Assembly: GCA_051294905.1 (NCBI GenBank) | Contig: CM119372.1 | Span: forward strand, 2,544,001 to 2,608,000 | Source: Botryllus schlosseri | Taxonomy: Eukaryota | Direction: 5' to 3' | Length of the DNA: 64,000 nt | Part shown: piece after piece, positions 1-64,000 of the stretch | Position numbering within the stretch: the stretch's first letter is position 1 | How the letters are laid out: each line of letters starts with the position of its first letter | Made by a program: the position numbers and the translations under genes | Notes under the pieces: model-generated | Databases searched by the model: none | What the model was told of the DNA's origin: nothing | What the model saw: only the letters and a program-made list of their open reading frames with translations

Positions 1-440
1 TTTGGACTTGAGTTGAATCGATGAATTTGGTACGGTATGTTTCTGACGTTAGCTTATATGTTGGCTTAATAAGGTAAACAATTTCACTAGCGGCCTTGTG
101 CTGAATTCAGCTTGACGTTTTCCTGCTTTGTAGCAATATAGTCGAGAGGCTGTAGCAGACACAACGAAATCGTCTCGTGAGCCTCACTTTATCAGGGGGT
201 GTAATATATACGGAAGGCATACACCTAGCTTGAAATCCACCAAAGAAACATACAATTGTAAAGAACTAATTTCTACTCAACAGTTCTATACCATAAAAAT
301 TTAAAAACCTTCTAAACCCAGTGTATCTTCTGATACAATGCCAAAGCCGTATTTCTCCCTAAAAATTTAAGCCAGATTCCCCCCTAAAAATTTCAAAATT
401 ACCCCCAAGGGGAGAATTCTCCCCCGGTTGGGAACCACTG
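1..440. mobile_element. End of a hAT-type non-autonomous element (other end not identified)
   Basis: Ends ...ggggagaattctcccccggttgggaaccactg at 440, the reverse complement of the CAGTGGTTCCCAACC left end of the element at 23969. Left boundary is not determined. Confidence 0.55.
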
Positions 441-455
441 CCATAGACTATACTC

Positions 456-2078
456 CAGTGTTGGGATCAAGTCGCTACATTCGAGTCACGAGTCATCTCG
501 AGTCATTGCACATTTTGACTCGAGTCAAGTCAAGTCAATCGATTTTTGAATGTGACTCGAGTCAAGTCAAGTCACTCGTTTTTTGGAGGTGACTCGAGTC
601 AAGTCGAGTCAAGTCAAGTCACGAGTCAAGTCACAATTCAAGTCAAATTGAATTTTCGAAGTATCAGTGACGATTTAAAGTCATTGAAAACAGATCAATT
701 GGTCATTTATCCTGAATCAAATCACAAAAATACACTTGAATATGCATGCAAGAAGGCGCTGTATCGCTCATGCACACCTAGAACTGCAAATAAAATACGT
801 GAGTAACTGTATAGCTACAAGCTAAAGTCTGTTATTATCAGTCAAGAGGATCGAATATCTAGCCTCGAGAAGTTGAAACAACTTGATAGGATACAATCAT
901 ATCTATCAATCATCTACGTATTCGTGAGAATATAAACACATAAACGCTCGATTTAAATCATACAAGAGGGTTGGTAAAGCTGATCACTGCGCAATGTAAG
1001 CATCATCATCATCATTGGTTTATTAGCATTTTTATCGGTTCAATACACCACAAAAAAGGGATACAATGAAAAGATAGGAAGGCGTCGAAGCGACTTGGAG
1101 TAGTCTATTGAATCAGACACCCAGCTTGGCCTAGGCGATGTAAAGAGGAGGCATGCACACTGAATGAAAAGTAAAGAAGATAGTATAGAAAAAGGCAAGT
1201 AACAAGAAATGGGATGGCATGTCATGGAAGGCGAGATCGATAGGTCAGTCGCGGTCCGGTCATGTTGAGGATGGACTAATATTCATTTCGTAGTAATTGC
1301 TTGTATTTCGACTTGAATGTGGACATGCTCGTTGACTGTCGGATGGCCGGCGAAATACTGTTCCACACATCGGGTCAGGCATATTTGATGGAGCGATGAT
1401 CTTTTCGGTCGATCATATGATATTTGGACGACGTGGACGCGCGTGTGTTGTACTTGTGCGCTTTTGATTCCGAGGTAAAAAAGTCATTGAAATATTCGGG
1501 ACAACGACCGCAGTGGAACTGATACACAAACTTGGCGATTTCCAGTATCCGCATATATCATCTATGTTTCGGACACCGAATCTCTTCAGCAGCGACTTAT
1601 TGGATGGACAGCCGGGCCCCTGTGGGGCCCTAGCAATGATACGGAGTACCTTATGTTGTAGTTTTTGCAGTGGCTCGAGTGCAGTCTAAGAGCCGCCTAA
1701 GCCGTCTAAGAAACAGAGATACGTTACTATTAGAATAATATTAATCTACTTCTACACGACTTCGTAAGCTGTGATTATTTCGTTTGTGGTCAATTTATTT
1801 GTGATGTAACAATGGAGGATCATTAGTGAAACGTACATGACTGGTTAGTGGTTACTCTCACAATGTGACACAGGCGTATCGCAAACAATACAAACATACA
1901 GAAAATACAGTAATTTAATCGACACCGTTTACTTGATGACTTGAAATTGACTCGCACATTTTGCTCCGAGTCACGAGTCAATCCGCATTTTTAAAGCGCC
2001 GAGTCAAGTCAAGTCATACGAAAAAGTTGACTCGAGTCTGACTCGGGTCAAGTCATGACTCGAGTCATCCCAACACTG
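456..2078. mobile_element. hAT-type MITE (GACTCGAGTC/CAAGT-repeat family) containing a nested LINE fragment
   Basis: TIR CAGTGTTGGGAT...ATCCCAACACTG; perfect 8-bp TSD CTATACTC (448-455 and 2079-2086); subterminal GACTCGAGTCAAGTC arrays; homologous to 50655-56475. Confidence 0.92.
1001..1698 (-). mobile_element. 5'-truncated CR1/L2-type LINE, 3' end
   Basis: Minus strand reads LEPLQKLQHKVLRII...HRSIKYA*PDVWNSISPAIRQSTSMSTFKSKYKQLL, typical of an ORF2 C-terminus, then a 3' UTR ending in (ATG)n. Absent from the homologous site in the MITE copy near 51190. Confidence 0.8.
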
Positions 2079-2186
2079 CTATACTCCAAGTCGCTTCGAC
2101 ACCTTCCTATCTTTTCATTGTGTCGCATTTGTGTGGTGTACGGAACTGATAAAATTGCTAATAAACCAATGATGATGATGATGATA
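2079..2186 (+). mobile_element. 3' tail of the same LINE family, opposite orientation
   Basis: actccaagtcgcttcgacaccttcctatcttttcattg...aataaaccaatgatgatgatg is the reverse complement of about 1001-1105. Confidence 0.8.
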
Positions 2187-2348
2187 ATAAAGTATCTAAG
2201 CGAAAAGCAAGGGCGTGCATTTTGAGATAACATATTGTAAACATTCGACAGGTCCGGCCCGCGACGCAAGTCGAGTTTGACACTCCTGGCTTATGGTATA
2301 GTCTGGACAACAATTCTTAACAATAAAATGGCATCGCATTTGTTACAG

Positions 2349-3630
2349 CCGGTTTCACAAGCGACGGATGGTACCGATATACGAACGGGTATGAATATTT
2401 TTTCCTGAGTTCCCCAACTACATACGAACTTGCAACCGCTGCCTGTTCGGGTATGGATCCGACGGCACGCCTCGCAACTGTTGGCGCGCGAGATAACGAT
2501 CTTGCCGAGTAAGTTATTTCCACATAACGTGCAGGGATGACCGGTAACGAGGTACAATCGACTCTGCATAAGGGTCTAGCACCTAGAAAATTGGAAAAAA
2601 GTATAAAAAGTTTCAATTGATTTTTTGGTTTGAAATAATGACATGTTACCTCTGTTCTTACGTCATGCTACGATTGTAACCAGGTCACAAGGTTCCGGGT
2701 CACAAGTCAATCACACTTTTATAGCTTTGACTCGAGACAAGTCTAGTAATTTTCAATTCACCACCGAGTCAAGTCTCGAGTGCGAGTCCGAGTCGAGTCC
2801 GAGTCCAAGTCATTGTGTTGACAGTTTTGAATTCAATCCTGTTCGACACACTTTTCTCGACTATGCTCGAGTGATATAGAATGGCTCGCATTTTCAATGT
2901 ATTAATTTTCCTCAGTCCTAACAATTTCTGGCCCTCTTTTTCAAGTATCAGGACTGATTGAGGAAATACCAATAATGTCGTGACTTTGCCATTCGTCGAA
3001 GTCACAATGAAATGTCTGTCTTGGCGGACCTAGTCTCGAGCCATATGACTTTGTTCTAGTCGTGCACAATGACTCGAGTAGGCCTACATGTCGAGTCAAT
3101 ACACAAATTGACTCGAGTCGAGTTGTTTCATTTTACACATTTGCAAAAATCACTCGTCGCAAAATCGTGACTGGAGTTGGACTTATATATTGTGGGAAGG
3201 AGGACACTTTTTCAAAATCTGAAACGTTTTTTTATCAATATTGGAAACTGTTGATTTTGTGATAATTACTGGAAATGTTGTGGTGTTGACATCGTTTTTA
3301 CGTTTGTGTGTTTCGATCAGGGTTGCAACATGTATCCAATTGCATTTTAGCATAGACGCTGCGGGACTGAACATTCCAGACGGTGCTATCTACTTCGTTG
3401 GGGCGTCGGATGCGATTACCGAGGATTCGTGGGTGTTCTTGGACTCGATTGTTCTGAGCACAGCTGCCATATCGAATTGGGGTCAAATATCTCCAGTTGA
3501 GCCAAATAATTATTTAGGCAACGAGCATTGTTTAGTTTGGCTTCAGGCCGATGGAGGTACAATGACTGAAGGACTCGGGGACGCTGGGTGCGATGGACCC
3601 TATGCAGCCATGTGCGAGAGACCAATATAG
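2349..3630 (+). CDS. C-type lectin domain protein, last two coding exons (5' exons not found)
   Basis: Exon 2349-2508 (ttacag|...|gtaagt) encodes GFTSDGWYRYTNGYEYFFLSSPTTYELATAACSGMDPTARLATVGARDNDLA. It joins in phase 2 to exon 3351-3630 (alternative in-phase acceptor at 3321): IDAAGLNIPDGAIYFVGASDAITEDSWVFLD...NWGQISPVEPNNYLGNEHCLVW...LGDAGCDGPYAAMCERPI*. All four core CTLD cysteines and an EPN motif are present. Confidence 0.9.
2672..3182. mobile_element. Degenerate MITE of the CAGGGTTGTAAC/GACTCGAGTC family in the lectin intron
   Basis: Collinear similarity to 23105-23637 and 24538-25075; ends eroded. Confidence 0.75.
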
Positions 3631-4496
3631 CGTGATGGCATGTCCCGCATTTCACGAATTGAAACACATTCTAATATTACGACCCATACGTCCGCTTATG
3701 GATTACACTCCAGTCTGTTGGCTCGGCGTTTTAAGCAAGTGGCGCTGTTGTCCACAAGTTTTCCCAAATCGCGTGTCTGTAATCCATACTTTAAAAAATA
3801 CTTGATTTTCAAAATGCGCAACTAGAATTTGCCATATTCTACTGTATATTCCATACATATTCGACCAATATATCACAGAACAGAACACCGGTCGCTCGAT
3901 ATTTGTCGAGAAGATAAAATACACAGTAAGCTATCTATGATGAAATGCGTCAGAGAGTATATAGTTCGAAAAAGAATGTAAGCCTATACTTATACAGCGG
4001 TATAGTCAAAGAAGTCATTGTTGCTACTCAAGTATAAGTATAAGAAAAATACAATCAATACCTTACAAGTATAGATGTGCCGATTTTTTACAGTTGAATT
4101 AGAAGTTAAAGTAGTATAAATACGTATTACAACCACTTGAATACCTAGTGGAATATATCAAAACTCACTCGTCAACTTGAAAAAAAGTAGTCAAAAGTAC
4201 TTCGTTACCGTTACTGGAAACCTCCGCCTGTACAGTGTGTACATTGTACATTTACATTTTATTCCTGTTGGTAAGGAGAGGTCATATCATCATATACACA
4301 AGGTGTCCTACTGTCCACATTCCATGCTTCGAAATTCATGTTACTAATGAATTAGTAGGACCGCATTGATTCGCATTCACAATTGTATGCCAGGTATATT
4401 TGGTAAATACTGCATTCGTAAAACATTAAGGGTCATTTTGTATCGTCCATTAATGCCAAATATAGGCTTACACATTTGTGCAGCGAGGCATTAGAA

Positions 4497-5667
4497 CAGT
4501 GCTCTTCAACCGGGGTTGTCGTACACCCTAGAGGGTGTACCATAATTTGCAAAGGGTGTACCACTCGGATGGGGTGTACAGGGGTGTACCAGATCCAAAT
4601 TACAATGAGCTGATGGCTAGCTATCACAAAGGCAGGTTTATGGGTCAGTACAGGTTGACGGACAGGATAATTAGCAATATGGTACGATGTTTTCTCAAGT
4701 CTAATCCTGTACACCACTTGATTGTGATGCCATAAGCAAATATTTCTCCTATTCATTTAGCCGTCGGCAATAGACCAATGATTCCGTTTGGTGTTGGAAA
4801 GTATGCAGTTAACAGACATGTGTTCAGCTAGTCATTTGTCTTTTAGTGATTTTTGAGGAAACCGCTGCGATAGCTCAGACTTCTTGAGTTGGTACTTCCT
4901 ACCCGACGTTCATAAATGCCGCAATGCGCATAAATGAGGTGACGTAGCCAGCCAGGGTCGAACCAGCTTCCATGTTGAAATCGAAACCCTTTTGTTTTAA
5001 AATGCCGATTTTATGTCCAATATTTCGCCATACATTTGCAATTTAGTATTTTGTTATTAGTGATGCAAATTAGCGACAATAGACCGTGTATAGCGGCATA
5101 CGATCTGAGGTTATTGACATCTCTTGCAGCCCATGTGCTACTATCGACTGTGTGTGGTGTGGGGGAGGCCTGATACGCAGTAGGCTGGTGCGCCTGCTAT
5201 CATCGCTGATCTAAATTACTGCTTCTGCAGCAGTAGCTTTACCTACTTTACCTAATTTGCGTGGCGGGCGGCCTAACTGGCTGCGAATAGACTCTGTGAC
5301 CAAATACTATTTTATTCAAATCCAAATTTTTTGACGGCAATTAACTCCGCTTCTACTGGTTTGAAGAATATCGTTTTTATAGACAACCTAATACTTTCAT
5401 GGGGTGAACAGAAAAATTTCAAATTTTTCCTTATTTATTTTATGTAATAAATAGAAACTTTCTTCTCGCGTAGCAATGTGGCTACTGGTTGGAATTGAAC
5501 CAAATTTGGTGTGTAGGCTTAAGTTAGGTAGCCTAACAATTTTATCAAGTAGCCAGTACGATTTGAGATGAAAAGTCATTTTTGAAGACCCCTAATGAAC
5601 AGGGGTGTACGAGTTTTGAGCAAACGTTAAAAGGGTGTACCACGTCGAAAAAGGTTGAAGAGCACTG
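4497..5667. mobile_element. hAT-type non-autonomous element
   Basis: TIR CAGTGCTCTTCAACC...GGTTGAAGAGCACTG; perfect TSD CATTAGAA; subterminal GGGTGTAC repeats. Confidence 0.92.
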
Positions 5668-5853
5668 CATTAGAATATAAAATATTTATAAGAATGTATT
5701 GACTGAAAGCTGACAGCTTAGTGCTCAAAACGTTGATTTTTCTGAAAAGCCGGGCCAAATAGGCCTACTGCGCAAAATTATGCGATAGCCAACCTCCAAC
5801 GAGCTACAGTGAATCAGTAAACAGCGCTCGAGTTTTCTTTACACCGTCTAGGC

Positions 5854-6603
5854 CAGTGGTTCTCAACCTTTTTGTCTCCGCGGACCCCTCGAAGTCTACG
5901 TTCAAATTCAGCTCAATTATCGTGCAATCGTCTCCTGTCTTGTGCAAATGATGACCCTAGGGCGTAGGCTATAGTGATAAACAGAAACAAAATGACTTTC
6001 TTTAAAGTAACATCATACTATATTTATGTCGAAATTGCATTGCATTTCATTATTTCCAAGCGAATTCTGCAACTGCATTGCTTAAAATACGGGGTCATGT
6101 CTTGAAAATCCGCGCCTTCGATTTGATATGAACGAGTGCCGGAAATCCATTTCTACAAATATAGGTGGTGGCGAATGTAATAATAACGTGTAACACTTCC
6201 TACGACACATTTGGGTATGATGGCACCAAAATTGTCAAACAATTTTTTTTAATAAACATATACCGTCAAGCCTGGTCAATGATCATTTCTATCTAGCAAC
6301 TCATCTTGAAGTTATTATGAAAAAAAAAAGCTTTGCAGGTCTATATCACAGGAGAAAATGGATTTTTTTTAAAGAGACAAAATATTTTTTATCAGTAGGT
6401 TATTGGCAATTTAGCAATTAAAATAAGTCTGCACAGTAGGATATTTCATCTCAGACGGCCATTCTGTTGATGAGAGTTCTGGAGTTTTACTAGTAATGAG
6501 CGAAACTGCCTCGTGATTCTTCAAATTTCAAAACATACAACTTACGTTATGAACTATGTTGTAAATTGAGATCGAGGCTTAGGACCCCGGTTGAAAACCA
6601 CAG
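5854..6603. mobile_element. hAT-type non-autonomous element
   Basis: CAGTGGTTCTCAACC...GGTTGAAAACCACAG; TSD GTCTAGGC/GTCTAGAC (7/8). Confidence 0.8.
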
Positions 6604-6796
6604 GTCTAGACCCAGGTTGGTGCCTGGTTTCACAGACAACTCCTACTCGTTTCGTCAACTTTGTATCTTTTGATTGTATCACAATCTGATGGTGCTTTTG
6701 ACAGGATACGATTATTGACAATAAACTCAACAACAGCAATAACAACAGCAGGCGAGCAAGCTACAACACCGTATTCACCGCTTAGTCGTGTAGACA

Positions 6797-9700
6797 TTAT
6801 TTATGTTGGCTCTTCCAGCCCTCAAACTGCTGCGGTGTTCCCGGATCAGGTACTGCCATGTCGTACGGATCTTGGCTTTCTACAGCGCTCATGTCGTATA
6901 CATTGTACGCGGATTCCGAATCACCATCGCTTCCTCGGGACCGAAAGCTGTTCAATCCAATCTCGAAATAGCGTTGTCCGAATTCTGAAAATCTTGGCGT
7001 GATCACAGAAGGCGGCGGTGCCGTTGCGATGGCTTCGTAGATATTGGAGCTCGTGTACTCTGTATCGGAAAGAATGACGCTCGGTATGCTTAGGTTACGT
7101 TGTTCGGTGTCGATCGGGGGCAGGCTTGGTGGGCGGTCAGATCGTGGGTTCCACGATTGGTAGACGACATTGGCGGTTGTGTTTTTCGTTGCGATAACGG
7201 ATATTTGGTCGTCGCTGCCGCTGCTGTGTTCTTGAGACTTGTTTCGAGTCCTAAAAATGATAGATACTAGCATTAGCAAGAAGAGCTGTTTCGTAATGAA
7301 GCCCTTCCACTTTTTCGTAGTATTAGAGTATGTTTTTTCTCCTTACACTACTTGGTCAAGTTGAGCAACAAGTAAACGGAGATGAGACGGAATGAAGTCC
7401 TTTGTCACTCAGTACTTCTCCTTTCCTGGAATACTCAAGTAATTTTTGCCCACTTGAAATAATTTGGTGGCATTGATTTTAAATTACTTCCACTCCTACT
7501 TAGTTCTTCAATGTTTTATGCAAAATGAGATATATCATGCTTAGTTTTAATTACCTAGAAATCGTTACTTCTACGTATTCTTGAGCATAAATTTACGACG
7601 TTACTCTGTGCTTCTACTTGAGGACCAACGACAACGACTTTGACAACCTTTGTGCGGTACTAGGACGTTGGTAGTCTACTTCGCAAGGGACGAATATGAG
7701 TTGGGGCGAGGTATTGGCATACAGAGGTGAATATTCCAATGTCACGAGGTTGAATGAGTGAGTGAATGAGTGGATGAAAGTGTCCTCGGAGGACGCCCAA
7801 ATGTCCTATTTTGTGAGAATTTGTCCTCTTTTTTTGAAAATTTTGGGTAAATATACGTGAAAATTGGAAGTCGAATGAAAGTTATGACCTTTTGCTTAGT
7901 CAACCAACTACAAACTCGGGGTAAATTTACCTATTTTTCCGAATTTGTCTCCGGTATTGTAAGTCTGAAAATTTTTAAAAAGTGTCTTCCTTTCAGATTC
8001 CTAAAAATGGTAACCCTTCAATATGTGAAATAGGCTACTTATTTTTCGTAGTTATGTTTTTGACTATACCTTCACTTCTAGTCAACAGTTTTCAACTTCA
8101 GGGACAAAACTAGGCTTGAAAAACCTATACTTGATGGTAACTCCGAAAAGTAAAAATACAGAAGCTACTGTTGTCCTATTATGAGTTTAGCAAAAAGTAA
8201 GATATGCGACGAATATGTAGGCCTAATTTTCATCACCAACCTGCGGGATCGAAAGCAAGTCGTCATCGCAATCGCCGCGATAATTACGATACCAATCGGA
8301 AGCAGTATTACGATCAATTCGATATCATTAATTCCCTTGGTCTTCAACTGGTTCGTCGAAGCAGTCGTGGTCCAATTTCTACGAATCTTCCTCGTAATGA
8401 AATCATGAATCGCTCCAATGTCAGGAGAAGATGTCGTTTCTGCAAATTATGAGGCTCTTTACAGTTGCCCCGGGAATAAGGGATGATCATAATGCCAGTA
8501 GTGTGGGCTGGCCGGCTGGTGTACTTCCGTCTGTTGTATACGCATTCCTACTCGACTACACGTGACATTACCATTTCTCATTCTGTCTCATAACAGCCGA
8601 CTCGCTGAAGTTTTAGGTAGCGGTAACTTGCACATATATAGAAGCGTTGAACAACTAGAAAATTTTCTAAGCTATAATGTTGGATCAGAATTAGAATTAT
8701 AGCAACACAGGTTTTCCAAATTAGAAAAGATTACAATTAGAGTTATTGAATTCGCAAACACTTGGATACTGAATTAAGTTCCGAAGTTGAACAAAACACA
8801 TCAAGTTCAGTTCATATCAAATCATTTCTTAAAGCATGAAAACGTCTGTACACCAAGCTCGCCTCGTTACGTGAGATACAGATGGCCTGCGGCATTTGTA
8901 GCAATTTTTCCCGACTTTGAGGTCGATTGACTAAAAAAAAAGAAAAAGGTCACCTTTCCGGCTCGAATCCCGATTTACCGATTTTCTACGACATCTTCCG
9001 TTGGTTGACTAAAAAAAGTCATTTTTCTTGCTCAAGTCTCGATAACTCGTCGGACCGTTACTTGGCCGCTGATTTCCTATATCTCAGCCGAATTTCAACG
9101 TACATTTAACCAAAATTTTTAAAAAAGAGGACAAATTCTCAAAAAAGAGGACATTTAGGCGTCCTTCGAGGACACTATCAAAAAGGTCAAAAAAGAGGAC
9201 AAATCCTCCTAAAAGGAGCGTATGGTAACTCTATCCAAGTCTGCTTTATAGATAGGGTTACCGCACGTTCTACAGTAGGAGGCTTTGTCCTCCTTTATCA
9301 ACAATTCGAAAATGTCCTCCGAGGACGCCCAAATATCCTCCTCTTTGAAAACTCGTCCTTCTTTACAGTTTAGACAACCAGGCGATTGTACAGGCAGAAC
9401 CGAAAACGCCATAAGTGACGTCAAATCTGGATTTCTCCTGTTAGAGCGGGTATTTCGGGAATCGATTCGGATGACTGACCTTTTTGTTTAGTCGATATTA
9501 CAGTATTTCTAGTTGAAGTCTTCAAATTATCCGAATCATCGTTCGATTTTATAAGTTTAGCGATATGTAAAGTGTCTTTTTTTCCGGATCTAATAATATG
9601 GTAACCCATATACCGCCCACTCTAGGACGGTTCACTGGCCCTCTGGTTGTTTTGTTACATAGGCATACTCACTTTCCGCACAATCCAGCACCTCATATTC

Positions 9701-11104
9701 GACGTCAAATTCTTTCGAGTTAGAATTGTACATTAAGGCATCAAATACAACTTCTATCTTGGGCGATTCTAGATTGCGGCTAAGGCAAGAGGAATAGTCT
9801 GATAGGATGTGATTACATTTGTCCGAGGAGGCGTAGGTAACACAAAACGGATCTCTCCTGTGACAGTCGAAATTTTCTGTGAAAATAAAATACGCAGACA
9901 TATACTTAAGTTTATGTATGCGAGATTAATATTGAAGGGATACAGACTACTTTAATTTGTTACAGATATAGGTTTGACAAAACAAGACACGCCTGACCGA
10001 TTCACATGCACTTAATTGTGATCCAAACATCCGTATGAGAGTAGCCTACAGCAGTCGCAAAATATAACCTCTACACAACTAAACTACCTTTATTTACGTA
10101 GAACAGAGCAGCGCACGTTGACGTGTAAATGTTCTCGGTGACCTTGAGATCAATTTCCTTCACATTGACGACGACAAGATAATCCTCCAGTTCAGGTTCA
10201 ATCGTCCATTGGCAAATCTCATCGACCAGGTAACCCCCTTCTGACAATGGCAAAGTAAATCGACCAGTTTTGTTTGCGCCGAAATTCATTAGCTCGCAAT
10301 CTGCCAAGGAATCCGAAGATCCTGCAAAAGGCATGGAGTAGGCGTTGAGCCATACCAGTGGTTTTCAAACTGGGGGTGGGGGGGGGGGGGTGAAAGCATC
10401 GGATGACCACCGGAGAGAAACCCATACTGGTTAATTTGTGCTGTAACTTCCAAGTTTTAATGGCAATATTCCTAATTTTACTGATACCGAGCCGAAAATA
10501 TCCCTGAATGAAGTGTAAGTGCTGAATGTGTTGTGTGTAGCTGTGCCAATGGATTTTGATTTACCTTATGGTCAGGTACGTTAAGACAGGAGTATCCAGA
10601 CGAGTTCTAGAAATCCCTGGTTTGAGCCAAGCTCAAGAAGGGATTAGGCACCTAAATCGCTAAAATATCCATGTGCTACGTGCTACAGCCTACTATTGCA
10701 CATGTTGATGCATAACAAAATATTCAACCAGAAACTTTTTCGCTTTCATCGCGATTTAGCCTACCTCTATGTATAGTCCAAATTCGATAATTAGGAAGTA
10801 TCTCAACAGTCATAACACCTTCCATGCCACCCAACAATGCGTTGGGATTGCAAAAATTCTGGTTGCTCTTTTATATATTTTTTATTTTATGCAAAATTAT
10901 TGACTATCATCAAGGGAGGCATGTCCAAACAAGTTTGAGAACCACTGAGCTAGACAGTGGCTGACGATTATAAGGAGTGTTAATGATACCGCTCTAGTTT
11001 GACACATCTAATCTTTGCTTCTCAGAAATGACGAAAGTGAAAATGCCTTAAAAGAACTTACGTGATAGGACATGCAACGCTATCCATAATATCCACAACG
11101 ACAT
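6797..11104 (-). CDS. Type-I membrane receptor A: signal peptide, 8-Cys CUB-like domain, stalk, TM, Tyr-rich tail (about 377 aa)
   Basis: Exons 11104-11062 (MSLWILWIALHVLS), 10321-10088 (DCELMNFGANKTGRFTLP...ICQWTIEP...VVVNVKEIDL), 9876-9673 (...FDVEYEVLDCAE), 8439-8241 (stalk + IELIVILLPIGIVIIAAIAMTTCFRSRR), 7250-6797 (tail). All introns GT-AG, phases 1,1,1,2; 1134 nt with no internal stop. Confidence 0.88.
9253..9610. mobile_element. MITE of the TAGGGTTACC/GAGGAC family
   Basis: TAGGGTTACC...GGTAACCCATA ends; GAGGAC/GTCCTC motifs shared with about 7780-8020, 9110-9230, 35430-35535 and 49050. Confidence 0.6.
10356..10947. mobile_element. hAT-type MITE in intron 1 of receptor A
   Basis: CAGTGGTTTTCAAACT...AGTTTGAGAACCACTG; imperfect TSD AGCCATAC/AGCTAGAC. 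Confidence 0.75.
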
Positions 11105-11679
11105 ATTGACATTTATCCAAAATGTCCGATGGTTTAAAGGAAACTAACATAGATTAGGTGTTATTATCAAATACAGCGAGTATATTGGATATTGACTACA
11201 GAATAGTTTACGTTTCATTCCTCTCCATACAGAATATATGACCTCCTAACTCTTTAAAACGGTTTATCGATGTCAGATGTAGGCTACCTGCTCGTACTGT
11301 ATAGGGAGCATTTCAGCAATGCGCTACAGGTCACGACTGAATCGAATTTTGAAAGTTTCTATTTAATTCCATGCGAAATATAGGAATGAGCGTACTTCCT
11401 GTTCATTGAAATACATCACTCGTTCAACAAAGATTACATAATTCTAAAATCCGTTCATTGAATAGCAAATCAAACGCTTCAACGGAATCCAGCGATCATG
11501 GTGACCGCGTATCTATGCAACATGCATGATTCCGTGCAATTTTTCGCAAATTGTCACATCTTGATGTCTTCCATCTTATCTATATAGCATTATAGCGGTT
11601 GCTTTAGAAGTGACAGCGATGGTAGAGGGATGTGTCTGTTACTGTGTCACAAACGTATAGCGTACGTGCTTATATATAG

Positions 11680-12167
11680 CAGGGGCGGGCAACCCACGGC
11701 CCGCGGGCCGGGGCCGGCCCGCGACGGGATTTGGAACAGCCTGCAGACAGTTTCTATCCCGAAAGTGAAATTCTAATCTGAAAGTATTGACAATTTTCAT
11801 GCGTCAAAGAATGAATCCACGTTTGCCAAACTGAGAAAAATGGTCGTGAAACTATTTGTTCTGTTTTGTTCTATTTGCGAGCCAACATTTTCGACCGGGA
11901 ACATTAACAAGACAAAATAACTGATGTTCACGTGCAGTCTTTACTGAGGGTTTTTACATCCAAATGCAGTTCAAAGAACTTGTTGAGAACTTTGATCGAC
12001 CACAGATGTCTGATTGACTTCAACAGCTATTGAAGTACATTCGGTTAATATATTAATTAAACACTGTTTTGGTCTTTATGCGATTAATGTGTCTATTCTT
12101 TAACCGACCCGCCAAGTACTCAATTTTCCATATCAGGCCCGTCGACCAGAGAAGTTGCCCGCCCCTG
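11680..12167 (+). mobile_element. hAT (SPIN/Charlie/Buster-like) deletion derivative with a transposase C-terminal remnant
   Basis: TIR CAGGGGCGGGCAAC...GTTGCCCGCCCCTG; about 11820-11960 reads FAKLRKMVVKLFVLFCSICEPTFSTGNINKTK*...TDVHVQSLLRV, like the hAT dimerization domain. Confidence 0.8.
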
Positions 12168-14214
12168 TTACATAGGGTCTACCACACAGGGTGTACGATA
12201 GCGAATATGCTGACATTTGCTTTGCACGAAGAGCTATTAGACCGCCTGCGGGGATACACGTCGCCTTCAGTTTACAATCGTGCATACATCTGTTGTTCCT
12301 ACGACATAACCACAATAGTGGGAATATTCACATAATATTGTACAATGTATATTACGGTTCTCGAATATCTGGAAAAGTTCTTAAATGCTGCATTGTAATG
12401 TCTCATCCTTCTATCGATTATTGTTAAAAAAAAACATCACTGAGCATACAACAAGCTCACGGGGAAGTCGTTAAGATTTCGCGGAAACTGTTTAAAAGTC
12501 TATAGTCGCCGAAGAGTGAGCGGGCCACCAACCATAGAACAGCGCGTAGACTTAGCAAGCACAAATGACGGTGGTTGAGTGGCTACTCCGCGATGCGACA
12601 ATGATCGATGGTGTGTTTTTTTATCAATAAATAATTTATAGGAGACATTACAATTACAACGTAGCATTTTTGAATTTTTCCAAATTTTGGGCAACTCAAA
12701 AGTACATGTACGCCATCTACTGCTTGGGAATTGTCATCGGCAAACTGATACAAAACTCCCTTTTCTTATTATATATCCGGTATAGTTTAGAATCGCAACA
12801 TCGCACCTATATGCCCGACGATTGTTACCCTTGGCGTAAGCAATTTCCATATGTTATAATAATACGAATCATATTTACAATTTTACCACCAAGTTATTTC
12901 CAAGCACCCTCTCTAATACCCTGCCGACGCATAGCTTACCATCGCCTTTGATTATTTCATTTCTGGTGGTTTTGTAATTCGGGGACACTGAATATTTATA
13001 TAAAATACTGTTATGTTCTTGATTTTGTTTGAACAATAAATCATACTACGAGGTTTCTGTATGAAATCAGTATATCATCAGCAGAGTAATTCAAGACAAG
13101 CGACACGATCCAGAGTGCAGTTAAACGAAAGACAGTAGCCAACAGAACACAAGTGTCTAAATACAAGCACGACACACGAGGAAATAATGATTGGCGGTAA
13201 TTAGGCTATACTAGTCCTATTGAAATCAAGAGTTGAACGACACTAAACGTAAATGCACGAACATATCAAATACATTCACCGGGCGGTATGCAACATTTAT
13301 ATTTATATTTACGACTTGTGCAGAATTTAAAACTCGGTTCACTCGACATAGTAATCATCAGGTGACTATATACAATAGTCCCTTTTAATTGGATGGCAGC
13401 GTTCGCGTGTCCGACTGCTTAAGATTCAAATCTGGTTCGCCTGCCATTTCATAAGGGTTTGTAAAGTCATGGTCATCATTATTCCATTTACCGTCTACAA
13501 TATTGTGTCCAACCTTATCAGAGGCCATAGTGTAAGTGTTGTTCATGTCAACATAATCGCAGTCGGCGAAAACGTAATTCGAATTGCTGATTCCATCACC
13601 GGCTACGGCATAGAATGTCGAATCATTGACAGGCGTCGTTGTTCCACTCTCTTGCCAATTTTCATATATGACTGTCGTACGAGGGTTGTTAGTGTCAATA
13701 TCTGGTTCTGAGTATGGATTTTCCATGGCTACTCGCGTATTTTTCCTGAAATGAGGGATCATTCTCATCAATGAACTAAGCCTATACATGCAGTCTTGGA
13801 AAACTGTAAAATTTGCAGCCCTTCTAAATTAGATTAGAATTAGAATTACAGCTGCACACTATCTTCGTAAATAGATTAAAATAGGAATGATAGAATTCGC
13901 AAAAACTTGGGCATTGAGTGAAGTTCAGTTCATATCAAATCACAGCTCATTCTCGCACGAGAACATCATTTGTCTATGCAGCAAGCTTGGCTCGTTTCGC
14001 ATAATACAATTATCATGCAGCATTTTCAGGAATACCAGAAATTAGATTGCAATTAAATTTGAGCGGACAAACATGTGACAAATTGAATTAGAATTAGATT
14101 ACTGGCATTTCGTTCTAATGAGTCTAATTAGGCAACTAGCAAGTAAGCACTGAGCACCCGCACAAACCGCAATTGTATTGCTTAATGTTTCGCCAGCTAC
14201 TGAGCACTCACACT

Positions 14215-15170
14215 CTCACTGCGGTATCGTTGTTCCAGGGGGCAATATTGCGTCACAATGCCGAGCTTTGCTACAATGCAAATTTCAAGGCTGATTTTGG
14301 GGGTTACAGGGCATCAAGCAAAATAAAATCTATATTTTTGTAATCAGTACCGCGGTAGCTTTCGATTGAGAACAATTTTATCAAATCTCGCGCTCGACAA
14401 TCCAGTCTAAACAGTGCCGTAGATTGCCTTTGGTCAAATGGACGGAATGACCTAATCCAATCTCAGTGAGCCGTGTAATTTGGCTGTGTGCAAAGGCCAC
14501 TGTAGGCAGGACTACCGAATGTAGGACACTGCGCATCCACGCATTGAGATTTGAGTTTGGACTTACAGCGACACCGAATGGCAGCGATTTATCAAATGGC
14601 GCGCAGTGTCCTACAATGGTGGGAAGTCTGCGGAAAAAAGCAAATCTGAAGGTTTACTGCAATTGGGTTACGTCATTATTACCATTTGACCAAAGGCAAT
14701 TTACGGCACTTTTCAAGCTGGCGCGAAATTTGATCAAATTGGTATCAATCGAAAGCTACCGAGGTACTGATTACGAAAATATAAATTTTATTTTGCTCGT
14801 AGTCCTAGGGCTGGAGCCCCCAAATTTTGTCTCGAATTTTGCATCGTAACGGAGTTTGGTGACGTGACGAGAGCGAAATTTGATAAAATTGGTATGAATC
14901 CAAAGCCATCGAGGTACTGATTACGAAAATATAAATTTTATTTTGCTCGTAGTCCTAGGGCTGGAACCCACCAAATTTTGTCTCGAATTTTGCATCGTAA
15001 CGGAGTTTGGTGACGTGACGAGAGCGAAATTTGATAAAATTGGTATAAATCCAAAGCCATCGAGGTACTGATTACGAAAATATAAATTTCATTGTGCTGG
15101 TTTTCCTGGGACCCCTCAAAATCATTCTTTCATTTTGCAGTGTGACGGAGTATACCAATCGCAGTGAGCC
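14215..15170. repeat. Element with about 3 tandem 150-bp units and an inverted copy
   Basis: Units start at about 14723, 14873 and 15024 (gcgaaatttgat...gaggtactgattacgaaaatataaattt); reverse-complement copy at about 14280-14450. Confidence 0.8.
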
Positions 15171-17466
15171 GTGAGATTTGCATGTGTCCACACCATTGTA
15201 GGACACTGTGCCATAATGCATAGTGATAGACAACTATACTGCTTCTAGCGGCAATGCGTTACGACGAATTGCCTCCATCTGCAGTATTCTGTAACACAAA
15301 TTGAATGCAATACCTTTTTGATCTTCTGACGAAGAATGCCGCTGCAATTACAATCACAATCAGGAGAATGATAAGCAGCATCGGCACCAGAATAGCGGGT
15401 AACGTGGTATTTTTGGATCCCAGGACGATTGATGGGGTAATGGTGGTGCTGATGTTTTTGTTGTGGTATGTACTTGAATATATAGGTGTAGTATCCAGAT
15501 CTGTTCTGTATGACTTCGTGCTTGCATTTGTATAACTTCCATACGATGTCGCCGTAGCTAAAATGCCAGTCTCATTTTCAATAACTTTGAATAATAGCAA
15601 TGTACAAAATGAATCACACACTGAATGTAAAACGGATTCCAATGTTAGAAAATCATGGTACAAACACACGAAGAATGCATACTAACTAGGGATGGTGTGA
15701 ACCTCTGGAAGGTTCAGGTTCGTGTGAGTCGGCCACATAATGCCACAATGCTGAAGTACATATTGACGTTTTAAACGTCTTCAAATGTATCAACTGTATC
15801 AAATGATATATTAATCCCATAAAATCAATATCTTCCGTCGCTTTGCCAACAATTTCGACAAGGACTTGCAAGGAAATGAAAGCTTACCCCTTAACGGCCT
15901 AGGCCAGACCGGACAATATATTCGGGGTTGGAGTATTGCTACGTTGATATTAAGCAGAGTGTAAAACGGGTTTATATACTTTCTACCGATATTACCCCAT
16001 TAACAAGTTACACGACAGTAGCCAACACCTGCATCGCATGGATTTGTTTTTTATGATACAATAAACATGAAATCAAGATTGATTCCGTACGCCTGCTAGA
16101 TATTTTACATCAGACATCGATATCAATTTCATTGATTCGTTGAATGAGCATCATTCGCTGATTACCTACCAGGGATATCTAGATATCCCTGCTATGAAAA
16201 GAATTTCAAATAAAGATGTTATAATGACGAGAAAAATGGTAATCTATGAAAAAGGTTCACAGTGCAGAACCCACCAAGGTTCGTTTGTGAATGTGAACCT
16301 CCAAATTTCTGAGGTTCATACACAGAACGCGAACGTGAAACTCACGTTCACACCATCCCTAATACTTACCTTGGTTGCAATCAATGACCTCGTACCCGAG
16401 TTTAAATTTCTGTACAGGATGGTCCGGCACATAGTATTCGGACAATAATTTGATGTTCACCCACGGTCTTGATAAATTGGCATTCCTACAAGTTCTGAAT
16501 TTCGCAGGTCTGGTTGAGCAAAGACTGGAATAATATACGATGCATCGATCAATCTCAAGAACGCAGTCGTCGCGGTCTACAACAATACATAGAGTCCCTT
16601 ATTCTTTTAACGAAAAGGTTGATTTATCTTACTCCTTAAACGCATGCTCGGAGACAATAAATGACAATCCATAATTTATAAACGTCTATATATAAATCAA
16701 GAACCGTGGTCTTGCATGCGTGATTTGACGGATTCCTAGGAAAATATCGTCACCAGTAACAGCAATAAGGTAGTACGGATAAACGAGCAGGAAAAAGCAT
16801 ACGAACATCCGTTCATTTTCAATTCTCCAGAACAACTCTTATCGAATATAGTCTCGTAGGACATCTTGATCTCCTTGATGTCAACTGAGATGATAAAATT
16901 ATCAAGATCCGGTTAGATTCTCCATCGACATTTCTCGTCCTCCGGGTATGAGTTTGGGTAATTTGGAGACAAAATAACCCCGTGATATCCAAACAGCTTT
17001 AGTCGTGTTGAACATTGTCACAGACACCCGGAGATAGCTGAAATTATAACATATATAGGCTACACAGCATTACGTACGCTCATTGCTTAACGAAATATGG
17101 GTACTGCATTTGAGAAAGACGAGATCGCTTATTCTGATGGGTTTCCTGGATTCAATCCATGTCAAATACCAGATTGTCACTTTACGCAGCCATTTGTTTT
17201 CAATGCCGATTTGCATGTTTTCGGGTTTGATGATTGTACAATTCGGACATTTAATATTTCGTACCAGTAATTTCGGACATATCCGCGTCGAGGATATGTA
17301 TGATATACCATTTACGTGGAGCTAGGGTTAGGAGTATGGTATGGGTGCACATTTTTCGCACGAAACAAAGAATGACGACCAATGTTTATCGGACACGTCG
17401 TTAGATGGCGTGTCATAAATCAAGTCATAGAAATCCGTTTCAACTCTCAACTTGCGGCGCGGTATA

Positions 17467-18428
17467 GGGGAGATGTGGTACCGATGGATCACTGGGATCG
17501 AAAATACTTGAAAAATTCTCCATGATAATTCCATGATTACACTCTGTGAATTTGTCTACAATTACATGCTGACAGAATCTTTCGTCACATGCAAAAAAAT
17601 TCAACCTGCGTGAGTTATGGGGTCTGTGAGGAATGATTTACGTTTTAGGGGGTGTAAAGTAAATTTGGATCGACATTTGCATTTTTCTATATCACCTTTC
17701 AGACTATCAAACCCGCCATAATTTTTGATGTGAAGTATAGGGCTTGTATCAGGGTGTATAATGAAACCTATTTTTTGAATCAATAACATCCTCGAGTGGA
17801 CCATTTTCAAGTCAATTACAATATTTATGGGGTGGGGGACCTATGGTACCATAGCCAAATCAAGCAGAATAGATAGACCAACTAATCACTTAACAACATA
17901 AACTCGCCTACATATATATAGGCAGTAAATCATAGTTACCTGTGGTGTTTTATCGGTATTACGAGGTATTTTAAAGTCAAAATGTCGATTTGCGGGTAAT
18001 ATGTATGTGGCGTTAATTTTGTAAGTTTGGGCGTAAATCAAAACACGATTTTATGCCAACATTTGAGTTGATATATTCTATTTTATTCTTGAAGGTCGCG
18101 ACGAAAAATTTTTCATTGGCTTGCTGTAGCTTAGCTTATAGTACACAACAAAACAAGTTGACAAATTTGAGTTTTTGAGCGTATGTCTCATAGGTCCCAT
18201 GGTCGTGTGCCTTTGGACCCACCGGGTGGGGACCGATGACACGTTCGAGCAACAAACTTTAAACGTTTATAAATATTTTTTGAAAAGGCGGATATTCATG
18301 TAAATGTCCGCGATAGGTAGAGCTTGTATCGAAGTGTTGAGACAACAAAAGATCTGCTATTCTCGGCTGAAGATTTGAGGGCCAGAGAGCACTTTGCAAT
18401 TTTTGATCCATCGGTACCACATCTCCCC
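17467..18428. mobile_element. Tc1/mariner/pogo-type MITE
   Basis: 25-bp TIR GGGGAGATGTGGTACCGATGGATCA at both ends, flanked by TA (17465-17466 and 18429-18430). Confidence 0.85.
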
Positions 18429-18619
18429 TACCTGAAATTAAGATGAATAACGAGACATATATGACTGAAAATCTCATTCCATTCGCGAGTGTCCTTAGGA
18501 GTCACATCAGCAGCGATGATTATTATATATAGATAGGTCTATAGTAAATGCACATGGATATCGATTTAGACTCGAAATGTTACCCAAAACGTAATAACAC
18601 ACTGGTATATATATAGAGA

Positions 18620-19090
18620 GAGAATCTTTATTCGTCCGCATTACATATCAATATCACACAACATAAATGTAACTCGATAAAATTAGACATGCGAGGTAGA
18701 CGGGAGGCTCGATATGACAGAGTCTTCAGAGCCGAGCCACCCAGGGCAGGACCAATTATCACAGTTGATAACTACAATAATGATAAAGAACTAAGGAACG
18801 AAAAGAAAAACAACACACAGTATCATGGAACAATTTGAAATACAATGCAAATACAATTTAGAGGTAGTTAGAGAAAAGAGAATGAAAACATTGTTTTTTA
18901 AATGCACAAGTGTCTAAGTTACGGAGATTAGATGGTAGCTTATTCCAAATATTGACACCAATAAAACTGATTTAATTTTGCACTAGACTGGTTAAGTGGT
19001 GTTGCACAGACAGACACAAGTCAGAAGAAAATCTGGTATGATCCGGCCTACCGGTACTTCAAACGCGATTTTGCAAATTAATTGCATTCG
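18620..19090 (-). mobile_element. CR1/L2/Crack-type LINE 3' fragment (second family)
   Basis: Minus strand ISFIGVNIWNKLPSNLRNLDTCAFKKQCF (WNxLP motif), then a 3' UTR with AATAAA and a (TC)n tail. Confidence 0.7.
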
Positions 19091-20415
19091 TTCTGTAAAC
19101 TCTTATACGACTCTATGTGAACGTTTCTGCAGTGAACAACATTTACCCAAGGAGTAATCGCATTGTCGCCAGATAATTCATTTCAACGAGAGGGCAGGTT
19201 CAGGTACAGTTACAGAGTTCCCGATTCACAGCACACGCCACACTCTCGCCAGAAGATGATCTCTGATTCACAGTCCTGAACGTACTTGATGAAGATATGG
19301 GATTCATTAAATTTTTTTTTATTAGAAATATATCACGATAATATCTATAAAGAGACGTGAGCTCTAGCTGATTCATATTTCACACATCTCCTCTATCCAT
19401 GTATTTCAAATACATTGCGAGTTCATCCTTACAAGAAATATTCAGACTGTCAGCTATAATTCCCATATCCTTTGACACGCACTGTCATATGGTAGAGCTG
19501 TCGAATACGCGTTTAAAGATGAATCACTGCTCGAATATTGTTGATTCATATTAAGCCGCATGATACTTGCTGCTTTCCTATATGTCTTTTTACAATAGCA
19601 TCGTGAAATATTTTGAAACATGTCATGACGAATTTCTTAGATATATACCTCCGTGATTCCGAATTTTGACGCGATATGCCATGAGTGATGTCCTGCTATT
19701 CTCGCATGCGTACTAAAATATCGGGATGACATGCATGAGATATAAATGATCCGTTGACCAGTAACCGCGTGAATACGTTAAGCTTTACCAGGCATTGCGC
19801 TTGTTTCGTTTATTATATATATATAAATATTAATTTGACGCAAATATGTTTCTGGATTCCCACAAAAATAGAATATACAACCGAAATATTTGAGAGTTGG
19901 CTGTGGATGACTTGAATATCCATATCCATGCAAGTTGCAACATGGATTGTAACAATATAATTCCGTATTAGGGGAGTTATGTTTCAGATGTATGCAGTGC
20001 TTGGTTTTGACAATACCCTCACAGGCTCATACACCAGACATGCGCAGTGCACACTGCTATATACGGCCTTATATGTAATATATGTAATCGTAACATGTTC
20101 GCGGCTACAAACGACGTAATTTAGGACGAATATCGAAACTTTCAAGATATTGCTTCAGGCCGTGATGGAGGTAGCCTATAATGTTGCTTAGTGCATATGA
20201 AAATTTGACAGATAAAGCGAATACAAATGTATCTAAAAACCAAGTTAACACACCGAAAGTGATTCGGCGCAAACGATTTTAACCCAGAACGAATGACATG
20301 GAAATAATATAAAAACAATTACGCAGGAGTATGCAGTACAGGCGGAGAACACTAATGCAAAAACTAGAACAAAATAAATCTGTCAAGTTATACCTCAGTT
20401 CATATATGGCCAGTA

Positions 20416-22014
20416 CGGGGTTACCAGATTGGCCCTTTGTTTTCAATATTTGGCTCTATTTGGAAGCAGTTGGTATATAGCAGTGGTCGGGAACCTTTTT
20501 CCACCGAAGAGCCATTTTGACCCAATATTTCCAATTGTAACTCCCAAAGAGCCATACCTGTCAATCGATTGCTACGTCACTATTGAAATTCGTGACGTAT
20601 TGGTAGCACTAATATATGGGATTCGTAGGTGCGCCACATTTTTCTGCCAACATGCGACATGCGTGGGTGGAGTCAGAATACAGCAGTAGGCCTACAGCAG
20701 TAATACATAGCCACTGCAGGGTGTGATACGTCAATAACGTGGGGTTAGGGGAGGAGACTGAGGCAGTGCCTCACATGTCGTCAGGGATGAGCGAGGAGAA
20801 TTGCGAAACCTTCAATGATTATTGGTATTTTTTATCGATGTTTATGAATGATTAGATTTTAAACATTTCTATTCCCATAATCGCGGAATTATCATATTTA
20901 TTGTTCGAATATAAAGCGAGAAAGGAGAGTTAACGCACAGATGATAGGCATAGACGGGCCAAGCCGCACCTATGATAGCGCAACTCATCGTAAATACCTT
21001 AGAATTTATCATCACTGATATTATTCAAATGAAATTGTCGCGCTGATTCCGAAAATCTAAATATCGATCGGCTTCTAAAGTATTAGGCGTAACATAACTC
21101 TACACACCTACATTTTACGGCGGTTCTCGAAAGCTACTGACGTTACCAATCAAGAACTTGAATAGCCATGGCGTTGTTTTTAATTTATTTGAATTTGGAA
21201 TTGTTAATGTCACTTCCAAGGAAGTTTATTTATTGGCGTAGATCAAGAAGACAATGTGTATTTGAAAACTGCATTGTGCTACAAGCGTCGTCATGTCAAG
21301 GTATCAATCATGGTATCGTGCGATCCAATTTAGAGGCGCGCGATGACGGGTAGATCGAATTTGCCAGTGGTGTTAGTCGCCGGCGCGACATCAACTTAAA
21401 TTTAGGGATTTTGAAATGGGGGGTACGAATCCCTAACGCTGGTTACCACTGTCTTGACCTCTCAAAAACATGTTTATGCTGCAACGAGAATAATTATTCG
21501 GGCCATCATGAAAATTTACACATTAGTTGCTGCAATATTGATAAATTAAGTACAAAGGTAAAAATTTGCCAAAGAGCCATATCTTATACCCAAAAGAGCC
21601 ATATATGGCTCGCGACCCATAGGTTCCCGACCACTGGTATATAGTATCAAGCTAGATATCTTTTACTGAAAAATCCTAAAATCATGTTCATAAATTAGAT
21701 AAGTTTCAAATTTTTATTATAAATTCAAAAAATTGAACTCTCATATTGTAACGAGGTTATATTTTACGGTTTTATATTCAGTTGAAAAAGACTTGAAATA
21801 ACAGCAGCTATTGTAGTTGGATTTGGTGTCCTATCAACAATACAAATCCGGAATTCCTGGGGATTTACAAAAGGTCTACGGGTAATATTGCAACGTATTG
21901 ACGTTGTTAACATTGTTATGTAATATTAACAGCGTTATTGAACAATTTGGCCCTTTTTGGTCCCTTTTCCGACACTGTTTGGCCCTTTTCCTCGAAAGCT
22001 GTCTGGCAGCCCTG
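20416..22014. mobile_element. hAT-type MITE hosting a nested element
   Basis: CGGGGTTACCAGA...TCTGGCAGCCCTG; TSD GGCCAGTA/TGCCAGTA (7/8); TTGGCCC subterminal motifs. Confidence 0.7.
20481..21636. mobile_element. Nested hAT-type element
   Basis: TIR CAGTGGTCGGGAACC...GGTTCCCGACCACTG; perfect TSD GTATATAG; AAGAGCCA subterminal repeats. Confidence 0.92.
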
Positions 22015-23104
22015 TGCCAGTACTGAAATTATGTTATTAAAAATATCACTTGTAATTTTATACTCCATTTTTGCTCAATATTTTCAATTAGTTTCACGTG
22101 TTTTATAGGCTACCTTGTAAACGTGTTATCACAATCCTAGATCTCAGCAGAGTGGGATCAATTATTATCAAATTACAATTACAATTACTGTTAAACATTA
22201 AATTAATTTCATTTACAATTACAATTACTGTTAAACATGTAATTGATTCGGTAGAGAGATGTGCTTTGACAACCGTAGCGACGTAATTAGCATTAATCTC
22301 AAGCTATTCATGTTTCATTCATGATACGTAGAATACCCTTTAATTAAAAAAAAACGCGAACGTATTCGATCTATTCCTAATCATGAGTACTGAAAACTAC
22401 AAACACAGAAAAATGTTTCAAGCGTCTGTTAACAACCAAAAGTTTGAGCGACTAACAGCGTATAGGCTACAGGACAGTCAATGAAATGTAATCAAACGAT
22501 TAGGCTACTCAGAGCTGAGTGAGGATAATAAACTGTAATTGGTAAGGAGTGAGCGATAAGGATGATACCGATAAGGTGCGTAAAATTAAAATAAATGCAA
22601 AAGGAAAGAACCTCCTGATAACTACGGATTACAACATTTTGGTTTGCATTTAGATTTTCACTTGCTCGGAAACTGTTAGATTGCATTTGATGAACATTAG
22701 GGTGCGAAAAGTTTCTGGCCCCAGTAAATTTGGCCAAGATTTGAGGTAAGATTGGGATAACATCTCTACAAATGCGTGATCAAGTTTGATGAAGCCTTGG
22801 TTGGAAACTTGAATTTCTTTTTGCAATTGTTACAGCAAGCCTCGGTAGGCTACTGGTCAAAAATTTGAAAAAAAACTGACTATGGTGTAGGAAATGGTTC
22901 AGCACAGGTTTCAGAAGAGTTTATTTGCTGTTCATTCATTTTTTTAAATATTAGGATTTTGTTTAGCCCACTGGTTCTCTAACTTTTTGACAGTGAAATA
23001 TTTCGTGTGCCCCTTATCGTCATATCACACAATGAAACCAAAATGTTAGCAATCCTTACAGATAGTTTGATGGTATGGAATGTTATGACTGTTGATGAGA
23101 GAAT

Positions 23105-23637
23105 CAGGGTTGTAACCAAGTCACAAAGCTCCGAGTCACAACTGTCAATCTCACTTTTATAGTTTTGACTCGAGTCAAGTCGAGTCATTTTCAATTCACC
23201 ACCGAGTCAAGTCCAAGTCATCGAGCAGAGGTTCGAGTCCAAGTCAATGTGTTGACTGCTCAGTTTCTAGTTGAAGTCTTGTTAAACCCACTTTTTACAA
23301 TTCTGTTTGGTGATATCGAATGGTTCGCATTTATAATATACTAATTTTACCCACTTTTAACAGTTTCTGGTCACATTTTTAAGTACCGGTACCAATTGAC
23401 GAAATCTCAAATGAGTGGTTACTTTACTGTTCTTCGAAATTACAATGGAATGTCGGTCTTGGCCGCCTCAGTCTCGAGTCATGTGACTTGGTTCGAGTCA
23501 TGCGCCATGACTCGAGTCCAATGTGAGTCAATACACAGTTTGACTCGAGTTGAGTCGAGTCATTTCCGGATTTTGAGAAAATGACTCGAGTCAAGTCCAG
23601 TGATCAGAAAATCGTGACTCGAGTCATTACAACCCTG
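23105..23637. mobile_element. MITE of the CAGGGTTGTAA/GACTCGAGTC family
   Basis: CAGGGTTGTAA...TTACAACCCTG, flanked by AGAGAAT on both sides. Confidence 0.85.
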
Positions 23638-23968
23638 AGAGAATTCTTCAATATGAAATTACGACTATACACAGAGGAATAACTATGAAATGGAAGTGAA
23701 TCGCGCCAGGCACGGAAAAAAATTCAGTTTACCGGAGCTTGGCGCCCCCTTCAGATGCTTTCACGCCGCCCAAGGGGGCACGCTCCCCAGTTTGAGAACC
23801 ACTGGTTTCGCCTATATTGTAATTCACAAACTTTTCTGTTGCTACTGAAGTATGGGAAACAGTTTAGCACGGCTGAATTATCTAGTTATAACGCGGCAAG
23901 CATAGAACACCAATCTAAATAGGCTAATTATCACAAGTGGCGACTGCATGTGTACTAAGGCCTTAAGG

Positions 23969-25620
23969 CAGTGGTTCCCAACCAGGGAGGAATTCCCCCC
24001 TTGGGGGGAATTTTGCAACTTTTAGGGGGGAATTCGACTTTAGAATTGTAACGGAATACCCAAATTGTACATATTCGAACAGTCATTTAGTCAACCAGTT
24101 ATATCCGAACGTATACTCCTTATGGCTGTTTTCTGTTTGCTGAAAGTATGTTCAAATGCTATTTGAAATTTCTTTTTCACATACAAATCCCCCCACCCCT
24201 TTTTCAATTAGTTCAGATGTGCTGCAGGACAATTTTGTAGGCCAGCGACGGCCTCTCGATCAAATATGTCCTACGCGTGCCGAATCTATCACAACAAGGC
24301 CTCTATAGTGAAAGTATTTAACTTATATTTTCAAGTCAACATTTTCAGACTGTGACTAAATATTCCAACGTCATCGATTCAAGTCAGAGAGATCGCTAGC
24401 CTTGCTTTATTTTTAGTGAACAGCTACCCGATCGAAAAAAGACATGGTAAACTTGGTGTAATGTTGCCGAAACGTAATGGGTGTCCTAAATTTCAATGAG
24501 CTCCAGCAGGGAATCTGATCACGTGTATGTTATATATCAGGGCTGTAACCCAGTCAAGAGGCTCCGAGTCACAAGTCAATCTCACTTTCATAGTTTTGAC
24601 TCGAGTCAAGTCGAGTCATTTTCAATTCACCATTGATTCAAGTCCAAGTCACCGAGCAGCCGGTCGAATCCGAGTCATGGCATTATGACTCGAGTACGAG
24701 TCCAAGTCACACTCAAGTCAACACTGTTTGGTGATATTTAATGATTTGGATTTATGATATAGCCTACTAATTTTCCTCACTTTGAGCAGTTGCATTGTCA
24801 AGTATCAGGATCAATAGACAAACTTCCAACAGGGTGGTCACTTTACTGTTCTTCGAAATTACAATGACCAGTCGGTCTTGGCCGTTTTATAGTTTTATAG
24901 TCATATGACTTGGTTCGAGTCATGCACAATGACTAGAGTCCAAGTCGAGTCAATACCCAGATTGTCTCGAGTCGAGTCGAGTCGTTTCCTTTCCGTATTT
25001 TGAGAAAATGACTCGATTCAAGTCGAGTTATCAGAAAATGGTGACCCGAGTCAAATTCGAGTCTGGTCAACCCTGCTATATATCAACGTACCACTATTGT
25101 TGGCCAAATGCATGCGCAAACTTGAGAAAAAAAATTCGCGAGACCAGTCAATTTATGGATACTGATTTTTCACAGCAGTTATATTAGCGATTGGTGCATG
25201 GTAAGCCGAAAACACAAATGGAAGTGTGGCGGTCTGTTGAGTCAAGCTTCCAGACTTTGTGTGATTGGGACCAAGACCATGGTTTTTGGAGGTCTACAAA
25301 GTGTTATTACAGCACTGCTAGAAACAAACACTCGGTACCGCCCGTCTTATTCTCTTAGTCAATAGGTGTTGTTTGCACGGTAAAAATGACCATTTTTAAT
25401 CATGGGGCAGATTTATCCTAAGGGGGGAATTTCGGCTAAAATTTCGGCCAAGGGAGGCACGAGATGAAAAAGGTTGGGAACCACTGTCTTAGTCAATAGG
25501 TGTTGTTTGCACGGTAAAAATGACCATTTTTAATCATTGGGCAGATTTATCCTAAGGGGGGAATTTCGGCTAAAATTTCGGCCAAGGGAGGCACGAGATG
25601 AAAAAGGTTGGGAACCACTG
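23969..25620. mobile_element. hAT-type element with a nested MITE and a duplicated right end
   Basis: TIR CAGTGGTTCCCAACC; perfect TSD CCTTAAGG; 134-bp tandem duplication 25353-25486 / 25487-25620. Confidence 0.9.
24538..25075. mobile_element. Nested MITE of the CAGGG/GACTCGAGTC family
   Basis: CAGGGCTGTAACC...GGTCAACCCTG; TSD TTATATAT/CTATATAT; similar to 23105-23637. Confidence 0.85.
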
Positions 25621-25709
25621 CCTTAAGGCCTTGCGGCCCCCCGTCGTCGTCATCCTGGTCCGTACTGGGTTTTCACTGGTGTGACGAATAAATGATTGAT
25701 TGATTGATT

Positions 25710-28140
25710 ACACTGGTTTACACGATTTTTGCACCAGGACTTCTTTGGGTCAATTATAGCCTACCTAATTTGGGGGCGCTGAATACGAATCTGACGTTAT
25801 TTTTGCTCTATCACATCACGTTGTTGAGATATTATATATGTTGAATATTTCTACTTTTTCGAAGTAATCAAGTAGATTTGGGCTACTTGCAGTACTTACT
25901 GAAGTGGTAATGTTTTACAACTACTCCAACATCTACCTGAACAGTATTATGGATGAACTAATTACATTTGCAATTAGGTTTTTGTAAAGTAGAAAGTAGT
26001 TCAGGATAGTATTCCACCACTTTCATGAGTTAAATTGTCGTAAGAAACGCGCGAAATAGCCTCTGAATCATGGTAACTGAATATATTTTTCAAAGATTCT
26101 ACCCATGGGTGGTGTCATCATATTCCTTTTGCGTTAGCTACAACGATGCATCTTGCTAGTTCGTATGTAGTCACCTCTGACTAACTGTTGAATGTATGCG
26201 ACCACCTTCCCACCGACCAAATATACTTGGATATTTATTGACTTCCTCATGCCTTTAATTTCGTATTCCACTTGAAATAGTTTTTAGATGTCTTGGAAAT
26301 TATTATTTCTACTTGTAATTGAGTAGAAGTTTAAGGCGTTACTTGTGCTACTTGAGTAGCAACGGCGATCCCTTCGACCAACTCTAGTTCAAAGTAAAAT
26401 ACTACGGCAAAGCAGAAACCACCAAAAATGTAAGGTTTCTCGTTGATCTGTTAGTAAGCAGTGTCCATTTATCTGGTTGTCTATAATAGACAATGCAAAA
26501 GAAGCCCTTTATACCATGGCAATAAACCAATAGAAATACAGCGTTCGGAAACAGCTTTCCTCGATTCCGATAAAATGTAACAGAATATGAAAACTGGAGA
26601 AGAAGAATTAGCATGATAAGTACAGGCGTAGATTAATAATAAGAAATTATTTCAAGTTATCATGATAAGCCCTTTTTTCTTTGGAAAAGCAGCCATACTG
26701 TTTCTTCTAATGTTTCAAAACAAGCTTCAAAGGTCACATATTTAGGTCATGTACCGGAGTGAACAATTCTCTTCTATATAATATACCTACAATACAATGT
26801 TTTTTGTTTGCAAACTTTAACGTTCCATGAAAGAGCAGTGTGCTGTCAGAAAATGCACTGACCGATTAGGTCTGCAGGACAGATCTATAAAGAAAGATAA
26901 CGTAGGGAACTAAATTAGGTACAGAGCTACTAATCACAATCTTTAAATGAAGAGTGGTATATAAAGATGATGACTGCTACCGACTAAAATTAGTTGCATC
27001 AACGTATAAATTTATTGGTAGAAAAGAGGTCCTGATCGAAAGAAGATAGAGAACCACTGGATTCAAGTTCACCGAAAACTCAGTTAGTCTGTTCTGCAAC
27101 AACCCGGGTTTCATCATTTTAGATGATTTCAATAACAATATTTGATTTGTTGCAGTTGTACGCTTACCGTAATGTCACTAACGAAAGCTGAAATTTAATT
27201 ATTTTAATAAAATGAGAAAAATACATCCCGAAAAAGTTGATGTGATAGAGAAATTCTGGGCACAGAATCGGATTCAGCAACTAATATTAGCCTAACTCAA
27301 TCATTAAAATTTTTGAAGGCCACATTTTTTGAAATTTTCAGATCAGTGTAATTTTATGGGTCGAAAAGAGCTTCAGATTAAATGAAGATAGAGAATCACT
27401 GGATTCAAGTTCATTAAAACTCACTCATTCTGTACTACAACAACCCAGGTTTCATGATAGATAATTTTAATAACAATATTTGATCTGTTGCTGTTGTATG
27501 CTAACCGTGATGTCACCAACGAAAGCCGAAATTTGCTTAATTTACGAAAATGGGAAAAATTCATACGGAAAAAATTTGACGTGATAGAGAAATTATGCAT
27601 TCGCTCTCCGATGAGGAGGAGACTTCCTCGCCTCTCTCTCGACGTGAGCGTCTGCAACGAGTCGGTGAGAATCTGCCACCGCGGAGCTGAAGCGACTCTC
27701 ACCTCTCCTTCTTCCTCTCCTTCTTCTCTTTGCATCTCTCGTACTCTTCCCGCCTCTCGCGCCTTTCTTCCTTCCACTCCAGCTTCTCTCGTCTGCGACG
27801 CTCGTATTCTCTCCTCTTCTCCTTCGTCATGCCGCGCAACTGAAACGCATTGTCCGTCACCGCCGCGTCTCTGTGACATCTCACCACGTTACTGGAGGCT
27901 TCCGAGCTCATGTCGGAGGAGGAGGCGGAAGGAGGGCGCGGTCGATGACGTTACTTCTTCCCGCGACTTCCTTGGCTGTCGTCGTCGGAGCTCGAATCCG
28001 AATCCGAATCTGAAACGAGAGAAAGTTGTAGCGCGGTTCGGCAAAACGTCGTATTCTAGCACAGAATCGGATTCAGCAACCCTAAATTAGCCTAAATCGA
28101 TCATGAAAATTTTTGGTGCAATTTTTTTTTTAATTTGTAG
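25710..28140. mobile_element. Tc1/mariner-like non-autonomous element with a partially duplicated right end
   Basis: TACACTG at about 25710 and CAGTGTA at about 27350; loose subterminal IRs (gctgaatacgaatctg / cagaatcggattcagc); 27020-27340 is repeated at 27360-27597 plus 28060-28140. Confidence 0.5.
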
Positions 28141-30224
28141 GATGGTATTATTTTATGTTGTGATTGTCAGGTTTCCATACAATGTAATTGAAATTGTAAT
28201 TGAGCAAAATTTTTACCAAATTACAATTACAATTACAATTACACAAAATAGAAATGCTTCAATTACAATTACAATTAGAATTGCATGAAAAATTGTAATT
28301 AATTACATTCGACTCAATTACAAATTACAATTGATCCAACTCTGGATCTCAGTACTTATATGTATCGAAAACACTGCATTCGGCATCATCAAAAAGTAGC
28401 CTTCCTAATACCCAATGTATGTTTGTTGATGTACCATTTCATCGTAGGGGGATAAAAATGGTTAATGGATATATTGAAACCAGATTATACATTTGTAACG
28501 AAGCAGAACATCCTGAATAGCCATAAGTCTACCGGGTAGCCAGTACGGATTCTGTAAAGTGGGTGCAAATCACAATGGTAACCTGCATACAAATAACATA
28601 TGTTTGACATTTTGAAGTATATATCGGCACGTATACGTAATTATTTCGAGTATATCTGATTCCCTATTAATATTATGGATTATATTTCTCCGCGACCACA
28701 TGTACGGGAATTCTGACGGGTTGACTTGGCTTATGCCAAAATCTTTCACCCGTAGCGTGTGCAATTAATGTGTGCTTGCGGTTAAAATATGGCGTCGTGT
28801 TTAGCACTTGCGGTGTGTTAAACTGTAACTTCCGAAAATAGATTTGGCGGACAATGTAGTTACCTGTAACAATATTTGTTTCGGTGTAAATATTGATGTT
28901 ATAAAGCATGCAGTTACACTTCTTTTGGTCTTATGTACTTTCCGGTTTTCTGCGGCACAGGTTAGATTACGAATACCAGAAGTGTTTATCATCAGTACCA
29001 TTTCGTGATGAAGAGCCTATATATCAGTTTCTTAGTAGCCTAACGGATTTTTCTCGTGGAGGAGGAGAAGAAAAACAGCACTAAAAAAGTCCACACAGAA
29101 CGCTTGCTGTGATAACCTTTGAAAAAACCTAACACACATGGATTTACGCAAAACGCATCAGATATTTGTTGACGAGACATTGCCTCTATAAAATTACCTT
29201 GTGATGAAGTCAATCTTATCATTGTAATATCAGAATAAATATGAGAACTCGTAGCATATGCATATAATGAGCTGTATTTAGGATTGCCATACTTAAAATT
29301 TGCCTTTCACTAGGAACATCAACAGATACGTTCCCAATACTAAAGTGGCTGAAGTACATCTTCTGTGGTTTAACTAGATCGTGATCGCTGGTGGAGTTGT
29401 TTTTAACTTGGGGCGATGGTCTAACTATTTATTGTTCGGTTATGCGCTCAGTTTTCGTCTGGTGCTAATATATCGGAGAATCGAAGTATTCAAGTTTGAA
29501 TTTGCATCTCCGAAAAAAAGATCGTGATGGAAAATGAAATGTTTGGTCACAGAGTTTCCGTGAATCACGGTGTGGGAACAGATGTAAGGTTTGAACATAA
29601 AATCTACCAAAATATACCACGTTGTATTGTTCTCAGCTGTCAGCTGTCCTCTAAAATTTTGAAAATAAACTTTTAAGTCTCTGTCTGTCTGTTGGGCCGT
29701 TCTAGCCTTTCACGCTAACATCAAATCTAGAGTGTGTTTAATTTATCACAATTATTGAGTTGTGAATGTCATGGAGGTGTTATCAAATCTATAATTTTAT
29801 TCGAATCTGGACATGTTGATGGCAGACCCATATGAAGAAAATAAGTTTCAGAAACTGAATTTGTTAGCGTTTGAAACGTTACTACCTTTGACAATGTTGC
29901 GTTTGGTTTCGATAAAATTCTATAATTTCGGGCGTCCGGGTTGAAGCGCTGCAGACACGAAACCTTGAGTCATATACCAAACGAAGTACTGTAAACCTTG
30001 TACATAAACGAGGTAAATTATTCAGCAAACATCGCAATAATATCGAACAACACTGATCGACATTGGGCCAAAGTTGGTGAATATCTCATATATATATATA
30101 TAAAACATCACGATTATACTACATCTAGCGCTATGTTCTACTTTGTGTTGGACTGCATGAGCCAGCACTGTACTCCATTGCAAATGATCTCAAGAAATAT
30201 ACATTTCAGTATCAGAATCAGTTT

Positions 30225-30770
30225 ATTAACAATTCCATCATTTGAAAAGATAGGAAGGTGTCGAAACGACTTGGAGTAGTCTTTGAAATCAGACACCCAC
30301 CTATTGCCTAGGCGATGTAAAGCGGAGGCATGCACATTGTATACTGACCAAGCGACAAAATGAGGGGGCATGTGACGGAAGGTGAGTTCGATATGTCAGG
30401 TCGTGGTCCGGTGAGCTTAAGGGCTGACTAGTATATTCATTTACTATAAATTGCTTTTATTTCGACTTGAATGTATACATACTCGACGACTGTCAGATAG
30501 CCGACGAGAAACTGTTCCACACTGCAGGTCCGGCATATTTGATAGAACGATGAAATGTCACGTCGACCATATGATAATCGGACGACATGGACAGAGCGTG
30601 TGTTGTACTTTTGTTACTGGCGTCAAGAAGTCATTGTCATCTTGTTCTGAAGAATTCAAGAATAGAAATCTGGTTATTGCTGACCTTTGTTTTACCTGCA
30701 TATAAGGCGAACACCATACTAGGTAATATTGTGGTCAATAAGCGTAATATCTCTGCTGAGTCTCGTCGCA
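30225..30770 (-). mobile_element. CR1/L2-type LINE 3' fragment, same family as 1001-1698
   Basis: HRSIKYAGPAVWNSFSSAI*QSSSMYTFKSK; 3' UTR gaaaagataggaaggtgtcgaaacgacttggagtagtct matches about 1068-1110. Confidence 0.82.
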
Positions 30771-31389
30771 TTTTGTAGTGCAACGCGACGAGCTAACTTT
30801 TAACCTTCAGATACCGATTATGCCAGTGTTGCGTTTTTCAAAAGTAACTCACGCATTGTCTTTCGAAATAGACAAAATTCAATTTACTACGAAGAGCTTA
30901 CCTTTCAAATAATGTAATGTGTCAGTCATCGTGGTTTTGAACAAAAATACCTCACGCTCTCAATTGCAATTCGGAATTTCAGGAAAACAAAACTGCGACA
31001 ATGTTTGACGAATGTGGAGTTAGATAGGCAGATATTAAGGGGATGATGTGACTCAGCTACCTGGCTTTTTGACAATAATCGTCCCTCTGTGTCAATCTCA
31101 ATAGTTAATTTGTTTTACTCCCATTTTATATTGCAGATTCTCCGACTAGCCAGTGACCATATTTTGTGTGCATATGGAGTTGTTTTACTAGAAGTGAGTG
31201 TTTCACAAACAATACTATTCACCTAATATTCACTAAGAGACCAGGCGATCAATATACCTTTGAAAATGATGAATTGGAGTAGGAAAAAAACAAGTTGTAC
31301 AAAGGTCCATACACAACTGTTCGGCTATTTCTGGTTCGAACCAAACCTACGCAGGACACACCCACACGCGTATAATATACACTAATTTG

Positions 31390-34300
31390 TAAAGCCATTT
31401 GTTATTTTTGTGGAAAAAACTCTTGGAAGTTCACAAAAATGTATTGTGCAATTGAATAATATAGTCATATTGAAATATATCTGAATAGGACAGATGAACA
31501 ACAACTTTCCATTTTTGAATAATTTCGCGCTTACGATTTTTATACTTTCACACGCGTCTCATGTTTAGTTTCAATATCCACATTCTTTTCTGTCAATGGT
31601 CGTGCATCAACATAGGTCCACAGAAACCGTTACATCACTAATAAACATCCGTTTGGGCCGACCACGGCGTAGAATGAAACACGTATCGACCGTAAATATC
31701 GATTAAAATCCGACTTTTCATCATAATGTTACCAACATGGTTCGAGTTCGACAACATGCGAAAGTACAATGCACTCGTTCATCAAGTGGTATTATTAGCG
31801 AAAATGTGTATTTCCATGACAATAAACGGGAAGCGATATTTCATTCAACATCAGTTCAGTCATATTTCCAGTAACAAAGCAGTTTGTATCAAAGCCAATG
31901 TCTGCACTGTCACGAAAACACAGTCGGAAAGATAGCGGTTCTTCGGCAAACTGCAGTACTACACGCTGCATACCTCTATCGTAGTGTTTAATCACGCAAA
32001 TCGTGTCACAGCCACCTTATCAGAATACGCTGTACGAGAATCTGTCGTTACCTGATCGATTGTATCTTAACTCTTCGATTAAATGATTGATTACGCAAAG
32101 TCTGCCGCTAAACGTTGACATCCTAAACCTAAACCCAAATAACGATATCCCGAGTTTTACCTAAGCGATGCGTCGATGTCGGTTGCATATCCGACGTAAT
32201 GATGATTGTTTGTTTGTCTGAAATCAGTGTGAAATCGGAAAACGCTGTTTCCTGATCGTTGATCAAGCGTTTTATATTTTTATTAGCTTTAACTAAGATC
32301 GAATCTGCCATCACGTATTTTATTGTTACGGGCTCGTTGAACACTTGAAAGTTCTCTGCAACGGGAATTCCACAGCTTGTTATGTGTTGAACCCAGTAAT
32401 AATAAAATACCGTAGACATATGTACGTCACGTGCATAAGAAGGGAATGCGAAGGACGTGAAACCAAGTTCGACGGATTACTGTAAATCTCGATTTTTGAA
32501 TTGGTACCGCCGATTTACGACGACATGCGGAGCGATCTGGACTACGAATTTTTCATCGTGAAAATGTAATATCATACAATAATATAATATAATAATGACA
32601 TACATAACATACCGCGCGATAAACTGTTATTCATTAAGGACATTGCCATTCATATATCAAGGGAATATCAATCACAACCTATGCGGTCAGAAACAAGACC
32701 ATATAGAACAGGCTTGGGCAAAGTGCTGCCCGCGGAGCGATTCTGTGCGGCCCACCAAAGGTCGCTTGAAATTTAAACTATAAAACCTACTTTTTAATGT
32801 TGCTGCGTGGACTAAAACCATACATAGTATAAACTCAACCGGAAATTCGTTTACTATCAAGCTTGTTCATTTATATATCGTGATTACGCAGCCTATATGT
32901 ACCTCACATGCCTAATCCAGATTCAAAGTAAAGTCAATGTAGCAAATTATGTCGTTAGAATTTAAGTCACAAGAAGTCACCAAACCTTCTTCGTTGCCAT
33001 TGTCACATTACGCATTACGCGGTCTGTGTTTTAAATTGTTACGTGATGTGTTTCCAAATCCATAATTCGTAAAACAAGTGAATCAGTGCTCATCATTTCT
33101 ATGACTATATCACCACCCATGAAGAATGTCCAAAAATAAAGCCGAAAGTTGAAATTCAAAGATGGTTAATAACTACAACCTTGGCTAAACAACGAGACCA
33201 TTTCGGCAAGATGCACAGTAGACACGTCTCGAAAACCATCGCTACCAAGACAATAAGCTGCATATTATCCTCGGGACCGTAACTCCCGCACCCCAAACTC
33301 CCAATTGGGTGGCGAGCTCGACGGGCGCCCAAAATTATTTCGTGAATGAACATAAAGTATGGGGTATTTTTTTTTTAATTTATGCGACTTCATTCAAATT
33401 TTTTTCGCGCTCCGCGCGATTTAGAGATCAATGATTTTTAGAATCGGGCATTTAGGCGTTAGCCATTACCGCACCACGACGCACCAAGATAAATGAACTT
33501 TAGGCCAACACGGGATTCCGAGAAGGCACTGCAATTGCAACTGCTGATCAAATTAACTAGGTAAAGGGAAAAAAGCTCGACAGCGAGAGAGCCTTGGTCG
33601 AAAAGGACTACCTTTATGTTGACCGAAAACCACGATGTCCAATTGTTCTTAGATAATATTGGCCAGGTAAGAAATACCAATCGGGAATCGGGTGCGTCTT
33701 TTTAGTTTGGTACGCTATGGCGATTTCAATATCTTTTCACATAGCAGACGGGAGGTCACGAAATAACAACATGTAACGAAGTATTTATACGAACGGGCCC
33801 TCCCGAATATTTCCAAGACAGTACCTCACTCAGCTCTAGCGGTAAAACTGAGTAGGCCACTACGTGGGCTGAGAGAGGTTAAAAATATAGCAATATATAT
33901 TCAATTACCAATAGTATTGACCGATTGAATCATGAATCATGAAAAGATTCTGTGCTTCGCGCGATTAGGGCATAAACGTTGCCAATTTGTGTATACAAGA
34001 TATCTCGTGCATTGTGAATCTCGATGAGGGCTGATCTGGGGGCAAAGCCCCAGGAGCTTGGTTTAGAACTCTATGGGGGGCCCAAGACCAACGTTTGGGG
34101 GGATGACGACGGGCTGTGTCGGCCATTCCAAATACATTTTAATGTATTTATAGAAAAACGCGGATAGGGGTTTAAAGAGACTTTAATATGTATCATGTTT
34201 AACGGTCCATTTAGGCACCAGCATATTATCGGCATATGAGATTTCGGCATACATGCGGCGGTCTATTTGGTTCAAAGTTTTAATACCAGATGTTTTGACA

Positions 34301-37300
34301 TAATGGCCCCTTATCCAATAGTAGAATATCTGCTCGCAAAGAGAAACTCGTGGGAAATTGCGGTAAGCAATAACCCTCATTTCGACTATGCCGACAAAGG
34401 CGAAGATTTTTAAAAGTCAAAACGGCACGCGATCGTGTATATACATGGTCAGTAATTCGTGATGCGGAAGCAATTAATCAGGCATCAAAGAGATTCGGCC
34501 AAGGACGTATACCGCGCAATAAAATAATTACCATATTTTCATCTGATTTTTCTTATCGTCGATAACTATCAGTGATCTATGCGCATTAGCGGCGGGTGCT
34601 GTTAGCACTTCACAGGGTAGGACTTTGGATAATCTTTACACGCCGGGGATGACCCTTCCACAAGCGATCTTGTACAGATACCAGCTCGCATTCGCATTAA
34701 GATCCAATTCGATCGACATTTTTTGATTATCGTAAGACACCGGTTCAAAAGATACTCGTGATGCCAAGGTATTCTGTGTTTAAAAGAAACTTGTTCCACG
34801 TCTTCTCTATGTTCTCGTTGGTTATATGAAAAGATTTTGATACCATGTTGCATAACTCTCAGACTTATATTAAACGCGCGTATTAGTTTAGTTGTGACAA
34901 AGCCGCTTAATATTATTTCATGACCTGCATTAGAGTTTGGCGCAAGGTCGCATTACATAAGTTTATAGACAGGTTTTGGCGACAGTGAAATAATGCAACA
35001 AGCACTGGATATAATAATTTATATAGCGATGAGACGCTGAATATCGAATCTTCATTGTTATTGTTTTGTTAATTGTAATGAGACACGTTAGGAATACATA
35101 TAGGCTTATACGACGTATTCTCGAGTCACAGATCACTATGGATACCATATTATGCGCTCCGAGAAGGAGGGCGCTTCTTACAAGTGATATTAAAATACAC
35201 TGAATGAGAGATTTTACGAAAAATGGTGATCGGTCGTGGGTTTATCAAAAAATCGTCGTTTTCCCTAGCCGGTGTCTGGTTACCAATACCCACCCTACCA
35301 CAAATGACGTTAGATTGACCTTTCCTTCGCGTCAAATTTGCGGAAAGTCAGTTTTGACGTGTATTTTCTGCCGATATTACCATTTTTAGATGTCTCTATG
35401 AAATCGCCTTATACTCCTGGCAATAGAAGAGGACTATTTGCGAAAAAGAGGACATTTGAGTGTCCTCGGAGAACATTTCGGTTTTCTTGAAAGAAGAGGA
35501 CGAGTCCTCTGAAAATAGGACATTGTTATCCCTACCGATCACGGGCTGGTCTCTGAGAATAGATTAGACAACACGAATCAGCTGAGTGATGATGAATAAA
35601 AAAAAGACGTTATTTTCGACGTACAGCATTGCCGAATCTAAGTGAATTTCATCTCACAGTTTGACATTAAACATACACTTGAGTCTATCGACGAAGCGCG
35701 GATACCATTTACTCACGATGTAGCTGTTTCCACGGCGTATTTACCAGAAAAGTCAAGAGAAAGACCCGATGTAGAACGGACGAAAACAAAACGGCTGATA
35801 ACAGCAAGAAAAGATGTCTAAAAATAAAGACATCCGAAAGATGAAAATCGAGCTCTGTTGCACCGACCATCAGGATGGATGTTAAGTTGAGAGACCTTGG
35901 TCATTTCTACATTCGCCTAATATCTGTGCATTATGTATTCTACATTTCGTGTCTTGAGAGTATGAGGACCAATAGAAGCCGCTGATTATAATTGCAAACA
36001 CGTTTATAAACGCAGTCGGCCTGAATTCATACCTCTTACGTTCCCATTACTGACACGTAAAATAAATCGGTCTATGGACGCATGGCAATCAATGCGATTC
36101 AAATAAAATGGAGTTTGAATCACTCGAAATATTGGTTAATGATTTAATTCCGTCCGTAACCAGCGCATCCTGGCTCATCCAACAAATTGCGGTAGAAAAT
36201 TCTTTCTCAGAAACCCGAAAGAGCGAGTACATCTTAATCTATTTTCGTAAACTTGTGCACAGATTCCTGGAGAAACCGTTACGTTCGAAACAAAATACAG
36301 CAAACACTAACAAAAATGACAATTCCAATTGTATTACGCGGCAGAACGATTGTTCTACTCCCTCCATTTGTGAAATGAGATTACGGAATTAACGAAATCA
36401 TCATTGTTGTCAAGAATAATGGCGTTTACCACCGACCGCAGCGTCAAAGCCAACACAAACAGATCCGGTAGCTTGCGCGCCGCTCGTTGGCGATTTCGGC
36501 GACCGCTGGCGACAGATTTTGTCATTAGCATGTTGTCTAAATTAATTTAATTTTCAAATCCAGAAAATTGAAATAATTATGAAGCGAAATCACCGTGACA
36601 TCTGAAATACTGCGAATATATCGAAAAACGTGATGCCACGATGAAATTACCTCGCTGTTTTAGAGAAAGATACTTGGACGCAGTTTCATTATATCATTCC
36701 AAACAGTCACTTGCATTTTGCATTCCTTCGAGGGAATATGGTGCTTTGGGAGGATCAAAATTCATGAACTGGCGCATAGGGAAGTACATCCTACCGTCGT
36801 CAATGTAATATTGAAAATATGTCTTATTCGATAGATATATATACACGAATTCAAAACTTGAAGTGACTGCCGGCTGGCTCTGCAACGCGTTTAATGACTC
36901 CATGATTGAAAGCTTATGTACGCCCTTTCCTTTTGCGATCGGATGAAGTAATAGATTTATTTTTAGGTGCAAGGTCAGCCAACGCGTAATAACTATGATC
37001 TGGGTATTCGGAACTTCAGCCTAATCAGACCATGTCTCTAAATTTCAAAATCCCCTTAGCGGTGTATGAGATCAATTTCTTCAAATATAATCTGCCACTC
37101 GGACTAATTTAATCTGCGCCGGAGGCGCATGCCGTCTGTGGACTATATTGACATACATTTGGGGATTATAACTTGCGCAGCCGTATAGACAGTGGTACAG
37201 GATTAAATAGGTCAATACTTCATGAACACTGAAGATGAGGCTTTAACCATAGAAAAATAATCGTTCGGTCTTTCGTGTTCATTTCGAAATGCGAATCTTA

Positions 37301-37824
37301 GTCCCACATCACGGCAAGTTCATTCTCTTCATGAAACTAATAAACATATGTCGATATCATTATTTGATCAGGCAAGGCCCGCAGATAGGTCTTATCATCA
37401 AACACAAGAAAAAGGAATATAAATTAATAAGTTTAACCAGAACAAGGATATGGCGGTACTCGTTTCACACATAGTTAGCGCGTAAAGGAGAAAGACTCAG
37501 TCTTGTTCCATTCAGTTCGGAAAATCAACGGAAATGCCAATTTAAACACTTTTATTTCCCTATGGGAGGTCTTCCGCTTTGCATTCAGAATGGTATTTGA
37601 AGTCGTGAGCCCATATTCAAAACATCTTCACGGCCATACGTGTTAAGTAATTTCAATGTAGGACAAAGGAATTTTACCAAAACATTCATTCCCTAAACAT
37701 TTATGAAGAATGCGAACTGGATGTATATCATTAGCAAACTTTCGTTTATATATGTGGCTATTTATTTCGACATAGTTTCCGCATCCTGGAAGTCCTCAAA
37801 GCGCACCAAAATAAATGGTCTGAT
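31390..37824 (-). pseudogene. Possible decayed multi-exon gene: protein-kinase-like, FN3-like repeats, ZU5-like
   Basis: Ordered degenerate kinase motifs CLGNECFGKI (37699-37670), MAVKM (37637-37623), REIKSV, DVGL (37310-37299) and, in the same frame as DVGL, CTTVYTAAQV (37199-37170). FN3-like segments near 34530-34860, 34180-34420 and a clean phase 1-1 exon 32355-32161. ZU5-like ECIVLSHVVELEP near 31740-31780. Many stops and frameshifts. Confidence 0.35.
33272..34120 (+). repeat. Dispersed repeat, same family as 60655-61525 and 62200-62996
   Basis: ggaccgtaactcccgcaccccaaactcccaattggg...gaggtcacgaaataac...cctcactcagctcta is collinear with the copies near 61-63 kb. Confidence 0.8.
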
Positions 37825-38048
37825 CTGCATTGAATGATTGATTGAATTTATTAATTGTCGTAATTGCGATAACGAAAAAGTGCCAGGTAGAGAGAAGCAC
37901 TGGGGAACAGGGGTGTGCAACTCGAGGGATGGTTCCGATCGGCCCGCCCGGTTTTTTAAACGACTTACCTTAAAACGGATTCGCAAACTTAATTTGTGGA
38001 ATTGAACTGGCATTTATTGTTTGCTTCCTTTTTCTCTTTCTATATATA

Positions 38049-38575
38049 GCAGTGGTTTTAAACTTTATCGAGTTATTTTTTCGTATCTCAATGCACATTG
38101 TTACGCATCGCATTTGTCACACTGTTACGTCCACGTCCTCTCCACATCATTGTCCTGGTGCTGTTAAGAGTGGGCCAGGTTGTATTATTTGGTTGTTTTC
38201 TTACGTCATTGAAGTATACATTTAATATCGAACAGTCGCACAACATGGACCGAGCAGTGAAATATCTCTCGCAGTCTATAGCGATATAGAATATTTCAAA
38301 GACGAAACGAAAAGTACGTAACGCTAAGAGAATATTCCAAGAAAGGTGGACACGTGATTACATTTTTTCATGAATGTGAACATTAAGCCTATTTGCCTGA
38401 TTTGAAATCAACCTGTATAAGAATAAAAGTGACATTACATCAGTAGGCATTCGATTTGAGGGTTTTACTGAGAATTTATAAGACAGTGATTTCTAAAATT
38501 ACAAATTAGCAGTAAACACTCAATTGGCCCGCGCTACCATTTGTAAACAACATGCCATCCTTTGGCAGAATTGCA
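38049..38575 (+). mobile_element. hAT (SPIN/GTF2IRD2-like) relic with a BED-finger N-terminus
   Basis: CAGTGGTTTTAAACT start; about 38305-38455 reads KRKVRNAKRIFQERWTRDYIF..NVNIKPICLI*NQPV...YISRH. Confidence 0.7.
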
Positions 38576-40364
38576 ACTGCGTTGCACTTATGGCGTAAGA
38601 CGAACAAGAGTTGTACCTTTAGTTGTACCTTTAGTTGTATAGAATATATAATATTTCGATACCATACGATTCAGCGAATACTGTGTATTGTATTACGGTG
38701 TATCACAAACATATTGGGTTGAAATAGTACAGTAATTGTTCAAAAGTCGTACTAAACCAGGCAGAAATTGTTGAAGGTATACTTTCGCTTGATAAAAGTA
38801 CTCAACTAGATATATATTAAAGCTAAAAGCTTTTAGTCTGGCATAAAATCATTTATGAAAAGTTAGCACCTCTAGCAACTCTAACTGAAAGCTAAATCAA
38901 TAAAAAGCAATGCTCCAGTACGCCCGTACGCTCTTAAATGAGGTCATTGTCGATTGTTACTGCATGAATAGTCGTCGTTTCACCATAATCACTTGTATAA
39001 AACGAACGAAATAATGTTTACTGTATCATAACCTAGCGATAGGAATGGTGAAGCTGTGTCCGAATACACCGGAGAATTATCCGATTAACGGAAGTTTTGT
39101 CGTGCAATTTTCAATTCTGTTCTATTTTGGTCAGATAAAGCGATTGTCCGGGTTATCCGGTGTCTGAATTGAGCGGATTCGACTGTGTATAGCAGTATGA
39201 TGAAATTCACGAAGTCCCGCTCCGATTGCACAGAACTCAATATTGAGCCAAGGGAAGTTGATAATTATTATTCAAAGACAATTAGCATCGAAAAAGGTTC
39301 AAATCCAAATTATTATATCCCGAAATACCACTGACGTGCCGCGTGACGGGTTGTTATATTCCAATAACGCGTGTAATATCTACCGACTCTATTGCAATAA
39401 ACATTTAGCGCAAATTGCAGGGTGAGGCCGAAACGTGAACGACGTATGTATTTCCATTTCGTATCACTTGTCAGTCCTTCCGCTAAACTGAAGTCTCTTG
39501 GTATAAAAAGTTACTATATAATCAATCTACATATATATATATTTGCATATATTATTTTCAATTCTTACGTGTCATTGTGATAGCGTTTAATGGTTCATTA
39601 TATTACGGAAGTGTACCAACCCTGTTTTACGAAGTCACTATCACTGTGTTTGTATATGCGTGATTGTGCGTATGGATTTTGTCGAGAATAGATGTTGTCT
39701 GAAGCCATTCCTTGTGGAGAAAATGCAATTCTCATCACGAAGGTAGACGTGCAAAGCGTGGAATTAACGTTAATTTCCCTGTTGGATGGAGTCAATGACA
39801 TTTTAAAGATGAAGGCGTCGAATCGTAGGAAATTGTCATTATATGCGCTAATGATACATTAGTAACAGTGCCTGTGTTTTACTCTTACAGTAAGTTGTCT
39901 GGTCTGGTTGCCAGACTGCGAAATCTTTTTTTCATTATGTACAAGATCTTGGAATATGCATTGTACACATTAATCGAAAAATATATATTTACTTTAAACA
40001 TCATTGCCTCATATGACACGTGCCACTACACACATTAAATACTAATCGATCTTTCTAGAGGCAGACGTTGGAGATTCATACTATTGGCATTAACATAATC
40101 TCCTATATTCACAGTAAAACTGGTAAATACCCACATTATACGGGGAGCAACCTGCCCGCAAAGGAAAATGGCGAGATTGGATTAATTTTTTTTAAACTTT
40201 AGTAATACAGTCAAATTGTTATTCCTATGCAATACATGTAGAGAGGTCAGATGACAGAATTGCAGTAGATGAAGAATTGGCGAGGGTTACAGAGCAGAGG
40301 TAGAGATGACTGAAAATGAAGAATCGAATTTACAGAAATTATACTGTGATTCACAAGTGTAATT

Positions 40365-40910
40365 TAGTCTTCCGAAAAATATACACAGTGCCCAATAGCA
40401 TGATCTTCTGGATCATGTCGAATCGAACGTTACCCGGAATCTGTTGGATATGTCTCATGAGTTTTTTTGCTTACGACCCCTGTAGCGCGAATGACTATCG
40501 GTACAATGTTTATTTTGCATCGCCACATTTTCTCACATTCCATTTGAGGTCTGCGTATTTGGATGGCTTTTCTGATTCTTCTTGTTATATGTTGTGATCA
40601 GCTGGGACAGCCAGCTCAATGAATAAGCATTCTCTTTTCTTTTTTAGTTTGATGATCATATCCGGGAGGTTGCTCCTGATTTCGCGGTCCGTTATAACTG
40701 GTACATCCCACAGAATTTTTACTTGGTATTTTTCTGTCACTGGTGCTGGGCTCTAATCGTACCAATCTTTTGTCGAAGTGTTGATGGTAATATGTTTGCA
40801 TAATCCAAGATGAATGTAGTGACCAATTCTATTGTGTCTCCATGTGTATTCGGTAGCTGCAAGTGCATCACAGCCGGACATGAGATGTGCTACAGTTTCA
40901 TTTTGTTTGT
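40365..40910 (-). mobile_element. R4/Dong-like non-LTR retrotransposon fragment (zinc knuckle and restriction-like endonuclease)
   Basis: ETVAHLMSGC...EYTWRHNRIGHYIHLGLC...KILWDVPVITDREIRSNLPDMII...FIELAVP...EKPSKYADL...VPIVIRATG, with stops and a frameshift. Confidence 0.85.
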
Positions 40911-42579
40911 TAATATTATTTTGGTTATTATATTTATTATTGAAATGTTGTGGTTCTGGTAAAAGTAGCCAAAATCTACTCCAGTTCTTGGACAACGTAG
41001 ACGTACGTTGTTGTCGTTTGTGGTACTCGTGGCGTTTGTCAACTGCTATTTTCATTTACACCAGGTCAATTTTGTTCATTTTAAATCCGTAAATTCAGAC
41101 TTGTAGCCAGTCCACTTCTAAGCTTTTATAAGATACAGCGTGCACGGATGAGTTGGCGAGGAGGAGCCGAGATAAACCTTCAACACTTAGGTAGGAATTC
41201 TGAAGTCGACCTCGGTCAGACTCGAACCCGTTACTCATTGGTGTCGCAGCTGTGGTCGTTACTGATAACCTCGAGATCCTTATTAATTATTATTGATAAA
41301 TAATTATTAAAATTATGTCCTGGTGCTTATGATAACGAAGGTCTTTTGCACCACAATCTCATCAATTCCATCAAACACACAAGCTATCTGATAAATTTGT
41401 AGATTCCTATTTTGTTGTGGGGCCTATAAGTAGCCTCCTTGCTGTAATAGCAGTGAACGGCTGATACTCTAATTGGAGGTTGCTAGCTATACTTTTACTT
41501 TTCGTGAATGCCGTTCGAAGCGGCCGGAAAAACAACTATAACGATTTAATTCACCTATACAGAATAGTTCTACAGACCATGAAACCAATCCGGGATGGAA
41601 TATTACGTGAAAAAGCTGTAGGTCACCGCATCTGTCATTTGTTTGAGCGTTTGAAGTCAGTCAGCAACAAGTCTGTATTCAGAAATCAAAAATACTGGGA
41701 AATACAAAACCGTCCGTGTATTTGCCCGATAAAATGCAGCAATTGTCTTTAAAATCCAGAATTCCATCACGAAATATGAGATTGGAATATTCGTTACCTG
41801 TTATTATTAGATCAGCGGAGCGAATAGATAAACACATACCAAGCTATCGATTATCTTGCGTAAACAACTTTTTGCCGTTACTTTCCGTAGCTGAGTCGAA
41901 ACCAAATTTGTTGACATCAGTAGACATTGCCGATTTTTAATCCCTTTTATTAATTTCATCGCATTAATTAATGCAGGACCTCAGATTATCCGCAATATGA
42001 TATATGCAATTTCATCATACCATCCTGATTCGTTTGAACAAAACGAGAGAATATACAATCAGTAAAAAAAGAGCTCTCGTTTTGTCGCGTGTGGGTAGTC
42101 TTCCTAATGTGAGACGGGATGTGTATATATATCCGTACGCGCGATCGCAATGTACACTTATTGATTTGTTACGGCCCAAAAAGGACCGTCATAAAGGGCA
42201 GAACGAATACGGCTGTCTTCTGTTCGAGGGTACATTGTAATATGCTATAACGAACTCATATGAAGTAACGAAAGCTATGTCTCTAATTTCATGTGATTGA
42301 ATTGAAACGAAGACGATAATATAGTATAGCTAATAGCTATATAAATATAGATAAGTGTATGCGTGTGTATATATATGCATTTATGTTTGTATTGATAAGT
42401 TTAGGTATATAATATAGGCCTCATTTCGTATTGGTTCATGCCAATAAAACTATTTGATATATACGATTCGACGTCCTTATTACTCTTACCGAAGTGTCGA
42501 ACAAAGCCTGTGTTGTTATAAGCGCCACTACCACGATAATATCAAGTTGATTGTACAATACACGTCAGGTTGACGAAGC

Positions 42580-42922
42580 CAGGGCTGCAGAGTTGCCCGA
42601 CTCCAACTACTACCCGATATGTTACTAATAAGCCCCGGTGCAGTCACAGAGGTTATTCAGTTTTTCACAAACTTAATTTCGTTCTGCGAGCACAATCTTC
42701 CTTACTCCCAAAAAAATACCCCCTTTGTAAAAAATAATAACTAGAAATATAAAATAAGGGTCATTTTTTTAATAGATTTACAGGAATGTTGTAGTCGGAG
42801 TTCTGTGAAAAAATATCACGAACCGGAGCCGCAGTCCGATTCGGTGTGATTGAAGCTTATGGAGTAGGAGTTGGAGTCAGTGTTGTAGTCGGTGGTAAAT
42901 TTAATCGACTCCACAGCAACGG
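42580..42922. mobile_element. Degenerate MITE with GGAGTC/GACTCC repeats
   Basis: CAGGGCTGCAGAGT start; ...aatcgactccacagcaacgg end; ggagtaggagttggagtc subterminal repeats. Confidence 0.5.
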
Positions 42923-44342
42923 TTGAAACAGACCAAATCGATTGCAAGTTTCTTTAAAATGACAAAAATGTCTCAAATGCACGGCCTCGGAATATTCTAT
43001 TGCGCCCTAAAGAAGGAACGAAAAAGGTGCCGAAACAGGTGACTGAATAATGCAATAGCAACGGAAAACGAAAATCCTCAGGTACATTGAACCATGTCGG
43101 ACTAGGAACTTACCTTTCGAAAACAAGTAATCACTATACAGCAACAGATAAATATGCCAGAAATCCTAGGTTGAAACAGACAGCGGTAGGAATAAAATGT
43201 GCAAATTGTATGTTCGATATCCTACTATAGGACGAAAATTTCTTTTACATCGGTATTTATCAATACTTCAATAATCCGGTGGTCTCGTTTGAAAATTCAA
43301 AGTGTTTGGAAGTAGAGAGCTTAAAAAGTTAGTAATATGGTGGACTAGGCACGATTTTTCGGTAATTCATTCTCTAAAGAGGGGTATTTTTTCATTGGGA
43401 CATATTATGTCTAAATAGTCCGTGTCCTCGCGTGTATAAATATCCAATAAATGTTTTATTATTACACTAATTTCTCTAATACGGCATCTACGAACATTCC
43501 TGAAATATTCACTTTGGAATACCAACGGTTGAATTTAAGAAGTTGTGATCACGCATGACCTAAATTACGTGGTGTGTGAACTTTTCATCTCAAACGTCAA
43601 GTGCATTCCACATACTTCTCAAGTCTACTTTCCGTTTGAACGGAAATCGACTTAAAACGAGGGACCATCATCTTCCGGGTGACTATATTACATATGTCGC
43701 AACTTCTGATTACCTTTTCTGCATCTAGCTGCAACTCTGAGACGTTTGCGGTGTGTTAAGAGGGTAATAATTGTGTAAATTCTGCGTCAATATGATTAAT
43801 AGCTTACAGATTACTTATTCCCCAAGTTCACGCGCATTACGGACAAATTGATCTCAAGTCGTCTTGTCATTACAACAGATGAACACCCGTTTCGCACACT
43901 TTCTTACCGCAAACCGCTGCGAACGTGATGAATTCCGATCAGATAGCATCGGTCCCGATGTACTATGAGACGTTTGCGGCTTTTTCATTCATAAGTATAG
44001 TCTCTCACTGCCTCTGAGAGTGTTTCCGCTTTCACCCTAAATATACGCATAAATATTGTCAATGGATAGTATTACAGTGTGTCTGGCAAACTGGATAACT
44101 ATTCAGCGAAGAATACGAGTACACTGTAAATTGAAAAGGTTGCGAAATGATAAGAGCATTGTGTAATTTTCTCGATCTATTTCCCCCACATATGGTGGAG
44201 GATTCCACCAATTCCAGACGTACATATCTATTGACAATTTAGCTTACATTGAGAATATTTTCTGGTCATTTACAAAATAATAAATTAGCTTGAGTTGCGA
44301 AAGACCTTCGTTGTTATAAGTACGATAACAAGATATTCTTAA

Positions 44343-44852
44343 AGGGGCACTGCGCTCTAAGAATGATGTGGTCTCAAATTGAAGGGCAAAACGAACAAAA
44401 ATTTTTGACCGCAGCCATTTCCTTCATAACGCCGCCGTAATGGAGCAGCAATTTATTGAAATTTCCACAGGACCTTCACGCTCCAGCTGCCGCGGCTGCT
44501 TATCCCGGTACATGGCACGGTGTCTTCATCGTCGCACTTGCTGGACACGATAAGGCCGTCACGTAGAGAACGGAACTAAGACATATTTCCTTCATAACAT
44601 CGGCTGACAACTATCTAAAATTTGTTCTCTGCGTGACTGCCTAATCGCGTCGAGCAAGTGCGACGATGAATACATCGTGCCATGTAACGGTTTAAGCAGC
44701 CGCGGCAGCTGGAGCGTGAAGGTCCTGTGGAAATTTCAATAAATTGCAGCTCCATTACGGTGGCGTTCTGAAGGAAATGGCTGCAGCCAAAAATTTTTGT
44801 TCGTTTTGCCCTTCAATTTGAGACCACATCATATTTAGAGCGCAGTGCCCCT
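44343..44852. mobile_element. Palindromic MITE with TTAA TSD (Kolobok-like)
   Basis: TTAA|AGGGGCACTGCGCTCTAA...TTAGAGCGCAGTGCCCCT|TTAA; about 230-bp near-perfect inverted arms around a spacer of about 50 bp. Confidence 0.88.
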
Positions 44853-45096
44853 TTAATTGATATTATATTGATATTAATTCATAGTGTATAACACAATTAA
44901 CTTGGGTCGATACTGACTTTTTATATTTGACAAATACTTTCAGTTCGGTTAATTATAGTTTTCACCTTACAGAGATAGAGGAAAAGTGATCGGTATAGCG
45001 TTTATGTTTGCCTGGATTTATCTATGCTTGTCGTTTGCATAACACGAAACACTATTTTCACAGAATATCTAATCCGTTTAAACCGAAACCGATTTT

Positions 45097-48000
45097 ATGA
45101 CTATGATGAGACTGTTACTGATCGCGCTGTCGGCCCTGACGCTTTGCAAGGCCTACAACATTTGCGACAATATCTCGCCTCAGAAGGATGTCGACTGGAC
45201 GAAGGTAATACCTTATGATCGTTTAAAATAACATGAGCCCATTTTCTTTGAATGTTTACAATCGGACGAAACAATAAAGACGAATTTTGGTGGTGAAAAA
45301 CAATTATAAACCATTATGTAAAGTACTAACAAGAATCTATGATGTTTGTATTCCCATTATAAACTCGTGTAATATAATAACTTATATTCATGTCTGTCTA
45401 TCTCAATGATATCAGATCCCATCCCTTCCGACATTGTTAGCGTAATATTTTTGTTATCATAGCAGACATGTTTCAGCTATATGCGAGATCTGATAATATG
45501 ACGATTGAAAGTTTAGATGCGGAATTAGCCCATCCCATCCCACCATCACGTAACTCGTTCTTATCGACTCGAGCATCCGGATGTAAACAATAGATCCCTA
45601 TTAACAAGATCATATCCAGGATAACAAGTCGCGAGATCGCGTTGGCGCGCTGCCCTATCGTTTTCGTTTTTGGTTCGGTTTATTTTTGATGACATATACA
45701 TCGACAACAAACAATCTCGTGGCCCTGCATGGAGTCACAGTGATCAAGTTACGCAAGATAAAGAGATACCTGTTAGATCAGGGGTTTCCAACCTTTTTCC
45801 GCCGTGTCCCCTTTAAAAGTATTACAAAATTAATGGCGTGGACGCCCTATATTTTAAATCCTTTTGAAGAAAATGAGATAATCTTAATTTAATTAGTTAC
45901 CACATATTCAGTTAATGTGACTGATGTATTGAAGTAGCTTACCGTTTTATTAGTAATTATAATATAATTTGTTTTGTTTCTTTCGTTATGGTGGACTTAC
46001 TTATGATAAGCTTTTAAAGGTATGTTCACGCACCCCTGAATAAGGCTCTCTGAGGAGCCACGGCTCCTGTTGTAGATGCTGTAGCCTATATAGCGTATAC
46101 GGTAATTATTATGTATAGTTGATGGAAAAGGGCTCCTCCATATATACGAATGGGTCGCATGATAATTTATATGGAATAGTCAAGTCTCCGATTCCCACCT
46201 ATTTCTTCTCTAATCGCCATTAAATTTGTTCGCAGCTTCGAGGATCTTGGTACCACCTCTTGTTTTTCAACGGCTTCGAGCCCACCTGTCGAAACATGCG
46301 CATATCACACGTAAACGTCGAAGAAAAGTTTGTGAACGTGGAGTTTTTCGATATGACCAGGTATGTCGTGTGGGCCTGTACACTACAATACGTAACAAAT
46401 CTAGAAGCGTGTGTCACGCTAATGCGTAGAATTTCAATAACTAAATGACGTGCCTTGACCCTCAGGGAACCCCAAAACTAGCTCACCTAACCCCGATTAA
46501 TAACTACGGATATAAATCATCACGCAGAATGTGCGAATGTTTCATGAATGCGAACAAACATTTACAGTTACGTGTCGTCTCCGAAGTTCGCTCGAAGCAA
46601 CTCGATCTTCTTCCGCTGGATCACGAATCCCGGTATGATCTACACAGGCATCCAACCAAGTAAAAAAAAACTCCCCACGGCATAACCTGCACGCCACTTG
46701 TTCAATATGTTCAAATTCTGTCACAGCTGGTTACGGAAGATCCAAATTCCCTCCGAAATTCTCCCCGAAAAAGAAATCGCTGTCACGGAAACTCTCAGGT
46801 GAGGCAAATATCCCATGATTCAAGCAGCTTTGGCAACTAGATAATTAAACCGAAAGTACCGTAATCTAATTCAAATCTAATTTTTGAAATGTGCCCATGC
46901 TCCCTAAATGGTATTCTGATTTATTAATGGGTTTGCTGAAAATGCCCGGAAACCGTACCGTGCGACACGAGCCAATCACGGTGTGCAGACATTTGCCATT
47001 CTCATTCTTATGGCAAGGAACTACGACTTGATACGAACTGAACTTGAGTTTTGTTACATTTCTATTCAATGAGGATTTTTTCGTCAATTCAGCAATTCCA
47101 ATTCTAATCTAATTCGGAAACATATGTGTTGCCATAATTCTAATTATAATCGAATTTGGTAAAGCCGAAAATGTCTAGTTTTCCAACTCTCGATTCGAGA
47201 ACCATATTTCGACGTCAGCCGGTCGACTTGACGACACGTTTCTCGAGAAAAACGTGATACACTCTTCCCACACAGAACTCAATACTTGTAGTCACGCCCG
47301 CCGCAACACACCTACCGTTTCAAGGAGTCTTTGTAACGTAATTGCTATTTCGCAGCGCGTGTTTCATGTAATAACACGAATTTAGAGATATTAGCATCTC
47401 GTGTTTGATTTATTGCGATTTTAGCGTGCGCGCCATCGAATGTATCTATACGTTCGTGTCGATGCAGATCTCATGTGTAACACACACGTATTGCACGCCC
47501 CATTATAAAGAAGATCTCCGCTATTAGTTAATATCACTACGCTCTCTAATGCATAAGTTGGACAGCTAGAATATTTCCAGCTTTTTCCAAATTAGATTAG
47601 AGTTAGAATTATAACTAAATTTTTCCCAATTAGAGTAGAATCAGAATTAAAACTAGAAAATCATATCAAATCAGAACTCTTTCTCACAAGCATGAGAACG
47701 AGCAAGATTCGCTCGTTTAGCACCGCTGTTGTCCTGTAGTAGTTCCTGGAAAAGCCTGAAATTAAATTGGAATTAAAATAATAGCACAGAAGCATGTCAC
47801 AAGTTAGACTAGGATTAGCTAATATATTTGATTACCGGCATTTCTCTGTAACTACTCTAGTAGGTAACTAGAATTAGTTAGTTGGCCATGTCTGTTTAGT
47901 TAAGGTATATTTTGTGGCAAATGCATGGCTGACTCTTCGTAACTTTTTACAAGATTTCCACCGCATGATTTGCGCAAACGTGGTTATTAGATACCCATGA

Positions 48001-50102
48001 TCGGAACATTATCGGTACCAAGGATTTGCGTTATAACGATACAGCTCGAAGATTAAATAATCGTTACAACGATAGTATCGAGTCGATATGACATTACGAA
48101 AGAATCAGCCATTGAAAAGGGAAAAACCATGAACAATTTCCTTGACCATACAATAGGGAATCAAAAAACTCTCCTGTAACTATTGATATAGTTCTCACAG
48201 CTTGCAGTTGTCTAGATATACAGTCGTTCTAATTTATGTCGTGTCCTAGTGCAGCAACCGCTGTAAATCTCTTTCAATAAATGCTCCGAATTTTTGGAAA
48301 TACGTCTCAAGCTAGCCGCCGTATCTTTTGAATATCGGCTGAATATCACAGGGATACCGGCGAAGATGCTATTATTTATGGGGTTTTCGGTACTGGGCTC
48401 TGGTTAAAACTATGCTAGCATCTGCAAGCCACATCATATAAGCATGGGCTTTGAGAATGGAGCACTATACAATATACATCAAAATGCAATAACCGAAATC
48501 GAAACGGACTTTTATACAATGTAGCTCACGACATTTCCATCGCCGCAAATTAGATATCCAATGGCTTGAAGCGTGACCTTACTTTTTTCTTGCGTTCGAC
48601 TGAATAGTGAATACCGTTGAATCTATTCCAGAAATCACAGCCTCCGCGTACACCGTTCTGGCGACCGACTACGAAAGATACATAATTCTGATACAATGTC
48701 AGAAACAAGGTTGGTTTGGCTGATGATTGCATCGCACATCCCTAGTACGAATATTGCTTTTTCCAGTAAACGAATGAGGTACTGACGCTTCGACATCTAT
48801 GGTCTGGTTAGTTTGGTAACTTTACGCCAGGCAAATATTCTTATTATCAGTAGGCCTACTTCCCAACGTTTCCTGTCCGCGACCCAATTTAAATCAAGCT
48901 ATATTGTACGATCCACTATGACATATGGCCAAACGAATGAAAAACAACTTATTTGGAAACAATAGCAAATTACGGTTAATGCGAAAGTTGAGCTTGCATG
49001 TTAAGTATTATCAGATCAAGGCTTGATTGGCTTGAATTTCATATTCGGTAGGGTTACCTTACCATACGTTCTCCTTTTTCGGGTGTTTGAAAATGTCCAC
49101 CTTTTTGGCAATTCGTCCTCATTTACGGCTTTTAGCCTCTAATTTTGGACGGGTCTGCGCACGCTCACCAACTCACTGCGCAGACCCTTGGAAAACAGTG
49201 CGTTACGACTAAAAAAAGGTCGTCATTTCGGATTTTTTGTGCGCAACTTAGATTTTCTGTGCGCAGAGACCGTCTCAGCACTGCGCATTTGCGCACGTGC
49301 GCTGCTTAGAGGAAACAATGCTTTTAGGGCTGGGAGAATGGCCAGATTTGTCTTGAAAAGGGCATAATTGACACTAAATAGCTTAAACGGACGTTCGAGC
49401 ATGACATTCGGGAATCGATTGAGAGTGACGAGTGGTCACTAAATCCAAGTAAAAAGTGGGGGAAACGGGTTTCGAACTAAAGTGATGACCAATTCCACAA
49501 ATTTCCCAGCAAAAATAGCAGAAATCGGCTGTTTTCAATCTTGATCAAGTAACATTTCTGATTTGATAAAAGTGTCCTCCTTTCCCGATTCCAAAATATA
49601 GTAACCCTAAAACTCGGAAAATATCCGAAAATGCAGCACCTAAAATTAAAGTAGACATACACCTCTACCTATTTTTCATCAATGGATTGGCACTTTAAGT
49701 TCATGGGGGCCGTGGCAAATGTATACCCGACTTTGTCGAGGCTAAAGAACCCCTGAGAATTTGCCGACTTCAATTCAGTTTTCAATTGATCCATTCAGTA
49801 GTCCTCATGCTGAGCATAATCGTGTTTTATAAAAATAGTTGCTTGCAATTACTCCCTGACGAGAGTTGGACGAAAATTTATTTCACAATGCTACGTGAAC
49901 ATCAACTGCGATCACGATCACTGATCCTCACGAGGCTCATAACTCGAATCCTAACTTCTTTTCAGGGCCAAGCATTGGGATTTCCTTCAAATCGCTTGAC
50001 ATCGACGAGGAGATGCAGCTAGAGATCCACCAGATCCTCTTCTCCGTCGGAATCAATGATCACAACGTGAACATCAACGGGACCCAAAATTGCTTGCAAT
50101 GA
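45097..50102 (+). CDS. Secreted lipocalin (apolipoprotein D-like), about 200-210 aa
   Basis: Exons 45097-45204 (MTMMRLLLIALSALTLCKAYNICDNISPQKDVDWTK), 46236-46360 (LRGSWYHLLFF...TCRN), 46568-46632 or 46659, probable 46727-46798, 48608 (or 48632)-48709 (AYTVLATDYERYIILIQC), 49966-50102 (...DEEMQLEIHQILFSVGI...TQNCLQ*). GxW and TDY motifs, four mature Cys, GT-AG introns with the lipocalin phase pattern 0,2,1,...,1. Confidence 0.88.
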
Positions 50103-52458
50103 AATTGCCACAATAATTGATTGAGCAGACATTGTACTGTAATATAAACCCCATCATGCTCGCATTCGCGCTTCAAGAAACATTCAAACTATTTATTCCT
50201 GGAGACATTGAAGTTACGATTTTCCACAGCCATAATATTTATTTCTGAACTAACGTAGATCGGGCATTGCAATTTACAATTTCACCATTTTGAAAGCCAG
50301 GCTATATCGTATCTGATAAGATAATTAGATGTCAGCGTGATATCTAATTATGTTCATATTTTTCCGTGAAAATTAGCGAGACAAGCTGAACAGTGCACAC
50401 CCTTACAATATATATCAATGAACTATAGTTTATCAATCACATGCTTATTGCAAAAAGGTTTTCGATCACAAGTGCTGCGCTGAAGAAGACTCAGATATTC
50501 TTAGGTTGTCGTGTTCAGTTTATTCATAATTTCAACCTTTTTAAAACACCGCAAGACTGCGTTAAGATGAACGAATGGAAAGATGTCGAAAGGAGTTGGA
50601 GTACAGTGTATTAATGAAACACCCACTTTGGCCTAGAGTCGTAGACCGGTATAGCAGTATTGGGATCAAGTCACTACCTTCGAGTCACGAGTCACCTCGA
50701 GTCATTGCACATTTTGACTCGAGTCAAGTCAAGTCAATCGATTTTCGAAGGTGACTTGAGTCAAGTCAAGTCACTCGTTCTTGGAGGTGACTCGAGTCAA
50801 GTCGAGTCAAGTCAAGTCAAGTCACGAGTCAAGTCACAATTCGAGTCAAATTGAATTTTCAAAGTATGAGTGATGATTCAAAGTCATTACATTTTGCTAG
50901 CTGTGTGAATGACAGATTGATTAGTGATATATCTTGAAATAATTAGCGATACTCAAGTTAAACATACGTGCAAAAAGGCGTTGTATCGCTCACGCACGCT
51001 TAGAGCTGCTAATAAAATACGTGAGCCAAAATAGAGGATCGAATACGAAGCGCCGAGAAGTTGAAACAAATTGATATGGTACATTACACTACCCATCCAC
51101 ACATCCGTGAGATTATAAACGCATAAACTATATTTGTTCGACTCACATCATACAAGAGGGTTGGCTAAGGTGGGCACTTCGCGATGGAAGCACTGAGCCG
51201 TCCAACAAACAGAGATACTTTGCTATTAGATTATTCTACAGCTAGTACATAAACGTATAAGCTGTGATCATTTCGTTTTCGGTCAATTTATTTGTGATGT
51301 AGCAATGAAGGATCAGTGAAAAGTACAATCAGTGAATGACTGATTGCTCTCACAAGTCACACCGGCGTATCGCGAACAATCCGAAGTCCGAACATAAAAA
51401 AGATGCAGCGATTTAATCGACACCGTTTACTAGATGACTTGAAATTGACTCGAAATTGACTAAATTTTGCTCCGAGTCACGAGTCAATCCACATTTCTGA
51501 AGCGCCGAGTCAAGTCAAGTCAAGTCATTTTTGCAAAGTGACTCGAGTCAAGTCAAGTCATGCGAAAAAGTTGACTCAAGTCCGACTCGAGTCAATTCAT
51601 GACTCGAGTCATCGCAACACGAAGTATCAGTGACGATTCAAACTCATTACATTTTGCTAGCTGTGTGATAAACAGAATAATTGGCCATTTATCTTGAATA
51701 AAACAACGAATATAAAGTTAAATATGCATGCAAGAAGGCGTTTTATCGCTCACATACACGTAGAACTGCCAATAAAATGTGTGAGTAACAGTGTAGTAGG
51801 CCTATAGCTACTGCTACATGCTACAGTCTGTTATTATCAACCAAGAGGGTTGAATACGAAGACCCGAGAAGTTGAAACAAATTGATATGATCAATACACT
51901 TCCCATCTACACATCTGTGAGACTATAGAGACGCATAAACTATATTCGCTCGATTTTTAAATCATACGAGAGGGTTGGTTAAGGTGATCACTGCAATCAA
52001 TGTAAGCACTGGGCCGCCTTAAGAACAGAGGCGGCTCGTGACAATATCGGGTGGTGGGGCAAGGGCTGCGAGCGACTTTTATCAACATGACGTCACAATG
52101 GCGTTTTCCAACGTAAAAATGTAACTTTATGATGGTCACATGAATTTCCCGACAACAGTGATTTTAACGAACGTAGGTGCCGCGAGAGGTTTGCCGGTGA
52201 GCCGTGACTTGAAGTGTGGTAACAAATGTTTTATTCATTTTTTTTAATCAAAAGATTATTTTACAAAATATACGTGAACTAAGAATCGTCCCGATGCCAC
52301 GAATCAATTATCAGGTCATCCTTAGTAGCATGCGTTATGATTTCATGGTAGAGTTAGAGATTACGCAAATCGATAGGCCCTAATTTTTCTAAGCCCGTCC
52401 GAAAGTGTTTCGTACACGATCCTCGGTGTGTTACGACCACTGAGCTGGTGGTTACGAC

Positions 52459-52994
52459 TAGGGCTGGGCAGTGGGCACAATGATTCGAGTACTCGAATCT
52501 GAATCGAGTATTAATTTTAATGATTCGAGTCGAGTAGTAAAAGTCGATTTTTTTGAGTACTGAAATTATACGCTCCTCACCACGGAAAGTTGATTTATCA
52601 ACGAGGAGTTTATCAACGATCAACGAGTTTATGCTAATTTCACTGTTGAAGCCTTGAAACCTTGATTGGCCGTATCGTAGCATACGAAACATGAAGTACA
52701 AAGCTACGAACGTTACTGGAAATAGCACATTTCCGAAGTCATGATCATCCCACAATATTGTCACCAAGTGCAATGAAATCGGTATGGTCGAAAAAAATAT
52801 CAAAGTGTCCTCAATATGATGGATAACAGGCATTATATTCTTTGTGGTCGCTTAAAAGGTACATATTTGAACTTTGACAAATAATATTCTGCTATGACGT
52901 CATAATGAGTGATACTCGATTACTCGACTCGACTCGAAGCATTTTACGTGATTCAGAATCGAATCACTCAGGTACTCGATTTTGCCCAGCCCTA
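52459..52994. mobile_element. Nested hAT-type MITE
   Basis: TIR TAGGGCTGGGCA...TGCCCAGCCCTA; perfect TSD GTTACGAC; TACTCGA repeats. Confidence 0.92.
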
Positions 52995-53805
52995 GTTACG
53001 ACCAGGTGATAGGCAACCAAAGCGGAGGTACCCGGCGTACGATTGGATCAATGGACTGGACAATTTCTAGACCTCCAATTTTCGCGCTAAAGGCAACTGC
53101 GTAAACTACGTACGGAGCAAAGATCCAATACGATTCATGTTCGTACTTGACTTGACCACACTAATTCCAATGACTAGAACTCGAGAGATTGCGTAAGCCT
53201 AACTGCAAAGGTCAACGAGTTCGGACACATACGCAATTGTTATCTCATAGATTGGGCCTGTCATATTGAATCCAGAACATCAATTTGAATGGTCTTTGAA
53301 AAACTAAGGACAGCAGCCTCGGAACTTTGGTCTAGTAACAACTTATCACATTTTGGCCTTGAAACTGGAGACTGTGACACAACACATACGGCTTACACTC
53401 TATAAGTCTGCTGCGAAATCGCCGTTGGAAAATATATTAATCAATAAATACATGAATGAAAGCCGTAAACTTAGTATACTGTTAGATGAAATCATCGAGA
53501 TGTAGCATTCGCAATCTCATAACCCATTCCGGCATGGTACACTGTCAAAATCAATACAAACAGACGAACACCGAAGTTCTGAGTAAAATTTGAAGGCCAC
53601 AATTTCACAGTGAAATGGACATTGGCGAACATAAAATTATTTGAATATTTGAATGCAAACCGAGAATCTTAGTTAGCTGTTTCATGCGATCATCGAGATA
53701 TACCATTGGAAATATCATCACCGATCTCGTTATGGAACGCAGGCTAGATTAGCACAGACAGACACCGGCTTTTGCGTGAGATCCGCAATGATGTAGGTAG
53801 GCTAA

Positions 53806-55084
53806 AGGCCTCTGCACACTGACCTCGCGACGCAACATCGCGAGTTGCGCGTTGCGAGTCGTAAGTCGCGAAGCAATGCACACAGGTCCCGGCAGTGCCC
53901 ACAAGCGGCAACTACAGCTCTTGCGCGTTCTGTCCGAAGTCTCGCAATGGATACACATTGCACAGCTCCCGATAGATCGCAAAATGAATATTTCGATGGG
54001 TATACATGGGTTTGTCAATGTCTTATATGCACACACTTTTCCATTAACGAACCAATATCATATCTCAATGCTGAAAACGCATAATCTGGGTGACCCAGTT
54101 AAAGGCGCTATTTCCGGTTGCCGATCCAAATTTCTGGAGTTCTAGCTGTAGCCTATTATGCTACAAACACCAAGACTTTCTGTATTCCACTGCCTCAGTG
54201 ACTGCATCAACTGTCAAGCACTCATACATTAATTTCTCGATATGATAGAGAACAACATTCAAATGCATTATAATTTTATTTTAAATGAAAGTCTTAACAA
54301 TATTCAAATATAACTCTGGGATTCTTTCCTTTTCAATCTTCGATTCGCCCTCAGGTATCAAGCATGGAAACTGATCCGTAGGCCTGGTTGATTCATTCTC
54401 CATAATGATGCATAGTCCATTTCTGACTTATAATATTAGCCACTACAATTCGTACCGAAGTCTGATAAAGAGGAGAATAGACGAAATCTAACATCAAGAG
54501 TTACACTGCTGCTACCTATTCAACAAAAAGATTTTCAGACGTCGTGTTCTGAGATGTACCGGTATCTGAAATATACATCAGTGAACCCATGACAGACCAC
54601 GATTATATGTACCTACCTGCTTAACCCAGTTTCCAACCAATGTACATTGTACACTGTACAGGTTAAAATGAACCAGACAAGGTATAATGAGTCCACCTGT
54701 AGACATACAATGACTGAGAGTTTCGCGTATCGATACTGCCGGAGCTGGTTGGCCTTTGGTAATTACCAAGTACCGGTACTGCTTACAGTAGAATGCGCTC
54801 TTGCAGTTAAGCTTCAAGTTTTAAAATGGCCTCAAATCGGTCTAAATTCAATGAGGAAACAATTATAGATGCCAAAACACGCAATACCCGGACAAACTAT
54901 TGCGGTGCATAGAGCTAACGATCAGTAACTGCTGACCAGTCGCTCGCAACTTGCGACGGAGTTGCGCAACCCTGTCGCAGACGGCATGTTGCGAGTTGCC
55001 GGCGACTCCGGTCTGCATGGTCCAGTCGCAGACAGGCGCGATTCTCTCGTTTTATCGGGTCGCGAGCTCAGTGTGCAGAGGCCT
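53806..55084. mobile_element. Nested PIF/Harbinger-like element
   Basis: TIR AGGCCTCTGCACACTGA.CTCGCGA at both ends; 3-bp TSD TAA. Confidence 0.85.
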
Positions 55085-58000
55085 TAAGTATCAGATCAGC
55101 GCGCATCTCTACCATACTCGACCTCGAAAACGGAATAACTGCCTCAATCCTTGAGTGTCAACTTTAAGACTTGACACCGCGCTCGATACTAAAATCAAGA
55201 CATAACGTGCAAAAGCTCATGACAGATCTAGGTATGGAACATCGTTAAAATCAATAGAGACCAATAACGGCTTTTGCGTAAATCTGTTAGCGATAAATGA
55301 AGAGTCAGCTCTCACTCGACTTTGGAAACGCAATTACCACCCACATAGTTCAGTGACATCCTTCAAACTTGTTACAGCGATCGATACTAACATTATGACT
55401 TACCGTGCCAAATGTCATGACCGATCTCGGTATGGAACATCGTCAAAATCAATGGAGACCAATACCGGCTTTTGAGAAAAATCTGTTTGCTGTACAATGT
55501 ACATAATAGATCAGCACACACTGAACTTCGGAAACGAAATAACTACCCTTATCTTTAAGTAGCAAGCCTGAAACTTGGAGCAGTGCTAAATACTACCTTC
55601 ACGACATATCATACCAAGTTTCAAGAATTATCATGGTGCGAAACACCGTCAAAATCGACCTATACCAGCAAAGGTCGACTCAACGCATATTACGGTAACC
55701 GAGTTCAGATACAGATACGATTGTTACATCACACCTTAGGGGCAAACAGGCATAGTTGCCCCACTTGCTCGGCCATTTTACGAATAGGAGAGAGTAAATC
55801 ACCGTTTCTTTATTGTGCGCGGCTTTGAGAGAATAGATAGTGGAAGCTTGTTATGAGCGCTACCGGGGCAAGCCCCGGCTAGGCATTCACAAAGCGAAAA
55901 CACAGAAGAGAATTCGATTTTCGCAGAGACTTCGCTATGTATGGGCATTTGCAAGCGAAAGCACAAGAAGAACGCGGGTTTCGCTGTGATCTCGGTATAT
56001 ATTGATCGCTGTGCGTCTATAAATGGTTAAATTGTTATCGAACAGAATTTTAGGTGGGGCAATGCCCCAGTTGCCCTATAGGACGAGCCGCCACTGCTTA
56101 AGAAACACCTGAGATAGTTGCTATTGGATTAATCTACTGCTACTACGACAACGTAAGGTGCTGTGATCATTTCGGTTGTGGTCAATCTATTTGTGATGTA
56201 ACAATGGAGGATCAGTGAACGTACAATCGCAATGTGTGGCTACTCTCATCAAATTACACAGGCGTATCGCGAACGATACGAACAAACACAAAATACAGTG
56301 ATTTAATCGACATCGTTTACTTGATGACTTGAAATTGACTCGTAAATTTTTCTCCGAGTCACGAGTCAATCCACATTTTTGAAGCGCCGAGTCAAGTCAA
56401 GTCAAGTCATTTTTGCAAAGTGACTCGAGTCAAATCAAGTAATAGGAAAAAGTGACTCGAGTCATCCGAACACTGCGGTATAGTACATAACGGCAAGAGG
56501 CGTGTACGGTGAATTAAAAGTATCAGAATATAATATAAAATAGGCGGCCGACGAATATGAAGTGGCATGTGTAAAACGTCAGATCGTGGTGCCATAATCT
56601 AGAAGCAATATCGCAGATAGGTTGTTTATTGCTTCCGTTATAGACGGGTTGTACGTGAGGCTTCTACACGTACCATCCCTATACGATCGGGACAGTATAC
56701 AGTGCGTGCATATGCAGATACACAACTGACGGGTGCATGAGGTGTAAATGATAGAACTATAGAACGCCCTATAAGTAATGTTTTGGTTCCCTCGGAGTTC
56801 ATAAATAACCGGTGTCCCCGACACCAAGAGGTCAGAACTAAGCGTACGAAAAGTAGTGTATCATTATCAGTATCAGTGCTCAACATTCTCATAACCAGTT
56901 GGAAATATATACTACAATACAGCGATACAATGGAATTACCGAAATCGTGTATAGTGATAACAATCTATAAATCCAACAACACACGCCTTGGCCTCATCAT
57001 AGTATAGTAAAAACGTGTGTCATAAAAGATATGTGCAATGAACTGAATGAAAAATATAGACGTCAGAATAAAAATGGCCGGATTATGAAATACGTGGGCC
57101 ACAAATTATTTTGGCTTTTTCCTTGTCAGGAAGATACAGAAGTGAACCCCACAGACGAAAGCGAATTAAAGTAGTAAATGAGGTCCGCACTATAAAAATA
57201 ATCGATAAGTGCCAACTAGTGACCCTTTTCATTGCATCCGTCGGGGAGCGGCTCGCGAAGGAGCTTTGCAATTTAGCTTATGGCCTAGTGTATTTTAACG
57301 AGGCTCAAGTGAGATAGACAAGAAGGGACAAATCCCTACAAAGTCCAAAATATGCGCATGCCGACGTTGTAGGCCTACGTTACTAATTTCGAGCCACATC
57401 GCATTTAATTTCTTCAACGCACAGGTATAAATTATTGTGTTTATAGTTTGTTATCGCATTGTGATCTAGCGACAACTCTTGATACGAGACAACCCAAAAT
57501 CTTCGAGTTAAAACCAATGTATCATTACAAGTATGTTGGGAAAGCAATCTTCAATTCATGTTCAACGAACAAGCTATTTATATCGAGATTTGTTAATGAT
57601 TCCCAGTTAATATTTATTTATGAGGTGATAGACCCTACAAGTAGGCCTACTAGATAACTCATTTGCGTCCCGTTGTGTCTCCATATGGCAAGCTTGTCAA
57701 GAAAGTTGCACATGCACTGCACAGTGCTTACTCCATACGGTATATCGTGAAACTGGACCAGGTATCTTCAATATACCAATTCCTACATCAGTTTGACGTG
57801 TTCACGATTTCAGCCCGGCATGATTTCAGTCAACTCCGAATACGTTAACAAAACTCAAGACCCCGGAGCACACGATGATACTCACCAAGAACCAACGCCA
57901 TGAATTTCCACCTATTGACAAGTAAAAGTAGCGATTTCCGAGCTGTGTCAAAACTAATTCGAGCGGAGGGAGCATATGGAAGGCCTGAAAAACTTTTAAA

Positions 58001-58593
58001 TAGTTTCAAAAAAGACCATTTCGAGATGGATACTTTTGAAATTGCAAAGTACGCATTCGTATCTAACGCAACGACTTGGAAAATACACAAGTCACACAGG
58101 CTATATCACGTAGTCATTATGGCAATTTAGTCGTAAAAGTGCGCGAAGTTATCCCCAATAGCTTTCCCCTTTTTAAAATCCGGAAGTGGAGTTAGTCTTA
58201 AAACTTTACCACTTGGGTAAATAGTGCAAGCAGTCGAAACCTACTTGAGTACTCCGAAAAGGTAGAAGTACATCGTTAACATGTCCTGATTTGAAAGGCA
58301 ATGAATGCACAGGAACCCGTGACGATATCACACAAAAACTGGAGATCTATATACACACCGTGAATATCTCTCAATTACCATTCAACGTATATTTAATCAA
58401 CGATCACTCAATCAAGAAATCAGAATTTTGACAGGCAGTGAAAGGACATGCATGTGATTAGGCTACCTGTTCTGAATCCGCTGAACGTGTAAACGTGCCT
58501 TATCCGCAAAGTATAGCAATGCTTTACAACCACATTCCTCGCTGTAATCGCGATTCTAAAACTTTCTACTGTAGTTGTATATGGTGTTGCTAT

Positions 58594-59804
58594 CAGAGGT
58601 AGCCAGTAACGAAGTGCTTCTACTCTTTAGAAGTACTCAAGCAGTTTTCTTCCACTTCTAGTACTTACCCAAGTAGAACTAATTTTTTCTACTTCTACGT
58701 CATAATATTTTGTGATCTACTCACTTACTTCCTCCAATCAGGAAGATAGCCCGAGGAAATACGCGGCTGTATTCACGGAGTATCAATATTTAATTTTCAT
58801 AAAAGTTGAGTAAAACCCAGAATTTTCGTCGCGCTTCGCGCACAGTGGATGTAGAGTGACCAATATGATTCCATGAAAGTATCGGTGAATATAATCTAGG
58901 TAGCGGGTTGCGTGATTCCGTTCATACCGCATTGTCGCCCATATGAAACATTACATTTCAGTATATATGGCCCATCATAACGTTGGGAACTGATGTTTTG
59001 CAATCTAGCATTTACTTATCATATCGTAGTCTAGCAGTCCATGGCATGTCCTAATCCGGAACAGTGGGCTCTTACTTTTTTTTTTAGCTTTAGACCTGTT
59101 TTAGCATATAACCTCAGAAAATGAAATACATTTTCCGCTTTTAAAAGTAGGATTTATATTTCACTTTCAATTCCCAGTGTCGTACTTTGAGTTCTAATTA
59201 GTATGAGTTCTTTTTTCTGGAGAACATACATGTTTAAGCATAAGAGAAAGTGTAGTAGTGCCTTTAAATTTCGGAAATGAAGCTACACAATATGGCATTT
59301 TTACGATCCACCATATTTTTTATTAACGTTTACTTATCGCGAAATGTGTTTACACCGTATCCGATACAATTTCTCAGTATTGCTCTTCGATTAAACTACG
59401 GTCGTTGTAATATGAGGGAAAGGTCCCATACCATGATATTTTCTGAAACGTGCTGTTCGAGTAAACAGAGGATTAGTATGGCATTTCCATATCATTACTA
59501 TCATTTCATCCCATCATGCGGACGAACGCTTATGCTGTTGAAAATTGGATTCCTCGTCCTGGTATGCATCAATATGAATCAAGCTTTGCACCTTTCGCAT
59601 AGCTCAATTTTCAGCTTTTGATAATCAATGCGAACGAATTACGATCGTTTTCACAACTACTTACTTACTTGAGTAGATTTAAAGTCAGTCAATTCTACTT
59701 AGATTGGTTATGGAAGAAGTACTTCTACTCGAACTTGAGTAGATTTTCCATCGGTACTTCTAATTCTACTTGAGTAGCTTCCGTGACTACTTTGACCACC
59801 TCTG
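58594..59804. mobile_element. hAT-type element (CTACTTGAGTAG family)
   Basis: CAGAGGTAGCCA...TGACCACCTCTG; perfect TSD GTTGCTAT; related fragments at about 4010-4230, 7330-7640, 25850-26390 and 58150-58280. Confidence 0.82.
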
Positions 59805-60644
59805 GTTGCTATCAGCGTGCATAAATTTACAGTAACCGCAAGTTGGGGATATCAGAAATCAGCCCACACCAAGATTTCAATGTACGCCTTGCCGTGACCA
59901 TCTCTGCGATCAAAACATACAGTTTGTTAGTGTGACCTAATAGTTGGATTGAACATTAAATTTTAATCAATTACTACGAGTAGCTTTAGTTTGCAGAACA
60001 ATATTCATTTTCATATCCGGTACCAATCCAACTCGGGTTCGTGCTGCTGTACACACTGTCGACAGCGGATAAGATAACTAATTTCTGGATCCCTCTGTAG
60101 TATCTTTAACCGGAACTTTCGTTCAGAACCATTCAAGACTTGCGACTGCGATCTTCCGAGAGTCTTCACAGCATGCGACGAACCTACCCCTACCGATTTC
60201 CACACAGTGCTCGATTTCCGTCGGCACTGTTAGCGCGCAATTATGTTTTTCGGTATTTCGTGTTCACGCCAAATAACTGTTTTAGAGATGAAGGATTCTT
60301 ACTTTTAACTATGAAGCACTAGCTTTTACAACACTAATATTACACAAAATTAAGAAGATAACATCAAGAATACAACACTAAAAATACAACACTATAATAA
60401 TAAAATACTCATACCCCCCCCCCCCAAAAAAAAAACGTTGGTCTTGGGCCCCCAAAAAATATGAACAAATCGAGTTATGAAAAAAATCAAATTTATATCT
60501 ATAAAATACACTTGCTTGGCTTGGAGTCTGGAGTATTTAATTAGGATTGCAGGAAAGTCGCGAGTATTCTGCTATCGTTACGTCATTGCTGTTTCAATGC
60601 AATGTGCCATAACTTTCCAGTTGAACGAGCAGTAGCTATAAATA

Positions 60645-63008
60645 TAGGTCAAGACAGGACCATAACTGCCGCACGCCCAACTCCCAATGTGGGGGGGGGG
60701 GCGAGCTCGAACGGGGCTCAACATTAATTCGTGAATTAGCATAAATTATAGAGTATTTTTTGAAAACTTATGCATCTTTTTCAATTTTTTTCGCTCTAGG
60801 CGTGATTTCATGCTGCCAAATATCTTGATTTTTGGGTACTCATCCCCAAGAAAATGCGCAAGATTTATGCAAATGGACATTGGGCATATCGGCGTTGGCC
60901 ATTACCGCGCCACGACTCACCAAGACATTTTAAGTTTCAGGCAATGTAACATGCGACTCCAAGAAGTGTGTCAGAACGATCGGCAGCGAGAAAACTTTGG
61001 CCGAACAGGACTGCCGTTATGCTGACCGAAAACTTCGTTATATATACAAAATACTGTCTTGGCAATCTGAATCTCACGAGACAAATACCATTCCGCAGGG
61101 AAAAATTATATTCCAGTGAAGAAATACCAATTTGAAATCGCGTGCGTCTCTTAGTTTAGAAGCCTACGTTTGGGCGATTCTATATATTTTTGATATAGCA
61201 GACAGGAGGTCACGAAATAACATGTTACGGAATCATACTAATGGGCCCTACAGTTTCCAAGACACCTCACTCAGCTCTACCGGTAAATCTGATTACGTGA
61301 GCAGCGAGGTCAAGAAATTGATAGCAATATATATGCAATTCCCGATCATATTGACCGATTTTATCTTGAATTTTCGAAAATTTTCGCGCTTCCCGCTGGC
61401 TCACTTAACAGTGCAACTAGTTTCGTGGCTAAAGCGAACAACGTGATACGGGTAGGTTTATCTCCCTATGGGAGCCGAAGACCGAAGTTCATTTTTTTTT
61501 TGGGGGGGGGGCTGACGAAGTGCTGTTTCGTTCCTGCCAACGGGTATACGCACGAAGATGTTTAATTATTATTGAGGGGCCCTACCTTTCCAAACACACC
61601 TCCCTCGGCTTTATACCTGTAAAACTGATTACGTGAGCAGAGAGAGGATAAAAATTGATGGCAATATATATGCAATTCCCGCTCATATTGACCTATTCAA
61701 TCATGAATTACCGAAAATTTTCGCGCTTCACGCGTCTAGGCGATAAAACCTGACTCACTAAATCGCCCCGAAAGCAGCATATAATTGGTAGTCCTATAGC
61801 TCACGACCGAAGCGTCCGCATAATTTGATAGGTCCGGTCTTTATCGAAAGGTAGTGTTGCACTGATTCTAAAAATACCTATTGAAATCTCGTCAGGGCAA
61901 TAAAACTACTCCGAAATAGCCACCAATGGTCGATTGTTCTGAACAATGGGAGCGCAGCAACACGATGACCATAACAATGGCCAATGGCGTCAAGAGATTG
62001 ATCGAAAGAAACAATGTCAATTTTCATATTTTGTTGACTATTTTGGGTCCGTTTCATTGCGCTGGTATTCGTGCGGCCCCGACCGTACTCTGAAATTCTA
62101 AATTTGGCCCTGACACCGAAAAAGGTTGGGAGCCACTGCTCTAAACAGTCTGTGGCTGTAAAAAATGTTACAGTAGTTTAAAAAAAAAAATAGAAAAAAA
62201 ATTGAACGATGAGCGCGAAAAATTTGTTTAATTCATGATTGAATCGGTCAATATGATCGAGAATTTCATATGTATTGCTATCAATTTTTATCCTCACTCT
62301 GCTCGCGTAATCAGATTTACCGGTATGAAGCCGAGGGAGGTGTGTTTGGAAAGGTAGGGCCCCTCAATAATAATTAAACATCTTCGGGCAGGCGGACCCG
62401 TTGGTATGACTTCGTTCCATGATGTTATTTCGTAACCTCAGCAATATCAAAAAATGAAGAATCGCATAAACGTACTAAACTGAAAGACGCACACGATTTC
62501 AAATTGGTATTTCGTCACCGGCATATAATTTTTCCGTGCGGAATGGTATTTGTCTTGTGAGGTTCAGATTGCCAAGACAGGAACATGCGTCGCCAGTCAT
62601 TTAGGCGCTAATGGACAAATAAACCTATATGTATCAGCATAAGCGCGGTCCTTTTCGGCCAAGGTTTTCTCGCTGCCGATCGTTCTGGCACACCTCTTGG
62701 GGTCACATGCTTCATTGCCTAAAACTTTATATCTTGGTGCATCGTGGCGCGGTAATGGCCAACGCCGATATGCCTATTTCTATAAATCTTGCGTATTTTT
62801 TCTTGGGTGAAGAATACTCAATAATAAAGATATCTGGCAACTCGAAATCGCGCCGCGCGCGAAAATTTTTTGAAAAAGTTGCATAAATTTTCAAAAAATA
62901 CTCTATAATTTATACTAATTCAGGATATAATTTCGGGCCCCCTTCGAGCTCGCCCTCCCCAATTGGGGGGTTTGGGGTGCGGCAGTTACGGTCCTGTCGT
63001 TGACTACA
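60645..63008. repeat. Large imperfect inverted repeat made of oppositely oriented copies of one dispersed family
   Basis: About 60650-61390 matches the reverse complement of about 62210-63005; an extra partial copy at 61540-61740 closely matches the reverse complement of 62210-62400. Confidence 0.85.
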
Positions 63009-64000
63009 TATCAATTGCCCACATGCGGTAATCAATGGTGTATAGGCCTACTGATATATTCAGATTTGTTGGTACATCATTGGTTTTGATTGGTTGATTG
63101 GTTTGATCCGTCGATACGACTACGTCCGATGATAATCCCAAGTTTCTTCAGCCGATGTCCCCCGTAGTTTAAAAGTTCACCCGGAGTACAGCGGCGTAGC
63201 CAGTATGGTCCAAGAAGACCCAAAATTCATTTGAATATGAAACAACGCTATTGAGCTCGTCTAGTACTTGATTAGAACGCAGTATTAATCCCCGAAATGC
63301 AATTACCGCCCCTCCAAAAATTTTCGTTAGGGCTATACGTATTCGCAATGGTTCCAGAAGTTCCTAAAATGCCATAAATTATTTGGACGATTGGAAACTG
63401 CTATCGATCTCATTTAGTTCTTCGCCAGTACGTGGTAGTAGTTATCGGAATCCAATTGCATCTCTCCAAATATTTTCGTTTTGGCTGTGACGCGACCGCC
63501 TGGACATGGCGTATTCGGTGATCACACAGCATGTAAGGTTTTTACTCACGGGTTGCGGAAGCCATCCGCAAATTCCGGCCTGTATGTCTGCTAATCCAAA
63601 GTATGCTGTAGACTCTATAGTGTAGAGTGTAGATAGTCAGAAAGAATTTATTAGACGCATGTTCACTGTCCAGTGATAAATCAACACACATGTGATGCTT
63701 GAGAATTGCGACTATAAGTTACGGATAAGACTGAGTGCAAGCATTTTTGCCTGCGCTCGAAACTCGGCCCTGCTGGTGCTACTACTCCTGCACGAAGGAT
63801 TTAGAAATTCAACACCATTCCTGTACCAACGACTTGTACTGGACATCGTCTCTGCTCACTGACAAACGGCTTCAACAGCATAAGCCGCCTAGATCTTATC
63901 CCAATAATTACTAATACCCGCGCGGCAAATTTTTCTTGATTACTGTGGCGCCTGTACTGGAATGTGATTTTCACAACGACTTCTCACCTTGAGAATGACT

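Follow-up and report, generated by a model that had tools for sequence, protein, structure and literature searches.

A tandem pair of CUB-type membrane receptors with tyrosine-rich tails in Botryllus schlosseri: candidate members of a small styelid ascidian family

Introduction

Two neighbouring five-exon genes of the ascidian Botryllus schlosseri, designated here gene A and gene B, raise the question of what kind of receptor they encode and whether it could take part in immune recognition or allorecognition. They lie within a stretch of 64,000 nucleotides (GCA_051294905.1, contig CM119372.1, positions 2,544,001 to 2,608,000), hereafter the window, and an earlier note based on its letters alone had proposed a birth-and-death cluster of tyrosine-tailed receptors resembling the fester co-receptors (FcoR) of Botryllus. 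The answer favoured here, to which we assign a probability of roughly 0.55 as a whole, is that genes A and B form an old tandem pair within a small styelid family of single-pass, non-catalytic tyrosine-docking receptors, whose fast-evolving ectodomain favours a recognition role. No description of this family was found in the non-subscription literature searched. To our knowledge, the ascidian recognition receptors reported so far carry Ig/Sushi (fester, FcoR) or lectin ectodomains. If a recognition role is true, a CUB-based tyrosine-tailed family would add to the germline-encoded recognition receptors of the invertebrates most closely related to vertebrates, and non-self recognition in a solitary styelid would gain a concrete candidate; if these proteins are only CDCP1-like adhesion scaffolds, the gain would be modest, amounting to a new variant of the CUB domain and a gene pair that had not been annotated.

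Gene Models, Transcription, and Inactivation

Both genes are encoded on the minus strand, with all introns bounded by GT-AG (four of four in gene A) and in phases 1, 1, 1, and 2 (Table 1), and their models agree with the architecture previously read from the sequence, i.e., signal peptide, CUB-like domain, stalk, transmembrane (TM) helix, and a tail with seven tyrosines. As also anticipated, one copy is intact and the other broken: gene A is open over 377 aa, while gene B (362 aa, with a weak intron 2 donor, GTTCGT) presents in-frame stops at codons 22 (TGA) and 57 (TAA) and no frameshift. Gene A would be the expressed copy and gene B, in this assembly at any rate, one inactivated recently.

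Table 1. Positions of the features of the locus within the window
Feature	Position	Strand	Basis
C-type lectin terminal exon	3352..3630 (about)	+	Pfam Lectin_C E 9e-4, below cut-off
Gene A exon 5, cytoplasmic tail (disordered, seven Tyr) with the stop codon	6797..7250	-	gene model; depth in X1, X18, X22
Gene A exon 4, stalk and TM helix	8241..8439	-	gene model, X1 contig
Gene A exon 3, CUB C-terminal half with family-specific extra cysteines	9673..9876	-	gene model, alignment
Gene A exon 2, CUB N-terminal half	10088..10321	-	gene model, profile comparison, X1 contig
Gene A exon 1, predicted signal peptide	11062..11104	-	gene model, hydrophobic core
Gene B exon 5, tail with 7 Tyr; nearest match, Styela clava P0003 tail	13385..13745	-	tail comparison
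2.5 tandem copies of a 151-bp repeat, within an inverted-repeat element of gene B intron 4	14723..15098	.	repeat analysis
Gene B exon 4, Ser/Thr stalk and TM helix	15314..15557	-	gene model
Gene B exon 3, CUB C-half with extra cysteines	16370..16576	-	gene model, alignment
Gene B exon 2, CUB N-half, stops at 17020-17018 and 16915-16913	16807..17037	-	gene model, Pfam
Gene B exon 1, signal peptide	18432..18477	-	gene model, hydrophobicity

Splicing of gene A, for which an RNA check had been suggested, was supported in part. Contigs of run X1, which is taken as RNA by guess only and holds intronic contigs too, stop at three of the four predicted junctions. One of them matches exon 2 (10088-10323, 236 of 264 letters, no mismatches) and departs at the donor, and another matches exon 4 alone (8240-8439, 200 of 356 letters, no mismatches). 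The remaining junction, between exons 1 and 2, and hence the signal peptide, received no RNA support, the X1 contig beginning at 10323 and not at the junction. The depth of X1 was 0.48 in the intron bin 7257-7643 versus 7.5-8.7 in the exon bins, and contigs of run X10 ran through the same introns. In the raw RNA runs X18 and X22, the exon bins of gene A showed depths of 1.0 or less, and in one bin the mate direction was the opposite one. The 15 joints listed, of 230, included no splice joint of gene A. Expression of gene A is low. The 436 exon bases covered by X1 carried no mismatches, in runs chosen by near-identity and therefore missing divergent alleles.

The C-type lectin gene described as tail-to-tail with this pair was recovered as a convergent terminal exon 3.2 kb from gene A; its upstream exons were not found. 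This exon adds little to the interpretation of the locus, because it belongs to a set of 12 dispersed relatives and three of the four runs mapped gave it zero depth.

Comparison with the Fester Co-receptors

The suggestion that these genes could be fester co-receptors did not survive comparison with the published family. FcoRs are type I membrane proteins with an Ig-Sushi-Ig-Ig ectodomain and 520-610 aa; FcoR4 has at least 12 introns, and the more than 50 FcoR loci are paired with fester genes, encode canonical ITIM/hemITAM motifs, and map to chromosomes 5, 9, and 11, where they form FF/FcoR haplotype clusters (PMC12582321, PMC11507803). Genes A and B share with them the type I topology, tyrosine motifs, a tandem, partly broken arrangement, and evolution by birth and death within an ascidian, and by the patterns of the FcoR paper the core YxxL/V/I motifs of gene A are two YxxI only, a class also listed for FcoR, with none in gene B. 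Nevertheless, a single CUB domain stands against three Ig-like and one Sushi domain, and 362-377 aa in five exons with four introns against the longer, intron-rich FcoR genes; moreover, no fester-like partner was noticed in the ORF lists of the window. Membership in the FcoR family is hardly credible in view of the different domain composition, protein length, and exon count, to which the kinds of tyrosine motif would add.

Family Members, Divergence, and Turnover

The low amino-acid identity claimed for the pair was borne out at about 26%. In a BLASTP alignment of 287 columns, genes A and B were 25.8% identical (E 6e-23, pairwise), global identity was 26.5% (30% in the CUB domain), and eight ectodomain cysteines fell in register, with no exon-level DNA similarity between the two genes. 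Genome searches recovered five family copies, namely genes A and B and three paralogs (g1, g2, and g3) on contig C12, three of which are broken (gene B, g2, and g3), and nothing beyond genes A and B at their own locus. The birth-and-death part of the earlier note therefore stands as regards tandem paralogs, fast divergence, and gene death, but not as regards a large cluster, the locus holding two copies only. The dN/dS values were 0.21-0.39 in comparisons against C12 g1 and 0.84 between the two broken copies. A 169-aa frame following the TM exon of C12 g1 was rejected as a cytoplasmic domain, since most of it proved to be a dispersed repeat, with 150 matches scored.

Outside Botryllus, an exon-3 profile gave six matches among 1.84 billion representatives, three of which were type I membrane CUB proteins of Styela clava; the other three, two unnamed repeat proteins and a VWA protein of Pecten, were discarded as spurious. 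The S. clava relatives are uncharacterised predicted proteins with no published function found in the literature searched: P0003 (XP_039268064, LOC120343053), P0001 (XP_039270734, LOC120345372), and P0004/P0015 (XP_039266912/XP_077967409), two RefSeq versions of LOC120342231. Like genes A and B, P0001, P0003, and P0004 combine a CUB variant with extra cysteines, a stalk, and a single TM helix. P0001 matches the C12 trio with 43-48% CUB identity, while P0004 differs from genes A and B in its two CUBs and two ITIM-consensus sites, and no ortholog of it was found by search in the B. schlosseri genome. Another candidate, P0016, was dropped as a canonical multi-CUB protein. Since the family is present in a solitary species, it is not tied to colony fusion.

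P0003 is probably a co-ortholog of genes A and B, as judged from sequence comparison. Its top two genome matches were gene B exon 2 and gene A exon 3, and a clade of the three received bootstrap values of 80-88, with long branches and a resolution that was lost once gene A or gene B was dropped. The CUB identity between genes A and B (30%) falls within the range found for either against P0003 (28-31%), so the pair is no closer mutually, and tree branches of 2.1-3.3 versus 0.8-1.2 were counted as fast divergence of genes A and B.

Word-seeded protein searches yielded nothing with the exon-3 alignment (260 candidates) or gene A exon 2 (32 candidates). A further search, with alignment A3, retrieved four proteins among 7997 scored and missed P0001, itself a member of that alignment, a lack of sensitivity that limits any claim on family range. 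Two loci from a metagenome scan were rejected, both being short matches that fell by chance in the off-frames of other genes.

A Cysteine-Enriched CUB Variant

The CUB assignment was sustained by profile and structural evidence. The stop-free piece of gene B exon 2 was the only one to match Pfam CUB (PF00431, E 3.5e-6, above cut-off); gene A exon 2 retrieved no Pfam family, its CUB being degenerate and unmatched alone. In turn, an exon-2 profile built from the five copies matched CUB proteins in PDB (cubilin, E 1.4e-15), and on these Pfam and profile matches the CUB signature (N-terminal Cys, G-x-I-x-S-P-x-Y-P, and C-x-W) is taken as present. The exon-3 profile had no match among PDB sequences (one row, E 1.2), nor did an ESM Atlas search with gene A exon 3 give a usable one. 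This half carries the family-specific feature, and four extra CUB cysteines are common to genes A and B, the C12 paralogs, and the three S. clava genes.

The AlphaFold model of P0003 showed pLDDT values of 73-92 over residues 21-160 and under 30 in the tail, and its top Foldseek and VIA-align rows were CUB proteins, the best being C1r CUB2 (Z 11.3, rmsd 2.8, 112 aligned). The CUB beta-sandwich is accordingly modelled in this homolog and is predicted by homology for gene A. Calcium-binding CUB domains have acidic ligands at the YD and F-x-S-D positions. By this signature, in an alignment with the canonical CUB L007, YD was absent in all family members, and the F-x-S-D aspartate was absent in gene A and P0003 and replaced by Glu in gene B, which would place the family outside the calcium-binding subtype.

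Cytoplasmic Tails and Possible Signalling

As stated in the earlier note, the tails contain no catalytic domain: Pfam gave no family for the gene A tail and one match at E 0.3 for that of gene B. Seven tyrosines were counted in each of these tails and 19 in that of P0003. In a test with 1000 shuffles, the local score was reached by none for B-P0003 and B-P0004, by three for A-P0003, and by 16 for A-B; comparisons A-P0004, P0003-P0004, and all those with P0001 were not significant. Two motifs fall in register across the tails of gene A, gene B, and P0003, namely Y-x-x-W and the pair Y-x13-Y-x-M-A. A pattern scan for canonical ITIM, ITSM, hemITAM, and ITAM found none in the tails of genes A and B, and YxxP occurred once in gene B and never in gene A.

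The conservation of these motifs in a solitary Styela points to a non-catalytic phosphotyrosine-docking receptor that would work like vertebrate CDCP1 and DCBLD. The cysteine-enriched CUB domain would bind a protein ligand outside the cell, probably one carried by another cell or by the matrix; clustering might then lead a cytoplasmic Src/Abl-type kinase to phosphorylate the conserved tail tyrosines, which, by analogy with those vertebrate receptors, could dock SH2/PTB proteins. CDCP1, likewise a membrane-spanning CUB protein with no catalytic domain, has tail tyrosines that Src-family kinases phosphorylate and that recruit PKC-delta and SHP2 (PMC4395315). Similarly, DCBLD1/2 are scaffolding receptors with a CUB domain, whose multi-tyrosine tails are substrates of Fyn/Abl (PMC6029619). 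In stolidobranch haemocytes, a Halocynthia roretzi membrane glycoprotein with two ITAMs indicates that non-catalytic tyrosine-motif receptors signal (PMC5465252); genes A and B, in contrast, have no canonical ITAM.

This likeness does not extend to domain content. CDCP1 has about 830 aa and several CUB-type domains; it gave no significant sequence match to gene A or B, and its specific CUB families (PF23665, PF23667, and PF23668) had no Pfam match in the exons of either gene or in P0003. In DCBLD1/2, YxxP motifs are conserved and the CUB is accompanied by LCCL and discoidin domains; Pfam and a motif scan found no LCCL, discoidin, or set of several YxxP in genes A and B. A non-immune role as an ordinary CDCP1/DCBLD-like adhesion, migration, or growth co-receptor, with the broken copies as redundant duplicates and the divergence as the fast tunicate rate, would nevertheless fit the small family size, the tail motifs kept in a solitary species, and the absence of immune motifs in the tails of genes A and B. 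It also draws on a sub-threshold CDCP1_CUB_6 match of P0001 (E 0.017, 15 bits versus a cut-off of 27) and on the ESM Atlas neighbours of P0003, leads only, which included CDCP1 (0.86) and DCBLD1 (0.83) below a molluscan CUB membrane cluster (0.92). We consider this role somewhat unlikely, given that CUB identity to the respective S. clava counterpart (P0003 or P0001) is lower for genes A and B than for the C12 trio, that three of the five copies are dead, and that the two versions of one Styela gene differ by 25% in the ectodomain.

Another use of the tyrosines would be mainly as sorting signals in an endocytic or scavenging receptor. CUB proteins such as cubilin bind cargo, and the YxxI cores of gene A, together with an NPxY-type motif in the 37-residue tail of P0001, would suit such a role. 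However, 7-19 tyrosines, most with acidic neighbours and, in P0003, arranged in fixed-spacing repeats, would seem to exceed sorting needs, and this role is improbable.

Ectodomain Variation and the Case for Recognition

The preferred reading, a family of tyrosine-docking receptors that turns over by duplication and loss, leans towards recognition, in cell contact or of innate non-self, through its fast ectodomain evolution. A fast-changing ectodomain would also be expected of a sperm-egg or self-sterility family, and CUB domains take part in ascidian and sea-urchin gamete binding (PMC9265791); nonetheless, the CUB proteins cited from that source are proteases or egg-coat proteins, none being a CUB-TM-tyrosine-tail receptor, and a gamete-recognition role appears more improbable still than a sorting one.

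A bolder proposal is that variable receptors for innate recognition or allorecognition, based on the cysteine-enriched CUB, form a family that extends across styelids, a solitary ascidian included. Some of its alleles would be hypervariable, as in S. clava LOC120342231; gene B would exemplify null alleles or presence/absence; and only part of the members would have ITIMs. This broader form is doubtful. The best, albeit indirect, pointer to an immune role of the family is a hint from that same S. clava gene, in which variation is focused on the ectodomain: P0004 and P0015 differ at 73 of 286 CUB residues versus one of 232 tail residues, with no cysteine changed. P0003 and its other version, P0010, differ evenly, at 6 of 142 residues in the CUB and 7 of 230 in the tail.

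Gene models and ectodomain

The assembly analyzed, of eukaryotic origin, comprises 219 contigs (495.5 Mb), and the window has a GC content of about 40%. The proposed tandem pair of five-exon genes, one intact and one broken, with low mutual identity and tails of seven tyrosines each, was confirmed. Gene A is an open frame of 377 aa, and gene B, free of frameshifts, carries two exon-2 stops, at codon 22 and codon 57. Both encode a hydrophobic N-terminal core and a single transmembrane (TM) segment, their intron positions match, and the alignment of their products revealed 25.8% identity over 287 columns (pairwise E 6e-23). At the DNA level they have in common only two short intronic repeats, indicating that the duplication is old or the divergence fast. 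A pair of 69-bp inverted repeats encloses exon 4 of gene A, which encodes the TM segment; the two lie 1.27 kb apart, are 88% complementary and could favour exon skipping or deletion. A nested element in intron 4 of gene B combines inverted repeats with a 151-bp tandem unit.

Features of the window (positions without contig prefix) and of the rest of assembly G000
Feature	Coordinates	Strand	Remarks
Gene A, exons 1 to 5	11104-11062, 10321-10088, 9876-9673, 8439-8241, 7250-6797	minus	GT-AG introns, phases 1,1,1,2
Gene B, exons 1 to 5	18477-18432, 17037-16807, 16576-16370, 15557-15314, 13745-13385	minus	phases 1,1,1,2
Inverted repeats, gene A	7775-9180
Nested element, gene B	14295-15227
C-type lectin terminal exon	3352-3630	plus
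Low-complexity open frame	27461-28090	plus	209 codons
Open frame	52354-52851	minus	165 codons
C12 trio (L031, L035, L040)	G000:C12:22,011,000-22,103,000		copies at 22.014, 22.056 and 22.102 Mb
Intronless frame L028	G000:C12:21,983,664-21,984,668	minus	335 codons
Canonical CUB exon clusters	C11:21.12-21.63 Mb; C2:19.07-19.10 Mb; C6:14.37-14.75 Mb		from B exon 2 search

Of the 12 pieces scanned, only one gave a Pfam CUB match (E 3.5e-6), namely the portion of B exon 2 without stops. At E up to 1, an exon-2 profile built from five copies had 39 matches among PDB sequences, with cubilin, MASP and neuropilin at the top; the exon-3 profile had none. Exon 3 holds a family-specific block with extra cysteines, so that the domain has eight conserved cysteines; the canonical CUB has four. 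The structure was modelled for P0003, the Styela clava counterpart (LOC120343053), standing in for the spliced gene A product. In this model pLDDT was 73-92 for residues 21-160 and under 30 in the tail, and a TM helix was present. Foldseek and VIA-align both returned CUB proteins, the best in the latter being C1r CUB2 (Z 11.3, rmsd 2.8, 112 residues). The acidic positions of the Ca2+-binding CUB signature were largely absent from the family alignment.

Family size and turnover

The closest homologs belong to S. clava, a styelid ascidian. Searching 1.84 billion representatives with a profile yielded six matches, three of them uncharacterised S. clava proteins; the other three were dropped as repeats. 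P0003 matched A and B with 28-31% CUB identity; in the genome it matched best to exon 2 of B (E 1.6e-7) and exon 3 of A (E 6.4e-5). Trees grouped A, B and P0003 (bootstrap 80-88) with long A and B branches, and this grouping was lost if A or B was removed; their co-orthology therefore depends mainly on the tails, which for A and B are each single-copy in the genome.

The birth-and-death cluster anticipated in the earlier note was recovered in part, as a tandem pair with broken relatives; the further copies found with the cysteine block, at least three, form a trio on contig C12. These mucin-stalk paralogs, about 42-46 kb apart, are the counterpart of S. clava LOC120345372, whose product P0001 matched them with 43-48% CUB identity. 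The first (g1) is open through the CUB, mucin-like stalk and TM exons and apparently intact; g2 and g3 are broken within the stalk by frameshifts or stops, and are interrupted by transposon insertions. The dN/dS values in the CUB exons were 0.39 and 0.21 against g1, and 0.84 for g2 versus g3, with few changes. A third Styela protein, P0004 (LOC120342231), has two CUBs, and searching this genome found no clear ortholog of it. Where inspected (L007, L013), the canonical CUB exon clusters fell outside the extra-cysteine family. Located 27 kb from the trio, L028 resembles a CaMK/CASK-type kinase domain by eye and is a possible retrogene. The 52354-52851 frame resembles intron sequence following the stalk exons of g2 and g3 and is probably a dispersed repeat.

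Cytoplasmic tails and known receptors

Ten tail pairs were scored against 1000 shuffles. The tail score was reached by none for B-P0003 and B-P0004, by 3 for A-P0003 and by 16 for A-B; the remaining six pairs were not significant (at least 34 of 1000). A membrane-proximal Y-x-x-W is aligned in A, B and P0003, whose tail also has I-Y-E-x-I in common with A and E-N-P-Y with B. The Y-x13-Y-x-M-A pair occurs in A, in B and twice in P0003. By the patterns set out in the preprint on fester co-receptors (FcoR), core YxxI occurs twice in A and not in B, no ITIM, ITSM, hemITAM or ITAM is found in either tail, and the P0004 tail has two ITIM-consensus sites. We infer that the A and B tails may serve phosphotyrosine docking, mainly since the disordered tail keeps its tyrosine context when the remaining sequence is close to saturation.

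The suggested resemblance to FcoR did not extend to membership, which was rejected: FcoR combine one Sushi domain with three Ig-like ones (PMC12582321), are 520-610 aa long and occupy more than 50 loci (PMC11507803). The word CUB is absent, bar a DOI, from the main texts of both. CDCP1 (PMC4395315) and DCBLD1/2 (PMC6029619) are the closest working models, whose defining domains A and B lack. ESM Atlas neighbours of P0003, taken as leads only, were a molluscan CUB cluster (0.92), CDCP1 (0.86) and DCBLD1 (0.83). An ITAM receptor of Halocynthia haemocytes (PMC5465252) places such signalling in ascidians. Passages of PMC6916515 and PMC9265791 describe no CUB receptor of this type, and searches found no literature naming the Styela accessions nor, among the titles listed, any on this family by topic.

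The earlier note's interpretation is supported in part: A and B are fast-evolving tyrosine-tailed CUB receptors outside FcoR, with a candidate role in immunity or allorecognition. With a probability of about 0.55, A and B belong to a small, fast-evolving styelid family of CUB receptors that would signal through conserved tail phosphotyrosines, with no catalytic domain of their own, and recognition would be a likelier role than housekeeping.

Variation

Each Styela gene has two RefSeq versions, which differ evenly by 3-4% in P0003/P0010 and P0001/P0007. For LOC120342231, XP_039266912.1 (P0004) and XP_077967409.1 (P0015) differ in 73/286 CUB residues (25%), 8/77 in the stalk, 0/24 in the TM segment and 1/232 in the tail (0.4%), an uneven spread (Fisher p 9e-20) with cysteines unchanged. 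Divergent alleles would be the simplest reading of these sequences, and exons of a neighbouring paralog or assembly differences could also produce them. LOC120342231, from a solitary ascidian, is a candidate for a hypervariable receptor. This variation belongs to a paralog, not to gene A. Exons 2 and 4 of the latter showed no difference in contig set X1, but the runs were picked by near-identity, a choice that would miss divergent alleles. The reading of the family as hypervariable receptors seems unlikely.

Expression and splicing

Reads and contigs were aligned over 3000-14600, which takes in gene A and exon 5 of gene B, from raw RNA runs X18 and X22 and contig sets X10 and X1, the last of which is only presumed to be RNA. 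Two X1 contigs aligned with 0 mismatches: one of 356 letters solely over 8240-8439, which is exon 4 and a single shared base, and one of 264 letters over 10088-10323, which is exon 2 and two further bases. X1 depth was 0.48 in intron bin 7257-7643 versus 7.5-8.7 in exon bins, and X10 contigs continue through the same introns, DNA-like. Since X1 contigs end at exon edges with low intron depth where X10 crosses, we read gene A as spliced at junctions 2-3, 3-4 and 4-5; the proposed exon 1-2 junction found no support in X18, X22, X10 or X1. A few X1 contigs are intronic, and no splice joint was among the 15 joints listed out of 230, in a list dominated by repeats. Raw RNA depth over the exon bins was at most 1.0 (X18, X22).

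The 27461-28090 frame has no Pfam match and is probably repeat-derived. The lectin exon has 11 relatives (37-58% identity) on C2, C3, C7, C10 and C14; its bin had zero depth in X18, X22 and X1, and the X10 version is about 92% identical, at depth 28.8.
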